From positions 1-48,879 of IMG/VR virus record IMGVR_UViG_3300033416_000009: 48,879 bases of DNA; one strand, written 5' to 3'. The number at the start of each line of letters is the position of its first letter. Positions within the stretch are counted from its first letter, which is position 1. Below the pieces are notes generated by a model. That model was not told the DNA's origin and made no database searches. It worked only from the letters and a program-made list of their open reading frames with translations. Below are positions 1-48,879 of the stretch, in pieces. A program made the translations under genes and the position numbers. Source of the DNA: a virus. Taxonomy: Duplodnaviria; Caudoviricetes.

Positions 1-2
1 AC

Positions 3-3000
3 ACCTTCACGGCACCTCTTCTGTCTACCTCTTCCACAGCCTCGAACAACCCTGCCGGGGACGAATTCCCTGTCACGTCCTGGGTGCGGTCCATCATGTC
101 CCGGAGCGGGATTCTCTACTACGACTCACCCAACCTGAGCACCATCGGCACCAATCTGGACGAGTTATTCAGCTATACGTTCCTCCCGACCATTCCTGAT
201 TCAGACCGAAAGTCCTATGCTGACCCAACTAACGGGCAGTATGTGGGGACGATGATCGCGACACAGTCGTTCACGACCTTGATCGGTCCAGCGGTGGTCA
301 ATGCCTACTGCAGCCTCTCAAACTCAGCAAATGGAAAGTCTATCTCCCTCCATCCCGAAATCTACTACAGCTTCAACAGGACGAACTGGACCCAACTCGG
401 CTACTGCCAAAGCCAGAACATCACTACGGGGACAAACCTCTACACGTGGGTCGTTCCGTTCGCCACCGTTTCATCCACGACGAACTTGTGGCTGGAACGG
501 AGGTTCAGGGTGGATGTCGCCACCGGCACGGGTCCGATTATCCGTTTCTGCATGGGGACAAACCACCCCAGCCACACCACCTTCGTCGCGCCGAGCACCA
601 TCGCTGGGAACGCTTACCTTGCGAACGACCAAATCTTCACCGGCCAAAACACGTTCACCAATACCCTGCTAGTTTCCCGGGCTGGAGGCACAGCGTATCT
701 TGCGGCCACCACCAACGATATTACCGTTGCCACGAACACTGTCTACGGACAGGCTACGGCGACGAGCACCAACTTTGCGGTAGATTATGCGGCGGCTGTC
801 GCGGACAACTACGTCTCCAGCACCAACGGAACGGCGCATGGGATTCTTGTGGCGACGAATGTCCAGACGGATTATCTGACGGTCCTGTCCAATGCGACGT
901 TCAACACGCTTACTGTTGGAAGTTTAGGATTGTCGAACGTGACTCCTGGGTTGGCTATCTTCGATGCTTCCAGCAATCTCACTATGTTCACTAACGGCTC
1001 CGTTGGTCAGTTCCTGGCGATGACAAGCACGGCAGGAGGAGTTGCTTGGAGCAATGCAGTTGATCTTCGCGCACAACTCGGATCCGCAATCCTGACGAAC
1101 ATATCTGCTACAGGGGCAATCACGAACGCTGGTCCCTTTCAGCCTGGATCCTTAATCTTGAGCAACGCCGCAGTGACTGGAGTGATAACCAATTCAGGAC
1201 CGTTCCAACCCGGATCATTAGTGTTAAGCAACATCGTGACTACTGGAGCTCTGACGAACGCTGGACCGTTTCAGCCAGGATCTTTGGTGCTCTCGAATCT
1301 AGTTGGAACTGGAGCCAGGACGAATGGATTGTATGCCGTGACGGACGTGAACGGAACTAGAATCGGTTCTGGAAACGCGGACCTGACCTTCATCAACGGC
1401 GGAAACATGACCATCGGAGTCACGACGGACGGTGGAACGAACTTCGTGACTCTGACCGCTCCGAATCCTGTCGCCGGCAGCTCTGATCTCCCAAGGCTGT
1501 ACGTCACGAACAAGGTCAGATACGGGGAGACGAACGTGATCGTTTCCACCACTAATCTAGTCCATCTAAACTTGGAGGTGGCGAATGTTTTCAAAGTCCA
1601 TCTGCTTACCAACACCCACATCATCTTCACCAACGCCGAACTTGGGATAGCGAATGCGCTGGTCTATTTCCAGCAGGATACAAACGGAGCGCATACTATA
1701 GAATCCATCAAGGTTGCTGGTGGTTCACTACAAACCAATGCGCTCATCCAGGTAACGGCCACAGCCAACGCGCTCGATCTCCTGGAGGTTAAGAGTGGGT
1801 TCTTTGGGGCCAACCTTATTGCATACTGGCCGCAGGACTTCCAGCCGCGCATCGCCTTTACGAATTCCCTGGCTGGCACGAACCCGATTGCCGGGTTGAT
1901 CCAGATTTCCAACATCACCTACCTGGCCGAGGAGGGAGACGGGACAATCGACATCCAGCTCATGCGGTTGAACGGGAAAGACGGGGAGGCGACTGTCAAC
2001 TTAATGACTGACGCCGATTCCGCTGTCGCCGTTGATGATTACATTGCAACCAACGCCTTGGTTACCTGGGCAGACCAGGAGGATGGCCCAAAGACGGTTC
2101 CAATCCTGCTGGTAAATGATGCCGTCTTTGAAGTCAACGAGGAGTTTGGGGTCTGGATGAGCAACATCACACTGGCAGCCTACGGCACCACGACCAACAA
2201 GACCATTACAATCAACGACACCAACGATTACGCGGGCATCGTCCAGATCAGCAATATCACCTATACGGTCGCCGAGGACGGTGGAACCATCAACATCTAC
2301 GTCCAGAGGCTCAACGGCACGAACGGCGATGTCTTCGTTGAGCTGCAGACGTTGGAAGGCACGGCCACCGACCCGGAGGATTATGCGCCAACCAACCTGC
2401 TACTAACATGGACCGCCAACAGCAACGCGCTCTACGAGGTGCCAATCGTGATCGTGGACGATGCAGACGATGAGGACGACCATTACTTCACCAACCTTCT
2501 CCAGAACCTTACCAATGGCAACTGGGGAAGCCCAACGCAGATGGTAGCAACTATCACTGACAACGATGCCACGGATTATCCCACCACTCAGATAACCAAT
2601 CTGATTGCTTATTACACATTCGACATTGGAGACATGGGCGGAACTGGAGAAACCAATGTGACAGATAAGCAGACCTGGACTAACGCCCTGAATGGATCCA
2701 TCTACACGATTGCTGGAAACACAATTACGACCAGCGTTGTCTATTATGCGACCGGCAAAGCGAATGGCTGCGCCTTTTTCAACGGAACTAGCAATTACGT
2801 GATCAACATCCCCCAAAACCTTGCGACCACGAATTACATGGTGTCGGGATTCACGGTCGCGGCGTGGGTTAACCCGCTTGGTGTTGGGGCGTGGGGATTG
2901 CTCTGTGCTGACGATGTGACGACTGCCACTGGATTCAAACTCGATACTGGCACCTATTCAAACATGTCATTCACAGCATATTACAGGACGAATGCCAACG

Positions 3001-3344
3001 ATCCAAAGCCAACTAATATCACAGTTAGTTCAAGCTATACAGTGCTTCCAAGCAACACATGGACGCATATTGCCTTAACCTTCACTGATCCGAACGCATT
3101 GACAACTGGTCCTCATTACGCGACGAACGTCATGTTTTACACGAACGGAGTTGCCTGCGGGAAAGCTGCCGCTAAAACCGATGGGTTTGGATTGGTTATA
3201 ATCCCTCCCGCATTAACTCCGTGGATCGGACGGGAGCACAATTCATCCTCGACCAAATTCACCGGGTATATGGATGACTTCAGGCTGTATGATGCCGTCC
3301 TGGGGCCGGCGGCAATATTGGAACTATATCAGAGCTATCCATAG
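3..3344 (+). CDS. 5'-truncated large fibre/surface-type protein: Thr/Asn-rich N-region, 22-aa repeats, two Calx-beta domains, C-terminal LamG/ConA-like domain
   Basis: The frame is open from nt 3 (TFTAPLLSTSS...), so the track start at 84 is probably not the true start. Two Calx-beta signatures (e.g. YTVAEDGGTINIYVQRLNG...TATDPEDY...VPIVIVDDADDE, ~1890-2570). LamG motifs FTVAAWVN, WTHIALT, FTGYMDDFRLYD. Confidence 0.75.
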   Translation, partial: TFTAPLLSTSSTASNNPAGDEFPVTSWVRSIMSRSGILYYDSPNLSTIGTNLDELFSYTFLPTIPDSDRKSYADPTNGQYVGTMIATQSFTTLIGPAVVNAYCSLSNSANGKSISLHPEIYYSFNRTNWTQLGYCQSQNITTGTNLYTWVVPFATVSSTTNLWLERRFRVDVATGTGPIIRFCMGTNHPSHTTFVAPSTIAGNAYLANDQIFTGQNTFTNTLLVSRAGGTAYLAATTNDITVATNTVYGQATATSTNFAVDYAAAVADNYVSSTNGTAHGILVATNVQTDYLTVLSNATFNTLTVGSLGLSNVTPGLAIFDASSNLTMFTNGSVGQFLAMTSTAGGVAWSNAVDLRAQLGSAILTNISATGAITNAGPFQPGSLILSNAAVTGVITNSGPFQPGSLVLSNIVTTGALTNAGPFQPGSLVLSNLVGTGARTNGLYAVTDVNGTRIGSGNADLTFINGGNMTIGVTTDGGTNFVTLTAPNPVAGSSDLPRLYVTNKVRYGETNVIVSTTNLVHLNLEVANVFKVHLLTNTHIIFTNAELGIANALVYFQQDTNGAHTIESIKVAGGSLQTNALIQVTATANALDLLEVKSGFFGANLIAYWPQDFQPRIAFTNSLAGTNPIAGLIQISNITYLAEEGDGTIDIQLMRLNGKDGEATVNLMTDADSAVAVDDYIATNALVTWADQEDGPKTVPILLVNDAVFEVNEEFGVWMSNITLAAYGTTTNKTITINDTNDYAGIVQISNITYTVAEDGGTINIYVQRLNGTNGDVFVELQTLEGTATDPEDYAPTNLLLTWTANSNALYEVPIVIVDDADDEDDHYFTNLLQNLTNGNWGSPTQMVATITDNDATDYPTTQITNLIAYYTFDIGDMGGTGETNVTDKQTWTNALNGSIYTIAGNTITTSVVYYATGKANGCAFFNGTSNYVINIPQNLATTNYMVSGFTVAAWVNPLGVGAWGLLCADDVTTATGFKLDTGTYSNMSFTAYYRTNANDPKPTNITVSSSYTVLPSNTWTHIALTFTDPNALTTGPHYATNVMFYTNGVACGKAAAKTDGFGLVIIPPALTPWIGREHNSSSTKFTGYMDDFRLYDAVLGPAAILELYQSYP
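1110..1325 (+). repeat. Three tandem 66-bp (22-aa) repeats, TGxxTNxGPFQPGSLxLSN, plus a partial fourth
   Basis: Units start at 1110, 1176, 1242 and 1308; third codon positions have diverged between units. Confidence 0.9.
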
Positions 3345-3351
3345 CCATTCC

Positions 3352-6300
3352 ATGAACATGCGTTTTGGAATACTGTTTTTGTTCGTAGTCCAGTCGCTAT
3401 TTGCGGCAGGACCAATAGCGCCGGCAAATCTCCATTACCAGGACCGAAACGTCAATTATGACCAAGGTCGAAATATTGTTGCTTGCACCTGGCTTTGGGA
3501 TGACAATTCGTCCGACGAGCTAGGGTTCAAATTCGAAGTTAGCACGAATGGAGGGGTTTCGTTCGTGCACGTTGGGTTAGTGGTTTCAAACATCTGGCCA
3601 ACATTCAGCCAGACGGTCGATCAGCTGTGGTATTATAGGGTGGCAGCATATAACGCAAATGGAACCAACTACAGCACGAATACCTCCTTCGCCTCCGTCG
3701 TCCTGGCCAACGATGCGATAGGACTGTGGGCCATCAGTTCCAACGTGGTCGTCATCGAGTGGGAAAACAGATCGACCACCGTGGACAGCAATGTAATCGA
3801 ACGCGCCACGGACACCAATTGGTCGGACAGCGTTAGATACTACATCGGCGCTGTCAAGGCATCTACGAATTCAGCTGGAAACTTGGTGTGGGGGAATGGG
3901 ATATACACGAACGATTCGGGAATACTTGAAGGGATCACCTATCACTATCGTGTCCGGGCATACAAGATCGGCTTGGGCGAGGGAGCTGGAAACCTGATCC
4001 CATCATCAGTCACCCCATGGGCCGCCCCGCTCGGTCCCTATTCCTTCTCCTGCTTTACGACTGAATCGGCTGGACAGTTGAGGTATCAATGGAGACCGCA
4101 AAGGGGGACGGACCTTGGGTTCCGAGTGGACAAATCGTTCGATGCAGGAGTCTATTGGATAACGAACTACTACGGCATCGCAGCCGATCCAGATGCAAGC
4201 GGATACAACACCACGGACAGCACTGGGCTGGTTGCCGGGTCGAACGTGTGGTATCGGATCTGTTCCAGTAATTCTGTGGGAATGTCTCCGTGGCTGACTC
4301 AGCATGTTCGAATGCCCAATGCCGTCACGGATCCGACCACCAACTGGTACGTTTCACTGGGAGCTACCAACGGGAATAATACCGGAACGAACTGGGCGGA
4401 TGCTTGGACTGGGATAGGATCCATAAACTGGCCAAAGCTGTCCAATGGTCACACGGTATTCATAAGCGGAGGAGGCGGGACAAGCACCTACAACAACATG
4501 CTGTATATTTGGAAGAGCGGAGTTCCAGGTTCCGATCTGGCTTTCAGGGCAGCGACGAACGGTCCTGAGTCGGGTGTTTCCGTTTTTACTCACATAAAAC
4601 TCCCAGAGTACAGGACGAACATCATGATTGACGGATCGCGGTTCAATGATGTGACTTGTTCTCATGGAAAGAATCTTCCAACCACGAATATAGGATTCAG
4701 GGTTGAGCCAAATGACAACGATAATGCCATAACGATTTTCACCAGCACGGGGAACAAGGTTCGATGGACAGAGATATGCAATGCCGGCTATCTGGCATCA
4801 TACTCAGACATCAAGCGTGCGGCCATAAATGGCATTTACTACAACATAACAAAATCCAACAACACCAACCCCACGGACTGCGAAGTTTCCTTCTGCTACA
4901 TTCACGACAATCGTGGCGACGGAATCACTGGCAGCATACCGAATTCCCAGGATGGTTATGGAAGGGTTTCGGTTCACCACAATCTCATTTGCACGAACGG
5001 AGATGACGGGATCGAGTTTGGTGGCAGCGGATTCGACATCTACAATAACGACATCTTCATGTGGCATTCCGGTTGGGGCAGGGGAGATCAAGACTGCGTT
5101 CAGCTTCAGTGCTCTTCCTACATCAGAGTTTACAACAACTACCTACACGACATCATCACCCATGAACTGTATCCGAACATCTGCGGAGAGGTTCTCGGAG
5201 ATGTGACCCCGGAACAGTCGTTCGCTGAAGCCTGGAGAGTTTATAACAACGTGATGTATATAGACATACTCGACAATTCATCGGGATGTTTCCAGCAAAC
5301 AATCTCAGGCGATGCTGCCCCGTCCTACAGATATGATTCGTTCACAGTGAAAGACTATCTGGTGGCCAACAACACTTTTAAGTACATTGGAACGGCATCG
5401 TCCCTCGGCCGCAGGACTGATGTGGTCACAAACTGTTTTCTGACCAATGTGGTCTTCGCCAACAATCTGTTTTGGAATCCTGACAGCACCATGCCTGGCG
5501 GATGCGTCATGAGCGTCAGGGCACCAACCACGAACTGGTTTCCGCCATACGTGATGCTTGATCGAAATGTCTTTCGGGGTCCGAGAACGAATATCGAAGT
5601 ATCGTCCGCGCTGACGCTCTACACTCCCGATGGTTACTTCGTAGCGTCTGGATTGAGCAACCGCATGGCATGGGATGGATTTGCGAGCAGCGTTGGTGAT
5701 CCGTCCCTGTCCAATGTATCTTCGGCATTCTTCATGCCCGTGCGACATGACATTGCCTGCAGGTATTTCGGAACCAACCTATCATCCTGGTCGGACACAT
5801 CTCCTGGGCTCATGTCCGACATCGAAGGCAATCCCAGGCCAGCTGCAGGGAACTGGGATGTTGGAGCCTACCAATCCGGCACTCTGCAGGTTCATTTCAC
5901 CTTCGAGGACTCCTTTGACACGCTCGGATACACCACAAACTACGGATGGCTGTTCACCAATGGAATACGGGGAGGAAAACCGGAAACACCAATATCCAGC
6001 AACTGGCCGGCCAGGGTAGCGTGTAACACAACACCTGGGTCGCACTCGAACGGTTACTGCGCCGAGTTCACTTGGTACAATGGAACAGATTGGAGTGACA
6101 CCGGGAAGGAGGGGGACTATGTGGCGATAACCGAGGCTCACGGATTAACGAACGTCAGCACAATGACATTGACCTGTTGGGCACGATACTATGAGAGCAT
6201 AAACCATGACTACATGTGGGATCAAAACGCGGAACTTATGAGCGCGGGAATGAGTGCCAGTGTTCCCGGTTCCTGGACTTTAGGTAGGGAAACGTCATCC

Positions 6301-6765
6301 AATACGAAGTTCTGCATCAAGACGAATGCGACTACCTGGATAGAGTTGGACTTTCCTGATTATGCCCCGAGGGGAGACACAACCAACTGGCACCACTACG
6401 CGGCAACGTGGTCGAACGGAATTGCTACAATTTACTTTGACGGCAGCCTTATTGAATCGAGAGATGTGTCCTCTGCACTCACAAACTTATCCATTGGAGT
6501 TGGAGGAGATGCCGCCGGTCATCCTTGGATCGGGATAGGTTGCCACACGCATGCTGGCACATATCTAATGGAGAACGAGTCCGGGACCGACTATCCAAAC
6601 CATGCCTGGATGAATGGTGTTATTGACGACGTGATGATTTACACCGAATCTTTGAGTGAATCAGAAATTGCGGAGATTGCGGAAAGTGAGGATGGATCGG
6701 AACCTGCCAACGTGGCTAGAGCAACTTCAGTACGCCTCAACGCCACAACCATCCGGGGGATGTGA
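3352..6765 (+). CDS. Signal-peptide-bearing protein: FN3 domains, right-handed beta-helix (pectate-lyase-like), choice-of-anchor-Q-like motif, LamG
   Basis: Start re-called at ATG 3352 (or 3358), just after the upstream stop. N-terminus MRFGILFLFVVQSLFA|AG looks like a Sec signal. FN3 motifs WDDNSSDELGFKFEVS and YYRVAAYN; beta-helix entry WYVS...TGTNWADAW; DIEGNPRP...WDVGAYQ; LamG motifs WHHYAATW and GVIDDVMIY. Confidence 0.75.
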   Translation: MNMRFGILFLFVVQSLFAAGPIAPANLHYQDRNVNYDQGRNIVACTWLWDDNSSDELGFKFEVSTNGGVSFVHVGLVVSNIWPTFSQTVDQLWYYRVAAYNANGTNYSTNTSFASVVLANDAIGLWAISSNVVVIEWENRSTTVDSNVIERATDTNWSDSVRYYIGAVKASTNSAGNLVWGNGIYTNDSGILEGITYHYRVRAYKIGLGEGAGNLIPSSVTPWAAPLGPYSFSCFTTESAGQLRYQWRPQRGTDLGFRVDKSFDAGVYWITNYYGIAADPDASGYNTTDSTGLVAGSNVWYRICSSNSVGMSPWLTQHVRMPNAVTDPTTNWYVSLGATNGNNTGTNWADAWTGIGSINWPKLSNGHTVFISGGGGTSTYNNMLYIWKSGVPGSDLAFRAATNGPESGVSVFTHIKLPEYRTNIMIDGSRFNDVTCSHGKNLPTTNIGFRVEPNDNDNAITIFTSTGNKVRWTEICNAGYLASYSDIKRAAINGIYYNITKSNNTNPTDCEVSFCYIHDNRGDGITGSIPNSQDGYGRVSVHHNLICTNGDDGIEFGGSGFDIYNNDIFMWHSGWGRGDQDCVQLQCSSYIRVYNNYLHDIITHELYPNICGEVLGDVTPEQSFAEAWRVYNNVMYIDILDNSSGCFQQTISGDAAPSYRYDSFTVKDYLVANNTFKYIGTASSLGRRTDVVTNCFLTNVVFANNLFWNPDSTMPGGCVMSVRAPTTNWFPPYVMLDRNVFRGPRTNIEVSSALTLYTPDGYFVASGLSNRMAWDGFASSVGDPSLSNVSSAFFMPVRHDIACRYFGTNLSSWSDTSPGLMSDIEGNPRPAAGNWDVGAYQSGTLQVHFTFEDSFDTLGYTTNYGWLFTNGIRGGKPETPISSNWPARVACNTTPGSHSNGYCAEFTWYNGTDWSDTGKEGDYVAITEAHGLTNVSTMTLTCWARYYESINHDYMWDQNAELMSAGMSASVPGSWTLGRETSSNTKFCIKTNATTWIELDFPDYAPRGDTTNWHHYAATWSNGIATIYFDGSLIESRDVSSALTNLSIGVGGDAAGHPWIGIGCHTHAGTYLMENESGTDYPNHAWMNGVIDDVMIYTESLSESEIAEIAESEDGSEPANVARATSVRLNATTIRGM

Positions 6766-6767
6766 TT

Positions 6768-7055
6768 ATGCCGCAAGAAGAACAGCTAGTTTTGAGCGGG
6801 GCATGGGTGATGCTCCTGAAGGCAACGCTTGCTCTGGTGGGGCCGTTTCTTCTGCTCTTGATCGGGTGGGGAACGTGGGTCACAGTCACGTTGTTCGCTC
6901 TGAAATCAGGCACGGCCATCATTGAGTCCAGGCAGCCGGCAGCCGTCACCAGGGAAACCTCAGTTGACGCCAAGTTGGACGACATGCACAAGGAATTGAC
7001 TGAGATTCGCCTGCTGCTCACAGGGCATATCGCCAGCGATCCCCAACGGCCATGA
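6768..7055 (+). CDS. Small membrane protein (hydrophobic N-half plus coiled-coil tail), probably part of the lysis cassette
   Basis: Hydrophobic stretch LALVGPFLLLLIGWGTWVTVTLFAL and heptad tail KLDDMHKELTEIRLLL. GGGGGA lies 7 nt before ATG 6768 (alternative start GTG 6762). Adjacent to the holin. Confidence 0.6.
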   Translation: MPQEEQLVLSGAWVMLLKATLALVGPFLLLLIGWGTWVTVTLFALKSGTAIIESRQPAAVTRETSVDAKLDDMHKELTEIRLLLTGHIASDPQRP

Positions 7056-7118
7056 ATCCAGATCAACAGGGCTCGATGCGCAGGAAATTCCCCAGGCCAA
7101 AAAAACTAACAACACAAC

Positions 7119-7436
7119 ATGGAACCCACGCCTGCGATCAATGACATAACCAGTTTGGGCGCTCCAATCCTGCTGGCTTTGGTGTGCAATGTGTTTGCTG
7201 CCGGACTTAAGGCTTCAACTGGAGGAGCGGTTAACCGGTGGCTGCCGGTAATAGTAATGGCGTTCGCTGGCATAGCATATCCGTTGATTGCGTCCGCCTC
7301 GGAACTAAATGTGAATTGCGTCAGTCCGGTAGCTTATAAAGTGCTGGTTGGAATCTGCATTGGCGGCCTGTCGGTCGGGCTGCATCAGATCAAAAAGCAG
7401 TTCTCGAAACCGGATGATTCCAGTCCGCCAGCCTGA
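7119..7436 (+). CDS. Holin (three TM helices; resembles the Phage_holin_5_2/Hol44 family)
   Basis: Three hydrophobic helices; NRWLPVIV and GLSVGLHQIKKQ motifs; charged C-terminus. Confidence 0.7.
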   Translation: MEPTPAINDITSLGAPILLALVCNVFAAGLKASTGGAVNRWLPVIVMAFAGIAYPLIASASELNVNCVSPVAYKVLVGICIGGLSVGLHQIKKQFSKPDDSSPPA

Positions 7437-8051
7437 TCATTTAGGTCGCGGAATGCCGATCAGTGCGGATTTGATCTGGCGCAGTTCAAGCCGAAGCTTT
7501 GCCAGATACTCCCGCCACTCATCAGTTAGCTCCCCATCCGCGGTTCGGTAGCGATGTGACCCCAGTCGTTCCTGGTCGGTGATTTTTTCGATCTCATCCT
7601 CGATCATTTCCATCCTGGTTTGCAGCTCCCAGACGGTCTGTTGAGGCTGAGTTTCCTTGGGTTGCGCCGGGGAACCGGAACTGATGTAGCGGTAGCGGAC
7701 ATGGTTGCGCCAGTTGGTTATCGGCCGGCCGGCACCATCGGACCAGCCGCGCCCTTCGCATTGGTGATAGACTCTCTCCGCGAACCAGGCCGGGACAGCC
7801 TCCATGCTCGCCCATTGAATCGCGTCATCCCGGCTTCGGGGCAGCGCTGTTCCTGGCCGGAGAAACGTCGGGTTGTATTCCACTTCCTCCGGCTCAGAGT
7901 TGATCAGGTTGACCACTTTCCGGAGAACGGAGCGCAGGTCGTCAGTATTGCCTGCGGCTTCGCTAATGCATACCGCTTGCGATCCAATCTTCAGGAAGAG
8001 GCGGGGTCCCGTCGGGGTTTCCTGCTCCATCAGTTCCACTCTCGAATTCAT
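7437..8051 (-). CDS. Replication-organiser/DnaD-like C-terminal-domain protein
   Basis: AERVYHQCEGRGW...PITNWRNHVR resembles the F(Y)DYYxxxGW...IxNWxA motif of phage replication proteins. Start re-called at ATG 8051 (MNSRVEL). Confidence 0.5.
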   Translation of the reverse strand: MNSRVELMEQETPTGPRLFLKIGSQAVCISEAAGNTDDLRSVLRKVVNLINSEPEEVEYNPTFLRPGTALPRSRDDAIQWASMEAVPAWFAERVYHQCEGRGWSDGAGRPITNWRNHVRYRYISSGSPAQPKETQPQQTVWELQTRMEMIEDEIEKITDQERLGSHRYRTADGELTDEWREYLAKLRLELRQIKSALIGIPRPK

Positions 8052-8544
8052 TGGGTTTCTTTTTCCTTTCCATTTCCATTGCGTGTTCCAGCCCCACAAT
8101 GTCGTTCAGGTTCAAGCTGCCCGCCGGCCCATGTCCGGAACCCCATCTCGCCGGCCCAACCCCCAGCCTATCCCTTTCCCTGGCGGCTGTTCCCGGGGGC
8201 ATGTCCCAGATCGAATCCAGAATCTTGTTTGGCAATTCCCAATTCATGCGGTTGAACGATCGGATGCGCAATCCGTGGGCCACGCGCACCCCATTTAATT
8301 TCAATAGGTTGCGCAAGCTTCGGTTTGGGACAGTCTTCAGCACTTTGGCAATTTGGATCACGGTTTTTCCGTTCAGATTCGGCCCCTGCTCCGCAATCAA
8401 CTGCTCAATTGCCAGCACCCTCCGACGCCTGCGATAGGTTTTTGGCTTTTCGGTGCCATGCTTCATACGCAGTTGCCGAATACGCTCCGGTGTAAGACCG
8501 AATTCCGCGGCCAGCTGGATGTTCTGTTTTGTCCAATCGACCAT
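7963..8544 (-). CDS. Tandem helix-turn-helix DNA-binding protein
   Basis: VDWTKQNIQLAAEFGLTPERIRQLR and a related second copy MNWELPNKILDSIWDMPPGTAARER. Start is ATG 8544 or TTG 8592. Confidence 0.6.
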   Translation of the reverse strand: MVDWTKQNIQLAAEFGLTPERIRQLRMKHGTEKPKTYRRRRRVLAIEQLIAEQGPNLNGKTVIQIAKVLKTVPNRSLRNLLKLNGVRVAHGLRIRSFNRMNWELPNKILDSIWDMPPGTAARERDRLGVGPARWGSGHGPAGSLNLNDIVGLEHAMEMERKKKPNEFESGTDGAGNPDGTPPLPEDWIASGMH

Positions 8545-8725
8545 GCTCCAATCGGGATTTCTCGTGGATGCAATTCTTGCAGTCGGGTTCAAGAAACGTC
8601 ACCTGCAGCCTTCGTGAATTTTTCAGCGGCACACCGCACAGAGTAGCCTCAGGAATGTTCCTTCCCAAAGGCATGCCGATGTGGACCTTACCCAGGTTTT
8701 GCTTGCGGTGCACGAACACGTTCAT
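8405..8725 (-). CDS. Small His/Cys zinc-binding hypothetical protein
   Basis: H...LCG...CKNC pattern; directly preceded by a leaderless-type promoter. Confidence 0.55.
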   Translation of the reverse strand: MNVFVHRKQNLGKVHIGMPLGRNIPEATLCGVPLKNSRRLQVTFLEPDCKNCIHEKSRLEHGRLDKTEHPAGRGIRSYTGAYSATAYEAWHRKAKNLSQASEGAGN

Positions 8726-8759
8726 GCCGCAACTATCGCATAACCGCTAATTAAGTCAA
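8726..8759 (-). promoter_or_regulatory. Sigma70-like leaderless promoter
   Basis: On the minus strand: TTGACT(8759-8754)-N16-GATAGT(8737-8732, preceded by an extended TG)-N6-ATG(8725). Confidence 0.6.
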
Positions 8760-9107
8760 GCCCTTTTGGTCGAGTTGATTCATGAAGCTCACCGGGATGC
8801 GGACTATCTTGCCCAAGTACTTCTCCATTCGCGACTTGGCTTCGTCTGTTTTCGGCCTGACAACGGCCATCCTGGAGTCGTCCGTAACGAAAATTACTGC
8901 GCCAGATTCAAGCTCCTTCTTGCATGATGCGCAGACTTGGCGGTTCATGGGCTGGTCCTTGCGGAGCGGTTTGCCGAATGTCTTCAGGCAGGCGATGCAA
9001 ACGTTTGACGGGGGTCGTTTTGGCGGCCGGTAAGTGTCGTTCGACATCGCATTGACTATTGACACCATTGCAGCCAACGTCTCATTTGATGGTCCGCGCG
9101 ATTCCAT
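8751..9107 (-). CDS. Zinc-finger (2x CxxC) hypothetical protein
   Basis: CIAC...CASC; start is ATG 9107 or TTG 9125. Confidence 0.6.
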   Translation of the reverse strand: MESRGPSNETLAAMVSIVNAMSNDTYRPPKRPPSNVCIACLKTFGKPLRKDQPMNRQVCASCKKELESGAVIFVTDDSRMAVVRPKTDEAKSRMEKYLGKIVRIPVSFMNQLDQKGLT

Positions 9108-9134
9108 GTTCGTCGAGCTAAGCAAGAATCCCAG

Positions 9135-10274
9135 ATGAAATCCAGGTTTAAATCCGACGGCGACATCCAGCTCTGGGTCGTCAGCCGCAAGGATTGGGCC
9201 GTGCCGATATTCGCCGAGCCGCTCCTATTCGATGACGGTCGGAAACGGTGGCGCTGCCGGCCCGCGGTGAACCTCCTGTCCGCAACCTGGGAGAAGTTCA
9301 ACCCGGTCATGAAGGATGCGTCCGAGCGGATTCACGAAGGATGGTACTACATCGACTACGACTCGCTTCCGTTGGTGGCGCTCAAAGCCGACGGTGTCAC
9401 CCCGGAATATTACCATCGCCCGATTGGCCAGCTGGAGCCGGACCGCGAAAGCCCGGGGGAAGTCGACGGGGATTACCTGAGCGATTCCGAGCGGCTTTTG
9501 CGCAGCGTTTTCCGGGACACCCAACTGACTACCTGGACGAACATGAAATTGATCTGGCGCGTTCTGTGCAATCAGGTCGCCCGGCGTTTGGCTGAAGAAA
9601 ACCGGATTGTGGATCTTGGATTCATCCGGCTCGTCCCGCTTCCATACCGGCCGAACTGGAAAAGCATCATGCTGAGCGCGTTCCCCAGGGCGGCTTACGG
9701 GTTCAGGAAATTCAGGATATCCAGCCGGCTCAGGGATTACCTGCTCGGCATCGGGTTCCTGCACAACCTCATCAACAGCATCCTGCTTTCCGTGGATCGG
9801 AAGAAACATACCATCCGATGGATTGTCGAGGCGATCCCTTCCCCGGAGCTGAATTCGGCTTTCGACCAGGTTGAGCTGAGGCGAATGAACAAACTGGAAA
9901 AGCCAGGATATGCCGAACATGTCAGGAAATCGATCGTTGGCAGGCGCAAGGAAGCCCTGGAGGCGATTCGTTATTGGATCGATCAGACGTCTGAACCTTG
10001 TGGGGCGGTTGATGATGGCGGGGCTTTGGGAGGCAAAATACTCCTGCCATGGGTGCCGGAAGGTCATGTGCTGCCTGCGGCTCCCGCTGATGGGGACACG
10101 CCCGTTGTGGTATGCGCTGACGATGATCAGATCCGCGGACAGATCACTGAGGGATCGCGCCGCGCAAAGACTGAGACAGTGCCGGAGATGCCCTCTCTTC
10201 CACCGCCCGCTCCTCAGTTGTGGCTGGGCAGGCGGCCCGAAGATATGGCACAATCCTCGGACAAAAACGGTTGA
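9135..10274 (+). CDS. Hypothetical protein, possibly with an HU/IHF-like central segment
   Basis: Long ORF with typical codon usage. RRLAEENRIVDLGFIRLVPLPYR and IVEAIPSPEL weakly recall HU/IHF. The low-complexity C-terminus overlaps the next gene. Confidence 0.6.
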   Translation: MKSRFKSDGDIQLWVVSRKDWAVPIFAEPLLFDDGRKRWRCRPAVNLLSATWEKFNPVMKDASERIHEGWYYIDYDSLPLVALKADGVTPEYYHRPIGQLEPDRESPGEVDGDYLSDSERLLRSVFRDTQLTTWTNMKLIWRVLCNQVARRLAEENRIVDLGFIRLVPLPYRPNWKSIMLSAFPRAAYGFRKFRISSRLRDYLLGIGFLHNLINSILLSVDRKKHTIRWIVEAIPSPELNSAFDQVELRRMNKLEKPGYAEHVRKSIVGRRKEALEAIRYWIDQTSEPCGAVDDGGALGGKILLPWVPEGHVLPAAPADGDTPVVVCADDDQIRGQITEGSRRAKTETVPEMPSLPPPAPQLWLGRRPEDMAQSSDKNG

Positions 10275-10398
10275 AGCCGCCGGATGCTTCTGCCTCATGG
10301 ACCTGAAGGCATTCATTCCGGACGCCAGTTGTTGGCTTTATGAAAACACAGACGGAGAAATGGGATGGCCGGAACATCTTAACGGGCCAGCAGTTTGA
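9910..10398 (+). CDS. Cys-rich zinc-binding protein (DUF6171-like pattern) overlapping both neighbours; start uncertain
   Basis: RLRQCRRCPLF...SCG...GCFCLMDLKA....CW matches a recurrent phage pattern RLxxCxxCP...C...CxCxMxxKA...CxW. Confidence 0.6.
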   Translation: MPNMSGNRSLAGARKPWRRFVIGSIRRLNLVGRLMMAGLWEAKYSCHGCRKVMCCLRLPLMGTRPLWYALTMIRSADRSLRDRAAQRLRQCRRCPLFHRPLLSCGWAGGPKIWHNPRTKTVEAAGCFCLMDLKAFIPDASCWLYENTDGEMGWPEHLNGPAV

Positions 10399-10654
10399 AG
10401 CTTTCCAATCCGTGTTCGGCGTCGTGATCAATGGGTATGCCATGGCCGTGGAGCGCGCCCTCGTCGAGCGGATCGAGGAAATCGAGGGCCGGGTTGTCAC
10501 GAACGAGGAAGTCAAGGTCCACGGCCAATGCTGCGTTTACCCGAACAGGAATGTCTGGCACTGGCGCGGCAAAAAGATACTGGAAACGCGCCATCCGCAG
10601 GTCACAACTCGAAAGTTCGGGTTCACCATTAAGAAATTCTATCCGGAACCATGA
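10340..10654 (+). CDS. Hypothetical protein
   Basis: Fills the gap in the operon; its stop overlaps the next start (ATGA, 10651-10654). Confidence 0.6.
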   Translation: MKTQTEKWDGRNILTGQQFEAFQSVFGVVINGYAMAVERALVERIEEIEGRVVTNEEVKVHGQCCVYPNRNVWHWRGKKILETRHPQVTTRKFGFTIKKFYPEP

Positions 10655-11160
10655 ATGACATCGCCCTGCTGACGCCTGGATCCGGGAACATTGACACCGC
10701 CGTTGATGTGACCCCGGACTACAAACAGCCCGAGTCGCTCCCGGAAATCACCGAGGCTGAGGCCATGGAGGCCGTCCGGGAAGCCGGGATGAGCATCGTG
10801 AACTTCCATCGGGTCAGGAAATTCGCCATCCTGGGCAGATACCTGAGGCAATGCGGCCTGCTGGATGTCGCCCGCGGCAAGATGGCGTCCCGGCTGGAAG
10901 CCCTGGAACGCGCGCGCGATGTCATGCTCAAGATAACCGAGGGCGATGTTCCTGTGTTGGACAAGAACGGCGTTGAAATGGACGGCACCAGCGCCAGGAT
11001 CGCGGCTGCCCAGGCCCTGAACCTGATCGCCCGGACGGAAAACGACTCCGTGGAGCTGAACTTGAAAATGGAACGGATGCTGGCCGCCCCGCCCAAGCCC
11101 AGCCATTCCAACAAAGCGCCCCCGCCGGGATTCAATGTGGCCATCCAGGTCAACAAATGA
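10651..11160 (+). CDS. Putative terminase small subunit
   Basis: 169 aa, predicted helical, beta-strand-like C-terminus FNVAIQVNK, adjacent to TerL. Assignment is by position and shape only. Confidence 0.45.
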   Translation: MNDIALLTPGSGNIDTAVDVTPDYKQPESLPEITEAEAMEAVREAGMSIVNFHRVRKFAILGRYLRQCGLLDVARGKMASRLEALERARDVMLKITEGDVPVLDKNGVEMDGTSARIAAAQALNLIARTENDSVELNLKMERMLAAPPKPSHSNKAPPPGFNVAIQVNK

Positions 11161-12639
11161 TCACGCCATGACCACAACCGGTTTCCTGGCCTTACCCGTC
11201 TTGATCGGGTTCTCCAGGAAATCGCGCGGGCTCTCAGCCAGGATCGGGTAAGTCATGGCGTCGAAGATGTGCTTGAACCTGGACGATCGGTCGACAAAGT
11301 TCGCCATGGTGTTCCCTTTCCGCAATCCTTTGAACATGGCCACTGTCTGCTCGCACAAGATCGACACCACCAGCCGGTCTTCGTAAAGCAGTTTCCTGGT
11401 CATGTTGATCCTGTCCCGGATGCTGTCCTTCCATTTGGGCGCAGCCACGAGCATGATCCTGCCCCGGCTGGAGACGTTGATCTGCATGTAATCGTAGATC
11501 TCTGCCGCCGGCCGGTACTGGTCGAACGAACTCTTGTCGCTCCAGTGCCGCCATTTGATGTCCTTGCCGATCTGGGCCTCCCAATAATCCATCTTTTCCA
11601 TGGCCATGTCGGTCAGATCGCTCAGGCTTATCTTTTGTTCCAGGATGACAATCTCATCCAGGACCTTGTAGATTAGCCTTCCCTTGCTCATGACCGGCTC
11701 GATGAACGATATGGCGTGGTTGATCGATCCGATGTCCCAGCCCGTGATCAGCTCGATGCAGTTCTCTTCCGGCAACAGAATGTCCCACTCTTCCTGCCTG
11801 GGCCCAGTCGCTTCCCCGATCACATGCAGGTCGCTGCGGAACACATCCGCGAAATGCGAGTTGGCCGATGACGATGTCCATTTGCCCTCGATATAGCGCG
11901 AGTACATGTCCGGGTCATGCCTGAATGTTGCCGTGAGAATGCTCCGCTCCTGCTCGCTCAAGAACGGGTTTTCCGGGATCATGACTTCGATCAGGCCAAG
12001 CTCATCCCGGAACTTCGGGTCGGCGTGATCGTCGTCCGCGCGCTCGCCGTACCACAGCTTGTAAATCCAGCTCAAATCCCCCTCGTCCGCCGGGTTGGTG
12101 TCACCCATCCATTGGTGGGCGGTGTAGGGCAGATGCACGCACCGGAGCTGGTCAATGGAGATGTCGAAAACCTTGCGCGACCTGAAATTGCTCAGCTCAT
12201 TGAACCAGATCATGCTGTAGCGTTTTCCCCTGATCACGGTCTCGATGTCGTCGTCGTAGTCCAGTGAGTTCAGCACGATCCGAGACACGGTCCCGTGCAC
12301 GTTGCTGACTTCGAAGTAGGTTTGCCTGGTCCGGCCGTCAACCTTCGGAGGGGTAACAATCGTCATCCCCATATCGGCCGGGATCCATTCCTGCATCAGG
12401 CTGTCCGTTAAATCGGTCCAGCAGCCGCCATCCACGGCCAGCTTGACGGTTTTGGCGAACACGCCCACCCTCGCCCGGTCGGTTTCCCAGGCGTGCCGGA
12501 GGACCTTGTCGGCGCACCCCAGGGTTTTCCCGGACTTTTTCGGGCCTGAAATCAGCAGGAACCGGTGGTAATCGTTGAAGATCTGCAGTTGCTTGACGCT
12601 GCTAATCGGAACCCAATAGCCTTCTGGACTGGTAGGCAT
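11161..12639 (-). CDS. terL: Terminase large subunit
   Basis: Walker A SGPKKSGKT; Walker B variant MIWFNE; motif III DTNP; ENPFL; RuvC-like nuclease motifs ITGWDIG and KHIFDAMTY. Confidence 0.92.
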   Translation of the reverse strand: MPTSPEGYWVPISSVKQLQIFNDYHRFLLISGPKKSGKTLGCADKVLRHAWETDRARVGVFAKTVKLAVDGGCWTDLTDSLMQEWIPADMGMTIVTPPKVDGRTRQTYFEVSNVHGTVSRIVLNSLDYDDDIETVIRGKRYSMIWFNELSNFRSRKVFDISIDQLRCVHLPYTAHQWMGDTNPADEGDLSWIYKLWYGERADDDHADPKFRDELGLIEVMIPENPFLSEQERSILTATFRHDPDMYSRYIEGKWTSSSANSHFADVFRSDLHVIGEATGPRQEEWDILLPEENCIELITGWDIGSINHAISFIEPVMSKGRLIYKVLDEIVILEQKISLSDLTDMAMEKMDYWEAQIGKDIKWRHWSDKSSFDQYRPAAEIYDYMQINVSSRGRIMLVAAPKWKDSIRDRINMTRKLLYEDRLVVSILCEQTVAMFKGLRKGNTMANFVDRSSRFKHIFDAMTYPILAESPRDFLENPIKTGKARKPVVVMA

Positions 12640-12679
12640 TTGGCTTGATCTTAGTTTTCATTCAGCCCAATGTAAAGTC
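12640..12679. promoter_or_regulatory. Overlapping divergent promoter pair in a 40-bp gap
   Basis: Minus strand: TTTACA(12676-12671)-N17-TAAGAT(12653-12648)-N8-ATG of terL. Plus strand: TTGATC(12645-12650)-N17-CAATGT(12668-12673)-N6-ATG(12680). Confidence 0.55.
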
Positions 12680-12982
12680 ATGGCAAGCAAGCTTATGCTG
12701 GACACTGCCGATCCTGATGCTGCTGATGTCGTTGGTGGCTGGAAAGAGGGCGGCAAATATCAAATCACGCTGAATGTAACCATGGGTCCAACCTCGGGGT
12801 CCATGACCGAATTCACCGTTGACGGCATCTCGGATTATGGGGAGGGCGGGATGGAGGAGGAATCCGAAGTTGAAATGGAGGGCGAAGAAACGGAGAGTGC
12901 GCCCCCAAAATCCAAGGCCGGGAACGGGAACCCGGCGCTGATGATCCTGGTTGGGCGCAGTCGAGGCAAAGCGGGCGGGTAA
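12680..12982 (+). CDS. Acidic hypothetical protein, first gene of the head operon
   Basis: 100 aa with a Glu-rich middle and basic C-terminus; promoter-like elements directly upstream. Confidence 0.7.
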   Translation: MASKLMLDTADPDAADVVGGWKEGGKYQITLNVTMGPTSGSMTEFTVDGISDYGEGGMEEESEVEMEGEETESAPPKSKAGNGNPALMILVGRSRGKAGG

Positions 12983-13020
12983 CCCGCAGACCGTCGCGCA
13001 GGATTCGCCATTCCCTGACC

Positions 13021-13275
13021 ATGAACCCGGATGGAACTTATAGGCTGCGCCTGGACTGCGACAACTTGAGGCTTAGATCGTCGGCCACCGGCAAGACCAT
13101 GACGATCCTGGATCATTCCATGAGTTCCGGAAAAAGCATTGATTGCCGCGGGATAATGGTCCACCCAAAAATAGAAGTGTCAGTCAAGGCGACGCTAACC
13201 AGGCAACAGGAATACAGCCTCGCGCAAAAACTGGCTTACGAGAAAGCGCGCAAGAACTGTTTCATTCTGATCTGA
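13021..13275 (+). CDS. Hypothetical protein
   Basis: Fills the gap and ends 3 nt before the portal start. Confidence 0.55.
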   Translation: MNPDGTYRLRLDCDNLRLRSSATGKTMTILDHSMSSGKSIDCRGIMVHPKIEVSVKATLTRQQEYSLAQKLAYEKARKNCFILI

Positions 13276-13278
13276 TCT

Positions 13279-15672
13279 ATGTCCCACCCAAAGATATTCG
13301 AGTCGCACGGGCTGAGCCATGACAAGCTCAAAGCCTACTGGACAGGCACTGGAAAGAACGAAAAGCGCGAGCGGCTGCGCGATCTTATCCGGGACAGGAT
13401 CAAGGACGGCATGTGGGCTGGGCTCAAGGATCACGCCATCTGGTATGCCGTCGACCTGGCTTACGACGCGCCGTTCAACCAGCTGTCGCCGACCATCGTC
13501 CAGAACATTCTCAGCCGCAAACATGAAACGTCCGAGATCATCGACGCGCTTAAACGCTGGAATGTCGGGTTCAACGAGATCCTGACTGAAACGGTCGACT
13601 CCAGCGGCTGCACCCGACAGGTCCTGGATATCCCGGCCTTCTTCCAGGTGATTGTTCCGCTGGTTAAAGCCTACGTCACCATTCGCCGGGCCAAGCTGTT
13701 CAACGATCGCAACCTGGTTCCGCTGTTCAAGTTCGAGCCGGCCCACTCGACTCCGGAAGGGCGGGTCATCGGCAGCATCCTGACGGACATCATCCGGGTC
13801 ACGACCCAGCAGTTCGGTTACCCGGCAATACTCAAGCAGGCCATACTGCAGATGCTCAATTACGGCACATGCCTGATGCTGCCCATGGAGGAATGGTACC
13901 GTGAAAAACAGATCGTGATGGCCGAGGAAGGGAAGCCGGAGGAGCAGGTGATCAAGGAGGGGCTCCGCTACCACATGCCGCACCCGACCAGATGCTACAT
14001 CGACCCGAACCATGCGCCGTCCTCGATCAACACCGATACCGGCTGCGAGTACATCGGTTACTGGAGGCTGCAGAGATACGCCACCATCGACGATGACCCG
14101 GCATACTGGAACAAGGATCAAATCACCTACGGCGCTACGGATTGGATGAGGAATTACCCGACGTATTTCAGCGAAGTTTACCCGTGCCACATGATTGTCC
14201 CAAGCGGATCTTCCCTGAACACGATGCAGTCCGACCGGCAGGAGCAGGTCCTGAAGTATTCCAGCAACAACCGCGATCAGGGCGTGTTTGTCAATGAGCT
14301 GTTCATGAGGCTCGTCCCGGAAGATTGGGGTATGGGGGATTACGCGCACTCGACATGGTTCAGATTCGTCGTTGCCTCGGACGACTGGGTGATCTACTGC
14401 GCGCCGCTCTGCTACTGCCCAGGGATCTACCTTGGCTATGATCCGGATGATTCCAGGTGCAGGAATTCGTCCATGGCACTGGAAACTGTCTGGGCGCAGG
14501 ATCACATGGGCAATCTCCTGTCTCAATTCCTGTTCTCAGTGAAGCAGAACCTGTCCAAAGTCGTGTTCTATGACACCGACCAGGTCGACGCAGAGCAGGT
14601 CAAGCAAGTGGAGAATCTCGGCAAGAAGAAATACCAGGGCGTCCCGTTCATCCCTTACTCGTCCCGGGCTGCCAGGGTGGCCGGCGTTGATCCGTCTAGG
14701 TCATTCACGCCCGTCAATTTCCCGGTCCTCGACACGGCCAGCATCGCCCAGGCCATGAACACGATCATCTCCATCCTGGAACGAGTGCTGGTCTTGTCCG
14801 CTCAGGAGATTGGCCAGGCCGCAACTCACGAACAGACCGCGGAAGAGACCAGAGTGATCAGCGTCAACACTTCCACGCGCGTCGCATTCACCGGGACGGC
14901 CCTGGACGACGGCATCGACGCCTGGAAACGGCAGCTGTACCTGGCGCACAAGGCGTATCTTCCGGAAGAAGTCACTGGGCAGGTGTCCATGGACATCCCG
15001 GGTGCGGTTGAGGCCCTCAAAAAGCTTGGATTCGATGTTCCGGAGAAGAAAACCGAGGCGCAAGGCGATGATCTGACCAATGTTCGGGCGGTAGTGAAGG
15101 CGAAAGTCGGCAAACTGAACCTGGACGACATCATCTCCACCCGGGAAGGGTCCGAGCGGATCAACAACACAGCCGTTGCGGCCGCCATGAGCCAGCTTTT
15201 ACAGGTCGCGTTGGCCAATCCGATGACCGCGCAAGCCATTGGCCCTGAACAAGCCCTGGATATGATCACCAAAATCTCCCAGATTGCCGGGTTGCCCAAG
15301 GATTTTGAGCTGAAAGTGTCCAAGAACGCCGCTCCGGAGGTTCAGATGGAGCAGATCGCCGGGCAATTCAAGCAAATGGCCGATCAGATTCAGCAGCAGC
15401 TGCAGGAAATGGGCAAGCAAGCGGTTGAAACGTCCGTGAAACTCAGCGCGGAACAGATCGGCAAGCCGCTGGCCGACCAACTCCAGCAAACTAACGCTCA
15501 AGTGGCCCAAAATACCCAGCAGATCCAGGAAATAGGGGATGCAACCAAGGCCATAATCTCACAGATCCAGCAATTATCGCAACTGGCCGTTCCACCCCCA
15601 GAACCGACCCCGCTGCCAGCCGCTCCAATGCCGTATGATACAGGTCAACCGCCTCCAGCTCCCTCCTACTGA
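13279..15672 (+). CDS. Portal protein (podovirus type, long Gln-rich C-terminal coiled coil)
   Basis: 797 aa; lies between the terminase and scaffold/capsid genes; TAEET motif region; P22-like coiled-coil barrel at the C-terminus. Confidence 0.75.
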   Translation: MSHPKIFESHGLSHDKLKAYWTGTGKNEKRERLRDLIRDRIKDGMWAGLKDHAIWYAVDLAYDAPFNQLSPTIVQNILSRKHETSEIIDALKRWNVGFNEILTETVDSSGCTRQVLDIPAFFQVIVPLVKAYVTIRRAKLFNDRNLVPLFKFEPAHSTPEGRVIGSILTDIIRVTTQQFGYPAILKQAILQMLNYGTCLMLPMEEWYREKQIVMAEEGKPEEQVIKEGLRYHMPHPTRCYIDPNHAPSSINTDTGCEYIGYWRLQRYATIDDDPAYWNKDQITYGATDWMRNYPTYFSEVYPCHMIVPSGSSLNTMQSDRQEQVLKYSSNNRDQGVFVNELFMRLVPEDWGMGDYAHSTWFRFVVASDDWVIYCAPLCYCPGIYLGYDPDDSRCRNSSMALETVWAQDHMGNLLSQFLFSVKQNLSKVVFYDTDQVDAEQVKQVENLGKKKYQGVPFIPYSSRAARVAGVDPSRSFTPVNFPVLDTASIAQAMNTIISILERVLVLSAQEIGQAATHEQTAEETRVISVNTSTRVAFTGTALDDGIDAWKRQLYLAHKAYLPEEVTGQVSMDIPGAVEALKKLGFDVPEKKTEAQGDDLTNVRAVVKAKVGKLNLDDIISTREGSERINNTAVAAAMSQLLQVALANPMTAQAIGPEQALDMITKISQIAGLPKDFELKVSKNAAPEVQMEQIAGQFKQMADQIQQQLQEMGKQAVETSVKLSAEQIGKPLADQLQQTNAQVAQNTQQIQEIGDATKAIISQIQQLSQLAVPPPEPTPLPAAPMPYDTGQPPPAPSY

Positions 15673-15934
15673 CGCCGCGACATTGACCAAGTGGCTTCAC
15701 GCCAAGGAATGCCAGGAAATCAGGCGCATCATCCTGTCTGAGATCGCTGCGCTGCAGGCCAGAGCCATCAATGCCAGGGTTGACTCCACGGAAAAGCCTA
15801 ACATGGAAGCCGATTACGAGTTATCCATGAAAAGGCTGTCCGTTTTGATGAACTTCATTGCCGTCCTGGAAGAGCTATTAAAAAATGGTGGCGTTTTTCA
15901 TTCTTACGATGTAAATGTCGGGTATGGCATCTGA
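15635..15934 (+). CDS. Small helical protein between portal and scaffold (Bbp19-like position)
   Basis: 99 aa; overlaps both neighbours; occupies the usual podovirus position. Confidence 0.6.
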   Translation: MIQVNRLQLPPTDAATLTKWLHAKECQEIRRIILSEIAALQARAINARVDSTEKPNMEADYELSMKRLSVLMNFIAVLEELLKNGGVFHSYDVNVGYGI

Positions 15935-17429
15935 TCCGACGGTTGACATCACCCAGCTGAGCAAACCTATTCCGATGGAGCAGCTAAGGTCCGGAGCGCC
16001 GGAACCCGAGCCTGCCAAAACTGGCGCAGAAACCGGAAAGCCGGAACCAAAGCCGCAGGAATCTCCGTTAAAAAAGATCGCGGAAGGGCTGCGCACCAAT
16101 CTCAAGGACATGCTCAAGGGCAAAACCATCGAGCCCAAGAAAGAGCCCGAACCCGAGAAGCCGGGGAAGCCAGAAAAGACTCCCGAGGAAGCCAAGCCAG
16201 CCGCTGAGCCTGCAAAACCCAAAAAGTCCAAGGCAAGACCCGAGGATGCAGCCATCCGGGCAGCGACTGAGGCGGCATCTGCAGCGCGCGCCGCAACGGA
16301 ATTGCTCAAGACCGCTAAGCAGGCCGAAAAACCAGAGCCGGAACGCAAGGTTACGCAGCAAGAGTCTGCAATTGCGGAATTGCCCGATGAACGCAGGAAG
16401 ATGATACCCGTCCTGGAGCGGATGGAGAAGGGCGATCCTGGAAAATACAGGGACCTGACCCGGCGCTACATTGAGGGTGTCAAGAAGGCCGAGGCGTACG
16501 CTCAGGAATGGAAAAAGCAGAATCCGGGGGCTGACTTTGATCCTCAAGCCGAAGAGCACGACGCATTTTTCGAAAAGAACGAGGTTACCTGGGAAGACGA
16601 GGATTTCCAGGAGGCCAGGACAGAGATGCGGGTTGAGAAAGCCCTGGAAAAGCAGGAATCCAAGGTAAAACAGAAGCTGGACGAGATCGAGCGCAAGGAA
16701 ACAGCCGCCGAACTTCAACCGCAGATCCAACGCCGCAAATCGGATGAAGTCAGAAGCTTGGTCAAGGAATTCAACCCGGACCTGGCCGAAGCGATCGACG
16801 ACAATGCCAGGGTTGACACCGAGAAGTTCAAGGCCGCCAGGTCCAAGGCACCACTGGCCACCGACATTGTCATGGGCGAGGCTGCGCAGCTGGCCAGGTT
16901 CGTTGAGGAAACCAAGAAACTGTTCCACGAGTCCGGCCGGTTCGAGTTCGACGGGAAAAACCCAGTCCACGACGAGATTTATCGGTTCGCCGTCAGCCGG
17001 GAAGAGATGATGCTGAAGATGCCCGAGGAAGATCGCGTGGATGACAGCGGCAGGATGTTCGCCACCAGGCAGGAATACTCCAAGATGAGCCCGGAAGAGC
17101 GCTCGAAACATTGGCAGCTCACCGATGAATCGCTCATATTCCTGCGCAAAGCATTGAGTGTCGAGGCCGTGAAAGGTGCCATTGCGGAGTCAACCAGCCG
17201 CCTGACGGAGTATGCCGCGGCTCTGGGATTGGGACCGAAAAGTGCGGAAACGACGCAACCGAAATCTCAGCCGGAAAGCAAACCAGCCGCTCCTGACAAG
17301 CCGCAGCCCAGGGTTCCGTCGGCAGTCGCCCAAACCAAAACCGATACACTGGCTGAAAGCGCTCCGCTGGATGACAAAAGTCCGCGTTCTAACTTCAAGA
17401 AACTGTTTCGAGGCATGACTATTAAGTAA
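15915..17429 (+). CDS. Capsid scaffolding protein
   Basis: Disordered Glu/Lys/Pro-rich N-terminus, helical core, short amphipathic C-terminal helix (SNFKKLFRG); directly upstream of the major capsid gene. Confidence 0.65.
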   Translation: MSGMASDPTVDITQLSKPIPMEQLRSGAPEPEPAKTGAETGKPEPKPQESPLKKIAEGLRTNLKDMLKGKTIEPKKEPEPEKPGKPEKTPEEAKPAAEPAKPKKSKARPEDAAIRAATEAASAARAATELLKTAKQAEKPEPERKVTQQESAIAELPDERRKMIPVLERMEKGDPGKYRDLTRRYIEGVKKAEAYAQEWKKQNPGADFDPQAEEHDAFFEKNEVTWEDEDFQEARTEMRVEKALEKQESKVKQKLDEIERKETAAELQPQIQRRKSDEVRSLVKEFNPDLAEAIDDNARVDTEKFKAARSKAPLATDIVMGEAAQLARFVEETKKLFHESGRFEFDGKNPVHDEIYRFAVSREEMMLKMPEEDRVDDSGRMFATRQEYSKMSPEERSKHWQLTDESLIFLRKALSVEAVKGAIAESTSRLTEYAAALGLGPKSAETTQPKSQPESKPAAPDKPQPRVPSAVAQTKTDTLAESAPLDDKSPRSNFKKLFRGMTIK

Positions 17430-17463
17430 CGGCCCAATGCGGGCTTAACTTGATAGGACATAT

Positions 17464-19176
17464 ATGCCTTACGAAACAGTCTCTGCAAACATCTTCAGCA
17501 AATGTCTGCCGGCATTCGGGACCGATATTAGCCATTGCGGCACTGTAACGGTCTGCGATGTCGCCACACTGGACGAATCAACCCTCGAATTGGTGTTTTT
17601 CCCTTCCGGAAGGCCCATGGCCATGAGCGCGCTCTTGATGCAGGATTTCGAGATCAAGATGTGCGGCGCGATCCAGAACGGGCTTTACGATTTCCTGATC
17701 GCCAACTCGGTCGACATGTCCAAGCGGATCACGAAAGTCGACCTGGGCAAGGGCCGGTTCATGATCATGCCCTTCCTTCAGGCTGAACAGAAAAGCCGGA
17801 TCAACAACGAATATTGGGCCGTCAGCGGAGGGACGGAACAGGGCGTCACCACTGGGGATTGGATCGTGACGTTCACCAGTACCAGCGGCATTCCGGCTTC
17901 AGAGCGCTGGTTCAACTCCGGGATGCGCATTTTCATCGACGGTCTTTCCGCGGGCGGAACAGCTACCAGGACAGCTTGGATGGTGACTCCCGGGACAATA
18001 CCGGTAGTGGCCGGTGCAAACGTCACGGTGGAACTTACCAGCCAGAATGACGGATCGTTCCTGGGCGCGGTTAAGGCCCCAACGACAGCCGAAGGATGGC
18101 CCGTGACTGGATTGGCAACTCGCGGCACACCGAACGTTAGCGATTGGGAAGAGTGGTGCGAGGAAGGGCCCGGGCTGAATCCGAACAAGCTCGTCCCGTT
18201 CTGGATCGAGACTGTCCGAAACTCGCTCTGTTCATCGGAGCTGTACGATCAATACCGGGACATGGTCATTGATGACAACCCGTACTACAAGAAGTTCATC
18301 GATGTTCCTGAGGTCGAGAAGAACGCGCAGCTTGGCAGGGATTGGCAAAGCCGGTTCGCCAACACGTTCTTCTGGAACAAAGCCATCAGCGCCAATCAGG
18401 ACCTGACCAACTGGCGCAGTTTGGATCAGATTTCCACAGCCGCCGGAACAGACATCACGCCTCCCGATGAGGGTGCGTGCGTTGGTTATCGGGCCAATGC
18501 CATTGGGGTCTATGAACAGCTGGCTGAGTGCGGCCGGGTTCATGATCTTCAGGGCCAGGTCCTTAACCTCCAGGAATTATTCAAGGCTCTTTACCGGATC
18601 CAACAGGCCCGGAAAGCCCTCAACCAGCCATCCGATCAGATTGACATCTACACGGATTCGGAGTTCGCGTCCAAGATCCAGCAGGGCATGATCGAGTATT
18701 TCGACCTGAAATCCGGCGGAAGATTGGCGTTCAATTTCGACGTGACCAAGCCTCCGACACCGGGCAAGTTTGGGTTCAGATTCAACAGTTACCCCCTGGA
18801 CTGGCCCGTTCTGACGCTCAACGTTGTCACCCACCAGTTCTTCGATGACCGGATTGACGCCGCCAAAGCCGCTGCGGCCAACCTGGAGCCCGTCAGCCGG
18901 TTCGTTTGGATCCTGGACTGGTCCAACATCTACGCCGGAATCCTGGCCTCAAACCGGGTGGTCAACCAGACCGGGGATCTCAAGACCAGGGCTGCGGTCG
19001 ATTCGAGCTACATGTGCGTCATGCGGGTTCCGAGCAGACGCCAAACGCTGACGAGCGTCACTTGGACTGCCGTCGTTGAATGTCCTGACACAAGCCTGAT
19101 TCTGGAAAACATCAGCGACGATGTTCCGGAACATGCCGGACAAGCCGGGGAATTGGATTACTACGGGGAGTACTGA
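17464..19176 (+). CDS. Major capsid protein (570 aa, apparently with a beta-rich insertion)
   Basis: Follows the scaffold gene; AGGA Shine-Dalgarno; strong terminator downstream; size and position typical. The HK97 fold is inferred, not shown. Confidence 0.7.
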   Translation: MPYETVSANIFSKCLPAFGTDISHCGTVTVCDVATLDESTLELVFFPSGRPMAMSALLMQDFEIKMCGAIQNGLYDFLIANSVDMSKRITKVDLGKGRFMIMPFLQAEQKSRINNEYWAVSGGTEQGVTTGDWIVTFTSTSGIPASERWFNSGMRIFIDGLSAGGTATRTAWMVTPGTIPVVAGANVTVELTSQNDGSFLGAVKAPTTAEGWPVTGLATRGTPNVSDWEEWCEEGPGLNPNKLVPFWIETVRNSLCSSELYDQYRDMVIDDNPYYKKFIDVPEVEKNAQLGRDWQSRFANTFFWNKAISANQDLTNWRSLDQISTAAGTDITPPDEGACVGYRANAIGVYEQLAECGRVHDLQGQVLNLQELFKALYRIQQARKALNQPSDQIDIYTDSEFASKIQQGMIEYFDLKSGGRLAFNFDVTKPPTPGKFGFRFNSYPLDWPVLTLNVVTHQFFDDRIDAAKAAAANLEPVSRFVWILDWSNIYAGILASNRVVNQTGDLKTRAAVDSSYMCVMRVPSRRQTLTSVTWTAVVECPDTSLILENISDDVPEHAGQAGELDYYGEY

Positions 19177-19196
19177 GCTTAGCCGCTACAGTCGCG

Positions 19197-19231
19197 AAAC
19201 CCGTCGGGCGGCAGTGCCTGGCGGGTTTTTT
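19197..19231 (+). terminator. Rho-independent terminator after the major capsid gene
   Basis: Stem AAACCCGTCGGGC / GCCTGGCGGGTTT with G-U pairs, loop GGCAGT, ending in a T6 run. Confidence 0.85.
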
Positions 19232-19232
19232 G

Positions 19233-19266
19233 TTTACCATCGGCCAAATGCGCGCATAATGACAAC
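19233..19266 (+). promoter_or_regulatory. Sigma70-like leaderless promoter
   Basis: TTTACC(19233-19238)-N16-CATAAT(19255-19260)-N6-ATG(19267). Confidence 0.6.
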
Positions 19267-19722
19267 ATGATCGAAACGCCTGTGCAGTTTTTTAAGAAGG
19301 AGCTGATCATGAACCCGGTATTTCAATCCAACGGGAAAATGATCCAATTCGATTCAGTCGGGGACGGCATTGGCGTCCTGGCGGCAGTGGACACGACGGT
19401 GATATTCGAGCTGAACAGCCTGGTGGCGGCGCGCAGGGGAGGGATCCTCAAGATAACGAAAGAGCAGTATGATCAACTGGTTGCGAACAAAAAAAAAGAC
19501 CCGACATCAACCAGGTCCAACAGGCGTTATCCAACCATCAGGCTAGATCTGCCCCTGTCCAAGCTCTTGCCGGAGAAAAAGCAGGAAAACAGGCCGGCAA
19601 CCCAAAACGCAGGGGGTGCGGTGGATGCGGCCGCAGGTAAACCATCCGCGCCATCGGCTGAGCCGCCCCTAGTCCCAAGACGCGGCCGGCCGAGGAAAGT
19701 CCAAACCAATGACATTCGGTGA
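19267..19722 (+). CDS. Hypothetical virion-module protein with a C-terminal AT-hook; possible -1 frameshift isoform ending at 19640
   Basis: AT-hook PRRGRPRK; A9 run at 19489-19497. Confidence 0.7.
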   Translation: MIETPVQFFKKELIMNPVFQSNGKMIQFDSVGDGIGVLAAVDTTVIFELNSLVAARRGGILKITKEQYDQLVANKKKDPTSTRSNRRYPTIRLDLPLSKLLPEKKQENRPATQNAGGAVDAAAGKPSAPSAEPPLVPRRGRPRKVQTNDIR

Positions 19723-21271
19723 GCTGAAAACGCAGCTGATCACGGAAACGCATCCGTCCGGGCTTCCGGAGAATCTGGCCCAGGCTTACGTTAGCCGGAT
19801 GAAGGAGGCCCTTTACCAGGCGCAGAAATGGGTGGTCTGCCTTCAGGACAGGAACACGGCCATCAGTGAGTTCGACTGCACGTATTTCACCTGCAACCTG
19901 AGCGTCACCGAGGCTCCGCGCGGGCGCATTCTCCGGGTCTACACCGCGGACGAAACCTTGTGCGACCGGGTCGAGTATGTCCAGACCACATTCGACCGGA
20001 TCCTGTGCGCCAGCCGCGAGGTTCAGTCGTCCGCTTTCCCGACCAACACGAACAAACCTGAATTGCCAGCTCCGTTCCGATGGGCCAGCGAAGTGACGGA
20101 CAGGCTTTGCGGCCGGGCGCGATTCGGGTTCTGGGCCTATGACGACGAGCGGATTTACCTGGCCCCGTGGATTCAGTCCACCGAAAAGATCATCGTCGAG
20201 TACCAGGGGCTGAAGCGAACCTGGTCGGATCAGGATGAGGTATCCAACGATCCCGAGCTGTTCCGTTTGATCCGGCTTTATGTCCAGAAAGAGTTCGCGC
20301 TTTCCTACGAAGCCGACAAGGAATCCTGGGTGTCGCACCAGGCTGAGTTCCTGGAGACATTGCGCGACATGATCCACGAATGCAGGGAGGAACGGCTCAT
20401 CCGGGCGTCGGCCATTTGCACGGAACGGACCTTGTGCGATCAATGCGGTGTTCCGCTGTGCACTCCGGAGGATACCGAGGCACCTGCTGAAGATGACATT
20501 GTCTGGGCGTTCACCAGCGACATTCAGAGCGCGGACAACGATGATGATCCGGAGGCTGACACCGCCGTGTCGGAATTGATAAAGTCGTGGAGCCCGGAAT
20601 TCATCATTACCGGCGGTGACAACGTTTCAACCGGGGACGATTACAGCAACATCGACGAGCTTTACGGGGATTACATAAGCGACACCATCTCGGAGAATCA
20701 TTTCTGGCCGGCTCTTGGAAACCACGATTACACCGACCCTCCCAACGGCCTGGCGGATTACCTGGAGTTCTTCACGCTGCCCGGCAATGAACGCTACTAC
20801 TCATTCGTCAGGGCTGGCATTCATTTCTTCGTCTTGAACAGCGAGTCTGCGGAACCGGACGGGCGCAACATTACCTCGGTTCAGCACGAATGGCTGCGCG
20901 TGCAGGCGGCGATATCGACGGTCAAATGGAAAATAGCCATCGTGCACAAGGCACCCTACGGGATCGGGAACCACGCCCCAGGCAATTCCACCATGCGCTG
21001 GGATTACAAGGATCTTGGCTTGGACCTGGTGATGTCCGGGCACGACCACAATTACGCCAGGTTCGAGGTTGACGGATTTCCGTATCTGGTTGCCGGGACC
21101 GGCGGAGCAAAAATGGACAGCCCGTGCGGAGTGGACACCGAGGGATTCAACCAGGAATGCTACGACGGGAATTACGGAGCCATCAAATGCAGCGTGAATT
21201 GCGAGCGGCTGCTGTTCGAATTCTATACCGTCGAAGGCACTCTGATCGATTCTCTCACCGTCGAGAAGTGA
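19709..21271 (+). CDS. Head-tail adaptor-like N-domain fused to a calcineurin-like (purple-acid-phosphatase-type) metallophosphoesterase
   Basis: N-terminal MTFGELKTQL...IYLAPW...IIVEYQG resembles podovirus adaptors and is in the adaptor position. C-terminal motifs FTSDIQ, TGGDNV, LGNHDY, IVHKAPY and SGHDHNY. Confidence 0.75.
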   Translation: MTFGELKTQLITETHPSGLPENLAQAYVSRMKEALYQAQKWVVCLQDRNTAISEFDCTYFTCNLSVTEAPRGRILRVYTADETLCDRVEYVQTTFDRILCASREVQSSAFPTNTNKPELPAPFRWASEVTDRLCGRARFGFWAYDDERIYLAPWIQSTEKIIVEYQGLKRTWSDQDEVSNDPELFRLIRLYVQKEFALSYEADKESWVSHQAEFLETLRDMIHECREERLIRASAICTERTLCDQCGVPLCTPEDTEAPAEDDIVWAFTSDIQSADNDDDPEADTAVSELIKSWSPEFIITGGDNVSTGDDYSNIDELYGDYISDTISENHFWPALGNHDYTDPPNGLADYLEFFTLPGNERYYSFVRAGIHFFVLNSESAEPDGRNITSVQHEWLRVQAAISTVKWKIAIVHKAPYGIGNHAPGNSTMRWDYKDLGLDLVMSGHDHNYARFEVDGFPYLVAGTGGAKMDSPCGVDTEGFNQECYDGNYGAIKCSVNCERLLFEFYTVEGTLIDSLTVEK

Positions 21272-21272
21272 C

Positions 21273-23816
21273 ATGAAATTCCCAAAGACAACCAACGTCG
21301 GGTGCCCGATCACGAACACCAATGTAAATTGTGATCAGCCTGGGCCGCCAGATCCAGACGGTGATCCTGGCCCAGACTGCTACGATCCAACATATGCCAG
21401 GGAGCACCCGGACGAATGTCTTTACGGGATGATCATCTCCCCAAATAACGTCCTAATATGCCCGTTCCAGGAAGTTCAGTTTGGGGCATTCATGAGCAGT
21501 CCGTATCTTGGGGATGTCCAAATAGAGGCCGGGCTGGTCTGGGTAACTTCCGATCCGCTGATAGCATCGATCAGCCTTACCGGAAAAGTAACCGGGGTAG
21601 CAGCTGGCGTCGCCACCATTAGCTGCGAGTTCGGTGAATGGCACGCCAGCACGCAGGTGACGGTTTTAGGTGAAGAATGCTGCGATACCATCAAGGTTGG
21701 ATATTTCCTGGCGTTCGACACGTCGCTGTCCATGACCGGTCCGTTCAGCAACAGGTATGGCGACCGGATGAATTTCACCAAGGATCTGGCGGTGAAGTTC
21801 GTTGGCAATCTGAACAAGGAGAAGGACAAGTGGTGCGTTTACAAATTCGGGAACGATTGGACCAGGATCCAGGATTTCACGACAAGCAGGGACTCGACCA
21901 AGGCCGTAATCAATAATCTTTTGGCTGGAGACGAAAAGTCATGCTGGGCTCAACGCAGGACCGGGCCTGGCTCCAACGATCTTTTCGCGTCCATCAACAG
22001 CTACCTCGAACTGAACTCGGATATCAACCAGCCGGTCCTGATCATCTTTAGTGATTTCCAATACAACCCGCACGACGACCACCAAACTGACAATGACTGG
22101 AAGAAATCAATCGAGGAATTCAAGACCAAATCCGGGATCATTGTTGTCATGGGCATTGATTGTCCGGCCGGGAGAATACCTCCAGCCGAACCCCATGATC
22201 CAGCCGACGAGACCTGGCATGCTGAATATGCCCCAAGCCACATCATTCCTGGGCTCAGGCCGTCATTCAAGCTGAACGCCACATCCGCTAACCAGGACAC
22301 GATGGCGGCTACATTGACCGGGCTGACCGGGTTCTGGTGCGGCGGGAATTGCGTTGGAACACCGGATCAAGGCGGCGGCGGAGGGAGGGTCAGCAACGGG
22401 GAGCCGACATGGAACTATACAGGGTTCAAGAACTGGGATGTGCGCGGCCAGGTGGACCTGATCGGGAGGGGGGAGATTTCAACCTGGTTCGATGTCTGGC
22501 CGAACAACGGGCTCTATGTTGATCTGGTCGGGACATCTGCTGCTGGCGGGATCATATTGAAAAACTCCTGGACATGGTCCGCCGGGTACACATACCACCT
22601 GTCGTTTAAGCTGGCCGGGAATGGGCGCGGCGGAAAGGCTGGGGATTGGGGGCAAATTGGAAGCCACGACGAGATACGCGTTGGGATCATCCAGGATCCA
22701 GTCGACGGAAATGCGGTTTACTGGCAGCAATTGATTCGAATTGACGAGCCGAACACCCCGTTCCAGCTCTACGAATATTCCATCACATTCCCGGACGCAA
22801 AGGTTGGGAAACTGATTTTTGAAACCACGCAGAACATGGTGTCGTCCTGGGGCCTGTGCCTGGATTGCGTGAAAGTCACGGAGACGGATCCGTTCGGGGC
22901 GGTCACGACAATTTTGGACGATTGTTTCGACACTGAAAACGGGGGTTGGGTTGATGACCCGTGCGTTGATGATCAGGTAATAGCATACCCGAATCTAATG
23001 GCTTTATCCGGATATTCATACCGCTGTTACGGCTATGGCTGCTTGGAAGGCCCAGTCCCGGCATTCGAGTATGACCTCACCACGCCGTTCTTCCTCGGTG
23101 AAACGAATTGCGACATCTGCACTACGATCGACACATCCACATCAACCAGCGGCGGCGGTGGCTATACGAAGATGGCCACAAAACAGTACACGGACATCCA
23201 GGACAACGCCGTGCTGGCCAGCGCCCAGGCATACGCCGATGGGTTGCACATGATCTTCGTTCGGGTGGCTGGCGACACCATGACCGGTTATCTGGTGCTC
23301 AATGCCGATCCGGTATCCGACATGCAGGCCGCCACCAAGCGTTACGTGGATTTGGTTGCGGGGCTTCCTGGGTCGGCGGTGAATACAACGTCCCTGACCA
23401 TCGACAGCGGTCCTTTTGCCGTAGCCGGGGATGCCGTCAGCAGGAGTCTGGTTGTCAGGCTGGAAACAACGGATGCCACTCCGGATCAGGAGATGTTTCT
23501 GGATGGCGCGTCGACCAGGATAATCATTCCCGCGGACACAACCTGGATGTTTCACGCCAATGTCGTCGCCCGAAGAGCGGATCTCAACGACGAAAGCGCG
23601 GCTTACATGCTGTCCGGTTGCATCGATCGGAACGGAATCGTCACCGCCCTGGTTGGTTCCGTAATGAGAACCGTGCTGGCCGAAGATAGTCCGGCCTGGC
23701 AGGTCAAGGCTTTGGCGGACGATATCAACGACGCCCTGATCATTGCGGTTACGGGTGAGGCCGGGAAAACGATCAATTGGGTCGCGCGGATAGATCTAAC
23801 CCAGGTAACGGCGTAG
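21273..23816 (+). CDS. Multidomain fibre/decoration protein: Cys-rich N-terminus, Big_2 Ig-like domain, vWA with MIDAS, DUF642/galactose-binding-like domain, ATKxYVD repeats, C-terminal beta domain
   Basis: WVTSDPLIASISLTGKVTGVAAGVATIS (Big_2); FDTSLSM and IIFSD (vWA); VDLVGT...YHLSFKLAGN (DUF642-like); ATKQY and ATKRYVD. Confidence 0.7.
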   Translation: MKFPKTTNVGCPITNTNVNCDQPGPPDPDGDPGPDCYDPTYAREHPDECLYGMIISPNNVLICPFQEVQFGAFMSSPYLGDVQIEAGLVWVTSDPLIASISLTGKVTGVAAGVATISCEFGEWHASTQVTVLGEECCDTIKVGYFLAFDTSLSMTGPFSNRYGDRMNFTKDLAVKFVGNLNKEKDKWCVYKFGNDWTRIQDFTTSRDSTKAVINNLLAGDEKSCWAQRRTGPGSNDLFASINSYLELNSDINQPVLIIFSDFQYNPHDDHQTDNDWKKSIEEFKTKSGIIVVMGIDCPAGRIPPAEPHDPADETWHAEYAPSHIIPGLRPSFKLNATSANQDTMAATLTGLTGFWCGGNCVGTPDQGGGGGRVSNGEPTWNYTGFKNWDVRGQVDLIGRGEISTWFDVWPNNGLYVDLVGTSAAGGIILKNSWTWSAGYTYHLSFKLAGNGRGGKAGDWGQIGSHDEIRVGIIQDPVDGNAVYWQQLIRIDEPNTPFQLYEYSITFPDAKVGKLIFETTQNMVSSWGLCLDCVKVTETDPFGAVTTILDDCFDTENGGWVDDPCVDDQVIAYPNLMALSGYSYRCYGYGCLEGPVPAFEYDLTTPFFLGETNCDICTTIDTSTSTSGGGGYTKMATKQYTDIQDNAVLASAQAYADGLHMIFVRVAGDTMTGYLVLNADPVSDMQAATKRYVDLVAGLPGSAVNTTSLTIDSGPFAVAGDAVSRSLVVRLETTDATPDQEMFLDGASTRIIIPADTTWMFHANVVARRADLNDESAAYMLSGCIDRNGIVTALVGSVMRTVLAEDSPAWQVKALADDINDALIIAVTGEAGKTINWVARIDLTQVTA

Positions 23817-23835
23817 TGCCGGTGTTCGATTCTTG

Positions 23836-23869
23836 TTGATTTCGCTGCGGGGCGCGTCATTATTGCCGT
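23836..23869 (+). promoter_or_regulatory. Sigma70-like leaderless promoter for the glycosyltransferase operon
   Basis: TTGATT(23836-23841)-N16-CATTAT(23858-23863)-N6-ATG(23870). Confidence 0.55.
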
Positions 23870-23920
23870 ATGGCGCTCACTTTAAGCCATTCAACTTTGG
23901 ACCTGCGGGGAGCGGGATGA
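23870..23920 (+). CDS. Putative 16-aa leader peptide (MALTLSHSTLDLRGAG)
   Basis: ATG is at the leaderless position of the promoter; its TGA overlaps the GT4 start (ATGA, 23917-23920). Confidence 0.4.
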   Translation: MALTLSHSTLDLRGAG

Positions 23921-25014
23921 TCAGGCGCGTCACATTTTGCGGGGAAGTAAACACGTTCACCGGTTTCGGCCAGCATTCCATAGCCATCATGGAGAGCCTG
24001 GAAAAAAACGGGTTCTTCGCCTTGCTGCGCCCGTTCACATTCCACAGCGATCCGTCCAAGCGCGTCCCACCATGGATCATCGGCAGGATCGTGAAGAGCA
24101 TTCAGCCGGAACTTACCGAGGTGACCCTCAGCCCGATAATCTCAGAGCGGGTTCCGACAGTCGGCAAATACACCATCTACTTCACGATGTGGGAGAGCAC
24201 GCTGCTGCCCAAGCGGTTTGTCCAATTGCTGAACTCTTGCCAGCACGTTGTTGTCCCGTGCCAATGGTGCCGCGATACGTTCGTTGAATCCGGAGTCAAA
24301 AGGCCGATGGAAATTGTTCGGCTTGGATATGATCCGGATGTTTACAAGGTGAGCGAGCAGACTTTCGATGGCCCGTTCATTTTTGGAGCGGCAGGGAATC
24401 TCAGGAACGGCGTGACGCGCAAGGGAGTGTTGGATGTGATAGAGGCATTCAATCTGGCGTTCCCGAAAGACAAGGACGTAGTGCTATGCATAAAATGCGG
24501 CGATGGCGATGCCGTTGAATCTCTCCGGGATTACAGGGTTCACTTATGCAAGACATTCATGCCAGAGAAACGTTTAGCCGAATGGTATCGTGGCATAAAC
24601 TGCTTTGTCAGCGCCGCCAGGTCTGAAGGGTTCGGGCTCATGCAGCTGCAGGCAATGGCCACTGGCCGGCCGGTGATTGGCACTGGCTATTCCGGTATGG
24701 CTGAGTTCATGTCGGCGGATAATTCGTTCTTGCTGGAATACGACCTGGAAGATTCCCAGGAAGCGTGGCTAGGGTGCGGCCAGTGGGCCAGGCCGAGAAT
24801 GGATTGCCTGGTGGAGACCATGCGCTTCGTCAAATCCAACCCGGATAGAGTGCTGGCTAAATCCATAGCTGCCGGCAATTCAGTTTCCGGATTCACATGG
24901 GACGATGTTAACAAGCCGCTGATTGAATTGGTAAGTGAATATGAAAAGGCTGGTGCTAAGCGGAATGGTGAACAGTTACACGGGCTACAGCGAGCACCTG
25001 TTCCGTGTGGCTGA
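23917..25014 (+). CDS. Glycosyltransferase, GT4 family (GT-B fold)
   Basis: FTGFGQH, FTMWEST, RKG, SEGFGLMQLQAMATGRPVI. Start re-called at ATG 23917 with GGAG upstream. Confidence 0.9.
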   Translation: MIRRVTFCGEVNTFTGFGQHSIAIMESLEKNGFFALLRPFTFHSDPSKRVPPWIIGRIVKSIQPELTEVTLSPIISERVPTVGKYTIYFTMWESTLLPKRFVQLLNSCQHVVVPCQWCRDTFVESGVKRPMEIVRLGYDPDVYKVSEQTFDGPFIFGAAGNLRNGVTRKGVLDVIEAFNLAFPKDKDVVLCIKCGDGDAVESLRDYRVHLCKTFMPEKRLAEWYRGINCFVSAARSEGFGLMQLQAMATGRPVIGTGYSGMAEFMSADNSFLLEYDLEDSQEAWLGCGQWARPRMDCLVETMRFVKSNPDRVLAKSIAAGNSVSGFTWDDVNKPLIELVSEYEKAGAKRNGEQLHGLQRAPVPCG

Positions 25015-25969
25015 CTGGTTTGCCGGGCGCGGTCTGGAGGTTGTCATCCGCCCGTCCATGATCCGGGAACAGTTCGGTGCGGCCATACCGGACAGGATGG
25101 TCTCCATGGTATCACATGACATCCAGCCGGATCCTTGGGAAGTGATGATCAATTACCCGAATGCCAGGCCGACGAACGGGAAGCGGACAGTCTATTTCAC
25201 CATGTACGAGGCCACCCGGCTGCCGTCGATGTTCGTTGGATACCTGAACATGTGCCGGGCCATCATTGTGCCGTGCTCGTGGAACAGGGATTGGTTCAAG
25301 AAAGTCGGCGTCCGGCCTGGCATAAGCATCTGCCCCCTTGGAATTGACACCGGAACATTCAAGCACACACCGATGATCATGGACGGGCCAACCGTGTTCG
25401 GTGCCGCAGGCAGGCTGGCTCACGGCATCGCGCGCAAGGGTGTCAACGATGTGATCGACGCATTTAGGATAGCGTTCCCGTCGGATCCGAACGTCCGGCT
25501 CAGGATTAAGGCGTTCCCGGACTGCAAGCTCATCGAATACCGGGATCCGAGGATTGAGGTTGTCCGGGAGATGATGCCCGCGGATCGGCTTGCGGAATGG
25601 TTCTCAGGACTGACCTGTTTCTGCAGCATGGCCAAGGCCGAGGGGTGGGGCCTGATGCAGCAGCAAGCCATGGCTGTTGGCCGGCCCGTGATCGCATCGG
25701 TCTATGCCGGCCTGGCTGAGTTCATGAACCAGAACAATTCCTACCCGGTCACATTCAGGGAGGTTCGGGCGGTGGAGAAATATCGCGGGCACGGCAAATG
25801 GGCGCAGCCTGACCAGAGGCATTTCATATCCCTAATGCGAAAGGTGCACGCCAACAGGGCCGAGGCCGCCGAGATCGGAGCCAGGGCCAGCGCGGACGCA
25901 TCCAAATTCACCTGGGACGAGTCATGCCTGAAGCTGGAATCAATATTGGCGGCGCTAAATGTTATATGA
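24941..25969 (+). CDS. Glycosyltransferase, GT4 family (paralogue of the upstream gene)
   Basis: YTGYSEH, FTMYEAT, RKG, AEGWGLMQQQAMAVGRPVI. Confidence 0.9.
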   Translation: MKRLVLSGMVNSYTGYSEHLFRVADWFAGRGLEVVIRPSMIREQFGAAIPDRMVSMVSHDIQPDPWEVMINYPNARPTNGKRTVYFTMYEATRLPSMFVGYLNMCRAIIVPCSWNRDWFKKVGVRPGISICPLGIDTGTFKHTPMIMDGPTVFGAAGRLAHGIARKGVNDVIDAFRIAFPSDPNVRLRIKAFPDCKLIEYRDPRIEVVREMMPADRLAEWFSGLTCFCSMAKAEGWGLMQQQAMAVGRPVIASVYAGLAEFMNQNNSYPVTFREVRAVEKYRGHGKWAQPDQRHFISLMRKVHANRAEAAEIGARASADASKFTWDESCLKLESILAALNVI

Positions 25970-26676
25970 CAACGATCCCGGTTCTGGGAATACCAGTCTT
26001 GAATAGGCCGGACCTGATCAGGAAATGCATCGACTCCATTGATCATCCGGTTGGCACAATTGCCGTGATCAATAACAGCAAAGACATAGGCATGACCAAC
26101 ATGCTGAAGAGGATATGCCGGAAACACAGGAACGTTCGCGTAATCAACAATCCAAAAAACGCCGGGGTCGGAGGGTCGTGGAACCAGATCTTCAGGACGT
26201 TCAGCGCACCATGGTGGTTCATTGTGGGCAGCGACATACGGTTCGAGAGAGGATCAATTGCCAAGATCGTGCGCGAAGTCGAGGTTCACCCGGAATCGGT
26301 CCTCTATTTCGCCAATGGATTCAGCGCGTTTGTCATCACCAGTAGATGCCTGGACATCATTGGAACATTCGATGAAAACTACTATCCGGCATACCTGGAG
26401 GACTGCGATTATTTCCGCAGGTTTCAACTATCCGGAACAGAAGCCAGGCATATTCCGGAAATACGGATGGAGCACGTAGGGAGCGCCACGATTAGAAGCA
26501 ATCCTGAACTGCAAAGGAAAAACGGAATCACACACACCGAAAACTGGGTGTATCACCGAGCCAAATGGGGTGATCCTGCGCAGTTCAAGACCCCGTTCAA
26601 TGACCCCAATCTGACTATCAAGGATTGGACATTGGACCAGGAAAGAAGGGCGCGCCAGGATTGGGACAACCTGTGA
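25966..26676 (+). CDS. Glycosyltransferase, GT2 family (GT-A fold)
   Basis: IPVLNR...CIDSID, NAGVGGSWN, GTFDENYYPAYLEDCDY; ATGA-coupled start at 25966. Confidence 0.85.
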   Translation: MTTIPVLGIPVLNRPDLIRKCIDSIDHPVGTIAVINNSKDIGMTNMLKRICRKHRNVRVINNPKNAGVGGSWNQIFRTFSAPWWFIVGSDIRFERGSIAKIVREVEVHPESVLYFANGFSAFVITSRCLDIIGTFDENYYPAYLEDCDYFRRFQLSGTEARHIPEIRMEHVGSATIRSNPELQRKNGITHTENWVYHRAKWGDPAQFKTPFNDPNLTIKDWTLDQERRARQDWDNL

Positions 26677-27425
26677 CTATCGCCGTCATAACAATCTGCA
26701 GGAACGAGGGCTATCTGATGCCTCATTTCCTGAGACATTACGAGCGGTTCGCGGACGAGATTCATGTCTGGGACGAGCAGAGCACGGATGGGACAAGGGA
26801 GGCCATAGCCGGATGCAATAAAGCCTTCCTGCACGAATGGACCGCAAAAGGATTCGACGACTTTGTCCGCCTGGAGTTCTGCCACGAAATCAGAAACAAG
26901 TTCCTCTCGTTCGACTGGACGATCTGGCCGGATGTGGACGAGTTCATCTATGCCGACAATGTTCAGGAAAAGCTTTTGGGAGGAATGAACCCGCATTACG
27001 GCCTGCCCAGAGTTGTTGGATATCAGATGCTGTGGGACGGTGAACTGCCAATCTCCCAGCAGATAACGGAAGTCATCCGATCTGGTGTCCGGGATGAAAT
27101 CTACGACAAGCCAATCATCATCCCGGCTTTCTCGAACATCGCGTGGTATCCCGGGAAACACAGACTGAAACCGCTGTCGAAGCACTTTGATTACCCGGCA
27201 TGGATGGGCCCGGAACATCTCGCCTTAAGGCTGCTCCATTACAGGTTCTTGGGTGAGGAATACTTCAAAACCAGAAACGCCAAGAACTTTTCCAGGTTCA
27301 CGAACCGGGAGATGGACGCCCACAGGAGGCAGAAAGTCGGATGGCACGTTGCCCCGGATCACAAGGGGAAATACGACCTGGACTGGTATCGGGAGAATTT
27401 GAAGCTGGCCAAACCGGTGATCTGA
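26673..27425 (+). CDS. Glycosyltransferase, GT2-like (Glyco_tranf_2_4 type)
   Basis: CRNEGYLMPHFLRHY, DEQSTDGT, DVDEF (DxD), LLHYRF; GTGA-coupled start at 26673. Confidence 0.85.
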   Translation: MTIAVITICRNEGYLMPHFLRHYERFADEIHVWDEQSTDGTREAIAGCNKAFLHEWTAKGFDDFVRLEFCHEIRNKFLSFDWTIWPDVDEFIYADNVQEKLLGGMNPHYGLPRVVGYQMLWDGELPISQQITEVIRSGVRDEIYDKPIIIPAFSNIAWYPGKHRLKPLSKHFDYPAWMGPEHLALRLLHYRFLGEEYFKTRNAKNFSRFTNREMDAHRRQKVGWHVAPDHKGKYDLDWYRENLKLAKPVI

Positions 27426-27470
27426 CGGTTTCGGTTTGCACGCCTTTTGGTTCCAGGGCGTATTCGGAAA

Positions 27471-27505
27471 TTGACTTGGCTTTGGCTGGATCCTAGTCTT
27501 TACCC
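27471..27505 (+). promoter_or_regulatory. Sigma70-like leaderless promoter
   Basis: TTGACT(27471-27476)-N17-TAGTCT(27494-27499)-N6-ATG(27506). Confidence 0.65.
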
Positions 27506-27718
27506 ATGGCTGTTAGCCCAGTAACGCCCCGGGATTTTGAGGCCGTCTTGCCGGATAAAGACGATGACGTGTGCCAGCTCCTGGTGAAGTTCATGCGCAT
27601 GATGGTCCTGTTCTGGCGTCTGATGAAGTTCATGTTCGAGGAAGGCACGGGCGAGATCACCGCGGAATGGAAAGAGCAGCTCTGCAGCGCGTCCAGCTGT
27701 AAAGATGAACAAGAATGA
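27506..27718 (+). CDS. 70-aa protein paralogous to the N-terminal domain of the next gene
   Basis: SPVTPRDFEAVLP...C...F...GEI...WK..L aligns with SPVTPNDFRETLP...C...F...GGI...FK..L. Confidence 0.75.
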   Translation: MAVSPVTPRDFEAVLPDKDDDVCQLLVKFMRMMVLFWRLMKFMFEEGTGEITAEWKEQLCSASSCKDEQE

Positions 27719-27727
27719 GAGAACTGT

Positions 27728-29338
27728 ATGGCCTCGCCCGTAACACCCAATGATTTCCGCGAGACATTGCCCGGACCAACCGGCAGTTTCTGCGAGAAGT
27801 TCCTGAAGAACATACTGCGGCTTTTCCCGGAGCGCGTCTATCTCCTGGTCCGATATCTGTTTAACAACCAGGGAGGGATCGGGGATGACTTCAAGGCTGA
27901 CCTGGCCAAGCTGGGATGCTTCGGGGTTTGCGACGATGGAACTGACGGGAACGGCGATGGAACCTCGCTGCTTGCCCCGACCAATGTGCAGGCCAGCGAC
28001 GGCGCATACAACGATCGGGTGCGCGTGACCTGGTCTGTCGTTTCCGGGGCGAACCTGTACGAGATTTACCGAGCAACCGTATCCACGGCATCGTCCGCGA
28101 CACTGATCGGAACATCGCAATCCGAGACTTACGACGACACAACGGGCGTTGCATCCACGCTTTACTATTATTGGGTCAAGGCCACGAACAGCGACAACGG
28201 TAAAACCGGACCGATCAGCCAGTATGACTCCGGGTATGTAGCATCGATTTTGGATCAGGTGCAGGGGATTGGTGCCAGCCAGGGTTGGTATCCGATTGTC
28301 CACAGCTCACTGTCCGCATCCATCAATCTATGGTTCATTCCCATCACTGAAGCCACTGGGTATGACATTCACCGGGGTGTGACTAATGATTTCGCGGCAT
28401 CAACGAAGATTGTCAGCAACCGAGTTCCGCACAAGCGAACGGACGAATACCCGACACTGAACGGCAATTACCCGCTGTTCTACCAAGAGGAAGGGCATGT
28501 CGTTTACCAGGACAACTCCGATTTGGTGAGTGACAAAAAGTACTACTACTGGGTCGTGGCCAGGTTGTCGGGAACATTCACCGGCATCGGGCCGCCATCG
28601 GAGGTTGCTACCGGATGGAAGAACGGATGGGGCGACGGGGCTGGATGGGTTGGGCAGGACTACAGTTACTCGCTTTCCGAGGATCTTGCCGGAGACACCC
28701 TGATCAGCATCCCGGCAACCATGACGGAAGCTTACATTGTGATGATCGGCCCAGGCGGTGCTGGAGCTGGTTCCGGAGCTGTTCACGGCGGAGGCGGCGG
28801 AGGTGCAGGCGGAATCGTTTGGGGCCACATGCCAGTCACTGGCGGAGGCAAATTCAAGATCAAGTTATCCGATTGGACAACGCGAGTCGCGACCATATCC
28901 GAGACATCCGGCCAAGACAGCCCGACCATGACGCTCGAATACGACGCCACCGGATTGTTCGCTGGAGCCGAAATCACCTTGCTCGAAACGGATGTGAACG
29001 CAACTGGCGGAGAATACAATCCAGCCGGAGACGGAGTTGGTGGCTTGGGCGGAACCATTGCCGCCGACGCATCGTTTGCGGTTCTTGGAAATCACGCCGG
29101 GTTCAACGGAAGAAACGCCAGGGGATCAATCGGCGGGCGCAGCGGGTGGACTCCGGGCGGGATATCCAATGCCCCGTCCAATTACGGGAATCGACCCGGG
29201 CAGAACAATTACCAAATGGTGGCCGCCAAGGGAACGGGCTGGTCATCGTCAGGTTCAACCGCGCACCCATTTGTTCAGCTGCCAACCAACGGCACACCGG
29301 CCGGAGGCAACGGCTCAATTGTGCTCTACATGCGATAA
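27728..29338 (+). CDS. Fibre/decoration protein with two FN3 domains and a glycine-rich C-terminal domain
   Basis: APTNVQASDG...VRVTW...YEIYR...YYYWVKA; a second YYYWVVA; IGPGGAGAG...GGGGGAGG. Confidence 0.75.
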   Translation: MASPVTPNDFRETLPGPTGSFCEKFLKNILRLFPERVYLLVRYLFNNQGGIGDDFKADLAKLGCFGVCDDGTDGNGDGTSLLAPTNVQASDGAYNDRVRVTWSVVSGANLYEIYRATVSTASSATLIGTSQSETYDDTTGVASTLYYYWVKATNSDNGKTGPISQYDSGYVASILDQVQGIGASQGWYPIVHSSLSASINLWFIPITEATGYDIHRGVTNDFAASTKIVSNRVPHKRTDEYPTLNGNYPLFYQEEGHVVYQDNSDLVSDKKYYYWVVARLSGTFTGIGPPSEVATGWKNGWGDGAGWVGQDYSYSLSEDLAGDTLISIPATMTEAYIVMIGPGGAGAGSGAVHGGGGGGAGGIVWGHMPVTGGGKFKIKLSDWTTRVATISETSGQDSPTMTLEYDATGLFAGAEITLLETDVNATGGEYNPAGDGVGGLGGTIAADASFAVLGNHAGFNGRNARGSIGGRSGWTPGGISNAPSNYGNRPGQNNYQMVAAKGTGWSSSGSTAHPFVQLPTNGTPAGGNGSIVLYMR

Positions 29339-31332
29339 TGGCCAGTCCAAGAAATAAAACGGTCAACATCCAGCCCGTAACCGGGTATCTGGACGCGCGC
29401 AGCCAGCCTGACCAGGTTCCGTTCGGGGGCTGGCGGTTCGTGCAGAATTGCGAAGTCTACGAGGAAAAGAAGCTGCGCAGGATCAGCGGCTGGGAGAAGC
29501 ACCTGGGCGAATCGTCCCCATACAACAACCATGATTTGCACGACCAGATCCTGGCTAAAGCTGTTGCCGGCCAGATCCGGGAGCCGATCACATTCCTGTT
29601 TGAAGCCAAGACCGTGGCCGGGTTCACCAAGCTGATCGCCGGGACCAGCCACCGCCTCTATGCCCTGAACAACGAAAGCGGCAACTGGCAGATCATCAGC
29701 GACGATTTGGGCGAGTCACTGCGGGGCGATTGCCGTGACAACGGGTGGTCCGCGGCCCAAGTCTTCGACACCGTCATCTTCAGCAACGGGATTGACGCCG
29801 TCAGGTCATGGTCGATAGATCAGCCGCTGATCGATGGCGAGTTCCTATCTGAGCTGGATGACCTGGAGAAGATCGGGGTGGATTCCGCGCGCATAGCGTT
29901 TCAGTTCAAGGGGATTGTCATTCTGGCCAACGTGGTTCAAGACGGGCTGCGCGCCACAAACCGGCTGGTATGGTCCGACCTGAACGCACCGCTCAGTTAT
30001 CTGCCTGTTCCCGATGTGTCTGTGGCGAACCAGCAGGACCTGGAATACGGGGAAGATATCCTGGCTATTGCGCCCATTGGGAACTCGTTCTTCATCTACA
30101 CGACCCGCAGCATTTGGGAGGGGAACCTGAGCGGGGACATGACATCCGTGCTGGGTTTGCGCCGTAGATATACCGGGACATCAGCCGGATACGAATGCCT
30201 GGCTTACCCGAAGACGCTGATCTCGACCGGCGCGGAGCATTACTATCTCGGCCGGGACGGCATTTACAGGTTCAGCTTTTACGATCCAACCCCGGTCCGT
30301 GTCGACTGGATGCACCTGGGCAGCTCGCTGATCTTCAACGACATACTCCGGACGGAATGCAACCCGCACTGTGCTGGATTCGATTCCGCCAAGGGCAACT
30401 ACTGGATTTCCTGGGCCCCGAACGGAAGCGATTGCCCGACAAAATCCATGGTGTTCAATCTGCGCTATGGATTCGCCAGCTACGTCGACCACGGGTTCAC
30501 CGCCTTCGGGAATTACAGCCCGGACACTGTCAAAACACTGCGCACCTGGATCAAGGAGATGTGCATTTGCACCCAGGAAGAAATGGACGATCTGGGGTTC
30601 GGCTACGAAAAGGAAGGCGAATACTGCGTAGCTCCGGATGAACCGGATTGCCCCGTCCGGCCGCTCTATGTCTACACCGACCAGATACTGACCGTCGAAG
30701 GCGTTGATGTGGAGGACTACAACCAGCCGGAGGCCAGCCCGGATTCGCTCTGCGCCATGCTGGCCGGGGCGACGATCGAGGATCTGTGCGCCGGGGAATT
30801 CACCGCCGACCAGTGCCGGGGCGATCAGCTGTTCACCGCCGTCAGCGCAACGGACTGGTGCATCAAGCAGTTCAAGGACATCTTTGCCAGGGAAATGTGC
30901 ACGGACAACGGCGTCTGCGGGGCTTATTCGCTGACCGGATACGAAAGCATCCTGAGAAGCGGACCGGTGGATTTCAGGGAACCCAGCAAGGTCAAGAACC
31001 TGAACCATTTCCTGGTGGACATACAGGCAGCGCCGCAATCCGTTCCGAACGATCTTCTGTTCAGGATAGGGCATTCTTATCAGGCGGCTGACCCGAACAC
31101 GGATGAGTGCAGCCTGATTTGGATGCAGCAGCCAAGCAAGAAACTCGATTGCGGTTCAGCCAAATCCGGCCCGGACCATCTGGCTGGGAACACGCGGCAG
31201 TGCAAGGGCATAGAGTGGCCGCTTTGGGTTGAGGACAACTTCTTCTTCTACGAACTCAAGGTCAATGGCACTGGCGGGAACTTCTCGCTGGGAAGGATCG
31301 AGATGAAGGTGCGCCCGAAATTCGGTGTGTAA
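29338..31332 (+). CDS. Tail nozzle/stabilisation protein (P22 gp10/T7 gp12-like), Cys-rich
   Basis: True start is ATG 29338 (TAATG overlap), giving 664 aa. Beta-propeller-like motifs LVWSDLNAP and YYLGRDGIYRF; C-terminal YESILRSG...FFYELKV. Confidence 0.7.
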   Translation: MASPRNKTVNIQPVTGYLDARSQPDQVPFGGWRFVQNCEVYEEKKLRRISGWEKHLGESSPYNNHDLHDQILAKAVAGQIREPITFLFEAKTVAGFTKLIAGTSHRLYALNNESGNWQIISDDLGESLRGDCRDNGWSAAQVFDTVIFSNGIDAVRSWSIDQPLIDGEFLSELDDLEKIGVDSARIAFQFKGIVILANVVQDGLRATNRLVWSDLNAPLSYLPVPDVSVANQQDLEYGEDILAIAPIGNSFFIYTTRSIWEGNLSGDMTSVLGLRRRYTGTSAGYECLAYPKTLISTGAEHYYLGRDGIYRFSFYDPTPVRVDWMHLGSSLIFNDILRTECNPHCAGFDSAKGNYWISWAPNGSDCPTKSMVFNLRYGFASYVDHGFTAFGNYSPDTVKTLRTWIKEMCICTQEEMDDLGFGYEKEGEYCVAPDEPDCPVRPLYVYTDQILTVEGVDVEDYNQPEASPDSLCAMLAGATIEDLCAGEFTADQCRGDQLFTAVSATDWCIKQFKDIFAREMCTDNGVCGAYSLTGYESILRSGPVDFREPSKVKNLNHFLVDIQAAPQSVPNDLLFRIGHSYQAADPNTDECSLIWMQQPSKKLDCGSAKSGPDHLAGNTRQCKGIEWPLWVEDNFFFYELKVNGTGGNFSLGRIEMKVRPKFGV

Positions 31333-33290
31333 TGGCAACGCCCGACTCCATTTCAAGATTGCAGGGGGACAGTTCGGGCGTCGTCCCGATCAAGTACATC
31401 CCCAGTTTCACCAGGCTTCTGGAGCCATCATCCCCAACCGAGCGCAAGAAGTGGGAGAAAGTGGACAAGGCATTCGATGATTGGCGGAAATCACTGGTGG
31501 CGCAGACTGGGGATTCGTATTACGGGGCTGTTGCGAGCGGAGGAGGCGGAGGGGGCGGTGGATCTCCAGCTCCGGTGGTCGTTCAAGTCCCAGGACCTCC
31601 AGGCCCCCAAGGTCCACCCGGATCACCTGGTTCCCCTGGCGCATCTGGCGAGGTTGACATCGTCCTTACCCATGTCTGGATTGCCAAGAGAACGGACGGA
31701 AAGCCAGGGCTGGGCCACGAGCATGATCCGTATGACGGCAGCACGGCTCTTAAGCTGGACACGTTGCTGCGCGGATTCCCCGAGAACACCGTGATTCATT
31801 TCGCTCCTGGAACCTATGAGACGGAGGGGCACTGTGAGCAGGTGGTGAATCCGAATCGGAAATGGACGCTCAAGAACAACTGGCAAATCCTGGGGAGCGG
31901 CATTGACAGCACCACCCTGAAACTGGTCAACGCCGAGGAAACTGACTCGCACTATTTCATCATCGGAAGTTTCCCGCTGCAAAGCAACCAGACGGACAAC
32001 GTGGTCGTGGCGGACATAACCCTCGACGCGCAGCTCATCAAGCAGCCTGCCGCGGCATCGATTATGGCCGGGTGCCTGTCCGTCTGCGGGAACAACATCG
32101 TGGTCACCCGGGTGAAATGCATTGGCTGGGGAAACACCGCGGTCGGCCTGGAATGCTTCGTTGTCAGCCTAGGCAAAGCCAACCCGAATGAGGAAGGCGA
32201 CCTGTACGGGCTGCTCGTTGACGGCCTGGAGATAACTGAACCGTGTTCCGGCGTTTCCCAGGTGGATTACGTGAGCCTGCTGTCGGTTGGCGGAATCATC
32301 AACCAATACCGATGGCAACCTGCCGGAACATTGTCCTGGTCGGCTGGATATGTAACCGTGAACCTTGGCGGCAGTTACTGGCATTGGTTCAATGTCGGGG
32401 ATTACGCCAACATCAAAACGTCCAACCCAGCGGGATACAACGGCAGCTATCGCGTGACCGAGGTGGTGTCGGAACACATCTTCAAGTTCGCCCTGGCCGC
32501 CAATCCGGGTGCATACGTTGGGTCCGCACAGGTTTTCTGCCCGGTCAACAACGGCAAAGGCGAGGGGTTCGTTTACAACTGCATCGTTCGAAACTGCAAG
32601 CTGGACGCGCACGATCTTACCACCCAGAAAGTCGAGACGCACGGGATAAGCACAGCCGGGTTGCGCGGTGCGGTCATTGAAAACAACACCGTATCAGATG
32701 TGACGTTCGGGACTTACCAGGACGCATACAGGAATGGGAGCCTAATATATAAGAACAATCACTTTTACAACGTCGAGACGGCCATCTATTTCAATTACGG
32801 ATCTGAGGTTGCCTTTCTGGACACGGTTGTGATTGAGGGAAACCTGCTTGAGCTTGAGCCTCTTGTCCAGCGCGTTGGAGCGTTCGATCAGCCTCATGTG
32901 GAGACAAGATCAAGCCGGACACCTGCGGGCGTGTATCTTCACGGGGAACGGACAGCCGGGCCGTACTGCTATCAAAACGCCATTATCCGGAACAACATCA
33001 TTCGATTCCTGAACAGCGATCGCAGAACAAATCTGGCCGGGATCGGAATACTTGTCAGGTCCGCCGAAAGATTGCAGGTCTACAACAATGTCATCACAGT
33101 TCAGGCAAGCTATCCGATCCGGTTCTGTGAGAACATCGTTTCCGGAAGCTGCTTTGGGAACAGGACGGAATCCGGCACTTTGATTCGCGCGGTCTATTCG
33201 CCATTGAATGTCCCGGGAACGATCCGTTGGCCAGATCCGGTCACTGACGAGGATAGGCTGCGCAAGATGAACGCGATGAGAGGATTCTGA
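31332..33290 (+). CDS. Tail spike with a short collagen linker and a right-handed beta-helix (depolymerase-like)
   Basis: GPPGPQGPPGSPG; IHFAPGTY and GSGIDSTTLKL; repeated IENN/IRNN strands; inserted HWFNVGD...YNGSYRV beta-sandwich. Confidence 0.75.
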   Translation: MATPDSISRLQGDSSGVVPIKYIPSFTRLLEPSSPTERKKWEKVDKAFDDWRKSLVAQTGDSYYGAVASGGGGGGGGSPAPVVVQVPGPPGPQGPPGSPGSPGASGEVDIVLTHVWIAKRTDGKPGLGHEHDPYDGSTALKLDTLLRGFPENTVIHFAPGTYETEGHCEQVVNPNRKWTLKNNWQILGSGIDSTTLKLVNAEETDSHYFIIGSFPLQSNQTDNVVVADITLDAQLIKQPAAASIMAGCLSVCGNNIVVTRVKCIGWGNTAVGLECFVVSLGKANPNEEGDLYGLLVDGLEITEPCSGVSQVDYVSLLSVGGIINQYRWQPAGTLSWSAGYVTVNLGGSYWHWFNVGDYANIKTSNPAGYNGSYRVTEVVSEHIFKFALAANPGAYVGSAQVFCPVNNGKGEGFVYNCIVRNCKLDAHDLTTQKVETHGISTAGLRGAVIENNTVSDVTFGTYQDAYRNGSLIYKNNHFYNVETAIYFNYGSEVAFLDTVVIEGNLLELEPLVQRVGAFDQPHVETRSSRTPAGVYLHGERTAGPYCYQNAIIRNNIIRFLNSDRRTNLAGIGILVRSAERLQVYNNVITVQASYPIRFCENIVSGSCFGNRTESGTLIRAVYSPLNVPGTIRWPDPVTDEDRLRKMNAMRGF

Positions 33291-33291
33291 T

Positions 33292-33621
33292 ATGGCCCTT
33301 AACTTTGTTGCATTGGCGAACGGAGATCTGCCCCTGATTGCGGGAGCCATTTACACTGTCGGATCCGGAAAGTTCGGCGTCGTCAGATCAATCACGGTTG
33401 TCAATCATTCCGGAGCGGATCGGACCATCAACATTTATGTCACCAGATCCGCTGTCAGAAACAGGGTGTCGTCCACCAACCAGATTCTTCTGTCCGGGTA
33501 TAAGACCGTTGAGGACAACTCGCATGTTCTGGGGGCTGGAGACAAGATAGAGGGTGACGCTAATGGGGATCATGTCAGTTATGTGATTGAGGGGACTGAG
33601 GAGACAATAGAGGCCGTATGA
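33292..33621 (+). CDS. Small beta-sandwich virion accessory protein
   Basis: IYTV...VRSITVVN...VLGAGDKI pattern, common in phage tail modules. Confidence 0.65.
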   Translation: MALNFVALANGDLPLIAGAIYTVGSGKFGVVRSITVVNHSGADRTINIYVTRSAVRNRVSSTNQILLSGYKTVEDNSHVLGAGDKIEGDANGDHVSYVIEGTEETIEAV

Positions 33622-34859
33622 AAACCTACGATATAGAGGGCAGGTTCATGGTCAGCGGAGGAACGGCTGGAGCACCTGGCCCGCAAGGTTTGCCTGGCAG
33701 CCCCGGTGGTCTTCCTGGAGGCATCACTGCGCTTTATGTTTTCAGAACTGACACTTTTGGGACAACGGCCAACGGTGAGATCATGTTCGACAATGCCACG
33801 CTGTCGTCTGTGGCTGTAATATACGTCGACGATCACGACCGAAACGACGACGACATGAGCGCGATGCTGGAGCTGTTCGATGTTGGGGATTATATAAAGG
33901 TGTTCGTTGAGGGCGACTCCACGCAATGGGCCATCTTCAGGGTTGAAGCCAACACGGATGACGGGGATAGGTTCATCTACGACGTGACATTCATTGCCGG
34001 ATCGGACAGCTGGAGCGATGGGAGCGATATCGGCCTGACATGGTGCGAGAAAGGCGACAAGGGCGATCAGGGCGATATGGGCTATCAGGGGTATGTTGGG
34101 CCCCAAGGTTTTGTTGGACCCCAAGGCGACCGCGGTTATCAAGGTTATGTCGGGCCGCAAGGGGATCGCGGGTACCAAGGGTTCACGGGTCCTCAAGGGG
34201 ATCGCGGATATCAGGGAGACCGTGGTTATCAGGGGTTCACTGGGCTACAGGGCATTCCTGGACCGCAAGGATTCTCCGGGATTGAAGGCAGCGAGGGTCC
34301 AGTCGGTCCGCAGGGTCTACCGGGAGATACTGGGCCTCAGGGGATTGCCGGGACAGGGGCTGGGCTGGCTGGTTACGCTTATGTCCGGCTGCTAGCGCAA
34401 CAGATCATTGGGTCGGGATCGTGGGTGACTGTTGAATTCCCGATGGATGATGGGTATGCGTCCGAATTCAGCCCGGGGGACGAGACCGGATGGATCCAAT
34501 GTGACCTGGCTGTTTCATCAATGGTTCATGTTCAAGCCAGTGTTACGTTCACCTATCATTCCAGCGGGATAAGGATGCTGCGGATCATACACGGAAAGAA
34601 CCTCGCCCCGAACACATGGAGCATACGTGAAATCGGCCGCGCTTACTTCGAAGTTCCGGCCCTGGACGCAGATGAAGAAGACCCAACACTGACAGTCAGC
34701 GCATCCGTTCCTGACATGGTATTCCCGGATTTCGTTTACATCCAGGCATGGCAGAACACTGGCAGCGAACTTACTCTCCAGATAACAGATGACATGGGCG
34801 TGCAGAGTTCAATGCTTGCCAGCAGTTCCGTAACGGTATTGGGGTTCAGCACCGTATGA
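33618..34859 (+). CDS. Collagen-like fibre protein with a C-terminal beta (C1q/BclA-like) head
   Basis: 34 contiguous G-X-Y triplets followed by a beta-rich C-terminal domain. Confidence 0.8.
34053..34358 (+). repeat. Collagen G-X-Y repeat (34 triplets; GDR-GYQ-GxV/T-GPQ units)
   Basis: Read directly from the translation. Confidence 0.9.
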
Positions 34860-36118
34860 AGCCGTCGGTGTTCACCCCGGTTCATTCCAGGAGCGAACAA
34901 TTCGTGGCGGATGCATATCAAAGCCTGCTGCGTCAAACCTTTCAAGATTGGCAATGGATTATTGGGCTCAATGGCGGGGCGTCTGATGTGGCTAAGGAGA
35001 TTCGAGATGACCGAAGGGTGCGGGTTGTGCGGCTTGAGGATGACAGCAACGCCAGCGGCCATAACTGCATTGGGCGGCTCAAGAGAGAATTGTGCGCGCT
35101 GGCGTCTGGGGATGTCCTGGTTGAACTTGACGCGGACGATATCCTGACCGAGAAAGCAATCGAATCCGTCCTGGAAGCGTTCAGCCGTGACGCGGTTCAG
35201 ATGGCTTACAGCAACAGCGCCCAGTTCGAGGATAAGACCTGGAAACCGAGTAGTTACAGCCGGCACTGGGGATGGGTCAGCCGTCCGTTTGTCTGGCATG
35301 AACGTGGCCTGATCGAGCTGGTTGCCTGGCCGCCAAGCCCGCACATGATGCGTCAGATTTACTGGGCCCCGAACCATGTCCGAGCCTGGAGAAGATCTGG
35401 CTACGATGATGTTGGAGGCCACACTGCAATGGAGGTGGCGGACGATCACGATCTGTGCTGCCGATTGTATTGCAGGCACGGATCTGCTGGATTCAAGCAC
35501 CTGGACGAATGCCTTTACCTCTACCGGATGCACCCGGAAAACACCGCCAAAACGAACAATGGCCTGATCCAGAAAATGGCGGCCAGGAACTACCTCAAGT
35601 ACGTCGGGGCAATGGCGGAACGATGGGCCCTGGATTGCGGGCTGTCGCTTTTGGATCTTGGCGGAAGGATCAACCCGCAGCATGGATACGCGACGGTTGA
35701 TGTTTCGGATGCAGACATTGAATGCGACCTGACCAAGCCGTGGCCGATCGCGGATGATTCAGTTGGCGTTCTGCGGGCGCATCATGTCCTTGAGCATTTG
35801 CCGGATCCGATCCACGCCATGAATGAAGCCTACCGCGTTCTTGCTCCGGGAGGATGGATGTTCGTCGAGGTCCCATGCGCTCTCGGCCAGGGCGCGTTCC
35901 GTGATCCGACCCACAAAAGCTTCTGGGTGCAGCAGTCGTTTTTGTACTATACGAACAAGGAATACGCGAAATACATACAGCCACAATATCGAGGCAGATT
36001 CCAGGTCAGCAGGTCTGAGCGTTACATGATGCAGCCCGATGTTCCCGTGATAGCCGCGGAACTGATCTGCCTCAAGCCGCCTTACTCTCTGCGCCCAGTT
36101 GGGGAAGTGTTGATCTAG
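34856..36118 (+). CDS. GT2 glycosyltransferase fused to a class I SAM-dependent methyltransferase
   Basis: GT2: SVFTPVH, QTFQDWQWII, ELDADD, ADDHDL. MTase: LLDLGG, HVLEHL, EAYRVLAPGG, DPTH. Confidence 0.88.
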   Translation: MKPSVFTPVHSRSEQFVADAYQSLLRQTFQDWQWIIGLNGGASDVAKEIRDDRRVRVVRLEDDSNASGHNCIGRLKRELCALASGDVLVELDADDILTEKAIESVLEAFSRDAVQMAYSNSAQFEDKTWKPSSYSRHWGWVSRPFVWHERGLIELVAWPPSPHMMRQIYWAPNHVRAWRRSGYDDVGGHTAMEVADDHDLCCRLYCRHGSAGFKHLDECLYLYRMHPENTAKTNNGLIQKMAARNYLKYVGAMAERWALDCGLSLLDLGGRINPQHGYATVDVSDADIECDLTKPWPIADDSVGVLRAHHVLEHLPDPIHAMNEAYRVLAPGGWMFVEVPCALGQGAFRDPTHKSFWVQQSFLYYTNKEYAKYIQPQYRGRFQVSRSERYMMQPDVPVIAAELICLKPPYSLRPVGEVLI

Positions 36119-36119
36119 C

Positions 36120-36155
36120 TTTACATGAGCGTGTTCCGCTGCGTAGATTCATTCC
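36120..36155 (+). promoter_or_regulatory. Sigma70-like leaderless promoter for the ejection-protein operon
   Basis: TTTACA(36120-36125)-N18-TAGATT(36144-36149)-N6-ATG(36156). Confidence 0.6.
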
Positions 36156-37793
36156 ATGGCAGCGGCCAACTACGATATCGAGGATTTCATCCGGACGGGT
36201 CTTTACCGAAGCAACGAACCGGTTGGCAGGGGCGGCACAACTCCTTACAGCGGCGAAGTTGGAACTTACCTGGCTGACCAACAGATCAAGAACCAGTTCA
36301 CCCCGGCGCTGCAAAAGATCCTCGACGCCCAGCGCAGATCGTTCAACGCGCGCATCATGGATCCGTTCGCCGCGGCTAGGGAAACAGCTGGATCAACGGG
36401 GGCAGGGACATCCGCGTTCGGGACAATTGGGCCACTGACTACCCCGGGCGCGTTCACGTCCAAGCCGCAATTTACCAACCCGGAAGACGCGTTCAGGCTG
36501 CTCAGGATACCCAAGGACCCTAGCGGCCAGTTCGACAAGATCAGGGATGAAAGCCTGAAGCAGATAGCCAATTTCAAGCCGGACTTCAAGGATATCCAAT
36601 CCTACCTGCAGGAGAGCAACCAGAGGGCCATATCCGGTGCCGGCCGGTTCAGCGAGGAAGCCCTGGCTAACCTGGCAAAAGTCAAGGATACCACATCCGC
36701 ATCCGAGGCAGACGCCAAGGCATTCATTGACGAACTTGCCCGGAGAAGTCCGCAGCTCATGGCCGAGACGGACGCGCAATCGGCGGCCTTGCAGCGCAGT
36801 TTCCTTCCAAGCACGGACCCGAACAGCCTGTCCGCCGAACTGGCCAGGTCCAGGGATAAGGCGTCCTTGGCCGAGCAAGCATTGACTAACAGGCAGATAG
36901 CAAACGCGATTCTTGGAGGCCAGCTTCGAGCCAGGCAATCCGGCATGGGCAGCGTGAATGCTCAAAACCTGGCCGCCCAGGCAGCAGCCGTAGCCGAGCC
37001 AGCCGCAATCCGCAGGTCGCAGAGGGAAATCGAGGACATCAGGTATCTCCAGGCGCAGCAGCAAGCCAATGCCGGCCGGTCCCAGGAACTCGCCAGGCAG
37101 AACCTGTTGGCCAACGCGCAGCTGCCAATCGCCATGCGGCAACAGATTCTGCAAAACGCATTGACCGGGACCGGGGAAACGCAGCGCCAGTTCATGACCA
37201 ATGAAGCCGCGCGCTCGGCGTTGCTTGGGCAGAACGTCAACCTGGCAAACCTGACTGACCCGCTGGAGGTTGAGCGGCGGAGGACGGAGCTTGCCAATCT
37301 TGCGCTTCAGAACTATCTCAGCTCGAACTTCACCAACGTCATCCGGGAAGGCGAGATGCAGCCGGCTTACATTCCTTACATGGGGAGATATCCGGCGGAC
37401 ACGGGCACGGCACCTACAGGCGGTTACCCGGGGCAATTCTATGATATAAACCAGTTCAGTGGTGGAATGTATAATACCAGGCCGTCCGAACCTAATACGT
37501 GGATTGAACAGTTTGGAGAGGATTGGCTGAGCGCGTCTAACCCAAGCCGTGGCGGCAGATACATTCCGTCCTATCTGCAGGGCGTTCCATCGTACAACCC
37601 AAGCAGGGCATCGCGGGACTTCAGTGTAGGGGCAACGTCTCCGATAGAATACAACCCGAACGCAACTGACTTTAATATTGAAGCATGGACTAAGGCTAAC
37701 CCATACGAGAACTTCCCGGTTCCATATCCTGAGCTGGCATTTAATGTTGGCGCTCCAATGCCCAATGTAACTCAACCTCCGCTATTATTCTAA
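36156..37793 (+). CDS. Putative internal virion (DNA ejection) protein
   Basis: Ala/Gln-rich and helical, no Cys; first of three genes after the tail module, as for P22 gp7/gp20/gp16. Confidence 0.55.
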   Translation: MAAANYDIEDFIRTGLYRSNEPVGRGGTTPYSGEVGTYLADQQIKNQFTPALQKILDAQRRSFNARIMDPFAAARETAGSTGAGTSAFGTIGPLTTPGAFTSKPQFTNPEDAFRLLRIPKDPSGQFDKIRDESLKQIANFKPDFKDIQSYLQESNQRAISGAGRFSEEALANLAKVKDTTSASEADAKAFIDELARRSPQLMAETDAQSAALQRSFLPSTDPNSLSAELARSRDKASLAEQALTNRQIANAILGGQLRARQSGMGSVNAQNLAAQAAAVAEPAAIRRSQREIEDIRYLQAQQQANAGRSQELARQNLLANAQLPIAMRQQILQNALTGTGETQRQFMTNEAARSALLGQNVNLANLTDPLEVERRRTELANLALQNYLSSNFTNVIREGEMQPAYIPYMGRYPADTGTAPTGGYPGQFYDINQFSGGMYNTRPSEPNTWIEQFGEDWLSASNPSRGGRYIPSYLQGVPSYNPSRASRDFSVGATSPIEYNPNATDFNIEAWTKANPYENFPVPYPELAFNVGAPMPNVTQPPLLF

Positions 37794-37802
37794 GGACACG
37801 TC

Positions 37803-38756
37803 ATGCCTCTGGATTTTGCAGTAGGAGAAACCCCAGCCCAAGCGGATGCCGCATTCCGGGATCTGGAGAACCGCCGCCGCGCCGAACAGCTCGCCATCGC
37901 CCAGTTCTATGAGGAGCAGAACCGCGCCCGGGCAGCAATGGCATCGGAACAGGCCGCGCGACGCAGGCAGGAAGCCCTTGAACAGCAGAAGATGGCGCAG
38001 CAGATGGCGCTCCAGCAGCAATCCCAGATACTCCAGGCGAACAACCCGCTGGACTGGTTCAAGGCAAGGGCGGATGTGGCGGATGCAGCCTCGCGGTCCA
38101 AGTATTACACCGACAGGCTTGGGCTTGATAAGTCGCAGCTGGCGGCTGATATCAGGGACAAAGAGCTGGACCGGCAGGCGCGATTGCAGGAGGCGTTGGG
38201 CAGAAGGTCGCTGACTGAAGCCGACGTTAAGATGAAGAGCTGGGCGGAACTGATCGATGCCGGACGGGTTCCGAAGGTGAGCCAGATAGATTTCTCCGGA
38301 CTGGATCAGGCACAGCGCGATCATCTGGTGCAGAGGCTGGCGTTGAATCAACAATGGATGGCCGAGCAGCAGGATGTAATGCTTTCCTCCGCAGTGGAAA
38401 AAGCCAATGAAACCATGGAGGGGATCAAGAGGCTTCCGTTGAGCGAAGGCAAGAGCCAGGAAGAACTGCTCCGGGACACATACAATAGTCTGGACAAGAA
38501 GGTGCAATCCCTGGTCCTGGCTGACAGGCAGACCGGCAGATTCGTTCCAGTCAAGCTGCCCCCGGTGAGCCAGGATGCGGTGGAGCACATGAGGTCCAGG
38601 GAGCCGTTCAGAGGTCCAGACGTTGGCCCGTACTCCCCTGAAGAGATCAAGAAGCTGCGGGCATCAGCCATGAAATATGTCGGCACCAAGGCTGGCGTGG
38701 CTGAGCTGTTCAAGCGCTTGACTGGGGAGGATCTGTTCATGCCGACAGCGCCTTAG
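37803..38756 (+). CDS. Putative internal virion (DNA ejection) protein
   Basis: Gln/Ala/Arg-rich coiled coil; AAGGA Shine-Dalgarno; position in the ejection block. Confidence 0.55.
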   Translation: MPLDFAVGETPAQADAAFRDLENRRRAEQLAIAQFYEEQNRARAAMASEQAARRRQEALEQQKMAQQMALQQQSQILQANNPLDWFKARADVADAASRSKYYTDRLGLDKSQLAADIRDKELDRQARLQEALGRRSLTEADVKMKSWAELIDAGRVPKVSQIDFSGLDQAQRDHLVQRLALNQQWMAEQQDVMLSSAVEKANETMEGIKRLPLSEGKSQEELLRDTYNSLDKKVQSLVLADRQTGRFVPVKLPPVSQDAVEHMRSREPFRGPDVGPYSPEEIKKLRASAMKYVGTKAGVAELFKRLTGEDLFMPTAP

Positions 38757-38766
38757 AAGGGATACC

Positions 38767-41700
38767 GTGCCAAATCCATTTGATTCCGTATTCGAATCGT
38801 TGCCGGACCTGCAGCCGGGTGGGGCCGCCAATGTTCAGGCACTGCCCAGCGCGTGGCCTGTCAGAACTGCCGCTGGAGAACCTGAAAAGGACTTCGAAGG
38901 GCCAGGCAAATACCAGTGGACACCAGACGAGAAGAAGCAGCGCACGGATCTGATCCGAACCATCGTCTCCAACATTCCAAAGGCCATTGTCAGCCCGGCA
39001 TCAGCGGCGACCGATATAGGGTTGGCCATGGCCAGGGAAAGGATGGGATTGCCGGTTGCCCCGCCTGCTCTGGGCGTGAAAAGCGTCATTGGTGCCAGGC
39101 GCAGATTCTATGTGCCCGAGCCGGAGGTTGAGCCGAGCAAGACTGGATTCTTCGCTGGACTTGTCGGGGCTGGGGAACGCGGTTACGAATACGGAAGGGA
39201 AGTCGGCGAGGTTGAGCAGGCAGTCAGTGGGCCAACGACCGATGTCATGCAGAAGCTCGGGGTGCTTGAGCGGGAGATGAGCAACATTCCTCCGACACAA
39301 TCATACATCGATTTCGCAACAGCTAAAAGTCCAGGGCAGATGATGAATGCCTTGGCTAGTGATCCGGTTGGAATTCTCGGCCAGCTATTGATCGAGAGCA
39401 CAGCGATGTGGATCCGGCCGTTCATCAAGAAAGGTGTCGTCCCGGCTTTGGGCGGAATGGCCTTAGGCGGAATCATCGGGGCAATGACCAGGTTCGGCGC
39501 TGGCGCTGGAGCGAGGCTTGGGTTGCGGGCCGGAATGTCGTTGGGGGCCGGCATAACGTCGTTTTCATTGGAGCGCGCCGGGAAGATAATGGAAGTGCTC
39601 CAGCAGATGGGCTATGACACGACCGATCCCGAACAGCTGATGTCTGCGTTCACGGACAAGGACGTGATGGCTGAAGCCAAAAGGTTGGGGCTGCTGAAAG
39701 GTTTGCCGATCGCGGCGTTCGATGCTGCATCAACAGCGTTCGGTGGAATGTTTGCTTCCAGGGCAAAAACCGCTCTTGGCAGGGTTGCGAGGTTCGGCGG
39801 TGAAATGATGGCCGGCGGCGGGCTGGGAGGATTAGGTGAGGCAGCTGGCGAATGGGCGTCCGGGGAAGAGCTGCGGGCTGGGCCGATTGGAGCCGAGGTT
39901 GCCGCCGACATCGCCGCACAAGGACTTCGGTCTGGGGTCGGGATGGCCATTGGAGTTAGTGGAATTCGAGGCAGAGGAACAACTGGGCGGCTTTTCGGAC
40001 AACGTCCCGCCACAACACGCACAGGTACTACTCAAGGCGCAGCACTCCCGCCACCAATACCTACCGCGGCGGAGATACAGGAGACTCCGCAGGAACCGAC
40101 TATCGCCCAGCCTCTGCCGGAAACAACCGCAGCCGCCCCAGCTGAGCCGCCATTGCCAACTCCGGAGGAACCTGCTTTCCGTGATCCTACCCCGGCAGAG
40201 TTCGAGGCCAGCTCATTCGTGACGGAGGATGACACCCAGTATTTGATGTTGCCGGACGGCAGTGGACGCGCGCGCCGTGTCACCATAGTCAACGGCCTGC
40301 CGTCCCAGCGATCCACGACATCCAGGACGATATTCATCGGGAGCAACATCGCAAAATGGCTGAAGGGATGGCTGGCGCTTCCCCCGGAAAGATTGGCCAA
40401 GCTCGGGTTCAACATGGATTGGGCCGAGGCTGTTACTGAACCGGCAAAGGAGGGGAAACCGGCCACAATCCAGGAAGTGCTGAGCGTTTGGGGCAGGGAA
40501 AAGCCTGGCGCTCCAGTCAAGAAAACGAATGTCTTGTTCGATAACTCACCGAAACCTGGGTGGGTGGCGCTGAACTTCGACGAAGAGGGAGTGCCGTCTG
40601 TCGGTGATGCAGTCAGGAATCCCAGCGATGCAAACGGCCGGGCTAAACCGATCTTCTTCGGCAGTGCTCCGGCGCAACCAACAGGAGTGCCAAGTGATCA
40701 GACGACTCAAGGGCGGCCGGTGCCAGGTGGTGTCCAGCAAAGGGCGAAACCTGGGAACGTACCGCAGCCTCAAGGCGTGCCGGAACAGGCTCAGGCAGGT
40801 GGAATACTTCAAACACCAGAAGAAATAGCGGCCTATGATCCAGCCCAGTTCGCGGCCTGGGTAAAGACTCTTCCGGAAAGCCTGCAGCGGATGTCGATTC
40901 GGCTGGGCAGAGCACTGGGTCCGGCGGCTGCGGATAGACTGCGCTCTCTGGCGACGGCGGCTGATGCGCAAATGCAGGCTGTGATGGCCTCAAAAGATAC
41001 ACAAGCCATCCAGGACGCGATGCAGAAGCCCCAGTTCTTCCGGGAAGCAGCGGAGGTTGCCAGCGGAAAACTGAGCCCCGGGATGCAGAAGATCGTCGAC
41101 ATGTACGATGCTGAAGTGGCGGCCAGGACTGCTGTTCCAGCACCACCGCCAGCGCCAGCTCCATTGCGGACTGTTCCAGAGAAACTGACCAGGAACGTGG
41201 CGCGCAGGATGAGCAAGAACCAGTTGGCAGCCGAGCTTCGATCCAGGGGAATTGCGGATATCGACGGGATCAACCTGTTCAACTTCGACGCGCAAACCCT
41301 GCTTCAAACACTGCTGCCCATGCTTCCGGAAGCTGCGGCTGTCAGACCTGGACCAGCCGTGGCGACTACCGGATTGAACACCGAATCGATCCTGGGAGCT
41401 GACCGGCAAACATTGTTGAATGAGCTGGATTTTGTCGGGATTACCCATGCCGTAACCAAGGTCGTTCCGATCGCTGGAGGGCTGCGCACTGGGGTTGCTG
41501 AATTTACCACGACAGAACCTGGGGCTGCCGCGGAATCCGCCATTCCAGTCGAGCAGCTGGACGACGATTCATTGCGCGCGCTTCTTTTTTCCAGAACACC
41601 GCCCAACATACAGCGCATTGTTCGCGGCATGTCCCCGGATCTGGCCTTCAGGATACTGGTGGCATCCGGGGTTACGGATCAGGCGATGCTTAGGGATGCG

Positions 41701-44700
41701 GCCAGGGGATCTCTGTCTGCTGCCATGGAGTGGGACGATGCGCGCATGACGGGCGAACCAATCCAGGCAGCTCTGGCTCAACCTCCGTCCCCTGCGGCGG
41801 CACCAGCTCCAGCTCCCGCCCCAACAATTCCGCGACCTGTCCCGGCACCCAAACCTGTCAAACCGGCCCCAGTCAAACCTCCGCCTCCTCCGCCACCAGC
41901 TCCTACAGCTCCCGAAATTGCAGTTGCCAAGCCAAAGCCCAAACCCAAGCCGGCTCCGACAACGGGTCTGCGGGCTGCTCCGGGCAAGACTGGGACCAGA
42001 GCTTTGATGCCCAAGGAAAAGGCAGCAGCCAAAGCCGCGGCTCCAGTCAAACCCAAGGCTGCCGCTCCAGCCAAAGCGCCTACAACTCAGGCTCCGCCAG
42101 TCGCAGCAAAGCCAGCCGAACCGCCCACCGCCGAGCAAAAGGCTGCCAAGAAACGGAATGATGAGGAGAGGAAGCGGCACAAATCGACGATGGATGTTCT
42201 GGCGCGCAGGGCAGGAACAAAGCCGGCCGGGGTTGTAAATGACCGCGCCATCCTGCATAAGCGTTCCGATCCTACTGGTGAATTCATCTGGATCCGAAAA
42301 GCACAGGACGGAGTTCGCTGGCTGGTATCCAAGTTCACGCCAGACAAAAAGACCGGAGCATCCCAGGAACATTCGGCCGGCAGACAGTTCCATGACAGCT
42401 GGGAAATGGCGTTTCGATCCGCGATAGGCGACCTGGATAAATCTGTCGGCACCAAGGAGTTCACCAGCATCAAACGCGGCCCACCCTCGGTGAAGATGAG
42501 TTGGGGCATGCTCCATGACGGGTCCGAATCGACCAGGGCCACGACTGCCGCCGAAGCTGCCGCCGAAGCCGCCAAACCCGAAGGTAAAATCCGGGGGGTC
42601 GTTGCCGGGCCTAAAAAAAAAGTCATCCGTCCGCGGGTAAATCGGGTAGTCGAACCAAATAGCAACCTGGCCCTGAACCCGGACGAGGATTTCCACCGCT
42701 TGGGGAATGGCAAGTTCTGGTTCTCCATTGCCGGCCTTGGATTCAACATCGAGCAGGAACGGCAGCAATCAACTTGGACGGTCAGGCCGGCGGAGCGGGA
42801 TCCAAACATCAAGCCGGGTGATCCCATCGAGAAAGGCAGGGTTTACCAGACAACTGAGCAGGCCCGGGACGCCATCCGCCAGTACGTGGCCAGCCTTCGC
42901 GCCAAGAGCACCATCCAGCCCGCGCGCGCGCCAACCCTGACGCCCCCCGGGAAACACACGCTCATCTCGGAAGCCAAAGCTTGGGCGGACTGGTACAACA
43001 ATTACATCGCCAAGAACGCCAGGCTGCCGACCGTTGCTGAAGTCAGGCGGAATGTTCTTGGGCCTGACAGTGAACGGAAGAAGCTGACTCCGGTTATTGC
43101 TGAAGCCAAGATGCAGGCCGCGATAGAGATCGGCATCCGGATGCGGGGCGAGCCGAGCATGTCACCTCCGGACGTTGGATATCATTACGGGGACGGAGGT
43201 GTAGCTAGCGACACAAAAGCGAGCAGGATGGATTCAGGTAGGTCTACTGGGCATTTCGGAACAGGAACATACTTCCTTGGAAAACCGATAGATCCAAAAA
43301 CCGACTTCAATCCACGCAGTAACAGACCTGTCATGGTAATGGATCTTTCTGGGTTAACAATGCTCAGGCCGAAGACGTCCCAGGATGCGATGAATCTTCA
43401 TGATGGGCTGAAGGAATTCAACCGTGCGGTTTGGTCCGGAGCTAAACAGGATTTCGATACACCCACATCCGGGTGGAGCAAAGCACTTTCCAGGGTATGG
43501 ATTTCGATTCCGGGACTTACGATCAGCAAGGATACAATTGCGGACGCTATGCGATCTGTGGCCGCTGTATTCGCCAATAATATTCAAGATGGACTGAGAA
43601 CGCCGTCGACCTATCTGGTGCAAAAATTGGGATTCAACGGAATAGATGTCAGGGGGACAGATCTTGATAACACAGCTTACGGAAGCGTAATATTTGTTGG
43701 TGATGTAAGGGAATCGAATGAGCCAAGGTTTCCAGCGACCGGCGAGATTAGACTGCCAACGCTGCCAAGCAAACTTCCGGAGGGATCAGAATCGTCTACT
43801 AGGCCAACTGAGGAAGGGATCATGTACCTGGTCCGGCAACTTCCGCACGATTCGCGCCGTGTTTTCGAAGCATTGATCGGCACGCCCATGTTCGGGATGA
43901 TCGACAAGAATAAACTGCGTCTTGCCCTTATCCCGGGTAGTGGCGGCCGAACACAGAACCTTGGCTGGATCGTGGATGTGGTTGTGGGTAAACAGGCTGA
44001 TCCCGAAATAGCGCCGCACGAAATCTCCCACGTCATTTTCGACCTGATGCAGGACAGGGACAAGCGCAGGATCGAGACGCTCAGGCAGAAAGAGATCAAC
44101 CGCCAGCTGGAACGCGCCGACATATATCCGCAGGCAAAAGACATCCTGCGATCGTGGATCAACGGACCGATATCATCCCAGGCATTCAAAGATATCAATG
44201 CGCCCAGGGAGTTCTACCACCTGATCAATGCCACCGAATTCCTGGCTGCGTTCTTCGGCAAGAAATTCGCGGACGACATCCTGTCGCGGGAGACGGAGAC
44301 GGACACAGTCACACTTTACGATCGTGTGACGGACATACTGCGTGCTCTATGGGACTGGATCAGTCGGGCACTCGGGGTTCACAGCATGGACAGCGTATTC
44401 CGCAACATGTTGGAAGGAAAGTATCTGAACACTGTTAGAGGTGGCATTGCTGGCGAAGTACGATACGGTCTTGGCCAGGCCATCACCCAGATCAACACGA
44501 TGGAGGAAGAGGGCGTGTATTCCGGCGAGGAGAAAGCGATCGCATTAGCCAACCTACGGCTCCAGCAGGTCGCAGAACCGCTCGCACAACTCGGGATGGT
44601 CCAAGATGGTGTCGGCACATGGCTGGCTGTCCTGGCTCAAAAGAACGAGAAAGGCGACGTGCGGCTGACCGGTGAAGCTCTTGAGGAAATGCGCAGGTTG

Positions 44701-47700
44701 GACGCACTGGTCAGGGTTCCGATCATCCGCAAGTTCCTTGTAACTCCAGTTCAACGTGTTCTGGAAGCAGCCAGGATCCTGGGCCAGGCGACGACAACCT
44801 ACGATCAGTTCAAGAACGACCCAAGTGTTCCGCCGCAGATGGTTGCCGCTGCTGCCGGGGAAGGATCTCAGCGCCTGGATGATTTCCGGGTTGCAGTGCG
44901 CAGATTCCTAGGCAGTTACGAGAACAAGGTGCAAGGATTGCTGGGTCAAGCGCAAGCGTTCAACGAGGAACAGATCGACGCTGAAACCAAGTCGGCAATC
45001 AACAAGTCTCTGGCCTCGCAACTTACTGATATTGCAAAGGCTTACGTCATACAAGCCAAGGATCAGGCGTCCAAGAAAGCGTATTCACAGACATTGTCCG
45101 CGCGCGCCAGCAAGAGTGTTGCAGTCCAAAACGTCATCAACTTCGTCACGGCGAATGTCGATCTGACGCCGATTTTGGACGGGAAAATCAGGTCAGCTTC
45201 GGCCGCCACGGCTCACGTTATCGCTACAGCCAGGCAGATGGTTCAGGAAGGAATGACCGAGGCTGGGGTAATCGGGGCCACGGAAGAGGTTGTCAATGAC
45301 GTGATGTATTTCATGGTAAAAGACTTGCAGTTCTCGCAGCGTGTTGCGGACGGGCAGGAGCTGATTAGGAATGTGGTTGGCAATGAGCCAGTTGCGTTGA
45401 TGAAGGAAAAGATCGGGGCAGCCATCGCCGCGGGCAGGCCGAATGAGGTTCTGGCGCTGCTTCGGGATGGTTGGGGTGAGACTGAGGCTGAGAAATCCCA
45501 GAACGCGAAGCTGGCCACAATCTTGAGGCACAAGGTTGAAAGCTCCATCAGACAGGCGGATGCGTTGAGTGAGGCGGCCAAGGTTGTGGATCGGGTCAGG
45601 ATGGACGAACAGTTCCGGCGGCTCGGTCAATCCATGGCTGACGACAGCGGGTCCAGGATGAAATACATGGGCCTGATCAAGGGGGTGAACACTGTCGAGC
45701 TTGTCCCCATCGATGACGGCGATGAATCTGTCACAATCTCACTGGCATCAACGGTTGTGGGCGGCCAAGAAAACCAAAAGAAACTCAAGGCATGGATCGA
45801 GAAAGCGCAGGCATACATCGCCGACACTGACAATCCGGATTACGACCCGGTCAAGGCCGCCGGGCTGCGGGCTGCGATCAATAAGCACGGGATCCTGCTC
45901 AACCCAGCCATCAATCCGACATCCCCAGGGACGGTATCCGGGTTGCCCAGGACGGTTCTGGAGATGTTCTTCGGCCGGCTTGGAAACTTCACGGCTTGCG
46001 GCCAGTACGTCCTGGAACATCTGCGCGGGTTCGTCGGTGAATGGGCCAACACGGTGATGTATGTCAACAGCACGGCGTTTGAGCAGAAGCAGGCCATCAT
46101 CCTCAAGCATCAGCCGCGGCTCGATCTGCTTCTGTCCAGCGCGCTTGAATCCCACGCCACGGACATAGGCCCGATGGATGCAGGCGATTACCGGGCCAAG
46201 ATTTATGCGCCCCTGGCAGCGTCGATGCAGAGCTTTGCCAACCTTCATCCATTGCTCAAAGAGGGCGCTGTCATCGGGAATGGATATGTTGTCACCAAGG
46301 AAGACATCGAATTCTACAGGCAGAACATGGCCTATGAGAAGGAGATGATCGACATGGTCAACGGCATCGGAGCCAGGTCATTGGCCTCCATCAAGGGTAA
46401 CCCGAGCGGGATCATAACCACCAAGGACGGGCGCACGGTTGTCCGTTATCCGTTCGAGCGCGGGCCGGGCATGCTCCATCGCCGGCTGCCGTACGAGACT
46501 GCCAAGTTCTGGGAAAAATGGCGGGATGCAGGGACGGACGCTGAGAAAATCCAGCTGCTCAATTCGGACGTTGACCGATACCTGTTCGGGTATGTGGCTG
46601 ATGCGGATAATCCGGACTTCAGGTTCAGCTACAGGTTCGGCCGGGAATTCAAACTGATCATGCGCCGGGCTCGGGAAACGAACAATCCCATTTCCAGCTT
46701 TGAAGATCTGACGGACAAGACTTACCGGGAATACCTGGACGGCCTGACCGGTGACGAGGAAGAGATCCTGGAGCAGGAACAGGTTGCCGGCATCATGCTG
46801 GATGAACTCAATCGGATCTGGGCCAGGTACGAGAACATCGTCAAGGGCAAATCGACTTCTCCAGCCAGCGAGACATCCGTGGTCAGCGTGTTCGGCGGGA
46901 TGAACTCATTCACGTCGGAGCGCGGCGAACAGATCGTGCCGTCTACCTGGTACAACTACGGCGTGGTTGGCTGGTATGAGATGCTCGGGTTCGGCCATGA
47001 CGCCACCAGCTTCTTCCTGATAGAGCACCTGAACTCCCTGGATGCGGTGGCCGAATCACTGAGAGGGCTGATCGAGGACCTGCGCGACAAGGGTCTGAAA
47101 GGGTTCTCCAGCGTCCAGGCCAGGGAGCGCGGCGAGATTTTCTATTCCCTGTTCCAGGCCAAGACGCTGCACAAGGCGGTCAACGATTACCGGAACTGGT
47201 TCAACAGGTATCTGCGGTTCGCGGTCGAGCCCAAGTCCAGCTTCGAGAACATGGAACGGATCGCGCTCCTGGACTACAGCGTGTCGGGCCTGCTGACAAC
47301 GCCCGGGGCCATGATCGTCAACGGGGCTGGCGGAGCGCTCAACGCCGTCATAACCCTGATGCGGTTCAGGAACACCGGCATTGTCAACGGCATGACCAAG
47401 ATCACCGGGCTGTTCATCAGGCAGATGTACCGCGAGATGGTCAACGTGATGTTCAACGAGAACACGGCCATGGGTCGGTCGCTCTATTCCATGCTGACGG
47501 CTCCCGGCGGCCGGGCCTGGTTCAACAACATCGTCGAGCCGAGCATTCAGTTCGTGGATGAAACGCGCAACCTCTACCGCTACAGCAAGCAGGTAGGCAT
47601 CAATCAAAACCGGGACCTGTGGCTGATGATGAAGAGTTCCTGGGCGCACAGGTTCACGGGCGGGTTTTCATCCGAGAATCTTCCGGACAGCAAGTTCATC

Positions 47701-48879
47701 GCGAAAGTCCTCAACCCTGCGGCCTCGGCTCTGCGTGCGGCCACGACTCTGGTCAGGCAGGTGTCGGTAGGGTTCCTGGACAGCCGGATCAACATGCAGT
47801 CCGGGCAGCTCGCCGCGGAGATTGAGCTGGACCTGATGAACCGAGCCATCGATTACGGCCCGGAACGAGCGCGGCTGGCGGCGGAGCGCGGATCGGATCC
47901 TGGCGATCTGTCCAACCCGGCAAACCTGTTCACCGCGGAGGAGCTAGTGGGCGGCAGGCTTTCCGGAGTCGACAAGGCGGCTGTGGATTTCCGCAGGTTC
48001 CTGGGCAGATACGGTATCAACGTCGACCAGGCCATGCACGATTTCTACAAGGCGTACATGGACCGGAGGCGCGCGGAAGGATACGGCGATGACATCGGGA
48101 TTGTCGACGGGGAGATTGATTTCCCTATCCCGGAAGACATGCGGCTGTTCACCCAGGATCAGTATGACCAGCTTGTGCTTGGGTTATCGGTCGAGAACAA
48201 CCAGCCCGCGCTGACCAACCGGCCAATGGCGTTCCGCAGCAACCGGCTCATGTCGCTGATCTCGATCTTCGGCGGTTACCCGGCCATGGAAATGATGAAG
48301 ATATCGGCTATGGGCGACCGGATTGCAGGCCAGGGATTCGTGAAGGGGCACCTCAAAGCTTTGCCGCTCTACATATCCGCCCTGGCTGTGGCCGGCTTGT
48401 TCGGCAACCTAGCTGTGTCGCTCTCCGAATGGCTCAAGCGCAAGCTGCTCAAGCGCGTCTCGCCGTTCCCGACATTGTTCGATGATCAGACGGCTTCGTC
48501 CCAGGCAGCCACGATCCTGAACGGGACATCGGCCATGTATCCATTCTACGGCAGCGCAATGAACATGCTGATCAAGCGCGCTTACAAGACCGGGTTCGAC
48601 CTCAATACGTCCATCCTGGTCCTGAACCTGGCAACGGACATGGTCAACGGCGTATCGGAAACGCTCCAGACCGGGGAAGTGATCCTGCCGGTGACGCGGT
48701 TTGCCAATCGCTGGGTGTTCCCATTCAACTACGTCGCCCCGAGGCTGCGCGTCATGAGCGGGATCAGCGAGTTCACCATCGACCGGCACCTGATCCAGAA
48801 AGGGATGCGGCAGCTTGGGTATGAGAGCGATATCCGGGCAGGGGTTAGCCGGGGAATGGGGTTCGACATCGCGCCGTCC
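38767..48879 (+). CDS. Giant polyvalent/ejection protein (at least 3371 aa, 3'-truncated) with ADP-ribosyltransferase-like and zincin metallopeptidase domains
   Basis: GTG at 38767 after AAGGG; reads MPNPFDSVFESLPDL... I found no in-frame stop to the window end, and the track lists no + ORF in this frame. ART-like motifs GYHYG...GHFGTGTYF...LGFNGIDV...YGSVIF (43177-43695); HEISH (44017-44031) and EFLA (44236). Confidence 0.85.
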   Translation, partial: MPNPFDSVFESLPDLQPGGAANVQALPSAWPVRTAAGEPEKDFEGPGKYQWTPDEKKQRTDLIRTIVSNIPKAIVSPASAATDIGLAMARERMGLPVAPPALGVKSVIGARRRFYVPEPEVEPSKTGFFAGLVGAGERGYEYGREVGEVEQAVSGPTTDVMQKLGVLEREMSNIPPTQSYIDFATAKSPGQMMNALASDPVGILGQLLIESTAMWIRPFIKKGVVPALGGMALGGIIGAMTRFGAGAGARLGLRAGMSLGAGITSFSLERAGKIMEVLQQMGYDTTDPEQLMSAFTDKDVMAEAKRLGLLKGLPIAAFDAASTAFGGMFASRAKTALGRVARFGGEMMAGGGLGGLGEAAGEWASGEELRAGPIGAEVAADIAAQGLRSGVGMAIGVSGIRGRGTTGRLFGQRPATTRTGTTQGAALPPPIPTAAEIQETPQEPTIAQPLPETTAAAPAEPPLPTPEEPAFRDPTPAEFEASSFVTEDDTQYLMLPDGSGRARRVTIVNGLPSQRSTTSRTIFIGSNIAKWLKGWLALPPERLAKLGFNMDWAEAVTEPAKEGKPATIQEVLSVWGREKPGAPVKKTNVLFDNSPKPGWVALNFDEEGVPSVGDAVRNPSDANGRAKPIFFGSAPAQPTGVPSDQTTQGRPVPGGVQQRAKPGNVPQPQGVPEQAQAGGILQTPEEIAAYDPAQFAAWVKTLPESLQRMSIRLGRALGPAAADRLRSLATAADAQMQAVMASKDTQAIQDAMQKPQFFREAAEVASGKLSPGMQKIVDMYDAEVAARTAVPAPPPAPAPLRTVPEKLTRNVARRMSKNQLAAELRSRGIADIDGINLFNFDAQTLLQTLLPMLPEAAAVRPGPAVATTGLNTESILGADRQTLLNELDFVGITHAVTKVVPIAGGLRTGVAEFTTTEPGAAAESAIPVEQLDDDSLRALLFSRTPPNIQRIVRGMSPDLAFRILVASGVTDQAMLRDAARGSLSAAMEWDDARMTGEPIQAALAQPPSPAAAPAPAPAPTIPRPVPAPKPVKPAPVKPPPPPPPAPTAPEIAVAKPKPKPKPAPTTGLRAAPGKTGTRALMPKEKAAAKAAAPVKPKAAAPAKAPTTQAPPVAAKPAEPPTAEQKAAKKRNDEERKRHKSTMDVLARRAGTKPAGVVNDRAILHKRSDPTGEFIWIRKAQDGVRWLVSKFTPDKKTGASQEHSAGRQFHDSWEMAFRSAIGDLDKSVGTKEFTSIKRGPPSVKMSWGMLHDGSESTRATTAAEAAAEAAKPEGKIRGVVAGPKKKVIRPRVNRVVEPNSNLALNPDEDFHRLGNGKFWFSIAGLGFNIEQERQQSTWTVRPAERDPNIKPGDPIEKGRVYQTTEQARDAIRQYVASLRAKSTIQPARAPTLTPPGKHTLISEAKAWADWYNNYIAKNARLPTVAEVRRNVLGPDSERKKLTPVIAEAKMQAAIEIGIRMRGEPSMSPPDVGYHYGDGGVASDTKASRMDSGRSTGHFGTGTYFLGKPIDPKTDFNPRSNRPVMVMDLSGLTMLRPKTSQDAMNLHDGLKEFNRAVWSGAKQDFDTPTSGWSKALSRVWISIPGLTISKDTIADAMRSVAAVFANNIQDGLRTPSTYLVQKLGFNGIDVRGTDLDNTAYGSVIFVGDVRESNEPRFPATGEIRLPTLPSKLPEGSESSTRPTEEGIMYLVRQLPHDSRRVFEALIGTPMFGMIDKNKLRLALIPGSGGRTQNLGWIVDVVVGKQADPEIAPHEISHVIFDLMQDRDKRRIETLRQKEINRQLERADIYPQAKDILRSWINGPISSQAFKDINAPREFYHLINATEFLAAFFGKKFADDILSRETETDTVTLYDRVTDILRALWDWISRALGVHSMDSVFRNMLEGKYLNTVRGGIAGEVRYGLGQAITQINTMEEEGVYSGEEKAIALANLRLQQVAEPLAQLGMVQDGVGTWLAVLAQKNEKGDVRLTGEALEEMRRLDALVRVPIIRKFLVTPVQRVLEAARILGQATTTYDQFKNDPSVPPQMVAAAAGEGSQRLDDFRVAVRRFLGSYENKVQGLLGQAQAFNEEQIDAETKSAINKSLASQLTDIAKAYVIQAKDQASKKAYSQTLSARASKSVAVQNVINFVTANVDLTPILDGKIRSASAATAHVIATARQMVQEGMTEAGVIGATEEVVNDVMYFMVKDLQFSQRVADGQELIRNVVGNEPVALMKEKIGAAIAAGRPNEVLALLRDGWGETEAEKSQNAKLATILRHKVESSIRQADALSEAAKVVDRVRMDEQFRRLGQSMADDSGSRMKYMGLIKGVNTVELVPIDDGDESVTISLASTVVGGQENQKKLKAWIEKAQAYIADTDNPDYDPVKAAGLRAAINKHGILLNPAINPTSPGTVSGLPRTVLEMFFGRLGNFTACGQYVLEHLRGFVGEWANTVMYVNSTAFEQKQAIILKHQPRLDLLLSSALESHATDIGPMDAGDYRAKIYAPLAASMQSFANLHPLLKEGAVIGNGYVVTKEDIEFYRQNMAYEKEMIDMVNGIGARSLASIKGNPSGIITTKDGRTVVRYPFERGPGMLHRRLPYETAKFWEKWRDAGTDAEKIQLLNSDVDRYLFGYVADADNPDFRFSYRFGREFKLIMRRARETNNPISSFEDLTDKTYREYLDGLTGDEEEILEQEQVAGIMLDELNRIWARYENIVKGKSTSPASETSVVSVFGGMNSFTSERGEQIVPSTWYNYGVVGWYEMLGFGHDATSFFLIEHLNSLDAVAESLRGLIEDLRDKGLKGFSSVQARERGEIFYSLFQAKTLHKAVNDYRNWFNRYLRFAVEPKSSFENMERIALLDYSVSGLLTTPGAMIVNGAGGALNAVITLMRFRNTGIVNGMTKITGLFIRQMYREMVNVMFNENTAMGRSLYSMLTAPGGRAWFNNIVEPSIQFVDETRNLYRYSKQVGINQNRDLWLMMKSSWAHRFTGGFSSENLPDSKFIAKVLNPAASALRAATTLVRQVSVGFLDSRINMQSGQLAAEIELDLMNRAIDYGPERARLAAERGSDPGDLSNPANLFTAEELVGGRLSGVDKAAVDFRRFLGRYGINVDQAMHDFYKAYMDRRRAEGYGDDIGIVDGEIDFPIPEDMRLFTQDQYDQLVLGLSVENNQPALTNRPMAFRSNRLMSLISIFGGYPAMEMMKISAMGDRIAGQGFVKGHLKALPLYISALAVAGLFGNLAVSLSEWLKRKLLKRVSPFPTLFDDQTASSQAATILNGTSAMYPFYGSAMNMLIKRAYKTGFDLNTSILVLNLATDMVNGVSETLQTGEVILPVTRFANRWVFPFNYVAPRLRVMSGISEFTIDRHLIQKGMRQLGYESDIRAGVSRGMGFDIAPS
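40694..40828 (+). CDS. 44-aa basic protein nested in the +1 frame of the giant gene
   Basis: AGGAG(40683-40687)-N6-GTG(40694); MIRRLKGGRCQVVSSKGRNLGTYRSLKACRNRLRQVEYFKHQKK-stop. Confidence 0.7.
   Translation: MIRRLKGGRCQVVSSKGRNLGTYRSLKACRNRLRQVEYFKHQKK
41779..42135 (+). repeat. Pro/Ala/Lys low-complexity linker within the giant protein
   Basis: PAPAPAPTIPRPVPAPKPVKPAPVKPPPPPPP...KPKPKPKP... Confidence 0.8.

Follow-up and report, generated by a model that had tools for sequence, protein, structure and literature searches.

A small open reading frame buried inside a giant phage gene raises three questions: whether it is a gene at all, how two proteins came to share one piece of DNA, and what the smaller of them might do. 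The locus discussed here lies in a 48.9-kb phage contig (48,879 nucleotides, referred to as the window), which encodes terminase, tail fibre, virion and glycosyltransferase genes and ends within a giant ORF. Judged from sequence comparison, the 44-codon gene nested in this giant is real, conserved and recurrent, and is neither a spanin nor a newly born overprint. The features concerned are collected in Table 1.

Table 1. Features of the window and of comparable loci, with positions and the basis on which each was recognised.
Feature	Position	Strand	Basis or remark
Giant ORF, 3371 aa, open at contig end	38767..48879	+	last gene of virion-gene cluster
Gly/Ala-rich N-terminal domain of giant, aa 229-393	39451..39945	+	common to 8 MPFKS-bearing giants
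Shine-Dalgarno-like AGGAG	40683..40687	+	6 nt before GTG
Nested 44-aa basic gene, +1 frame	40694..40828	+	homologues, family alignment, predicted three-strand plus helix fold
"Shadow" linker: overlap as read by the giant, aa 643-688, rich in Gln, Pro and Gly	40693..40830	+	composition, shadow profile
MPFKS-type nested genes, +1 frame of homologous giants	L297-L374, L433-L466 (e.g. L346:8001-8126)		equivalent slot
Further +1-frame ORF in giant, 128 aa	39836..40222		SD-like word 5 nt before GTG
Putative ADP-ribosyltransferase-like motifs, near giant aa 1472-1627	~43180-43650		
HExxH motif, giant aa 1751	44017..44031		
Terminase large subunit gene	11161..12639	-	opposite to neighbouring virion genes
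Four consecutive glycosyltransferase genes and a glycosyltransferase-methyltransferase fusion	23833-27425, 34856-36118		among tail genes

The nested gene and its giant host

The initial annotation had placed an AGGAG six nucleotides ahead of GTG 40694 and read from that start a 44-aa product in the +1 frame; coordinates and product proved exact. The ORF closes with TAG at 40826-40828, and its start and stop both fall within the other-frame ORF on the same strand. The product is strongly basic, with 14 Lys/Arg residues against a single Asp/Glu and a net charge of about +13. The Shine-Dalgarno word, described as strong, has the right letters and spacing and is supportive, but it is weak evidence for a gene when taken alone, since 5 of the giant's 21 AGGAG/GGAGG words are followed by a start at a distance of 5-9 nt; a strong Shine-Dalgarno is absent at most of the 24 other starts inspected in this genome. 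Contigs from four DNA runs contain the small gene without variants, with one short foreign piece over its 3' end; a search for RNA runs containing the sequence listed none.

The full-length form of the giant, found in P0007, has 3526 aa. Tail fibre, virion structural and terminase matches upstream give it a late virion-gene setting, and from its gene position and from homologous giants it is likely an internal or ejected virion protein. Pfam and PHROG searches with the giant, whole and in pieces, gave no match; PF18796 is present in a distant homologue, and no close relative of the N-terminal part was found in the viral collection. The HExxH motif is presumably zincin-like, and the motifs near aa 1472-1627, which have no Pfam match, may be ADP-ribosyltransferase-like; the region of aa 1458-1670 is common to two other giants (L355 and L374). 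In the overlap with the nested gene, the giant has 9 Gln, 7 Pro and 7 Gly among 46 residues. Its earlier description as a disordered Gln/Pro/Gly linker holds for composition and low hydrophobicity, while the word disordered follows from composition and not from a disorder predictor.

For the further 128-aa ORF in the giant, no recurring family was seen among the compared loci. Elsewhere in the window, the minus-strand terminase gene runs against its neighbours, and the presence of glycosyltransferase genes among tail genes suggests possible virion glycosylation.

A widespread family of small basic proteins

The claim that the nested ORF is a gene had been made to depend in part on stand-alone homologues, and five were found, at 56-65% identity (E 3e-7 to 4e-4). 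Stretches encoding relatives numbered 118 in the viral, 515 in the metagenome and 141 in the genome sets; 80 stretches were fetched from each, and two DNA patterns, built to suit nesting, added 56 viral matches. The resulting 242 unique hits comprise 208 small ORFs and 34 in-frame domains or otherwise not small ORFs. With 181 free copies among them, the suggestion of the initial annotation that small basic proteins of this kind are widespread is borne out. GTG 40694 falls exactly on the first codon of this family and all 9 of its 9 invariant columns are retained, which, together with the five homologues and the relatives in many stretches, argues that the 44-mer is not a chance ORF. Two residues that are near-invariant among 223 sequences, Tyr10 and Ala29, are both replaced by Cys in the window copy, and the same joint replacement recurs in two free copies (L016 and L096).

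Seventy-nine of the free copies lie in bacterial genome assemblies, mostly of Acidobacteriota, beside ordinary cellular genes. Dozens of these Acidobacteriota chromosomal copies (L163-L241) have varied non-phage surroundings, and one locus (L241) has two copies. A free, unannotated copy is also present in the cultured Aeromonas phage 1233 (OR359403.1 54724-54852; L081:10001-10129).

Searches of Pfam, PHROGs and NCBIfam returned nothing significant that would name the 44-mer, a PDB sequence search gave no match, and the ESM Atlas held unnamed clusters only. Matches to a phage RNA-ligase region (E 0.04-0.06) were treated as chance. A literature search at the level of titles and listings found neither the family nor the nested-in-giant architecture described.

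Recurrent nesting in the +1 frame

The family recurs inside other giant genes, whose alternative frames the initial annotation had proposed to scan: counting the window's own, 26 distinct copies are fully enclosed by ORFs of 606-4149 aa, and the frame is +1 every time. Nested copies make up 8 of the 70 unique hits of the viral scan, whose design did not favour nesting, 1 of 81 in the genome scan and 18 of 45 in the pattern scans. Left out of the count were short or edge overlaps (L039, L044, L052, L050, L069), an uncertain case in a 336-aa host (L267), and four free copies for which the +1 frame, although open, closes no more than 49 codons downstream. All 26 retain a stop and an ATG or GTG start, which always coincides with the first position of the family. 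Sixteen have an SD-like word ahead of the start; among the ten copies without one, nine, of one low-GC lineage, are mostly A-rich upstream.

These starts bear on the possibility that the small frame is entered by a +1 frameshift, which would end a shorter form of the giant with the domain, much as in-frame fusions do elsewhere. Such a reading could draw on the 34 of 242 hits that do not form small ORFs, in-frame domains among them, and on the +1 frame of the window, which is open for 40 codons upstream of GTG 40694. Yet an in-frame stop lies within 20 codons upstream in 20 of the 26 nested copies, the median upstream open stretch is 8.5 codons, and no RNA structure stable above shuffles is predicted around the window's nested gene (z 0.05). 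Upstream stops and kept starts together argue against a frameshift fusion, and this explanation appears hardly credible.

Several hosts of nested copies carry the polyvalent domains LPD38, InPase, PBECR3, an SNO-type helicase plus methylase, and ART-PolyVal; GNAT or beta-clamp domains also occur, and most hosts have no Pfam match. Along the giants, hydrophobicity is lowest in the bin that contains the giant-frame shadow of the small gene (0.165 vs 0.283). A profile of this shadow matched 302 protein clusters at E 0.001 (1.84 billion representatives, 50% identity clusters), known from protein alone and including some loci already in the nested set; among the best 150 of these, 109 are at least 1000 aa long and 128 have the diagnostic four-residue motif. 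The earlier suggestion that linkers of polyvalent proteins may harbour hidden genes thus gains 26 loci, the shadow clusters and a second family (see below), with polyvalence established for related hosts only.

The exclusive use of the +1 frame needs no common origin, since across the 181 free copies the +1 host frame is open in 43 and the +2 frame in none, 200 of 208 starts having the form xTGA. As to a single or a multiple origin of nesting, a quick tree search on 46 columns required 12 changes for the nested copies, of which well-supported branches force only 2. Database searches found no cultured phage carrying a nested copy.

Selection and the age of the two frames

Among 13 nested pairs of less than 15% divergence, differences run at 0.08, 0.037 and 0.23 at positions 1, 2 and 3 of the small gene, and amino-acid change amounts to 7.8% in the small protein against 26.5% in the giant frame. 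In nine host pairs, differences at position 3 of the giant frame fall from 0.32-0.57 upstream (170-300 codons) to 0.00-0.07 in the overlap, which indicates that selection switches there to the small gene. Purifying selection on the inner frame is thus seen in relatives, most of which belong to a single lineage whose 14 or so sequences are not independent; no diverged close relative of the window phage was found in the viral collection or in the DNA-run contigs. Giants fetched by the host domain alone contain the gene in 16 of 17 loci, the 17th ending before the site; eight of the 16 are seeds, and all five distinct non-seed loci that reach the site carry the gene.

The small gene had been described as overprinted inside the giant. 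Its nesting in a linker stands, but the direction is probably backwards: the small frame carries the constraint and the giant's linker evolves freely, so that the small gene is probably the older frame and the linker the overprint. A gene born by overprinting should be confined to the lineage of its host gene and lack free homologues, and here the free and in-frame hits make up most of the family. Capture of a pre-existing gene is the origin that such a pattern would suggest. Capture would also be easy, because the -1 reading of the gene is often stop-free and linker-like, the other frame being blocked by xTGA at the start. A comparison of the giants with genes beside free copies, made for signs of a read-through fusion, yielded no match and does not separate insertion from engulfment.

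A silent relic, or conservation of the DNA itself (for instance as a recombination site) with no protein made, would be in keeping with a sharply bounded island of DNA that begins with the start codon and ends with the stop, between flanks that are otherwise unrelated, with the GTG start, and with the two near-invariant residues changed in the window copy. It is nevertheless highly improbable, as changes concentrate at the wobble positions of the small gene and both altered residues are cysteines that occur together in free copies. We consider translation of the nested gene very probable.

A shared slot and a possible hinge

P0009, a distant homologue of the window's giant, has a different motif in its linker; this motif, with its likeness to a common phage protein, led to a second family of small basic proteins, with the start MPFKS, unrelated to the first (probability 0.4%). 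Its 76 unique copies with long flanks divide into 29 lying at least 100 codons inside large ORFs, 18 near ORF starts and 29 free, and they show the same wobble pattern as the first family. Seventeen of the 18 near-start copies are in ORFs of about 400 aa and one (L325) is in an upstream extension of a terminase gene; neither L325 nor L296, which is one of the 29 in large ORFs and looks spurious, is counted as nested. The hosts of about 400 aa form an unnamed family of acidic proteins in low-GC phages, in which the MPFKS gene lies 36-65 codons in (L304:2598-2732, L309:1242-1364 and 15 similar loci), and PHROG and Pfam scans of three and two of them, respectively, found no match.

The domain at aa 229-393 is common to the window's giant and eight MPFKS-bearing giants, and in 9 of 9 the nested gene follows 120-249 aa downstream (249 aa in the window giant vs 120-224 aa in the other eight). 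Of 33 distinct giants fetched by this domain, 26 carry MPFKS (21 of 28 without seeds) and 7 carry neither family. A first-family locus (L245) and an MPFKS locus (L358) share 69% identity over 59 aa starting from, or just past, the end of the nested gene. Since MPFKS, the first family or neither is found at the equivalent site, the slot can hold either gene or none. The two families never shared a locus (among 292 and 120 loci of at most 20 kb), and the motif of the other family occurred in 0 of 109 shadow-bearing giants; this mutual absence is suggestive only. In L467, a giant with neither family, a very Arg/Lys-rich 43-codon +1 ORF lies about 775 codons past the domain match, possibly a third family or a product of chance.

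The contents of the slot also weigh on the idea that the small protein serves the enclosing giant as a dedicated partner or chaperone, as Rz1 serves Rz. Co-expression with the giant is automatic, and in one lineage a single slot is kept across 37-77% host divergence. However, the host flanks are unalignable in most pairs (median DNA identity over 77 pairs of 85% in the nested gene, 48% upstream and 44% downstream), homologous giants have an unrelated protein or none, and 181 copies exist free of any giant, which makes a dedicated partnership very unlikely.

The limits of homology between nested loci are often the start and stop codons of the small gene. In one pair (L254:9900-10034 and L266:9900-10034) the upstream DNA is unrelated and the small gene partly diverged, and from the last ~40 bases of the nested gene onward the two loci are near-identical, as a crossover inside the nested gene would give. 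It is tempting to hypothesize that the nested gene, around which the rest of the linker is hypervariable while it alone is conserved as DNA, serves as a crossover point for swapping modules of the giant, a suggestion to be held tentatively because linkers vary anyway. More doubtful is the fuller picture, in which a cassette slot after the N-terminal domain would accept interchangeable, unrelated basic +1 head proteins, with the nested gene doubling as a recombination hinge.

Fold and possible function

The 44-mer is predicted to form three strands and one helix (pLDDT 91.7). Its structural neighbours are YaiA (Z 5.5), the AP2/GCC-box domain (Z 5.0, rmsd 2.5, 44 aligned), the arm-binding domain of lambda integrase (Z 4.4, rmsd 2.6, 44 aligned) and YegP/DUF1508 (Z 4.4-4.8); all Z scores are below 6 and tied with unrelated folds, and a Foldseek search of the PDB gave no match at E 0.001. 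The model has the three-stranded sheet on one helix that is typical of the AP2 and integrase arm-binding topology, a generic arrangement. Profile searches with 51 family members matched Arm-DNA-bind_4 once (E 0.17), DUF6316 in 8 and DUF2188 in 6 cases, the latter two at E 0.003 or weaker.

Fusions connect the domain with head genes. In cultured siphoviruses it opens the prohead protease (L470:3001-3129, L469:4001-4135): the annotated protease of Yersinia phage P400 begins with it in frame, as does the corresponding Salmonella phage Vi II-E1 gene directly before the decoration and capsid genes (38-40 bits), and by tblastn the prohead-protease link was seen at about 50% identity, with 100 records matched, 18 of them Escherichia records. 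The annotated start of the Vi II-E1 gene is probably 26 codons too early. Other in-frame fusions are to MuF (2 of 22 scanned) and DUF2213 (1 of 22), and the domain matches XkdF-containing models. Immediate neighbours of free viral copies belong in 12 of 83 cases to terminase, T7-type portal ("head-tail adaptor") or scaffold families; the remainder mostly have no family, and some are lysis genes.

Cysteines are rare in the family: they occur in aligned columns of 9 of 223 sequences, always as one of two fixed pairs, and none of the nine comes from a cell genome (p 0.02); a lone Cys lying outside these columns occurs in one sequence. Such pairing hints at an oxidising environment and would be in keeping with exposure of the protein to air once the cell lyses. 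Together with the prohead-protease N-terminus they point to a head protein, and we infer, as an even prospect, a late, head-associated basic protein, either an internal basic protein or a head-targeting module ending in the virion. Against a pure head protein speak the copies in bacterial assemblies, and against a head role the predicted fold, which matches DNA-binding domains as well as anything.

The main rival reading is that the gene is real and translated but that its product binds nucleic acid as a small regulator within the infected cell and not in the head. The net charge, the likeness to the AP2/GCC-box and lambda integrase arm-binding folds, and the many chromosomal copies outside obvious prophage are in its favour, but those folds score no better than unrelated ones and have no Foldseek counterpart, the fusions and neighbours point to head genes, and the paired cysteines suggest an oxidising place; a regulator seems unlikely, although head and nucleic-acid-binding roles are compatible with each other.

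The account that we favour, as reasonably probable, is that the nested gene yields a basic protein acting in the phage head and that the giant reads the same DNA as a flexible linker. On late mRNA the gene would be translated from its own ribosome-binding site, the small basic product would act inside the head, and the giant frame would read the overlap as a predicted flexible linker. The gene itself would have existed beforehand and been captured by insertion or read-through fusion.

Significance

Nested small genes escape gene callers, and the 302 clusters imply that a second, conserved protein is likely concealed in hundreds of giant phage genes, where its shadow gives it away. The case illustrates how an overlap may come about when an old gene is taken in as a linker and no new gene is born, in which case the usual constraint is reversed. 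The family provides a testable handle on a very widespread, undescribed 44-residue domain, one that is present on the prohead protease of cultured siphoviruses, as well as a possible mechanism by which polyvalent proteins become mosaic.

Comparison with known systems

The closest phage precedent in layout is lambda Rz1, embedded in Rz; passages of PMC6139136 that treat this case also discuss origin by stop-codon read-through and disorder-rich new frames. In both systems the small gene is complete and is read +1 relative to the larger phage gene that encloses it. Rz1, as portrayed in those passages, is a lipoprotein partner of its host-gene product in lysis, whereas the 44-mer has no lipobox, hydrophobic segment or hydrophobic leader and no spanin family match in Pfam and PHROG searches. 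Its hosts, moreover, are varied, the gene also occurs free or as an in-frame domain, and its slot takes an unrelated gene. Another parallel is comS in srfAB of Bacillus subtilis, according to portions of PMC12915044 a tiny other-frame gene within a giant, co-expressed with it and having a separate job. That is one chromosomal case inside an enzyme gene, whereas the 44-aa family nests in many phage giants, in a linker that evolves freely. The likeness to Rz1 and comS is one of layout only.

At the level of the domain, the AP2/GCC-box, integrase arm-binding, YaiA and YegP/DUF1508 structures have the same predicted topology over 42-44 residues (Z 4.4-5.5), but with 9-12% identity, no sequence match and shorter strands in the 44-mer, their functions are not transferable. 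The N-terminal domain of Vi II-E1- and P400-like prohead proteases belongs by profile to the same family, but lies in frame; it is known by database annotation, and no described function was found for it.

The host class of related nested copies is that of the phage polyvalent proteins (Iyer et al. 2017, PMC5512222): several hosts carry the domains described in the accessible text of that work and sit among virion genes, and the small domain is itself fused to MuF-type proteins. In the main text of the same paper the words "overlapping" and "linker" do not occur and "nested" is used only of a hairpin fold; its external supplements could list the domain. What sets the case apart from Rz1 and comS is a conserved family, also occurring free, that is nested repeatedly in phage giants and comes with a functional lead.
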